Shown here in pieces: positions 1 through 16,775 of a DNA stretch of 16,775 nucleotides. The notes under the pieces were generated by a model. It made no database searches and had not been told where the DNA came from. It saw only the letters and a list, made by a program, of their open reading frames with translations. The translations under genes were made by a program, and so were the position numbers. Source of the DNA: Promethearchaeota archaeon (GTDB taxonomy: Archaea > Asgardarchaeota > Lokiarchaeia > Sigyniarchaeales > SOKP01); contig JBHLNT010000086.1 of NCBI GenBank assembly GCA_048941265.1, positions 1 through 16,775 on the forward strand. The letters are read 5' to 3'. Position 1 is the stretch's first letter; every line of letters begins with the position of its first letter.

Positions 1-16
1 TGGAGAATAAATAAAA

Positions 17-1474
17 ATGTCTGATATTTTCACAAGAAATATAAGTAATTCTGATTTATTATGGCGTGTTAGAGCTTATGTTATAGGATTTCTTTTAGCA
101 GATGGGACAATTAGAACTTATCCTTATGAAATAAGTGCAACTCAAAAAGAACAAGATAAAGAGATTTTATCAGAAATTCAAAAAGCGTTAGGGGGTAAAA
201 TTAATGGTCCTGATGAAAATAACAAATATCATTTAAATGTCTTTAATAAAGAATTAGTTTTAACATTATTCGATTTTGGAATGGTACAGGCACATAGTAA
301 GGAAGAAATTGCATCAACAATCTATCCTCCGGACTTTATACAGAATAGAATTTTTGGGCAAACTTTGATAAGAGACTTTATTAGAGGCTTTTATGATGGT
401 GATGGATGGTTTACTGGCTCTTTTTCCAGAGGGGATACTAGCTTTAAAATAATTGGACCATTTAATTTTTTAAATTCACTTAAACAACTTGTATTAATTG
501 AAGTACCTGGATTAACTTCTTTCATAACAAATGAAAGAAAACAATATTTCATAATTGGTGATCAACAATATCAATTGTTTTCTAAATTTACCATATATCA
601 AAGAAGTTATGGTTTCTATCGTTTAAGTCCATTGGACTTAGAAAAAGGAGAAATAGTAACCTTAGATCATCCATGGTTAAAAATACTTCATTTTGGTGGT
701 AATTTGAATGCAATTCGACTATTTAATTGGCTTTATGAAGATGATGATAAATTTGATAAATTTGATATCCAGGGAATAAAAATTTGCGGAAAAAGGAAAT
801 TCGAAAAAGCGCTCAATGAACTTGGAAATGCTAGATTTCGCAGTGAAAGATTAGCCCCAGACTGGAAGGATATGCTGTATGATACCATATTGCAAATGCA
901 ACCTCGATTTTATAAAACACACGAATTAATTGAGTTATCAAATACGATTCTATGGGAAAAATTAGAATTACATGATCTAATTAATTTATATGAAATGAAT
1001 AAAATCCATAATAGGGACAAATTTGTTGAAAGACTAAAATTTCTTGAATATTTGGATAATGTAATAGTTTCATATCGTTCAGGAAGAGAGAATTATTATT
1101 ATAGCAAAGTATGTTCTTCAATAGAGATACCTCCATATTTAACAAAATATATAGATTTAATAGATAGAAATGGAATAAAACAAAATTTAAAAAATTTAAT
1201 AGTATTAATTCTCATTGGAAATTACATGAAATTTAATGATCTTTTAAATGAAATAAGAAATAAAGGAATTTTTCATGAACATGGACTTTATTCCAAAAAT
1301 ATAAAGTTATCTTTAGCTCAACTAAAATCATTTGATATCGTTATTGTTGATGATGAAGAAGAGAAGTTCGAAAACCAAAGTTTCTTCTTAAACACATCAG
1401 TTTTAAATAAATATTATAAAATGAATATACTAAAATTAAAGAAAGAGTTAACTAGTCTCTTTTATAAAATTTAA
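17..1474 (+). CDS. Free-standing two-motif LAGLIDADG homing-endonuclease-like protein with long C-terminal extension (possible winged-helix domains)
   Basis: 485-aa ORF. Two LAGLIDADG helices, AYVIGFLLADG and RDFIRGFYDGDG, about 100 aa apart, both with the terminal acidic residue. GGAG at 2-5 upstream. No intein splicing motifs at the termini. Confidence 0.85.
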   Translation: MSDIFTRNISNSDLLWRVRAYVIGFLLADGTIRTYPYEISATQKEQDKEILSEIQKALGGKINGPDENNKYHLNVFNKELVLTLFDFGMVQAHSKEEIASTIYPPDFIQNRIFGQTLIRDFIRGFYDGDGWFTGSFSRGDTSFKIIGPFNFLNSLKQLVLIEVPGLTSFITNERKQYFIIGDQQYQLFSKFTIYQRSYGFYRLSPLDLEKGEIVTLDHPWLKILHFGGNLNAIRLFNWLYEDDDKFDKFDIQGIKICGKRKFEKALNELGNARFRSERLAPDWKDMLYDTILQMQPRFYKTHELIELSNTILWEKLELHDLINLYEMNKIHNRDKFVERLKFLEYLDNVIVSYRSGRENYYYSKVCSSIEIPPYLTKYIDLIDRNGIKQNLKNLIVLILIGNYMKFNDLLNEIRNKGIFHEHGLYSKNIKLSLAQLKSFDIVIVDDEEEKFENQSFFLNTSVLNKYYKMNILKLKKELTSLFYKI

Positions 1475-1510
1475 CTAATTATATAAAAAAAAGAAAAAAT
1501 TGAATTTAAT

Positions 1511-3520
1511 TTAACCTATTTCTACATCCATTTTCTTACGCTCTTCAAGAAGAGAATCAACAACAGAGGGATCTGCTAATGTTGTCACATTTCCAATATC
1601 TGTTCCAGAAGCGATTGCCTTCAAGATTCTTCTCATAATCTTTCCACTACGCGTTTTAGGCAAATCATCAGCAAATTGGACGACATCTGGCTGAAAAACA
1701 GGACCAATTTCTTGTCTCACATGCATTATTATATCCCGTTTCAATTCTACTGATTTCTCAACGCCTTGAATTAATGTTACAAACGCCCAAATGGCTTGAC
1801 CCTTAATTTTGTGAGGAAATGGTGCCACTGCTGCCTCGGCAACTTTAGGATGGCTCACAATCGCAGATTCAACCTCCATAGTTCCGATTCGATGTCCAGA
1901 AACCTTTATAACATCATCAAGTCGTCCTAAAATCCAATAGTATCCATCCTCATCTCGGCGTGCTCCATCACCCGTATAATAATGTCCTGGATATCTCTCA
2001 AGATAGGTTGATTTAAATCGCTCAGTATCACCCCATACATCTCTTAGCATTCCTGGCCAAGGTTTTGCGATGCAAAAATATCCACCTTCGTTTGGTTCTG
2101 TTACCTCATCACCCTCCAAGTCAAAAATTACAGGTTTAATACCAAAGAACGGAAAACAACATGAACCTGGTTTAGTAGGTGTAGCAGTTGCTATTGGTGT
2201 CATAATAAATCCCCCTGTCTCTGTTAGCTAATAATTGCGAATTGCAACCATTTTTTGCCAGTATGTATCGACAATGGGGCATTTTCCTTTTCCAACGACC
2301 CTATGATACCAAGTCCAAGCCTCGGGATTTATTGGTTCTCCCACTGTGCCTAGGACTCGAATAGAGCTAAGATCATGCTTATTTACAGGTTCTTCACCAT
2401 AGCGCATTAAAGCTCTTATAGCTGTCGGTGCAGTATAGAATTGCGTGACCTTATGCCTTTCTACAATATCCCAAAATCTATCTACTGCGGGATAGGTGGG
2501 TACGCTCTCGAACATTAGTGTTGTAGCACCGTTCGCTAAAGGACCGTAAATGATGTAGCTATGTCCAGTAATCCATCCTATATCGGCAGTACAGTACCAG
2601 ATATCGCCGTCCTTATAATTAAACACAACTCTATGCGTAAATGAAGTGTAAAGGATATATCCCGCTGTAGTGTGTTTAACTCCTTTAGGTTTTCCGGTTG
2701 TTCCGCTGGTATATAAGATGAATATTGTATCTTCGGAATCCATCTCTTCGCACTCGCAATCCTCGTCCATTCCAGCTATAAAATCGTCGTACCAGATATC
2801 TTTGGATGTACCCGATACTTCATTCCCGGTGCGTTTTACTTTTATTACATGTTCTATGGTGGGAATATCATCTATAATCTGGGCGACATCGGCCATTTTC
2901 GGGTATGTCTTTCCCGCCCTAACGGTTTCATCGCTTGTAAACAAGAGCCGCGAATCAGAATCTTCGATTCGGTCTTTAACCGCTTCTTTAGAGAAGCCAC
3001 CAAACACTATCGAATGGATTATTCCTAGTCGGGCGCACGCTAACATTATGATGGCCAATTCAGGAAGCATCGGGAGCCAGATAGTTACTCTATCACCTTT
3101 CTTCAGCCCTAGCTTTTTCATTCCGTTGGCGACTTTACAGACTTCTTTTTTAAGTTCGTTGAAAGTGAATTTTCTTACCTCTCCGGGTTCATCTGCTTCC
3201 CAGATGAGAGCAATATGTTTCCCTTTTCCCTTTTTGATATGCCGATCGATGCAATTATAACATATATTCAGTTTTCCACCAACAAACCACTTACCAGGAA
3301 ATAAATCTGTTTTCTCCCAGACTTTATCATATGGTTTAAACCAATCTATAGATTTTGCTTGTTTATCCCAAAATCCTTCCATATCGTCGATACTCTGTTG
3401 CCATAGTTTTTTATACTCTTTAAATGACATTCCAGTTTTAGCGTATTTTGGATTTAAATCCTTAGGATCAAATATACGGGTTTCAGTAAGGATAGATTCC
3501 ATTTTATCTTCTTCAGACAT
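1511..3520 (-). CDS. acs: AMP-forming acetyl-CoA synthetase (acetate-CoA ligase), interrupted by a 30-nt insertion carrying an in-frame TAG; 659 aa if the insertion is removed
   Basis: ORFs 2228..3520 and 1511..2203 share one frame. Motifs: FILYTSGTTGKPKG, ADIGWITGHSY, GTVGEPINPEAW, YYTGDGA, GRLDDVIKVSGHRIG, PKTRSGKIMRR. The junction reads DTYWQ-KMVAIRNY*L-TETGGFIMTP. Deleting 30 nt restores DTYWQTETGG (2010-30=1980 nt). Confidence 0.93.
2226..2255 (-). other. 30-nt insertion in acs; candidate BHB/BHL-type archaeal mRNA intron
   Basis: Minus-strand RNA AAAAAUGGUUGCAAUUCGCAAUUAUUAGCU (boundaries can slide by 1-2 nt). Internal stem UGGUUGC/GCAAUUA. Junction 4-bp helix CUGG/UUAG, each strand followed by CA^A and CU^A. 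Flanking exon stem CCCCAUUGUC/GACAGGGGG. The insertion is certain from the sequence; splicing is inferred. Confidence 0.55.
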
Positions 3521-3802
3521 AATCTTTCACAATTTTTTGTTTTGATACTTCTTTATTTTAATAAATTTAGATTCTTTACTGTTTTGAATTCAATAAAGAT
3601 TTTAAAGCTTTTTTCTAAAATTTATTATATTTAAGTTTTTTCTTTAGTTGTAAATGAGATTTTTAAGAAAAAATTAAGAGCAATTGATTTAAAAAGATTT
3701 TATCTTATTTCTATAAATATAATTTAAATAAAAGGAGTAAAACATTAATTAATTAGTTAAGCGAATTTAAAATATAAAAAATAATATGTTTAAAGAATTA
3801 TA
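3521..3802. promoter_or_regulatory. Divergent promoter region shared by acs and the CoA-transferase/GNAT gene
   Basis: 282-nt extremely AT-rich gap between divergent starts, with several TTTAWA-like boxes. Exact TATA/BRE elements cannot be assigned. Confidence 0.45.
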
Positions 3803-5701
3803 ATGGAAAGTATTGATCTATTAGATAAAGACTGGAGAGAGAAATGGAAAGATAAGGAAATTACTCCCAAAGAGGCAATTGGTAAGATTATTCCTGGAAA
3901 TCGGGTATTTATTGATACGGGGTGTAGTGAACCGCAGGCATTAACAGATGAATTAATCAAACAATCTGAGAAATTGATAGATACTGAGTTAATTCACTTT
4001 CTCACAATTTATCCTCAAAAATATTTTAAAGATAAGGCAGAAGATTTGTTTAGACATAATGCGTTTTTTATAGGGAAAGCTCTCAGAGAGGAAATAAATA
4101 TAGGGCAAGCAGATTATACCCCTATTCTAGCCAGTGAAATTCCCTCCTTATTTCTCTCAGGTAGAAAATATTGTGATGTTGCATTAATTCAAGTAACTCC
4201 TCCGGATCGATATGGGTTCTGCTCTTTTGGAGTTAATGTAGATGTTGCTAAACCCATTGCTCAATCTGCTTATATTACTATTGCCGAAGTAAATCCCCAA
4301 ATGCCCAGAACTCTGGGAAATAGTTTCATTCACATGAAAGAAATAGATCATTTTGTTTATAATGATACATCTCTCATAGAATTTGAGTTTAAGGAAAAAA
4401 ATGAAGTAATTGAAAGAATTGGAAAGAATGTGGCAGGTATCATCCAAAATAAATCAACAATCCATATTGGTAATGGATATATCCCAAATGCTTGCTTGAA
4501 ATATTTATTTGAAAAGAGAGATCTTGGAATGCATTCTCATTTTATAACTGATAATATCATCCCCTTAATAGAAAATACTGTATTAACTTGCAGAAAAAAA
4601 AATTTCCATCCCGAGAAGATTATTACTAGTTATGCTTTAGGAACAAAAAAATTATTTGACTTCATTAATAATAATCCTTACATTGAATTTTATCCAACTG
4701 ATTATATCTGCAATCCCCGCTATATCGCAATGAATAAAAATATGGTTTCAATAAATCAAGCATTACAAATCGATTTAACAGGACAGGTAAATACTTCAAC
4801 TAAAGGGTATAAATTTCATACAGGAATAGGGGATACTGTAGATTTTATGAGAGGAGCAGCGCTTTCTAAGGGGGGAAAACCTATAATAGTATTACCGTCT
4901 ACAAGAAAAAATGGATCAGAATCGACTATAGTCTCCCATTTGGATGAAGGTGCAGGGATTATTCTTTCTCGGGCGGATATACATTATGTTGTAACAGAAT
5001 GGGGTGTTGCTCATCTTCATGGTAAGACAATTCGTGAAAGAGCTTTAGAATTGATTTGCATAGCTCATCCAGATTTTAGACAAAGCTTATTGGAAAATGC
5101 TAAAAATCTGAATTATATTTATTCTGATCAATTACTACCCTGTGATGAAGAGGGAAATATTTGTATTTATCCAAAACATTATGAAACCTATTTTAAAACG
5201 AGAACTAATGAAAAAATATATGTTCGCCCAGTCCGTACTACCGATGAACCTTTATTAAAAGAACTATACTATTCATTGGATGAGAGAGATCGATATCTAC
5301 GCTTTTTTGAAGTGAAAAAAGAGTTTACACATTCAAAAACCCAACATGAGGTTAATATAGATTATGATACCATATTTTCAATTGGAGCTTTTGTAGGAGA
5401 TATCACAAATCAAGAAATGGTCGGAAATGCTTCTTATTATTATAATCCCAGAAATAATATGGCTGAATACAGCTTTATGGTTAGAGAAGATTATAGAGGT
5501 AAAGGGATTGGATCTTTTTTATACCATCATTTAATCATAATTGCTAAAGAAAAAGGGATAAGAGGGTTTTACGGAACAATTCATATTCAAAATAAACAGA
5601 CGGTACAAATTATAAGAAAAGGGGGGTATACGAAAATTACACCTCCTGAAGCCGGAGAAAAGGAATTATTTTATGAAGTATTTTTTGATAAAGAGAATTA
5701 A
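3803..5701 (+). CDS. Acetyl-CoA hydrolase/4-hydroxybutyrate CoA-transferase-fold domain fused to C-terminal Pat-type GNAT acetyltransferase
   Basis: N-part: DVALIQVTPPDRYGFCSFG, IAEVNPQMPRTLG, SINQALQIDLTGQV, DFMRGAALSKGGKPII, HYVVTEWGVAHLHGK, IAHPDFR. C-part: VRPVRTTDEPLL, DRYLRFF, AEYSFMVREDYRGKGIG (acetyl-CoA-binding motif A). Confidence 0.9.
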   Translation: MESIDLLDKDWREKWKDKEITPKEAIGKIIPGNRVFIDTGCSEPQALTDELIKQSEKLIDTELIHFLTIYPQKYFKDKAEDLFRHNAFFIGKALREEINIGQADYTPILASEIPSLFLSGRKYCDVALIQVTPPDRYGFCSFGVNVDVAKPIAQSAYITIAEVNPQMPRTLGNSFIHMKEIDHFVYNDTSLIEFEFKEKNEVIERIGKNVAGIIQNKSTIHIGNGYIPNACLKYLFEKRDLGMHSHFITDNIIPLIENTVLTCRKKNFHPEKIITSYALGTKKLFDFINNNPYIEFYPTDYICNPRYIAMNKNMVSINQALQIDLTGQVNTSTKGYKFHTGIGDTVDFMRGAALSKGGKPIIVLPSTRKNGSESTIVSHLDEGAGIILSRADIHYVVTEWGVAHLHGKTIRERALELICIAHPDFRQSLLENAKNLNYIYSDQLLPCDEEGNICIYPKHYETYFKTRTNEKIYVRPVRTTDEPLLKELYYSLDERDRYLRFFEVKKEFTHSKTQHEVNIDYDTIFSIGAFVGDITNQEMVGNASYYYNPRNNMAEYSFMVREDYRGKGIGSFLYHHLIIIAKEKGIRGFYGTIHIQNKQTVQIIRKGGYTKITPPEAGEKELFYEVFFDKEN

Positions 5702-5794
5702 ATAAAATAAATTATTAAATCAAATCTTCCAAATAATCATAAAAGCTTCTTAAAAAGAATAAGAAATAATAAAATAATACTTAGGAATAGAAGA

Positions 5795-6469
5795 ATGATT
5801 GAGTATGTTTTTTTGATAGCTTTTTTTATCATAACAGTTGCAAATTTATTTGCATGTAAAAAAGGGAATAAAAAATTGGAACATCTCTCAAAACCCTTGT
5901 TAATGCCCTTCTTAGCTTTATACTTTATATTCGCAACCTTCACTGATGGAACAGATTGGCTTATAGTTTTAGCACTATTATTTGGATGGACTGGCGATAT
6001 TTTTTTAATGTTAGAAAATGAAGAAAAATGGTTCATGTTTGGAATGGTTGGATTTCTAATAGGACATATCTTTTATATAATTGCATTTTTGCTTTCGATT
6101 GGAGGTCATATCATGTCTTTTCCATTATGGGGAATACTTATAATTTTTCCAGTTATTATAATTCTATTGTTAACATTCCCTAGAATAAAGAATCATATGG
6201 GCGAATTAAAAATACCTGTATATGTATACATGACAGTAATTTTATTTATGCATATCTCCGCAATTTTTAGATTAGCAGCATTTGATATCTTTTGTCCATG
6301 TTTTTTTCTTGTTTGGATAGGATCAATTCTATTTATATTATCTGACTCTTTGATAGCTGTTAATAAATTTGATGATAATTTAGAAATTGCTCCTTTCTAT
6401 ATAATGCTAACGTACATTTTAGGTCAGTTTTTAATCGCTCAAGGAATTATTATGACAATTTTAATGTAG
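5795..6469 (+). CDS. YhhN/TMEM86 lysoplasmalogenase-family membrane protein
   Basis: 224 aa, multiple hydrophobic segments. Family motifs SKPLLMP, GDIFL, FLIGHIFYI, PVYVY, LFILSDSLIA, MLTYILGQFLI. Confidence 0.88.
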   Translation: MIEYVFLIAFFIITVANLFACKKGNKKLEHLSKPLLMPFLALYFIFATFTDGTDWLIVLALLFGWTGDIFLMLENEEKWFMFGMVGFLIGHIFYIIAFLLSIGGHIMSFPLWGILIIFPVIIILLLTFPRIKNHMGELKIPVYVYMTVILFMHISAIFRLAAFDIFCPCFFLVWIGSILFILSDSLIAVNKFDDNLEIAPFYIMLTYILGQFLIAQGIIMTILM

Positions 6470-6496
6470 AGAATTTATTTTCAATTTTAGAGAAAT

Positions 6497-7291
6497 ATGA
6501 AATTTAAATATACAGATTATCACGTTCATACAAAATGGAGCCATGATATTAAGGAGTTTGGCCCATCTTTCGAGGGATATTTAAATATTGCAGAAAAAAA
6601 TAAGATTAACATCTGTTTTTTGGATCATTATGAGTTATATTATATTGAAAATGACGAGACATATCCATTTTATGATGGCAAAATAGAACAATATTTAGAT
6701 GAAATTGAAAAAGTTAAAGCAACATATGATTTTGTGTTAAGTGGACTTGAAGTCGACTATTACACTGATTATCAAGTAAAACTTCGAGAATTTATGGATG
6801 ATTATGGAAAAGACTTCGATTTTATAGCAGGAACTCTCCATTAGCCAGATATTGGTCTACCTGTAACTAATAGACATAAATTAGTTGAGCTTCTTGAAAA
6901 AAAGGGAGTAAAACAAGTTGTCGATAATTTTTTTGATGTATCTGAAGAGATGATTAGATCTCAAATCTTCCAGAATATCTGTCATTTAGATACTATATAT
7001 CGCTATATTAATATAAGAGATTTAGTACCTACCTTTGATACAGATGTTTCAGACGAGCGAGTGTTAAATCTGGGAAGACTCTGTATAAAGTACAATATAA
7101 ATATAGAATATAATCTTTCAGGATTAAAGTTTCCTATTAAAAGACCATTTCCGTCTAAATCTGTAATTACGCAATTAAAAAAGGAAGGGGCTAAAATATT
7201 CGTAGGATCTGATAGCCACTCCATTAATTACTTTCGAACAAGTGTCAACAAAGTAAAGAAAGCTTATAAATTTTTAAATAAAATTAATTAG
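6497..7291 (+). pseudogene. PHP-domain histidinol-phosphatase (HisJ/HisK)-family gene with one internal in-frame TAG at 6842-6844 (nonsense allele, sequence error or read-through)
   Basis: ORFs 6497..6844 and 6950..7291 are in frame and joined by 35 open codons (PDIGLPVTNRHKLVELLEKKGVKQVVDNFFDVSEE). PHP motifs intact: DYHVHT, DH, GLEVDY, GTLH, CHLD, EYN, GSDSH. 264 codons in total. Confidence 0.8.
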
Positions 7292-7306
7292 ATGTACTTT
7301 AATATT

Positions 7307-8545
7307 TTAAAGATCTAAGCCTCGTTTTTTCGCAAATAAATCCTTTAATTCATTTAGAACTTGAGAGCGTGCTGTTGCTGCGCCTCTCTGAACGGGCTCT
7401 TCAGAGGGAGTTTGAATTTCTATAGGCAATCCTCCCTGAGCAATTTGAAATGCTCCACTTTCAATGGCTCTAAGACGAGAATCAAGATCATTAAGTTGGC
7501 TGGATATACTTTCTGATAATCGTATAACAGCGTTCATCGTTTCTTCTAATATTCTGCCTAGGCCTTCTACTTTCTTGTAAGTAGGATCTGTGACTGAATA
7601 CGCCTTCATAACGTTTTTAATATATTTTGAAAACCTCGGTTCATTTGAAATAAGCGAATAGATTGAGGTTAAGTAAATCTCATAATCAAAATCGTATTTT
7701 GTCCCATTAAATAGTTCTTTTAAATTATCTTTTAAGAATTCAACATTTAATAATACTGTAGGATCATTTCTTAGGTCAGGATCATATTTGTGAACAAAAA
7801 TTAAAATATATGGATTTTCTTCTAATGTTGTCAACATATCAAGGATATCATTAAAATAATCGAATGATTCATCAAATCGTCCCGAATCTTGTACATCTAC
7901 AACATAGATAAGTAAATCTATTTGCAAAAAATACTTTTCTGGAGTTTTAAAGTATTTTTTTCTAAGTACTTCTTGGCCTCCAAAATCCCAAATGAATAGA
8001 TCAAGTGTATTCGTCTTAATGTGTTTTCGATCAACTCCCTTCGTTGGTTTTATTAAAGCTAAGTCACTTATCCCGAGCCGTCCACCAAATTTAGTAAGGA
8101 TTGCTGTCTTTCCTGCATTATCTAAGCCAACTACTATCACTTTTTGCCCCGTTTTTTTCTCTTCTATAGATTCTTTCTTAATACTTTTAATAATAGAGCT
8201 TATTGTTATTGCTTTATTTAAATTTTCTTCAAGGGTGGGATGATTTGCTTTGAGTTTCTCTATTTTAACTTCTAATTCTTTCTTTTTTTCCTTAAGTTCT
8301 TCAGGATCTTCAATTTTTTCAAGATCAAGTAATTTTTCGAAAGGTTTTTCTTTATCCAGTTTTGCAATTTCTCCGATATTGATAATATTGAAATTTTCTT
8401 CTAAATCTTTAGAAAGTCCTTCATCTACAAATTTATAGGTTGAAATTGGTAAATTTAAAATCTCATCTAGAGTTTTTAGTTTCTTAGCTACCTTTGGATC
8501 AATAAACTTTGCGAAAATTTTAATTACCGTAGTTTCTGATGCCAT
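7307..8545 (-). CDS. Ras-superfamily small GTPase (Arf/Rag-like, Asgard type) with N-terminal accessory domain and C-terminal coiled coil
   Basis: G1 GLDNAGKT, G2 PT, G3 WDFGGQ, G4 HKYD, G5 TSI. About 130-aa N-terminal extension. Heptad-like C-terminal segment ILEETMNAVIRLSESISSQLNDLDSRLRAIE. Confidence 0.9.
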   Translation of the reverse strand: MASETTVIKIFAKFIDPKVAKKLKTLDEILNLPISTYKFVDEGLSKDLEENFNIINIGEIAKLDKEKPFEKLLDLEKIEDPEELKEKKKELEVKIEKLKANHPTLEENLNKAITISSIIKSIKKESIEEKKTGQKVIVVGLDNAGKTAILTKFGGRLGISDLALIKPTKGVDRKHIKTNTLDLFIWDFGGQEVLRKKYFKTPEKYFLQIDLLIYVVDVQDSGRFDESFDYFNDILDMLTTLEENPYILIFVHKYDPDLRNDPTVLLNVEFLKDNLKELFNGTKYDFDYEIYLTSIYSLISNEPRFSKYIKNVMKAYSVTDPTYKKVEGLGRILEETMNAVIRLSESISSQLNDLDSRLRAIESGAFQIAQGGLPIEIQTPSEEPVQRGAATARSQVLNELKDLFAKKRGLDL

Positions 8546-8887
8546 TGTAATTTCTTTTATGCTTTTAATATATTAATATAAATATTAGGTATATAATTTT
8601 TTATTAGGTTTCATAAAAACCTCTAACAATAAAAAGCTTAATTTAATGTTATGAGAAAAACTTAGATGAAAATATCTAGTTAATGAGATAATTAAAATTC
8701 TTTTGACCTTTCTGTTAAAAAGAAAGGATTATATATTAATATATTACCATACTGAAAATATATTATGTAATCTTCTCATTTATTCATTTTTTATTTAATT
8801 AACATTTAAATATCTTAAAAATCATAATAATTATACACTAGGAAATTATAAAATCCAAATGTCCATTTAGGTTAAATATTAACTATT

Positions 8888-9814
8888 ATGCCCTCCGATA
8901 AACAACCTTTAAAAGATAGTGATGGATTTTTCGAAGAAGATCAAGAAGAATGTTGCGATTCCCCAAAATTGTCGGAGGAAGATGGTTTTTATGTTTGTTT
9001 GAATTGTGGCTATGTGCATTCAAGGATCCTTGATACTTCACCTAGACGTGCATTCACTGCAGAAGAGATTCAAAAAAGAAAGACAAATGAAAGAGTTTAT
9101 AGCCCAATTGGCCCACGCACTATTATACGTGGAAGCCGTGATGCGCGAGGCACTCTTTTAAGCCCAAAATATAAATCAAAATTCAATCGCCTTGCTAAAA
9201 TTCATAGAAGCTTAACAACGAGTTATGAGCGAAATTTATGGATCGCTTTGCCAAACTTACAAAGATTACAAAAAAGATTAGGAATTCCTGATACTGTTGC
9301 AGAAGATGCACTTCGAATCTATACACAAACAGTAAAGAAGAAATTAACAATGGGGAGAAGCATTGATACCTTACTTTCAGCTTCTATTTTTGCTGCACTT
9401 AGAATCCATGGCATTCCACGAACAGTTGAAGAAATAACTAAAGTTGCTCAAATACCTAAAAAAAAAGTAATTAAAAGCTTTAGGTTAATTTTAATGGAAA
9501 TATTGCCTAATCTTAACCTGAAAGTACAACATTTTCAAGCAGATCGCTATGTAGACAAATTTAATGATGAGTTAGGGCTATCAATGCAATGCAGAAATAT
9601 TGCTGTCAAACTCATAGAGAGTGCAAAAGAAAATGGATTCAATACTGCAGGCAAAGACCCAAAAGGTATAGCAGCTGCAGCAATCTATTTAGGATCTAAG
9701 ATATATAACGAGAATCGAACCCAAAAAGAGATTTCTAAGCTTGCTAAGGTCACGGAAGTTACATTACGCATGCGAGTGAAAGATCTGCAGAAATTTGCGA
9801 AGATAATTAAGTAA
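8888..9814 (+). CDS. tfb: Transcription initiation factor IIB (TFB) family protein
   Basis: N-terminal Zn-ribbon remnant (CC...VCLNCGYV), RAF B-reader, ERNL, two cyclin repeats (GRSIDTLLSASIF..PRTVEEI; GKDPKGIAAAAIY..TQKEISKLAKVTEVTLRMR). Confidence 0.93.
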   Translation: MPSDKQPLKDSDGFFEEDQEECCDSPKLSEEDGFYVCLNCGYVHSRILDTSPRRAFTAEEIQKRKTNERVYSPIGPRTIIRGSRDARGTLLSPKYKSKFNRLAKIHRSLTTSYERNLWIALPNLQRLQKRLGIPDTVAEDALRIYTQTVKKKLTMGRSIDTLLSASIFAALRIHGIPRTVEEITKVAQIPKKKVIKSFRLILMEILPNLNLKVQHFQADRYVDKFNDELGLSMQCRNIAVKLIESAKENGFNTAGKDPKGIAAAAIYLGSKIYNENRTQKEISKLAKVTEVTLRMRVKDLQKFAKIIK

Positions 9815-9949
9815 ATTTTAAATAGAATAACAATTATGTTTCATGGGATATTCTGAGAAAGATGTAAAAAAAGTAGAGAAATATTTAAATTTAGAAGTAA
9901 AATTTGGACGATTAAACGGTTTATTGATTTTTAATTAATAAAATAAGAA

Positions 9950-12900
9950 TTATTGAATTATTTCAGTTAACTCATTTTCCTCGTCAAATAAAGGCAAGCC
10001 TATTAAAAATAGTTTAAGTTTTGGTCTAAATTCCTCTAACTTCTCAACTAATACATCCAAAATTAACAACAATAATGAAACATAAAAAGTTTCCTCTAAC
10101 AAGGTTTTACTCATTCCAAGATTATCTAAATAGGAAATAACTTTAACTTTAATTTTTAAATTTGAATCTTGGTCTTGCGATTTTAATAATGAAAGTCCAT
10201 ATAAAAGAATTAAGAGAGAGCCTGTCTGATAATCTTTCCTTTTTATAAAACTATCTGCTAAATCCAAGTACTTGTCTGCAGCTTCTTTAAAAGAATTATC
10301 CCTTAGATAATTTAAGATCTCATCATAATATCGTTTCTTTGTGGCTTTTCTTTTCTTTATAAGATCTTCATTCACACTCTTAATATCTCCCATTTTTTGT
10401 TGGAGTGCTGCAATAATTTGATCTAATTCTAATTTTAGCTTAGATAATTCAGCACCCTCTTTTTTTATCATAACCTCCTTTTTATCATCTTTTATAATGT
10501 CTTCACCAGCTAGAGTAGTCAAGAATTCTATTTCTGGTTCGAAAAGCATTAATCTTTCACTAAGAATATTAATTGTAATGTTGATTAATTCTTGAATATA
10601 GTTCTCAAATGCTAAAAATACATATTCCATAAACTGAATTTCTGGCAATGACTCTAACTCATCCTTGAACACTGTCAACTTATTTAAATTATTTTCATAT
10701 ATTGCTTTAGCATTAAAAAAATCCCTAACTTTAATTAAAATCATTGAGCCTATAATTAATCCAATGGCAGCATGTTTGTAGAATTTTTTTTCTATTAATT
10801 TATTATAGGATTCAAGATAGATTGAAGATGCTTCTAATAAGTTATTTTTTGATAATTCTTCGATTGCCTTATTCCAATAATCTCTCCTCATTATTTTCCT
10901 TTTAGCAAATTCTTGTTTATCGATTTCAATTTTTTTCGCTAAAGTATTGATTTCACTCCTAAGTTTAGCAATTTCACCAATTCCTAACTCGAATTCTAAA
11001 ATTTGTTCTTCTTCTTTATATTCTTTACCTAACACTTCATAAAGAATTCGAATTTCTTCATCAAATAAGGGAAGATTTTCAAGATAAGATAATGCTTCCT
11101 TAAGTTTTGGTTCATCTTGCAATTTTTCCATTTCTAAAATATAATCAATTAAAGTAAATGGAAATGTTTCTGTAAATAATTTACCTGAGCTGGATAATTC
11201 ATATTTAATTTGATTAAAGAAATTTGTCATTTCTTTAATTTTATTATCTTTTAACAATAATAGACAAGCCACAGCTAAGGAAACCCCAGCTAAATTATAT
11301 CTTTTTCTTTTTTCTAATCCAATTATACTTTCGTAATAATATTTAATTGCTTGTTCATATTCTTGCTTTTTTACAGAATTTAAAGCATCTACAAGATAAG
11401 CTCTCTTTAATCCTTTTCTTTGTTTAAATTCATTTTTTCTATCATGTAAAGCATCTTGAGCTTTCTTCTTAATAATGGAAAGTTTTTCTTTTAAGAATTC
11501 AGCTCTTTTAGATTCAATTACCATTTTAGATTCAAGAGCACTTTCATATGCTTCTAATTTTTCTAGCTGTTTATTTAATTTTGATTTATACTCTGGATTT
11601 TCAATTTTATCAATAATTGTTTGCGCAGAAGGATAATCTTTAAGAGCTATAAAGATTTCTGCAATTTTTTTATACAATTTATTAAAAGTAATCTTATCTT
11701 TTTCTTTATCCAGATATGCTGAAAATATTGTATCAACTTTTTTTATTAAATGCGTTGCTTTATCAATCCCTATTTCATTTTCTTCAATTTCAACAATTCG
11801 TAAAGCTTCATTTTTAATAACCTTAATATATAATCTACTTATTTTTTTAGATTCCTCATAAAGCATTAAATTTCTAAAAATTTTATTAGACATCTCAAAA
11901 AATTTTTCATTTTTCTCAAATTGCTCTTCTTCTTTTATTTCCTTTAATTTTTCAAAATATTTAGGAAAAATCCGAGCTATGTAATCTTTTCCCTTATCTT
12001 TTGATAAATATGAGAAACTTTTGAAGAAAATATCAAATTGTTTCGCATCTATCAAAATATCTAATGATTTTGTTAAAATTTGATTTGCGATCTCTTCTTT
12101 ACCAATATTATTAAGGAAGACAGACTGGTTTTTTATGACTTTTGCAGCATTAAGAAATTCTTTTTTCTTCTGAAAATTATTAGCTTCCTTTAATACTTGA
12201 GAATTCATCTCAGCAATTATACTCATTTCGGTATTAATAAACTCTTTTAGTATATCAACCCCTCTTTGAATATTCTCTTCAACTTTTTTCTTTTTAGATG
12301 CTTTATAATCTTCTTCTGCTTTCGTGATTAATTCTGTGAGTTTTTGTTTTAAATCATATGAACTTAATTTATTAATTAATGTTCCAGCCATAGGAAAATT
12401 AAGTTCTTCAATAAGTAACTCAATCATTTTTTCTAAACATTTATCTAGATTAGGTTTTTTTAATTTGTAACTATCCCAGATATTTTCCATTTCATCATAT
12501 TTTTCTTTTGCTAAATAGACCTCTTTTTCGTCTATTTTTTGTTTAAGTATTTCCTTTAAAATATCGATCTGCTTATTAGTAAACTCATTTAAGTTATCGA
12601 AAAGCCCTTCTCGTTGATATATATGAATACTATAATATAATTGAACTTTAGCAGCCTCAAAATTTCCAATCGAAGCTAAATAATTTACTGCATTAATTAT
12701 TTTATCTGCTATATTCTTTAGAATTGGTAAGACTTGTTCATGTGGCAATCTTTCAAGGACTTTAAAAGCTTTATCACACTTACAAGCTGAAATCCAAGAA
12801 GTTATAGCCAATTTAAAACTTTTTTGTACCAAGTCTTGGTTATCTAGTTCAATAGAGGCCCATTGACCAGCATTTTCATATTGATTGGCTGCAGTTTCGT

Positions 12901-13705
12901 AATTTTTCTTATTAAATTGCTTGTTTCCTTCTAAGATCATCGCATCATGATAACTTTTTCTAAACTCCTTATATCTACTTTTATCAATATTTTCCAAAAT
13001 TTTTGAGGCTTCTAAATAAAGATTTATTTTCGAAAAAAGATAAGCTGCCTGTTCGCAATGTATATAATACTCATCGCTATTATAGATTTCAGATATTGTT
13101 GCAGCTTTTTTCATTACTTGGGCTGTAGAAAAATAATTTTGTTGCGCAAAATAAGAATTTGCTAACTCGATAAAAATTGGGAATCTCATCCATGCATTTT
13201 CAATATTCAGTGGAGTGTCACCCGAAATCATAGCAAGACACAAACATTCAAGTGGTTGATGAAATAAATTAGGAGGTAGATTTACGAATGCCTCAAGCTC
13301 GGGATAATTTTTCCACACATATTCTAATAACTCATTTATAGAGATGGGGATAATTCCCGATGAATCATAATATATAATTACAACCGGGATGGGAGGGTCT
13401 CGTATAACAGATCTAATTATTGAATAATACAACTCAAATATTTCTAATTCTTCTTTTACAAGGGGATTTAAAAAAAATATCACTCCATCAACCGTAGGTA
13501 TCAATTCGTCGAAATCTGCGGCTATTAAATCCGTGATCACATTAACCTCTAAGTCGCAAACATTTTCTAGAGCATTAATTTCCTTATACCATTCTATGAG
13601 CTTAAGTTCCTCTTTAAATTCTCCTGAATCCAAAAATGCTCTTGTCACATATTCTACTGAAGATCCAGGGTCTCCCAAAATCAATATTTTAAATACATAA
13701 CGCAT
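9950..13705 (-). CDS. Large alpha-helical (TPR/SNAP-like) repeat protein with N-terminal degenerate small-GTPase-like domain
   Basis: 1251 aa. Starts YVFKILILGD and has DGVIFFLN and IPVVII strands typical of a Ras fold, but no GK[ST]. Followed by A..Y..A helical patterns and three C-terminal repeats ending LPLFDEE/LMLFEPE/LPLFDEE. Confidence 0.7.
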   Translation of the reverse strand: MRYVFKILILGDPGSSVEYVTRAFLDSGEFKEELKLIEWYKEINALENVCDLEVNVITDLIAADFDELIPTVDGVIFFLNPLVKEELEIFELYYSIIRSVIRDPPIPVVIIYYDSSGIIPISINELLEYVWKNYPELEAFVNLPPNLFHQPLECLCLAMISGDTPLNIENAWMRFPIFIELANSYFAQQNYFSTAQVMKKAATISEIYNSDEYYIHCEQAAYLFSKINLYLEASKILENIDKSRYKEFRKSYHDAMILEGNKQFNKKNYETAANQYENAGQWASIELDNQDLVQKSFKLAITSWISACKCDKAFKVLERLPHEQVLPILKNIADKIINAVNYLASIGNFEAAKVQLYYSIHIYQREGLFDNLNEFTNKQIDILKEILKQKIDEKEVYLAKEKYDEMENIWDSYKLKKPNLDKCLEKMIELLIEELNFPMAGTLINKLSSYDLKQKLTELITKAEEDYKASKKKKVEENIQRGVDILKEFINTEMSIIAEMNSQVLKEANNFQKKKEFLNAAKVIKNQSVFLNNIGKEEIANQILTKSLDILIDAKQFDIFFKSFSYLSKDKGKDYIARIFPKYFEKLKEIKEEEQFEKNEKFFEMSNKIFRNLMLYEESKKISRLYIKVIKNEALRIVEIEENEIGIDKATHLIKKVDTIFSAYLDKEKDKITFNKLYKKIAEIFIALKDYPSAQTIIDKIENPEYKSKLNKQLEKLEAYESALESKMVIESKRAEFLKEKLSIIKKKAQDALHDRKNEFKQRKGLKRAYLVDALNSVKKQEYEQAIKYYYESIIGLEKRKRYNLAGVSLAVACLLLLKDNKIKEMTNFFNQIKYELSSSGKLFTETFPFTLIDYILEMEKLQDEPKLKEALSYLENLPLFDEEIRILYEVLGKEYKEEEQILEFELGIGEIAKLRSEINTLAKKIEIDKQEFAKRKIMRRDYWNKAIEELSKNNLLEASSIYLESYNKLIEKKFYKHAAIGLIIGSMILIKVRDFFNAKAIYENNLNKLTVFKDELESLPEIQFMEYVFLAFENYIQELINITINILSERLMLFEPEIEFLTTLAGEDIIKDDKKEVMIKKEGAELSKLKLELDQIIAALQQKMGDIKSVNEDLIKKRKATKKRYYDEILNYLRDNSFKEAADKYLDLADSFIKRKDYQTGSLLILLYGLSLLKSQDQDSNLKIKVKVISYLDNLGMSKTLLEETFYVSLLLLILDVLVEKLEEFRPKLKLFLIGLPLFDEENELTEIIQ

Positions 13706-13834
13706 TAAAAGTCACAAAAAACTATAAGATTAATATTATCAAATAATTTAAATTTTAAAATCTATTTTCCTCTTATAATTAATTAAATGAAATGGATTTT
13801 TATATTTTTTTAGATATATATTAAATTATGGCAA

Positions 13835-14515
13835 TTGAGCGGAGAGGCTGAATTGGAAGACGACTACATAGAAAGAAATTACAATATCTTACAAAATAAG
13901 ATGATTGAAGAGATGGATTTAGCTCTTAATTTCGGAAAAAAGTTGGTTGATTCAGAATTAGATGCTGGAATATTTGATTTTGTTGTCAAACCAATCGTTA
14001 AATCATTTTATAATTATTGGAGTGTACATGATGCTAGAATTGGTACTCTAAAACAAATAGAGGTTGCTTTGGACTGTGGAAAACACTTATATAAAAATGG
14101 TGCTGATCAGGAAGAATTTGACCGTGCTATTGAGGAAAATTTTCCTACATACTTTGAAAATGACCAAATATATAGACAATGTCGAAAAAATCATAAAGGT
14201 TTTAAGAAACTAAAGGAAGTAACAAAAGAAACTTTTATTACACAAGTTAAGGAAGTAATTACATTTCTTGGAATCAAAGATAATATTCATGACTATAATT
14301 CATTAGTCAGAGCAGCATTTAATTCAAAACAAGAAGCTTATAAATCACTAATTATTCAATTAGATTTAAATGATAAATGTATAGAGATAGTTGAAAAAAA
14401 TCCTTCCATTCTTAAAATCCCGACTGGAAAGAATATAATAATTAAAGTGCTTAGGAAAGGATTTATTAAAACTAAACAGTATTTGATTGATGGATTAGAC
14501 GAAATTTACGATTAA
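13835..14515 (+). CDS. Hypothetical protein (soluble, probably helical)
   Basis: 226-aa ORF with TTG start and TAA stop, composition like neighbouring genes. No motif recognised; start uncertain. Confidence 0.7.
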   Translation: MSGEAELEDDYIERNYNILQNKMIEEMDLALNFGKKLVDSELDAGIFDFVVKPIVKSFYNYWSVHDARIGTLKQIEVALDCGKHLYKNGADQEEFDRAIEENFPTYFENDQIYRQCRKNHKGFKKLKEVTKETFITQVKEVITFLGIKDNIHDYNSLVRAAFNSKQEAYKSLIIQLDLNDKCIEIVEKNPSILKIPTGKNIIIKVLRKGFIKTKQYLIDGLDEIYD

Positions 14516-14569
14516 CTAATTTTAATCTCGTTATTTTATGTATCTTAAGAAAAATATAAGGAGTTCACT

Positions 14570-15631
14570 TTGAATTTAACTTCTGAACAGAAAAAAAAGA
14601 ATATTATAAGGATCATTTTTTTAAATTTATTTATTAGCACATTCATTATTATGTGTTATTTTTATATTTCAGAGATTTTTGGTTCTATTTCTAGTCCCTA
14701 TCAAGAAGATTCCAAGTTTTTTGTTCAATTTGGATTTACATTATTAATTTTTACCTTTTTTTCAGTCTTAGCAGGCTCTTTTCACGGATTCATCGCAGGA
14801 TTTATAGGAGAATATCTGTATCAATTAGCATATTATCAAACTGTTTACCTAGATTGGTGCTTACTAATTGCATTCTGGGGATTTATATGTGGAATCTATA
14901 AATACAAACCACTAAAATATCAAGAAAAATTAAAAGTGTTTTATACAGTTCTTTGTCTATTTCTTTATTCGGCAATAATGGTAATTTTAATTGTAATTAT
15001 TCAAAAAAATTATTACTTAATTAATGACAATATAAATTCAATAATTTTTAATTATGGGTTCAAATTTTTCATTCAATCCTTAATTACGATTATATTTTTT
15101 GTCCCAATTCTTTTATTCTTATATGATAAGGGTTTAGCTACTCAGGAACGCCATTGGTATTTTATGATTTTGACTCATCATCCTATTTCAGCAAGTGATC
15201 ATACATTTCATTTTAAGTTTGGCAGAACATATGTTTATTTCTGTTCTAGGTGTTCTGGTGTAATTATAGGAGGGATGATCGCTACTTTCTACACACACTT
15301 AATTGAGAAGATCTATAATGTAGAGTTCAGTCCTGAACTTGCTGTCTTATTATGTATTATTTTACCAATACCCGGTTTAATTGATTGGGGCACTCAAAGG
15401 ATGTTATTAAGAAAAAGTACAACCGAATCAAGACTCTTGACAGGATTTATCATTGGTGCAGCGCTCCATTTAATGTCTTTTACTTATAACAAATATTATT
15501 TTTTCATGTTATTTTTATTGACTCTATACTTTTCTATACTATTTTTACTCATGTATTTTGGAAATCGTAAAGAAATGAGATTACAAAAAGAGGAATTTGA
15601 ACATAATTTTCCCTCTAATAGTGGATATTAA
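14570..15631 (+). CDS. Membrane protein: ECF S-component-like N-terminal domain plus DUF2085-like C-terminal domain
   Basis: AAGGAG at 14558-14563 before TTG. SVLAGSFHGFIAGFIGEYLYQL resembles the S-component GP..G...G.IG pattern. HTF..G...FCSRCSG, P.LIDWGTQ and S...RLLTG are DUF2085-like. Confidence 0.7.
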   Translation: MNLTSEQKKKNIIRIIFLNLFISTFIIMCYFYISEIFGSISSPYQEDSKFFVQFGFTLLIFTFFSVLAGSFHGFIAGFIGEYLYQLAYYQTVYLDWCLLIAFWGFICGIYKYKPLKYQEKLKVFYTVLCLFLYSAIMVILIVIIQKNYYLINDNINSIIFNYGFKFFIQSLITIIFFVPILLFLYDKGLATQERHWYFMILTHHPISASDHTFHFKFGRTYVYFCSRCSGVIIGGMIATFYTHLIEKIYNVEFSPELAVLLCIILPIPGLIDWGTQRMLLRKSTTESRLLTGFIIGAALHLMSFTYNKYYFFMLFLLTLYFSILFLLMYFGNRKEMRLQKEEFEHNFPSNSGY

Positions 15632-15662
15632 AGTAATAAATAATCTTTCAGAGATAATAAGA

Positions 15663-16169
15663 ATGCCAAATATTATTTTTATTCATGGTTTGGAAAGTTC
15701 TGGGCAAGGTTTTAAAGGTCAATTTTTTAGAAAAGTTTTACCTGGAATTTTGACACCAGATTTTAGGGCATATCATCCTGATATCACTTATAATGCTTTA
15801 TTAATAGAAAGAATGGCTCAACTATACACAATTTTGGAGGATAAAGAGAAATGGATCATTATTGGCTCTAGTTTTGGAGGTTTAATGGGAGCTTTATATT
15901 CTTGTCAATTACCAAATAAAGTCTCTCGTTTAATCTTACTCGCTCCAGTTTTATCGACTCCGCATTTAGATCCAAAAAAATTCAAACCGATTAATATCCC
16001 TGTTATAGTTTATCATGGTAAGAAGGATCAAATTGTTCCATTAAAATCTTCACGCTTACGAGCAAAGAAACTCTTTAAAAATCTAACTTATAATATTGTA
16101 GATGATGATCATATGCTTCATTCGACTGTATTGGAAATTAATTGGCCCCAATTAACGAGAGAGAGCTAA
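15663..16169 (+). CDS. Small alpha/beta-hydrolase (YqiA/UPF0227-like esterase)
   Basis: FIHGLESS oxyanion motif, GSSFGG nucleophile elbow, HGKKDQIVP Asp, DDDHML His. ATG at 15663 preferred over 15597 because it avoids overlap and begins at the first beta-strand. Confidence 0.85.
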   Translation: MPNIIFIHGLESSGQGFKGQFFRKVLPGILTPDFRAYHPDITYNALLIERMAQLYTILEDKEKWIIIGSSFGGLMGALYSCQLPNKVSRLILLAPVLSTPHLDPKKFKPINIPVIVYHGKKDQIVPLKSSRLRAKKLFKNLTYNIVDDDHMLHSTVLEINWPQLTRES

Positions 16170-16328
16170 CTATGATAAAGTTTAAAACTATTAGTTAATA
16201 ACTTTTATAAAAACTGGACTCCAAGTTGTTTTTAATCGAATGTAAAGATATTTTAGATAAGATCAAATGTTTCTCTTAGATCATAAAAAATAAAATGAAT
16301 AAAACAAATCAATAATATAAGGGATAAA

Positions 16329-16775
16329 ATGTCAAAAAAAATTTACGTATGTAGAAACTGCGGAAATACATTCCCGGATGAGCTATCTTATCTCATTGAG
16401 AGCAAAACGAAAGTGTACTGCGAACGATGTGGAACTCCATTTTCAGTAGAGGGAATAAAATTTCAAGAGCCAAAATTAGAATTTAATGAAAAAGAAAAAA
16501 AAGCCAAAAAACCACCTGAGGATAAAACATCTTCATTAATTAGTGCCATAAAAGCCCTAAACTTAATATCATGGATTCCAATTCTTATTTTATCAATTAT
16601 ACTCCTCTTTATACCATTTCGTTTCCTTATGGGGATAGCAGGTATAGTTATTGCGCTGTATGATAAAAAATATATTTCTAAACGAATAAAAGAGAATCAT
16701 TATGATCGTATTGTTTTAGATTCTATTTGTCTTGGAATTTTAGGTTGTATAATTTTTGGAACTGGCGCCATACTT
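16329..16775 (+). CDS. Zinc-ribbon-containing membrane protein, 3'-truncated by window end (absent from ORF track)
   Basis: Manual translation, open for 149 codons: MSKKIYVCRNCGNTFPDELSYLIESKTKVYCERCGTPF..., then a Lys/Glu-rich linker and hydrophobic segments (ISWIPILILSIILLFIPF; LDSICLGILGCIIFGTGAIL). Confidence 0.85.
   Translation, partial: MSKKIYVCRNCGNTFPDELSYLIESKTKVYCERCGTPFSVEGIKFQEPKLEFNEKEKKAKKPPEDKTSSLISAIKALNLISWIPILILSIILLFIPFRFLMGIAGIVIALYDKKYISKRIKENHYDRIVLDSICLGILGCIIFGTGAIL

Follow-up and report, generated by a model that had tools for sequence, protein, structure and literature searches.

LAGLIDADG homing endonucleases are site-specific enzymes that cut both DNA strands at targets of 14–22 bp, and archaeal intron-encoded members such as I-Tsp061I, about 200 amino acids long, lie inside the BHB introns of rRNA genes. 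The term collaborative homing describes the free-standing, Endo VII-like endonuclease F-CphI and the self-splicing group I intron of psbA in cyanophage S-PM2, where the endonuclease gene adjoins a gene whose ORF-less intron blocks self-cleavage and gains mobility (Zeng, Bonocora and Shub 2009, as described in PMC6083498). In the mobE / I-TevIII system of phage T4, trans homing proceeds by a free-standing HNH endonuclease that mobilises neighbouring DNA, a group I intron included, by co-conversion (as given in PMC2790892). Fungal mitochondrial mORFs, which are LAGLIDADG ORFs at the 3′ ends of conserved genes, supply a new C-terminal gene end of foreign origin, by which the native end is displaced, as recounted for Allomyces atp6 and for Glomus atp6, atp9, cox2 and nad3 (PMC3630166). 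A tRNA-type BHB intron in a protein gene, gained and lost among relatives, is described for the cbf5 pre-mRNA of Crenarchaeota (PMC2738675).

The locus presented here resembles each of these in part. It lies in a window of 16,775 nt, the whole stretch of DNA that was analysed, from the genome of a Promethearchaeota archaeon (G000). A free-standing LAGLIDADG gene adjoins acs, which carries an ORF-less intron, an arrangement like that of F-CphI and psbA and one for which the same logic can be proposed. It departs from the phage system as described in PMC6083498 in the class of the enzyme, in its intron (a 30-nt BHB intron, predicted to be spliced by the host) and in its setting, an archaeal chromosome in which the endonuclease also occurs beside intron-less alleles. 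Co-conversion of neighbouring DNA, intron included, may operate here as in T4, with an enzyme, a host and an intron unlike the HNH protein, phage and group I intron of that account (PMC2790892).

The gene occupies positions 17..1474 of the plus strand, starts 16 nt from the contig end and encodes 485 amino acids. No other contig end overlaps the start of the window's contig (C18), and C250, a contig considered below, cannot be joined to it. Pfam LAGLIDADG_3 (PF14528) matches residues 18–58 (E 5.5e-7), and the protein contains two LAGLIDADG motifs, each with a conserved acidic residue and then a Gly at its end: YVIGFLLADG at residues 21–30 (77..106, plus strand; acidic residue D29) and FIRGFYDGDG at residues 121–130 (377..406, plus strand; acidic residue D129). 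Among 19 family members, D29 and G30 in the first motif and G128, D129 and G130 in the second are conserved in at least 90%. The AlphaFold model (mean pLDDT 90.5) predicts the pseudo-dimeric alpha-beta-beta-alpha-beta-beta-alpha fold, and a Foldseek search with it gave 78 PDB matches at E <= 0.001, those listed being all LAGLIDADG enzymes, inteins or a maturase (bI3). The top match is I-Tsp061I (2dch; TM 0.55 on the target), which shares fold, motifs and an archaeal host with the window's enzyme; the latter differs in being free-standing and in having a C-terminal region of about 250 extra residues. Its layout comprises a nuclease core at roughly residues 1–230 and a conserved helical and beta-hairpin C-terminal extension at about residues 240–485, for which no family match was found in Pfam or NCBIfam. 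The 485-residue core, C-terminal half included, is 39–81% identical across homologues, and some of these bear an additional N-terminal extension of about 500 residues. Motifs and model together suggest that this is a free-standing homing-endonuclease gene whose product is probably an active nuclease.

Facing the endonuclease gene, acs runs on the minus strand (3520..1511) as a single frame of 670 codons in which one TAG occurs, within 10 extra codons between YWQ and TETGG. Exon 1 extends from the start codon to ...DTYWQ and the first base of the Thr codon (2254..3520, minus strand), exon 2 from TETGG... to the stop codon (1511..2223, minus strand), and the 30 nt between them (2224..2253, minus strand), 750 nt from the end of the endonuclease ORF, contain the in-frame TAG and are predicted to form a BHB structure, in which 3-nt bulges separated by 4 bp lie between helices. 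Its elements are a helix h′ of 9 bp, a helix H of GGC(A)/(A)GCU, bulges AA|A and AA|C, and a helix h of CU/AG. A cut predicted after the second base of each bulge restores W-Q-T-E-T-G, and in the G255 and G265 alleles QTE is restored by the predicted boundary alone. An insert of 30 nt occupies the same position of acs in ten orthologues. One of the four central BHB pairs is an A-A or A-G mismatch in eight of ten sequences. Across the alignment, 88.7% of 150 cells pair, as against 31–47% when the partner columns are slid; compensatory double changes occur in six pairs (17 cells), and the covariation score lies above those of all 500 shuffles.

Metagenome contigs from three runs of one study, two of which may be the source sample, bridge the insert without differences, and together with the covariation they rule out an assembly slip or a pseudogene. 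Most of the joints listed from metagenome contigs on the window are noise from related organisms, and for positions 1–3600 the listing contained no RNA run. Translation of the TAG as an amino acid is rejected: it would place 10 residues inside the invariant YWQTETGG, where orthologues have none, and the frame is shifted by sister inserts, which are 32, 33, 42 and 61 nt long. As far as structure and covariation can tell, the insert is a true BHB intron, which the splicing endonuclease of the host and an RNA ligase presumably excise; the window's genome has two genes with the EndA domain of tRNA-intron endonucleases. The earlier note had described an intact two-motif LAGLIDADG ORF convergent with acs, separated from it by 36 nt and about 750 nt from the insert, and had taken the insert at YWQ/TETGG for a BHB mini-intron. 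The first description is borne out by coordinates, motifs, Pfam match and model, and the second by the BHB structure, the compensatory changes and a boundary that restores the frame.

This intron is one of many. Among the relatives, introns occupy at least nine positions in acs, and a single gene can have as many as six. A 61-nt intron, unrelated to the 30-nt one and located 6 nt further on, interrupts a paralogue in G015; by eye it forms a perfect BHB (H = ACCG/CGGU, bulges AA|A). It is confined to the paralogue copy that has the endonuclease, while twenty other matches of the same similarity class, three of them read in sequence, are uninterrupted. To our knowledge, introns in archaeal protein-coding genes have rarely been reported, and our literature search found no paper on BHB introns in protein genes of Asgard archaea. 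Compared with cbf5 as described in PMC2738675, the acs introns concern another gene and phylum, more positions within one gene, and an association with an endonuclease. A genome-wide count of mini-introns, for which 172 long frames interrupted by a single stop were collected, was set aside; by eye, most of these frames have a Met codon right behind the stop and look like neighbouring genes.

The endonuclease family is small, patchy and confined to one Lokiarchaeial family. Homologues of the window's ORF number 17 proteins among 5.8 billion clusters and, at E < 1e-30, nine representatives among 1.84 billion. The gene is present in seven of 400 genomes of the phylum, all within family f1: one of 10 in genus g1 (the window's genome), three of 54 in g11, two of 42 in g2 and the single genome of g7. 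Decayed copies exist as well: L060 is frameshifted, with nine stops when read straight through, and a remnant persists in G019 (contig C50). We thus find an optional gene at a fixed site, unevenly distributed among close relatives. A quick IQ-TREE search divides the endonucleases into two clades, A and B. Clade A includes the window, G224 and G277, which are acs loci from three genera, together with the G015 paralogue locus; G019 and G199 belong to clade B. Over their first 840 nt the acs genes of G019, G199 and G224 are 90–100% alike, yet their endonucleases fall in different clades.

The fixed site is the 3′ end of an AMP-forming acyl-CoA synthetase gene. At all 16 distinct loci that keep their 3′ flank (L066, cut by a contig end, is outside this count), the endonuclease is convergent with such a gene, which is acs in 15 and a 39–44%-identical paralogue in one (G015). 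In the window, a spacer of 36 nt (1475..1510) separates the endonuclease stop codon, ending at 1474, from that of acs, beginning at 1511 on the minus strand. Because the spacer from 1482 on shares homology with the sequence 3′ of acs in the endonuclease-less G001, the cassette boundary is placed at about 1475–1482. None of the ORFs that come after acs in G001 is a decayed endonuclease gene.

A second copy of the last ~250 nt of acs and 29 nt of the spacer (1482..1762, minus strand) is found elsewhere in the window's genome, at C250:24928-25197. It is 90% identical to the window's acs in nucleotides, differs in one of 79 residues and lies next to what remains of the gene found after acs in G001. 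Such acs 3′ fragments, unlinked to the endonuclease gene, were present in all five acs-linked endonuclease-bearing genomes searched (G000, G019, G199, G224 and G277). Among endonuclease-less genomes, G001, G032 and G210 have fragments that are not explicable as contig-end artefacts, a point against the cassette reading set out below. The G019 fragment adjoins the endonuclease remnant and matches the acs 3′ end of G224, a relative of G019, at 92% identity, better than any other 3′ end compared, that of G019 itself included; those of G000, G001 and G199 are each nearest to the acs of their own genome, at 91–94%. Elsewhere, a 64-nt copy of the paralogue 3′ end lies immediately beyond the endonuclease gene in G015, and L066 has an acs 3′ fragment 1.7 kb upstream of it. 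Overall the displaced fragments span 64 to ~280 nt, and, varied and mostly unlinked to the endonuclease gene as they are, they do not pin down a cut site.

A conserved gene whose 3′ end is duplicated and adjoined by an endonuclease ORF is the arrangement seen in fungal mORFs. There, according to PMC3630166, the copies differ mostly synonymously and the native-like copy resembles those of close relatives; the first trait is matched by the G000 copy, and the second is clear in G019. Unlike the mORFs in that account, the acs cassette has its ORF on the opposite strand with no in-frame fusion, its displaced fragments mostly lie kilobases off or are unlinked, and the host is an Asgard archaeon (PMC3630166).

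Taken as a whole, the comparisons probably describe a selfish cassette with a single address, tail-to-tail with the 3′ end of an AMP-forming acyl-CoA synthetase gene, which copies the end of acs along with itself and with which introns are enriched and not obligately linked. According to this proposal, the enzyme would cut both strands of an acs allele that lacks the endonuclease gene, within or close to its final few hundred bases; during repair, both the endonuclease gene and about 250–350 nt of the acs 3′ end would be copied from the donor, and the native end would sometimes be left as a displaced fragment. As part of the same reading, we consider it likely that the endonuclease travels with these last ~250–350 nt of acs and leaves such fragments behind. 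The mini-introns would move between genomes as short DNA tracts through homologous recombination. Fold and motifs, address, patchy distribution, 3′ duplications, mosaic tracts, intron covariation and statistical enrichment are direct results; from them we infer nuclease activity, the cut site, the splicing and any causal link between endonuclease and intron.

Recombination within acs shows as mosaic tracts. In three close pairs that differ by introns, the rate-normalised ratio of 3′ to 5′ divergence is 2.34, 1.92 and 1.78, whereas 120 control pairs give 1.00 +/- 0.07 with a maximum of 1.22. Divergent exon patches overlap the intron sites; in G224 and G199 the tract spans ~nt 1140–1400 and is centred on the intron site. 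The acs of G199 is 93–99% like that of G224 in windows starting at nt 1440–1560 and, from about nt 1620, is nearer to that of G019, whose endonuclease belongs to the same clade. This recombinant shows an apparently endonuclease-linked tract that ends ~350 nt into acs, short of the intron. Recombination in acs is not confined to carriers of endonuclease or intron, since G252 and G035, both intron-less, likewise show mosaic patches between them and the ratio in the close pair G033/G026 is 0.21.

How closely intron and endonuclease are bound to each other separates the competing readings. An ORF-less intron interrupts the gene beside the endonuclease in the window and at G224, G199, G277, L062 and G015. 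The intron at codon 423 (YWQ|TETGG) occurs in four of six endonuclease-bearing genomes and in seven of 85 without the gene (p 0.0016 in a naive test). Within genus g11, introns occur in two of three bearers and none of 40 non-bearers, a contrast that speaks against the reading in which endonuclease and mini-introns are independent residents of acs, found together because some lineages often exchange acs DNA. We regard such independence as unlikely. It would nonetheless account for genus g2, where introns are as common without the gene (five of 26 genomes) as with it (one of two), for the mosaic tracts between intron-less genomes, and for a third paralogue with a 30-nt insert in seven genomes and no adjoining endonuclease homologue. 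It sits poorly with the clade-specific pattern: the codons for YWQTETG hold an intron at four of four clade A loci of known state and at one of six in clade B (Fisher 0.024), although the counts are small, the genomes related and the split between A and B a single branch. That pattern, and the independently derived G015 intron, are difficult to obtain by chance. A domesticated LAGLIDADG protein, inherited vertically as a DNA-binding regulator of acs or as an RNA helper, would explain the constant position beside acs and the conservation of the whole core, and LAGLIDADG maturases are known, bI3 being among the structural matches. We consider this very improbable, given a patchy presence even within genera, clades that cross the acs 5′ relationships of G019, G199 and G224, retention of both catalytic acidic residues, and the decayed copy and remnants.

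A closer rival is strict collaborative homing, at least in clade A, in which the enzyme would cut intron-free YWQTETG, the BHB intron would protect its carrier and the two would spread together. For the clade A pattern, a cut site where the intron lies is a better fit than one at the 3′ end, and no uninterrupted TGGCARACNGARAC site was found in the window's genome. The same reading gains from the g11 counts, from the unrelated G015 intron found solely in the endonuclease-linked paralogue copy, from the divergent tract centred on the intron, as in homing, and from L062 and G199, whose sister clade B endonucleases both lie beside an intron at nt 940. Against it, five of the six clade B loci (G019, L062, L064, L065 and G252) have an uninterrupted YWQTETGG beside the endonuclease; the G019 site, next to an intact homologue, equals the spliced junction of G224 save for one flanking base. 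The sole clade B exception, G199, has the intron (seen on a second G199 contig) with an endonuclease of the other clade, G015 retains an uninterrupted YWQTETGG in its own acs, and seven genomes have the codon-423 intron and no endonuclease. Moreover, at least nine intron positions cannot all guard against one enzyme, and the displaced fragments put the joints in the last 60–280 nt of acs, not at nt 1268. On balance we think strict collaborative homing possible and rather doubtful. The earlier note had suggested that the enzyme spreads jointly with the mini-intron by cutting insertion-free acs. Of that suggestion, the tie to acs, the BHB intron and the enrichment hold, including every clade A locus of known state, whereas the uninterrupted sites, the intron-only genomes and the G199 tract that stops short of the intron speak against it; an endonuclease next to uninterrupted acs, which the note had named as grounds for refutation, is what part of the family shows. 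The idea is thus partly supported: endonuclease and mini-intron appear to co-occur above chance and do not seem to form an inseparable unit.

The selfish cassette remains the reading that we favour, and we know of no earlier description of such a cassette, a chromosomal one in which a free-standing LAGLIDADG gene brings about replacement of a 3′ gene end. A single metabolic gene here has at least nine mini-intron positions, apparently exchanged as short tracts, alongside a mobile endonuclease whose clades track particular introns. Even without a causal link to the introns, new rare-cutting enzymes could be drawn from the endonuclease family. A causal link would supply a testable mechanism for the invasion and persistence of tRNA-type introns in Asgard coding genes and would extend collaborative homing from the group I introns of phages to host-spliced BHB introns. 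More tentatively, each endonuclease lineage may have a cognate BHB mini-intron that splits its own cut site (YWQ|TETGG in clade A, nt 940 in L062 and G199), each driving the spread of the other, with repeated rounds placing as many as six introns at conserved motifs of acs. Should this less favoured reading prove true, such pairs would constitute a DNA-level engine of intron gain in the protein genes of the closest archaeal relatives of eukaryotes.

The window, which is the whole of contig C18 in a genome (G000) of 5.0 Mb, 361 contigs, and 30.5% G+C, encodes a LAGLIDADG protein of 485 amino acids (ORF 17–1474, plus strand) convergent with acs, the AMP-forming acetyl-CoA synthetase gene (3520..1511, minus strand), with genes for TFIIB and an Arf/Gtr1-type GTPase among the neighbors. 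acs reads as 670 codons in one frame with a lone TAG, which falls within ten surplus codons separating YWQ from TETGG. The two stops lie 36 nt apart and the ORF ends 750 nt from the insert, bearing out the geometry of the earlier note, which had described a two-motif LAGLIDADG ORF convergent with acs, 36 nt from it and about 750 nt from an insertion. Elsewhere in the window, a HisJ-family PHP histidinol-phosphatase-like gene (6497–7291, plus strand) has a single in-frame TAG at 6843–6845, after ...AGTLH. A mini-intron is ruled out there because the read-through protein matches TIGR01856 end to end with zero surplus residues; the TAG could reflect a nonsense mutation or an error, or else be recoded.

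The 30-nt insert of acs (nt 1268, codon 423) occupies an identical point in ten orthologues. In an alignment of these ten inserts, the proposed bulge-helix-bulge (BHB) structure pairs 88.7% of 150 cells, vs 31–47% with slid partner columns; six pairs show double changes, and covariation lies above all 500 shuffles. In the window itself the insert boundary could be shifted by one or two bases, and in G255 and G265 Q-T-E is restored only by a BHB-rule cut, after the second bulge base. DNA contigs of three runs from one study bridge the insert unchanged, and G000 encodes two splicing-endonuclease genes. The pairing, covariation, and single site in ten orthologues substantiate the mini-intron proposed earlier: on this comparative evidence it is a real BHB intron, and we infer that it is spliced from RNA. 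A BHB intron is described for cbf5 (PMC2738675); the literature searched contained no report of BHB introns in Asgard protein-coding genes, and a preprint of 2026 about tRNA introns in Asgard archaea mentions neither LAGLIDADG proteins nor homing.

Introns occupy at least nine positions in acs (940, 1036, 1042, 1084, 1193, 1197, 1268, 1431, and 1513 in G019 coding-sequence numbering), with six in G282 (L097, G282:C25; nt 940, 1036, 1084, 1197, 1268, and 1431), five in G199 (L073, G199:C82), and four each in G001 and G277. All those of G282 and G199 lie within conserved motifs of the adenylate-forming fold, as assigned by eye. In the G245, G271, and G199 assemblies, contigs end within acs close to sites of introns (about nt 940, 1310–1360, and 1513), which would fit strain-level intron presence and absence within the sampled populations. 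An acs paralogue in G015 carries a 61-nt intron following YWQTE, and a third, acetoacetyl-CoA-synthetase-like paralogue (L039, G000:C40:177–1652) has, between ...SWMM and WNWL..., about ten surplus codons that include a TAA. The latter insert recurs in seven genomes (G000, G002, G005, G006, G019, G020, and G021) and looks like another conserved 30-nt mini-intron; whole-genome searches found no endonuclease homologue adjoining this paralogue. Separately, a set of three paralogues in G000 (on C251, C301, and C350) shows an in-frame TGA within the conserved sequence ...DRxFPTDDCxI*..., resembling a selenocysteine codon.

The endonuclease keeps both LAGLIDADG motifs, with D29 and D129 at least 90% conserved in a 19-member alignment in which the C-terminal half is conserved as strongly as the motif half. 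Pfam places LAGLIDADG_3 at aa 18–58, and neither Pfam nor NCBIfam gives a family name for the C-terminal half. The AlphaFold model of the 485-aa protein has a mean pLDDT of 90.5, and its PDB matches (I-Tsp061I best, then intein endonucleases, the I-OnuI family, and a maturase) extend no further than residue ~230. Over aa 17–165 there are matches to generic two-motif LAGLIDADG proteins (E 1e-11 to 1e-5); few relatives align over the full length, with 9 representatives at E < 1e-30 and 17 clusters in another search. Some relatives bear an N-terminal extension of ~500 aa with a zinc ribbon. The ~500-aa extension is common to L091/L099 (G252) and the protein P0018 (63% identity over 978 aa, cores only ~45% alike), whose cores fall in different clades; these sequences suggest domain shuffling inside the family.

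Of 400 genomes of the phylum, only 7 encode the endonuclease, all in family f1 (genera g1, 1/10, with G000 counted among the ten; g11, 3/54; g2, 2/42; g7, 1/1), and metagenome contigs bring the total to 17 distinct loci, one with a frameshifted copy (L060). At all 16 loci with a 3′ flank (L066, cut by a contig end, is outside this count) the gene stands tail to tail with a gene for an AMP-forming acyl-CoA synthetase: the acs orthologue in 15 and a paralogue, 39–44% identical, in G015. Homology between the window and the endonuclease-less G001 begins at window position 1482, 8 nt beyond the ORF stop, and an unrelated membrane-protein gene occupies the endonuclease position in G001.

The endonuclease gene comes with short duplicates of the acs 3′ end, 64 to ~280 nt long: a copy from the paralogue directly past it in G015, one 1.7 kb from it in L066, and copies elsewhere in the genome in G000, G019, G199, G224, and G277. 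Clear acs 3′ fragments are found in endonuclease-less genomes too (G001, G032, and G210). The G000 copy (C250) adjoins a remnant of the gene found after acs in G001, and differs from the window acs at 10% of bases yet at 1 of 79 residues. The G019 fragment, with an endonuclease remnant beside it, shares 92% identity with the end of acs in the relative G224; the in-gene acs end of G019 is nearest that of G199, which has an endonuclease of the same clade. G199 acs is 93–99% identical to that of G224 in mid-gene windows beginning at nt 1440–1560, and nearer G019 from about nt 1620 on. Judged from these sequences, the cassette brings an acs 3′ end along with it, and the pattern resembles the 3′-end copying and replacement of mobile endonuclease ORFs in fungal mitochondria, as portrayed in PMC3630166. 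Paired acs 3′ fragments ~1–3 kb apart in some genomes (G210:C24:60181–60435 and 63088–63345; L078, G199:C48) could have been left by successive invasions; in G210 the endonuclease has no homologue.

In collaborative homing, as defined in PMC6083498, the endonuclease cuts the intron-free allele and an ORF-less intron protects its carrier, so that both spread together; the free-standing endonuclease mobE of phage T4 is a related case (PMC2790892). The nt 1268 intron is present in 4 of 6 genomes with the endonuclease (G000, G199, G224, and G277; not G019 or G252) and in 7 of 85 without it (G001, G005, G006, G255, G265, G280, and G282). These 85 comprise 40 genomes of g11, 26 of g2, 5 of g1, and 14 of other genera; the fragmentary G257 and g11 genomes whose match stops short of the site were excluded. 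The naive one-sided Fisher p is 0.0016, or 0.0098 when metagenome loci L062, L064, and L065, none with this intron, are added (4/9), and for any acs intron the counts with and without endonuclease are 2/3 vs 0/40 in g11 (p = 0.003) and 1/2 vs 5/26 in g2 (p = 0.39), figures that overstate the case because kin are not independent. The co-occurrence anticipated in the earlier note thus holds as an enrichment, but not as a rule.

A quick maximum-likelihood tree separates endonuclease clade A, which includes the window gene, from clade B (SH-aLRT 97). An intron interrupts the YWQTETG codons at all four clade A loci whose state is known (the window, G224, G277, and the G015 paralogue) vs one of six in clade B (G199; not G019, L062, L064, L065, or G252; Fisher p = 0.024). 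Across the initial 840 nt of acs, G019, G199, and G224 are 90–100% alike, yet their endonuclease clades and introns differ, and the pattern is therefore not one of simple vertical descent. The 3′/5′ divergence ratio, rate-corrected by region, is 1.00 ± 0.07 (maximum 1.22) in 120 control pairs, and 2.34 (G224–G019), 1.92 (G277–G035), and 1.78 (G006–G009) in close pairs differing by introns. Divergent patches coincide with intron sites: one at about nt 1140–1400, common to G224 and G199, surrounds the 1268 intron; another at about nt 900–1250, unique to G199, surrounds its four other introns; and the stretch from about nt 1620 to the end of acs tracks the endonuclease clade. Introns have thus been gained or lost via recombination with diverged alleles. 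Two genomes without acs introns, G252 and G035, likewise differ in such patches, and G033/G026 are skewed in the direction opposite to the intron-differing pairs.

A strict unit, with gene and intron inseparable, is not supported, because uninterrupted YWQTETGG is a routine neighbor of the homologues, seven genomes lacking the gene retain the intron, and the gene-linked tract of G199 stops short of the intron. Looser collaborative homing, in which clade A enzymes would cleave the site in its intron-free state and carriers would be shielded by the intron, is fitted well by the clade pattern, by the independent intron of the G015 paralogue, and by G000, which has no uninterrupted site; we consider it possible, if rather unlikely. 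ORF 17–1474 itself is a real free-standing homing-endonuclease gene that is probably active, with the 3′ end of acs as its address.

Follow-up and report, generated by a model that had tools for sequence, protein, structure and literature searches.

A putative bulge-helix-bulge mini-intron in an Asgard acetyl-CoA synthetase gene

A bulge-helix-bulge (BHB) intron in crenarchaeal cbf5 pre-mRNA was reportedly described by Watanabe in 2002 and by Yoshinari in 2006. In the accessible portions of PMC5829648 and PMC2738675, cbf5 of Crenarchaeota is the one gene for which mRNA BHB introns are documented, and our full-text literature search (supplements are not searchable) found no paper on BHB introns in Asgard protein genes. 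Here we describe a candidate in the acs gene (AMP-forming acetyl-CoA synthetase) of a Promethearchaeota archaeon, within a window of 16,775 nt, the whole stretch of DNA that was analysed. It resembles the cbf5 intron, as presented in the accessible part of PMC2738675 (Yokobori 2009), in being short, in interrupting a protein gene whose frame is restored on removal, in its patchy distribution among relatives, which implies gain and loss, and in residing in a host with a two-subunit EndA. It differs in that the hosts belong to an Asgard family rather than to the Desulfurococcales or Sulfolobales, that the gene encodes an enzyme of central metabolism, and that acs has 8 insert positions with up to 6 putative introns per copy, mostly in a stereotyped 30-nt layout. 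Splicing of cbf5 has been demonstrated experimentally, whereas for acs we infer it.

Asgard tRNA genes are heavily interrupted by BHB introns according to the accessible text of bioRxiv 10.64898/2026.10.13.758758, in which the word mRNA has 0 occurrences. With archaeal pre-tRNA BHB introns the acs inserts share the motif, the expected enzymes, the presence of multiple small introns in one gene, and the rule that the cut falls after the second bulge base (stated in the accessible part of PMC4090602); the substrate, in contrast, would be an mRNA coding region.

Eukaryotic XBP1/HAC1 mRNA splicing, in which IRE1 makes the cut and RtcB or Trl1 ligates, is mentioned in PMC4090602 and PMC13149111. 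What is predicted for acs resembles this in that a short intron leaves a structured mRNA through protein catalysis, with no spliceosome, and in joining by a tRNA ligase, but the XBP1/HAC1 endonuclease is IRE1 rather than EndA/TSEN and cuts within twin hairpin loops instead of a BHB. XBP1/HAC1 splicing is also a regulated stress switch, and we liken acs to it on structure, not on regulation. The XBP1 intron is 26 nt long. Translational bypass elements, such as those of T4 gene 60 and the mitochondrial byps, are likewise short hairpin-forming inserts with stop codons in conserved coding sequence; bypass requires matching take-off and landing codons, of which the acs site has none, but no 4-bp helix with 3-nt bulges.

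The acs gene and its insert

The gene reads as a single frame with one internal stop: the translation passes from DTYWQ through KMVAIRNY, a stop and L to TETGG. Its product in the source genome (G000) matches three domains (Table 1), and in an alignment with 17 orthologues collinearity is broken solely by 10 extra codons, an insert of exactly 30 nt between YWQ and TETGG. An earlier sequence-only reading of this DNA had quoted the minus-strand sequence exactly, and its account of 30 extra nt with an in-frame TAG in YWQTETGG and no further lesion is borne out by the translation and the orthologue alignment.

Table 1. Positions in the window of the acs gene and of the elements of its putative intron
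Feature	Position	Strand	Description
acs gene including putative intron	1511-3520	(-)	AMP-forming acetyl-CoA synthetase; domains ACAS_N, AMP-binding, AMP-binding_C
Exon 1	2254-3520	(-)	1267 nt; its last base opens the Thr codon
Putative 30-nt BHB mini-intron	2224-2253	(-)	1 bulge nt, 9-nt stem, 5-nt loop, 9-nt stem, 4 nt of central helix, 2 bulge nt
Exon 2	1511-2223	(-)	713 nt, stop codon included
Central helix H, exon strand GGCA	2256-2259	(-)	partner 2226-2229: G-U, G-C, C-G, A.A
Central helix H', intron strand AGCU	2226-2229	(-)	partner 2256-2259
5' bulge AA↓A	2253-2255	(-)	predicted cut between 2254 and 2253
3' bulge AA↓C	2223-2225	(-)	predicted cut between 2224 and 2223
Intron hairpin h'	2230-2252	(-)	2244-2252 pairs with 2230-2238 (9 bp); loop 2239-2243
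In-frame TAG within putative intron	2228-2230	(-)	without splicing, translation would stop at 430 aa

The insert occurs once in the 5.0-Mb genome, allowing up to 3 mismatches, and the nearest acs paralogue there has at most 32% identity. The G000 bin, of metagenomic origin, comprises 361 contigs and is 91% complete with 4.8% contamination. Contigs from three samples (X1, X2 and X4) span 2224-2253; they show 0 differences there, and none has a joint that skips the insert. These samples come from one study and X1 is perhaps the source sample, so that DNA support outside it is confined to two samples of the same study. X3, a run from another study, does not span the insert. Short acs 3'-end fragments were seen elsewhere in the bin, a sign of some decay or strain mixture.

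Removal of 2224-2253 leaves a 659-aa frame containing DTYWQTETGGF and 92.1% identical, with 1 gap, to the insert-free Acs of G003. When every insert was taken out in silico according to the BHB rule, one open frame resulted in 11/11 genomes tested; the products of eight were collinear with the G003 protein with 0 gaps, those of G005 and G006 had 4 gaps, and that of G000 had the 1 already mentioned. The acs of G001 has 4 inserts, 32-nt ones among them, and their removal yields 661 aa at 94.7% identity. Relaxed selection with dN/dS near 1, which the sequence-only reading had named as the mark of a simple insertional knockout, is contradicted by the comparison of G000 with G003, where the overall dN/dS is 0.022 and the part downstream of the stop, exon 2, gives 0.020. 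Against the insert-carrying G005 and G006, synonymous sites are saturated. With dN/dS at about 0.02 and equally low past the stop, sequence comparison argues against a knockout.

Motif geometry and cutting register

We found a 4-bp central helix (H) with two opposed 3-nt bulges, the bulges being 3 nt in every case. H has 3 of 4 pairs and one A.A in G000 and 4/4 pairs in G005 and G139; its fourth position is A-U in 2/9 and unpaired in 7/9 sequences of a nine-sequence alignment. As to the flanking helices of the strict hBHBh' form, in G000 the intron-side h' has 9 bp, abuts the bulge directly and covaries, and the exon-side h beside the motif has 2 bp only. The G000 motif is of the relaxed HBh' type because of the A.A mismatch in the central helix and the 2-bp h. 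With the Thr codon split after its first base, the acs intron would be in phase 1. The insert region folds more stably than chance would predict, at a minimum free energy of -22.2 kcal/mol (z = -3.17), and 1/200 shuffles folds equally well. Searched at E <= 1 with the Rfam 15 covariance models (group I and group II introns included), window positions 1900-2600 gave 0 matches.

The sequence-only reading had proposed a 30-nt BHB-type mRNA intron in this Asgard acs; comparison supports that proposal, but details of the structure call for correction. Its helices had been placed at the right coordinates: CUGG (2261-2258) with UUAG (2231-2228), and a 9-bp exon closing stem of CCCCAUUGUC (2279-2270) with GACAGGGGG (2219-2211). 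Its preferred CUGG/UUAG register requires a 7-nt bulge. Pairing alone cannot pick the register because CUGG/UUAG also stays paired in relatives (94% of cells, mostly as G-U pairs). The 3' bulge, however, reads AU↓C in G117/L044 and in L046, where cutting in the CUGG/UUAG register would put Ser in place of the invariant Thr, whereas the GGCA/AGCU register retains Thr; the bulge in G117/L044 therefore fixes the register as GGCA/AGCU, the canonical one, which takes out exactly 30 nt. The helix UGGC/GCUA found in the minimum free energy fold, which had been expected to cause a frameshift, shares its stacking register with GGCA/AGCU and removes the same 30 nt. The exon closing stem is weakly kept among relatives, with 74% of cells paired vs 30-56% in slid controls.

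On this comparative evidence we think it very likely that 2224-2253 is a BHB mini-intron of the acs pre-mRNA; cleavage, ligation and the enzymes that act are predictions. The transcript would fold so that exon GGCA pairs with intron AGCU, the helix being bordered by the two opposed bulges and the intron hairpin. The host splicing endonuclease, probably a heterotetramer of two EndA paralogues, would cut each bulge past its second base; the exons would be ligated by RtcB into an mRNA with an intact YWQTETGG that encodes the 659-aa enzyme. An mRNA left unspliced would terminate at the intron TAG.

Relatives, a second gene and the splicing machinery

Same-site inserts with covarying stems, which the sequence-only reading had suggested seeking in related acs genes, turned up across the family, in at least 11 genomes. 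Besides G000, a same-site 30-nt insert is present in G001, G005, G006, G117, G143, G084, G058, G139 and G145 and inferred for G127 from the length of its contig; the acs alignment places G003, G009 and G011 among the genomes without it. Across nine distinct sequences at this site (site 4), 5/9 hairpin pairs are altered on both sides, pairing reaches 88.9% of cells (about 90%) vs 30-47% for slid partners, and the score was reached by 0/500 shuffles. We take the putative site-4 intron to be an old one, with homologues in three genera and precise losses in many lineages.

We counted 28 acs inserts at 8 positions in 11 genomes, with up to six per copy and lengths of 30, 32, 33, 42 and 60 nt; the count is given without one artefactual row, a 909-nt alignment gap near the end of L099. 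H has at least 3/4 pairs in 28/28 of the inserts and h' at least 7/9 pairs in 23/28, and only 0-1/28 pass with odd-offset slid partners (even offsets were set aside as a control because they are not independent of the true helices). Pairing across sites holds in 86.3% of cells vs 29-40% in slid controls. An in-frame stop occurs in 17 of the 27 evaluable inserts; the other 10/27 have none, so some unspliced forms would be translatable. Homologous inserts in other acs copies have TAA or no stop.

Short structured inserts in other conserved genes, for which the earlier reading had suggested a genome scan, were found in G000 in one further gene, on contig C40. This acetoacetyl-CoA-synthetase-like gene has a 30-nt insert with TAA between SWM and MWNW, in the same layout as acs; the insert is common to 7/17 orthologues and compensatory changes are present. 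All 7 inserts of this gene and all 28 acs inserts conform to the canonical arrangement, in which a 4-bp helix lies between two 3-nt bulges. The C40-gene insert is flanked by ATG on both sides.

Our genome-wide searches of G000 found such inserts in these two genes only. A structure-plus-ORF census, which combined BHB geometry with removal joining two long frames, was not above control, with 675 junctions vs 648-659 in mis-registered controls, and under stricter filters 22 vs 21-23. A covariance model was built from 17 thirty-nt introns, 7/24 cross-site sequences being omitted because MAFFT misaligned them; in G000 it matched the acs intron alone, and since it missed the known C40-gene intron and only 150/11019 candidates were scored, this search is silent on abundance. 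In a paralogue-spanning census we obtained 23 junctions, which include those of acs and the C40 gene. Ten others that we inspected lacked a BHB-type insert; these proved to be conserved TGA positions, probably for selenocysteine, neighbour genes fused in paralogues, or a break at an N run. The remaining 11, judged from the census table, were TGA sites, frameshift-like breaks and single in-frame stops.

G000 encodes two PF01974 (EndA) proteins: the C258 product, of 201 aa, has N and C domains, and the C323 product, of 198 aa, has the C domain. A single RtcB is encoded on C70. Asgard EndA is described in the accessible part of PMC5829648 as the (alpha-beta)2 type with a loop for relaxed motifs. 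ARAGORN called 27 tRNAs in G000, 18 of them with intron calls of doubtful quality. An ORF adjoining acs (17-1474) has a weak LAGLIDADG_3 match and is single-copy in G000. Its homologues adjoin intron-bearing acs genes (L065, L056) as well as an intron-free one (L020), so these data give no support to a homing-endonuclease tie to the acs introns.

Alternative explanations and implications

The insert might leave the RNA by a route other than EndA and RtcB, through another hairpin nuclease or in another register such as CUGG/UUAG with enlarged bulges. The relaxed motif of G000 and the sustained CUGG/UUAG pairing in relatives are compatible with this, yet every acs and second-gene insert fits the canonical layout with cuts after the second bulge base, and removal in the CUGG/UUAG register would bring the 7-nt bulge and the loss of an invariant Thr described above; we regard such a route as unlikely. 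Still less probable is that a plain insertion has inactivated acs, leaving a pseudogene or insertional knockout. An in-frame TAG within the catalytic motif is what such an insertion would give, and the 3'-end fragments in the bin hint at decay or strain mixture. Against it stand the low dN/dS on both sides of the stop, the retention of the same-site insert in at least 11 genomes despite saturated synonymous divergence, the covarying hairpin, the perfect frames that genes with 32-nt inserts regain on removal, and the distance of the nearest acs paralogue in G000.

It is just as improbable that the ribosome copes with the insert, by translational bypass or by reading TAG as pyrrolysine with a 10-residue insertion. 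A hairpin with a stop codon would suit either, and the ATG codons around the second-gene insert resemble take-off and landing codons. At the acs site, however, the codons are unmatched (CAA precedes the insert, and CUA is its last codon), and bypass leaves the 4-bp helix, the fixed 3-nt offsets and the 32-nt inserts unexplained. Pyrrolysine is at odds with the TAA or missing stop in other insert copies and with a best PylS_Cterm score of 36 bits in G000 vs a cut-off of 178, in a genome that is 91% complete. In an ANL enzyme, ten added residues within the ATP-binding motif, between its Q and TE, would moreover be disruptive. We give next to no weight to an assembly or binning artefact; although G000 is a fragmented and slightly contaminated bin, the contigs of three samples all contain the insert, contrary to what the earlier reading had proposed as the sign of an artefact, and independent genomes have homologous inserts at the same site.

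Returning to the BHB intron, acs is probably a mosaic gene in this Asgard family, with at least 8 mini-intron positions, up to six or more introns per copy, differences between near relatives, and expression that would rely on EndA and RtcB. Were this the case, the archaea most closely related to eukaryotes would have multi-intron protein genes, protein-catalysed mRNA splicing and active intron turnover, and splicing could serve as a checkpoint on acetate activation. Gene callers would annotate such genes as split or as pseudogenes, or would give their proteins 10-residue insertions, and some acs introns in relatives would be frameshifting; miscalled mini-intron genes would therefore distort metabolic reconstructions of Asgard genomes. 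The lineage nearest eukaryotes would have an exon-intron architecture served by tRNA-splicing enzymes, to be set beside the splicing of the XBP1/HAC1 type kept by eukaryotes, and the patchy acs introns would offer a tractable system for the study of intron gain and precise loss.

The interrupted acs gene and its predicted intron

The gene for AMP-forming acetyl-CoA synthetase (acs) is a single frame with one internal stop, which lies in a 30-nt insert (...DTYWQ[KMVAIRNY*L]TETGG...). An earlier sequence-only reading, which proposed here an mRNA intron of the bulge-helix-bulge (BHB) type, quoted the minus-strand sequence of window positions 2211-2279 in exact agreement with the DNA, and rightly described the gene as otherwise free of lesions. 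The half before the stop carries ACAS_N and AMP-binding domains, and the half after it AMP-binding_C. Alignment with 17 orthologues shows the ten extra codons as the sole break in collinearity. The 30-mer occurs once in the source genome (5.0 Mb, 361 contigs, up to three mismatches); the insert region (MFE -22.2 kcal/mol) is more stable than shuffled sequences (z = -3.17). Window positions 1900-2600 matched no known RNA family of Rfam 15 at E <= 1. Contigs from X1, X2 and X4, three samples of one study (X1 possibly the source sample), span the insert with 0 differences and no joint that skips it; X3, from another study, did not cover it. These contigs, together with the same-site inserts of independent genomes, exclude an assembly artefact.

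Three equivalent cut pairs yield the same spliced acs product. The third has canonical BHB geometry, which is also the stacking register of the MFE helix, and because this register sets the cuts, the predicted intron is phase-1 (see table). Cutting after the second bulge base is consistent with the canonical pre-tRNA as described in the accessible text of PMC4090602, where the first two anticodon bases lie within the 4-bp helix. The sequence-only reading had also proposed removal of 30 nt from a BHB; it weighed the other two cut pairs and missed the canonical one. Its CUGG/UUAG helix is paired in 94% of cells among relatives, chiefly as G-U; it requires a 7-nt bulge, and in G117 (locus L044) and L046 its cut would yield Ser, not the invariant Thr, which the canonical register retains there with a 3' bulge of AUC (predicted cut after AU). 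The 9-bp exon closing stem that it added is weakly conserved. The fourth central-helix position is A-U in G005 and G139.

Features of the acs region and of other contigs of the source genome (window positions unless a contig or locus is named)
Feature	Location	Strand	Description
acs	1511-3520	-	
Predicted acs intron	2224-2253	-	canonical register
Central helix	2259-2256/2229-2226	-	GGCA/AGCU; G-U, G-C, C-G, A.A
5' bulge		-	AAA, predicted cut after AA; canonical register
Intron hairpin	2244-2252 with 2230-2238	-	9 bp, 5-nt loop; begins directly after bulge
3' bulge		-	AAC, predicted cut after AA; canonical register
485-aa ORF	17-1474	+	convergent on acs 3' end; weak LAGLIDADG_3 match (30 bits); single-copy in source genome
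CoA-transferase-GNAT acetyltransferase fusion	3803-5701	+	AcetylCoA_hydro N and C domains; divergent from acs; Pat-like arrangement
412-aa protein	7307-8545	-	Arf/Rag-type small GTPase domain
1251-aa ORF	9950-13705	-	no Pfam match at E <= 1e-5
Acs-end fragments	C250:24928-25197; C252:1-177; C252:5819-6010		match only last 60-90 Acs residues, 78-93% identity
TGA-containing paralogues	C251, C301, C350 (e.g. C350 offset 13356)	- (C350)	in-frame TGA at one conserved position (...FPTDDCxI-TGA-...)
C40 insert	L003, ~1191-1220	-	30 nt, in-frame TAA; helix UGGA/GCCA; bulges UGA and AAA, predicted cuts after UG and AA; hairpin 8/9 positions paired

Homologues of the 485-aa ORF adjoin acs in three other loci, both intron-bearing and intron-free. 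Possible origins of the short Acs-end fragments are gene remnants, the duplicated target ends of an integrated element, and a mixture of strains within the bin.

Same-site inserts and probable multi-intron acs genes in relatives

The first acs search covered 41 genomes (relatives and the source genome), 32 of which had a match. A 30-nt insert lies exactly between YWQ and TETGG (site 4) in the congeners G001, G005 and G006; it is absent from the congener G003 (92% protein identity), from G009 and from every other-genus orthologue in that alignment. Wider searches took in named public contigs and, family-wide, 135 genomes with an acs match in 97, in a table screened on match length and stop flags with close inspection of suspicious rows only. 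At least 12 of the 97 have one or more acs inserts; site 4 is also occupied in G117, G127, G143, G084, G058, G139 and G145 (some apparently the same records as L044, L046, L055, L056, L064 and L065), and G140 has inserts solely at other sites. The closest public acs relatives are metagenome bins of Promethearchaeota or Promethearchaeia, a class within the kingdom Promethearchaeati (the Asgard archaea). One partial acs (L029 of G007, otherwise 91% identical) has an in-frame TAA at codon 36 and no insert; a nonsense mutation and a sequencing error are both possible causes.

Aligning related acs genes, as the sequence-only reading had suggested, brought out both same-site inserts and covarying stems. 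Across nine distinct site-4 sequences, 88.9% of cells in the BHB structure are paired, against 30-47% with slid partners; five hairpin pairs have changed on both sides, and the covariation score was attained by 0/500 shuffles. Some bases inside the intron are invariant, which speaks for homology among the site-4 introns.

Relative to the insert-free G003, acs inserts fall at eight positions (reference nt 940, 1036, 1042, 1084, 1193, 1270, 1431 and 1515), with 28 instances in 11 genomes: 18 of 30 nt, six of 32 nt (which shift the reading frame), two of 33 nt, one of 42 nt and one of 60 nt (in G001), the last of which could represent either a longer intron or a composite one. Genes with two to six mini-introns are L038 (G001, four), L064 (G058, five), L065 (G139, four), L117 (G145, six before the contig end) and L122 (G140). 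Every one of the 28 has a register with at least three of four central-helix pairs and 3-nt bulges (best of 29 shifts; analyses confined to product-equivalent shifts returned the same registers), and the hairpin is paired at 8 or more of its 9 positions in 20, at least 7 in 23 and at least 6 in 27. Requiring at least three helix pairs and seven hairpin pairs, 21/28 pass unslid (a tally including two rows misplaced by alignment), against 0-1/28 after odd-numbered base slides of the 3' strand; even slides retain the same helices and are no valid control. Seventeen 30-nt introns from three sites, set in a common structural frame, have 86.3% of cells paired against 29-40% when slid.

Frame restoration and alternative readings

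Excising all inserts in silico at the BHB cuts gave one open frame in 11/11 genomes, with 0 gaps against G003 Acs in eight, four gaps in G005 and G006, and one in the source genome. The longest frame of G001 was 316 aa before excision and 661 aa after it (94.7% identity over 660 positions, 0 gaps); G140 gave 662 aa, and G139 and G145 gave 626 aa and 523 aa, both bounded by contig ends. The source genome's restored frame is 659 aa, contains DTYWQTETGGF and is 92.1% identical.

A possible objection is that the stop marks a simple knockout, of which the sequence-only reading took a dN/dS near 1 to be the sign. Against G003, dN/dS is 0.022 (659 codons), with 0.023 before the stop and 0.020 after it, and synonymous sites are saturated in comparisons of the source genome with two other carriers of the insert, G005 and G006; low dN/dS and saturated divergence among insert carriers therefore rule out a recent knockout. 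Reading TAG as pyrrolysine was rejected, as the source genome has no PylS above cut-off and other insert copies have TAA or no stop; an in-frame stop is present in 17/27 evaluable inserts. Translational bypass was likewise rejected: the acs flanking codons are mismatched, and the helix-and-bulge offsets would be left unexplained. Ribosomes cannot tolerate the 32-nt inserts as insertions; these must be removed from RNA, or else the genes are dead. In the acs gene tree, intron-bearing and intron-free genes are intermixed, with G006 (one intron) sister to G009 (none), and G001 (four) beside G003 and L057 (none). We read this interleaving as an old intron that would have undergone repeated precise loss; lateral spread of introns is another possible source.

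Separately, intact paralogues align across the TGA position of the three TGA-containing paralogues, whose conserved TGA codons are probably selenocysteine.

A second interrupted gene, candidate splicing proteins and known introns

An acetoacetyl-CoA-synthetase-like gene on contig C40 is split inside SWMMWNW, between SWM and MWNW. Its insert occurs at the same site in 7/17 orthologues, from four genera, with compensatory changes (e.g. G-C to A-U in G020). A paralogue-based census of the source genome, restricted to families with paralogues, gave 23 junctions, with mini-intron inserts in acs and the C40 gene only.

The source genome encodes one RtcB and two EndA-family proteins, of 201 aa (both domains) and 198 aa (catalytic-type domain alone). 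This pair fits the (alpha-beta)2 endonuclease with an L1 loop that, according to the accessible text of PMC5829648, cuts relaxed motifs in Asgard archaea. Cleavage and ligation of the acs intron, like any regulation of it, are inferred, and the on/off switch suggested earlier is a hypothesis. ARAGORN called only 27 tRNA genes in the whole genome, 18 with intron calls of doubtful quality, which fits the heavily interrupted Asgard tRNA genes described in the accessible part of a 2026 preprint (bioRxiv 10.64898/2026.10.13.758758).

That part of the preprint deals with Asgard tRNA introns and makes no mention of mRNA; for BHB introns in mRNA, the accessible text of PMC5829648 cites only the cbf5 case; and full-text literature searches, limited to main articles without supplements, found no report of BHB introns in Asgard protein genes. 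The nearest known parallel is the intron in the cbf5 pre-mRNA of Crenarchaeota (PMC2738675). The predicted mini-introns of acs are of a kind already known from cbf5; what is unusual is the multi-intron architecture of the gene.
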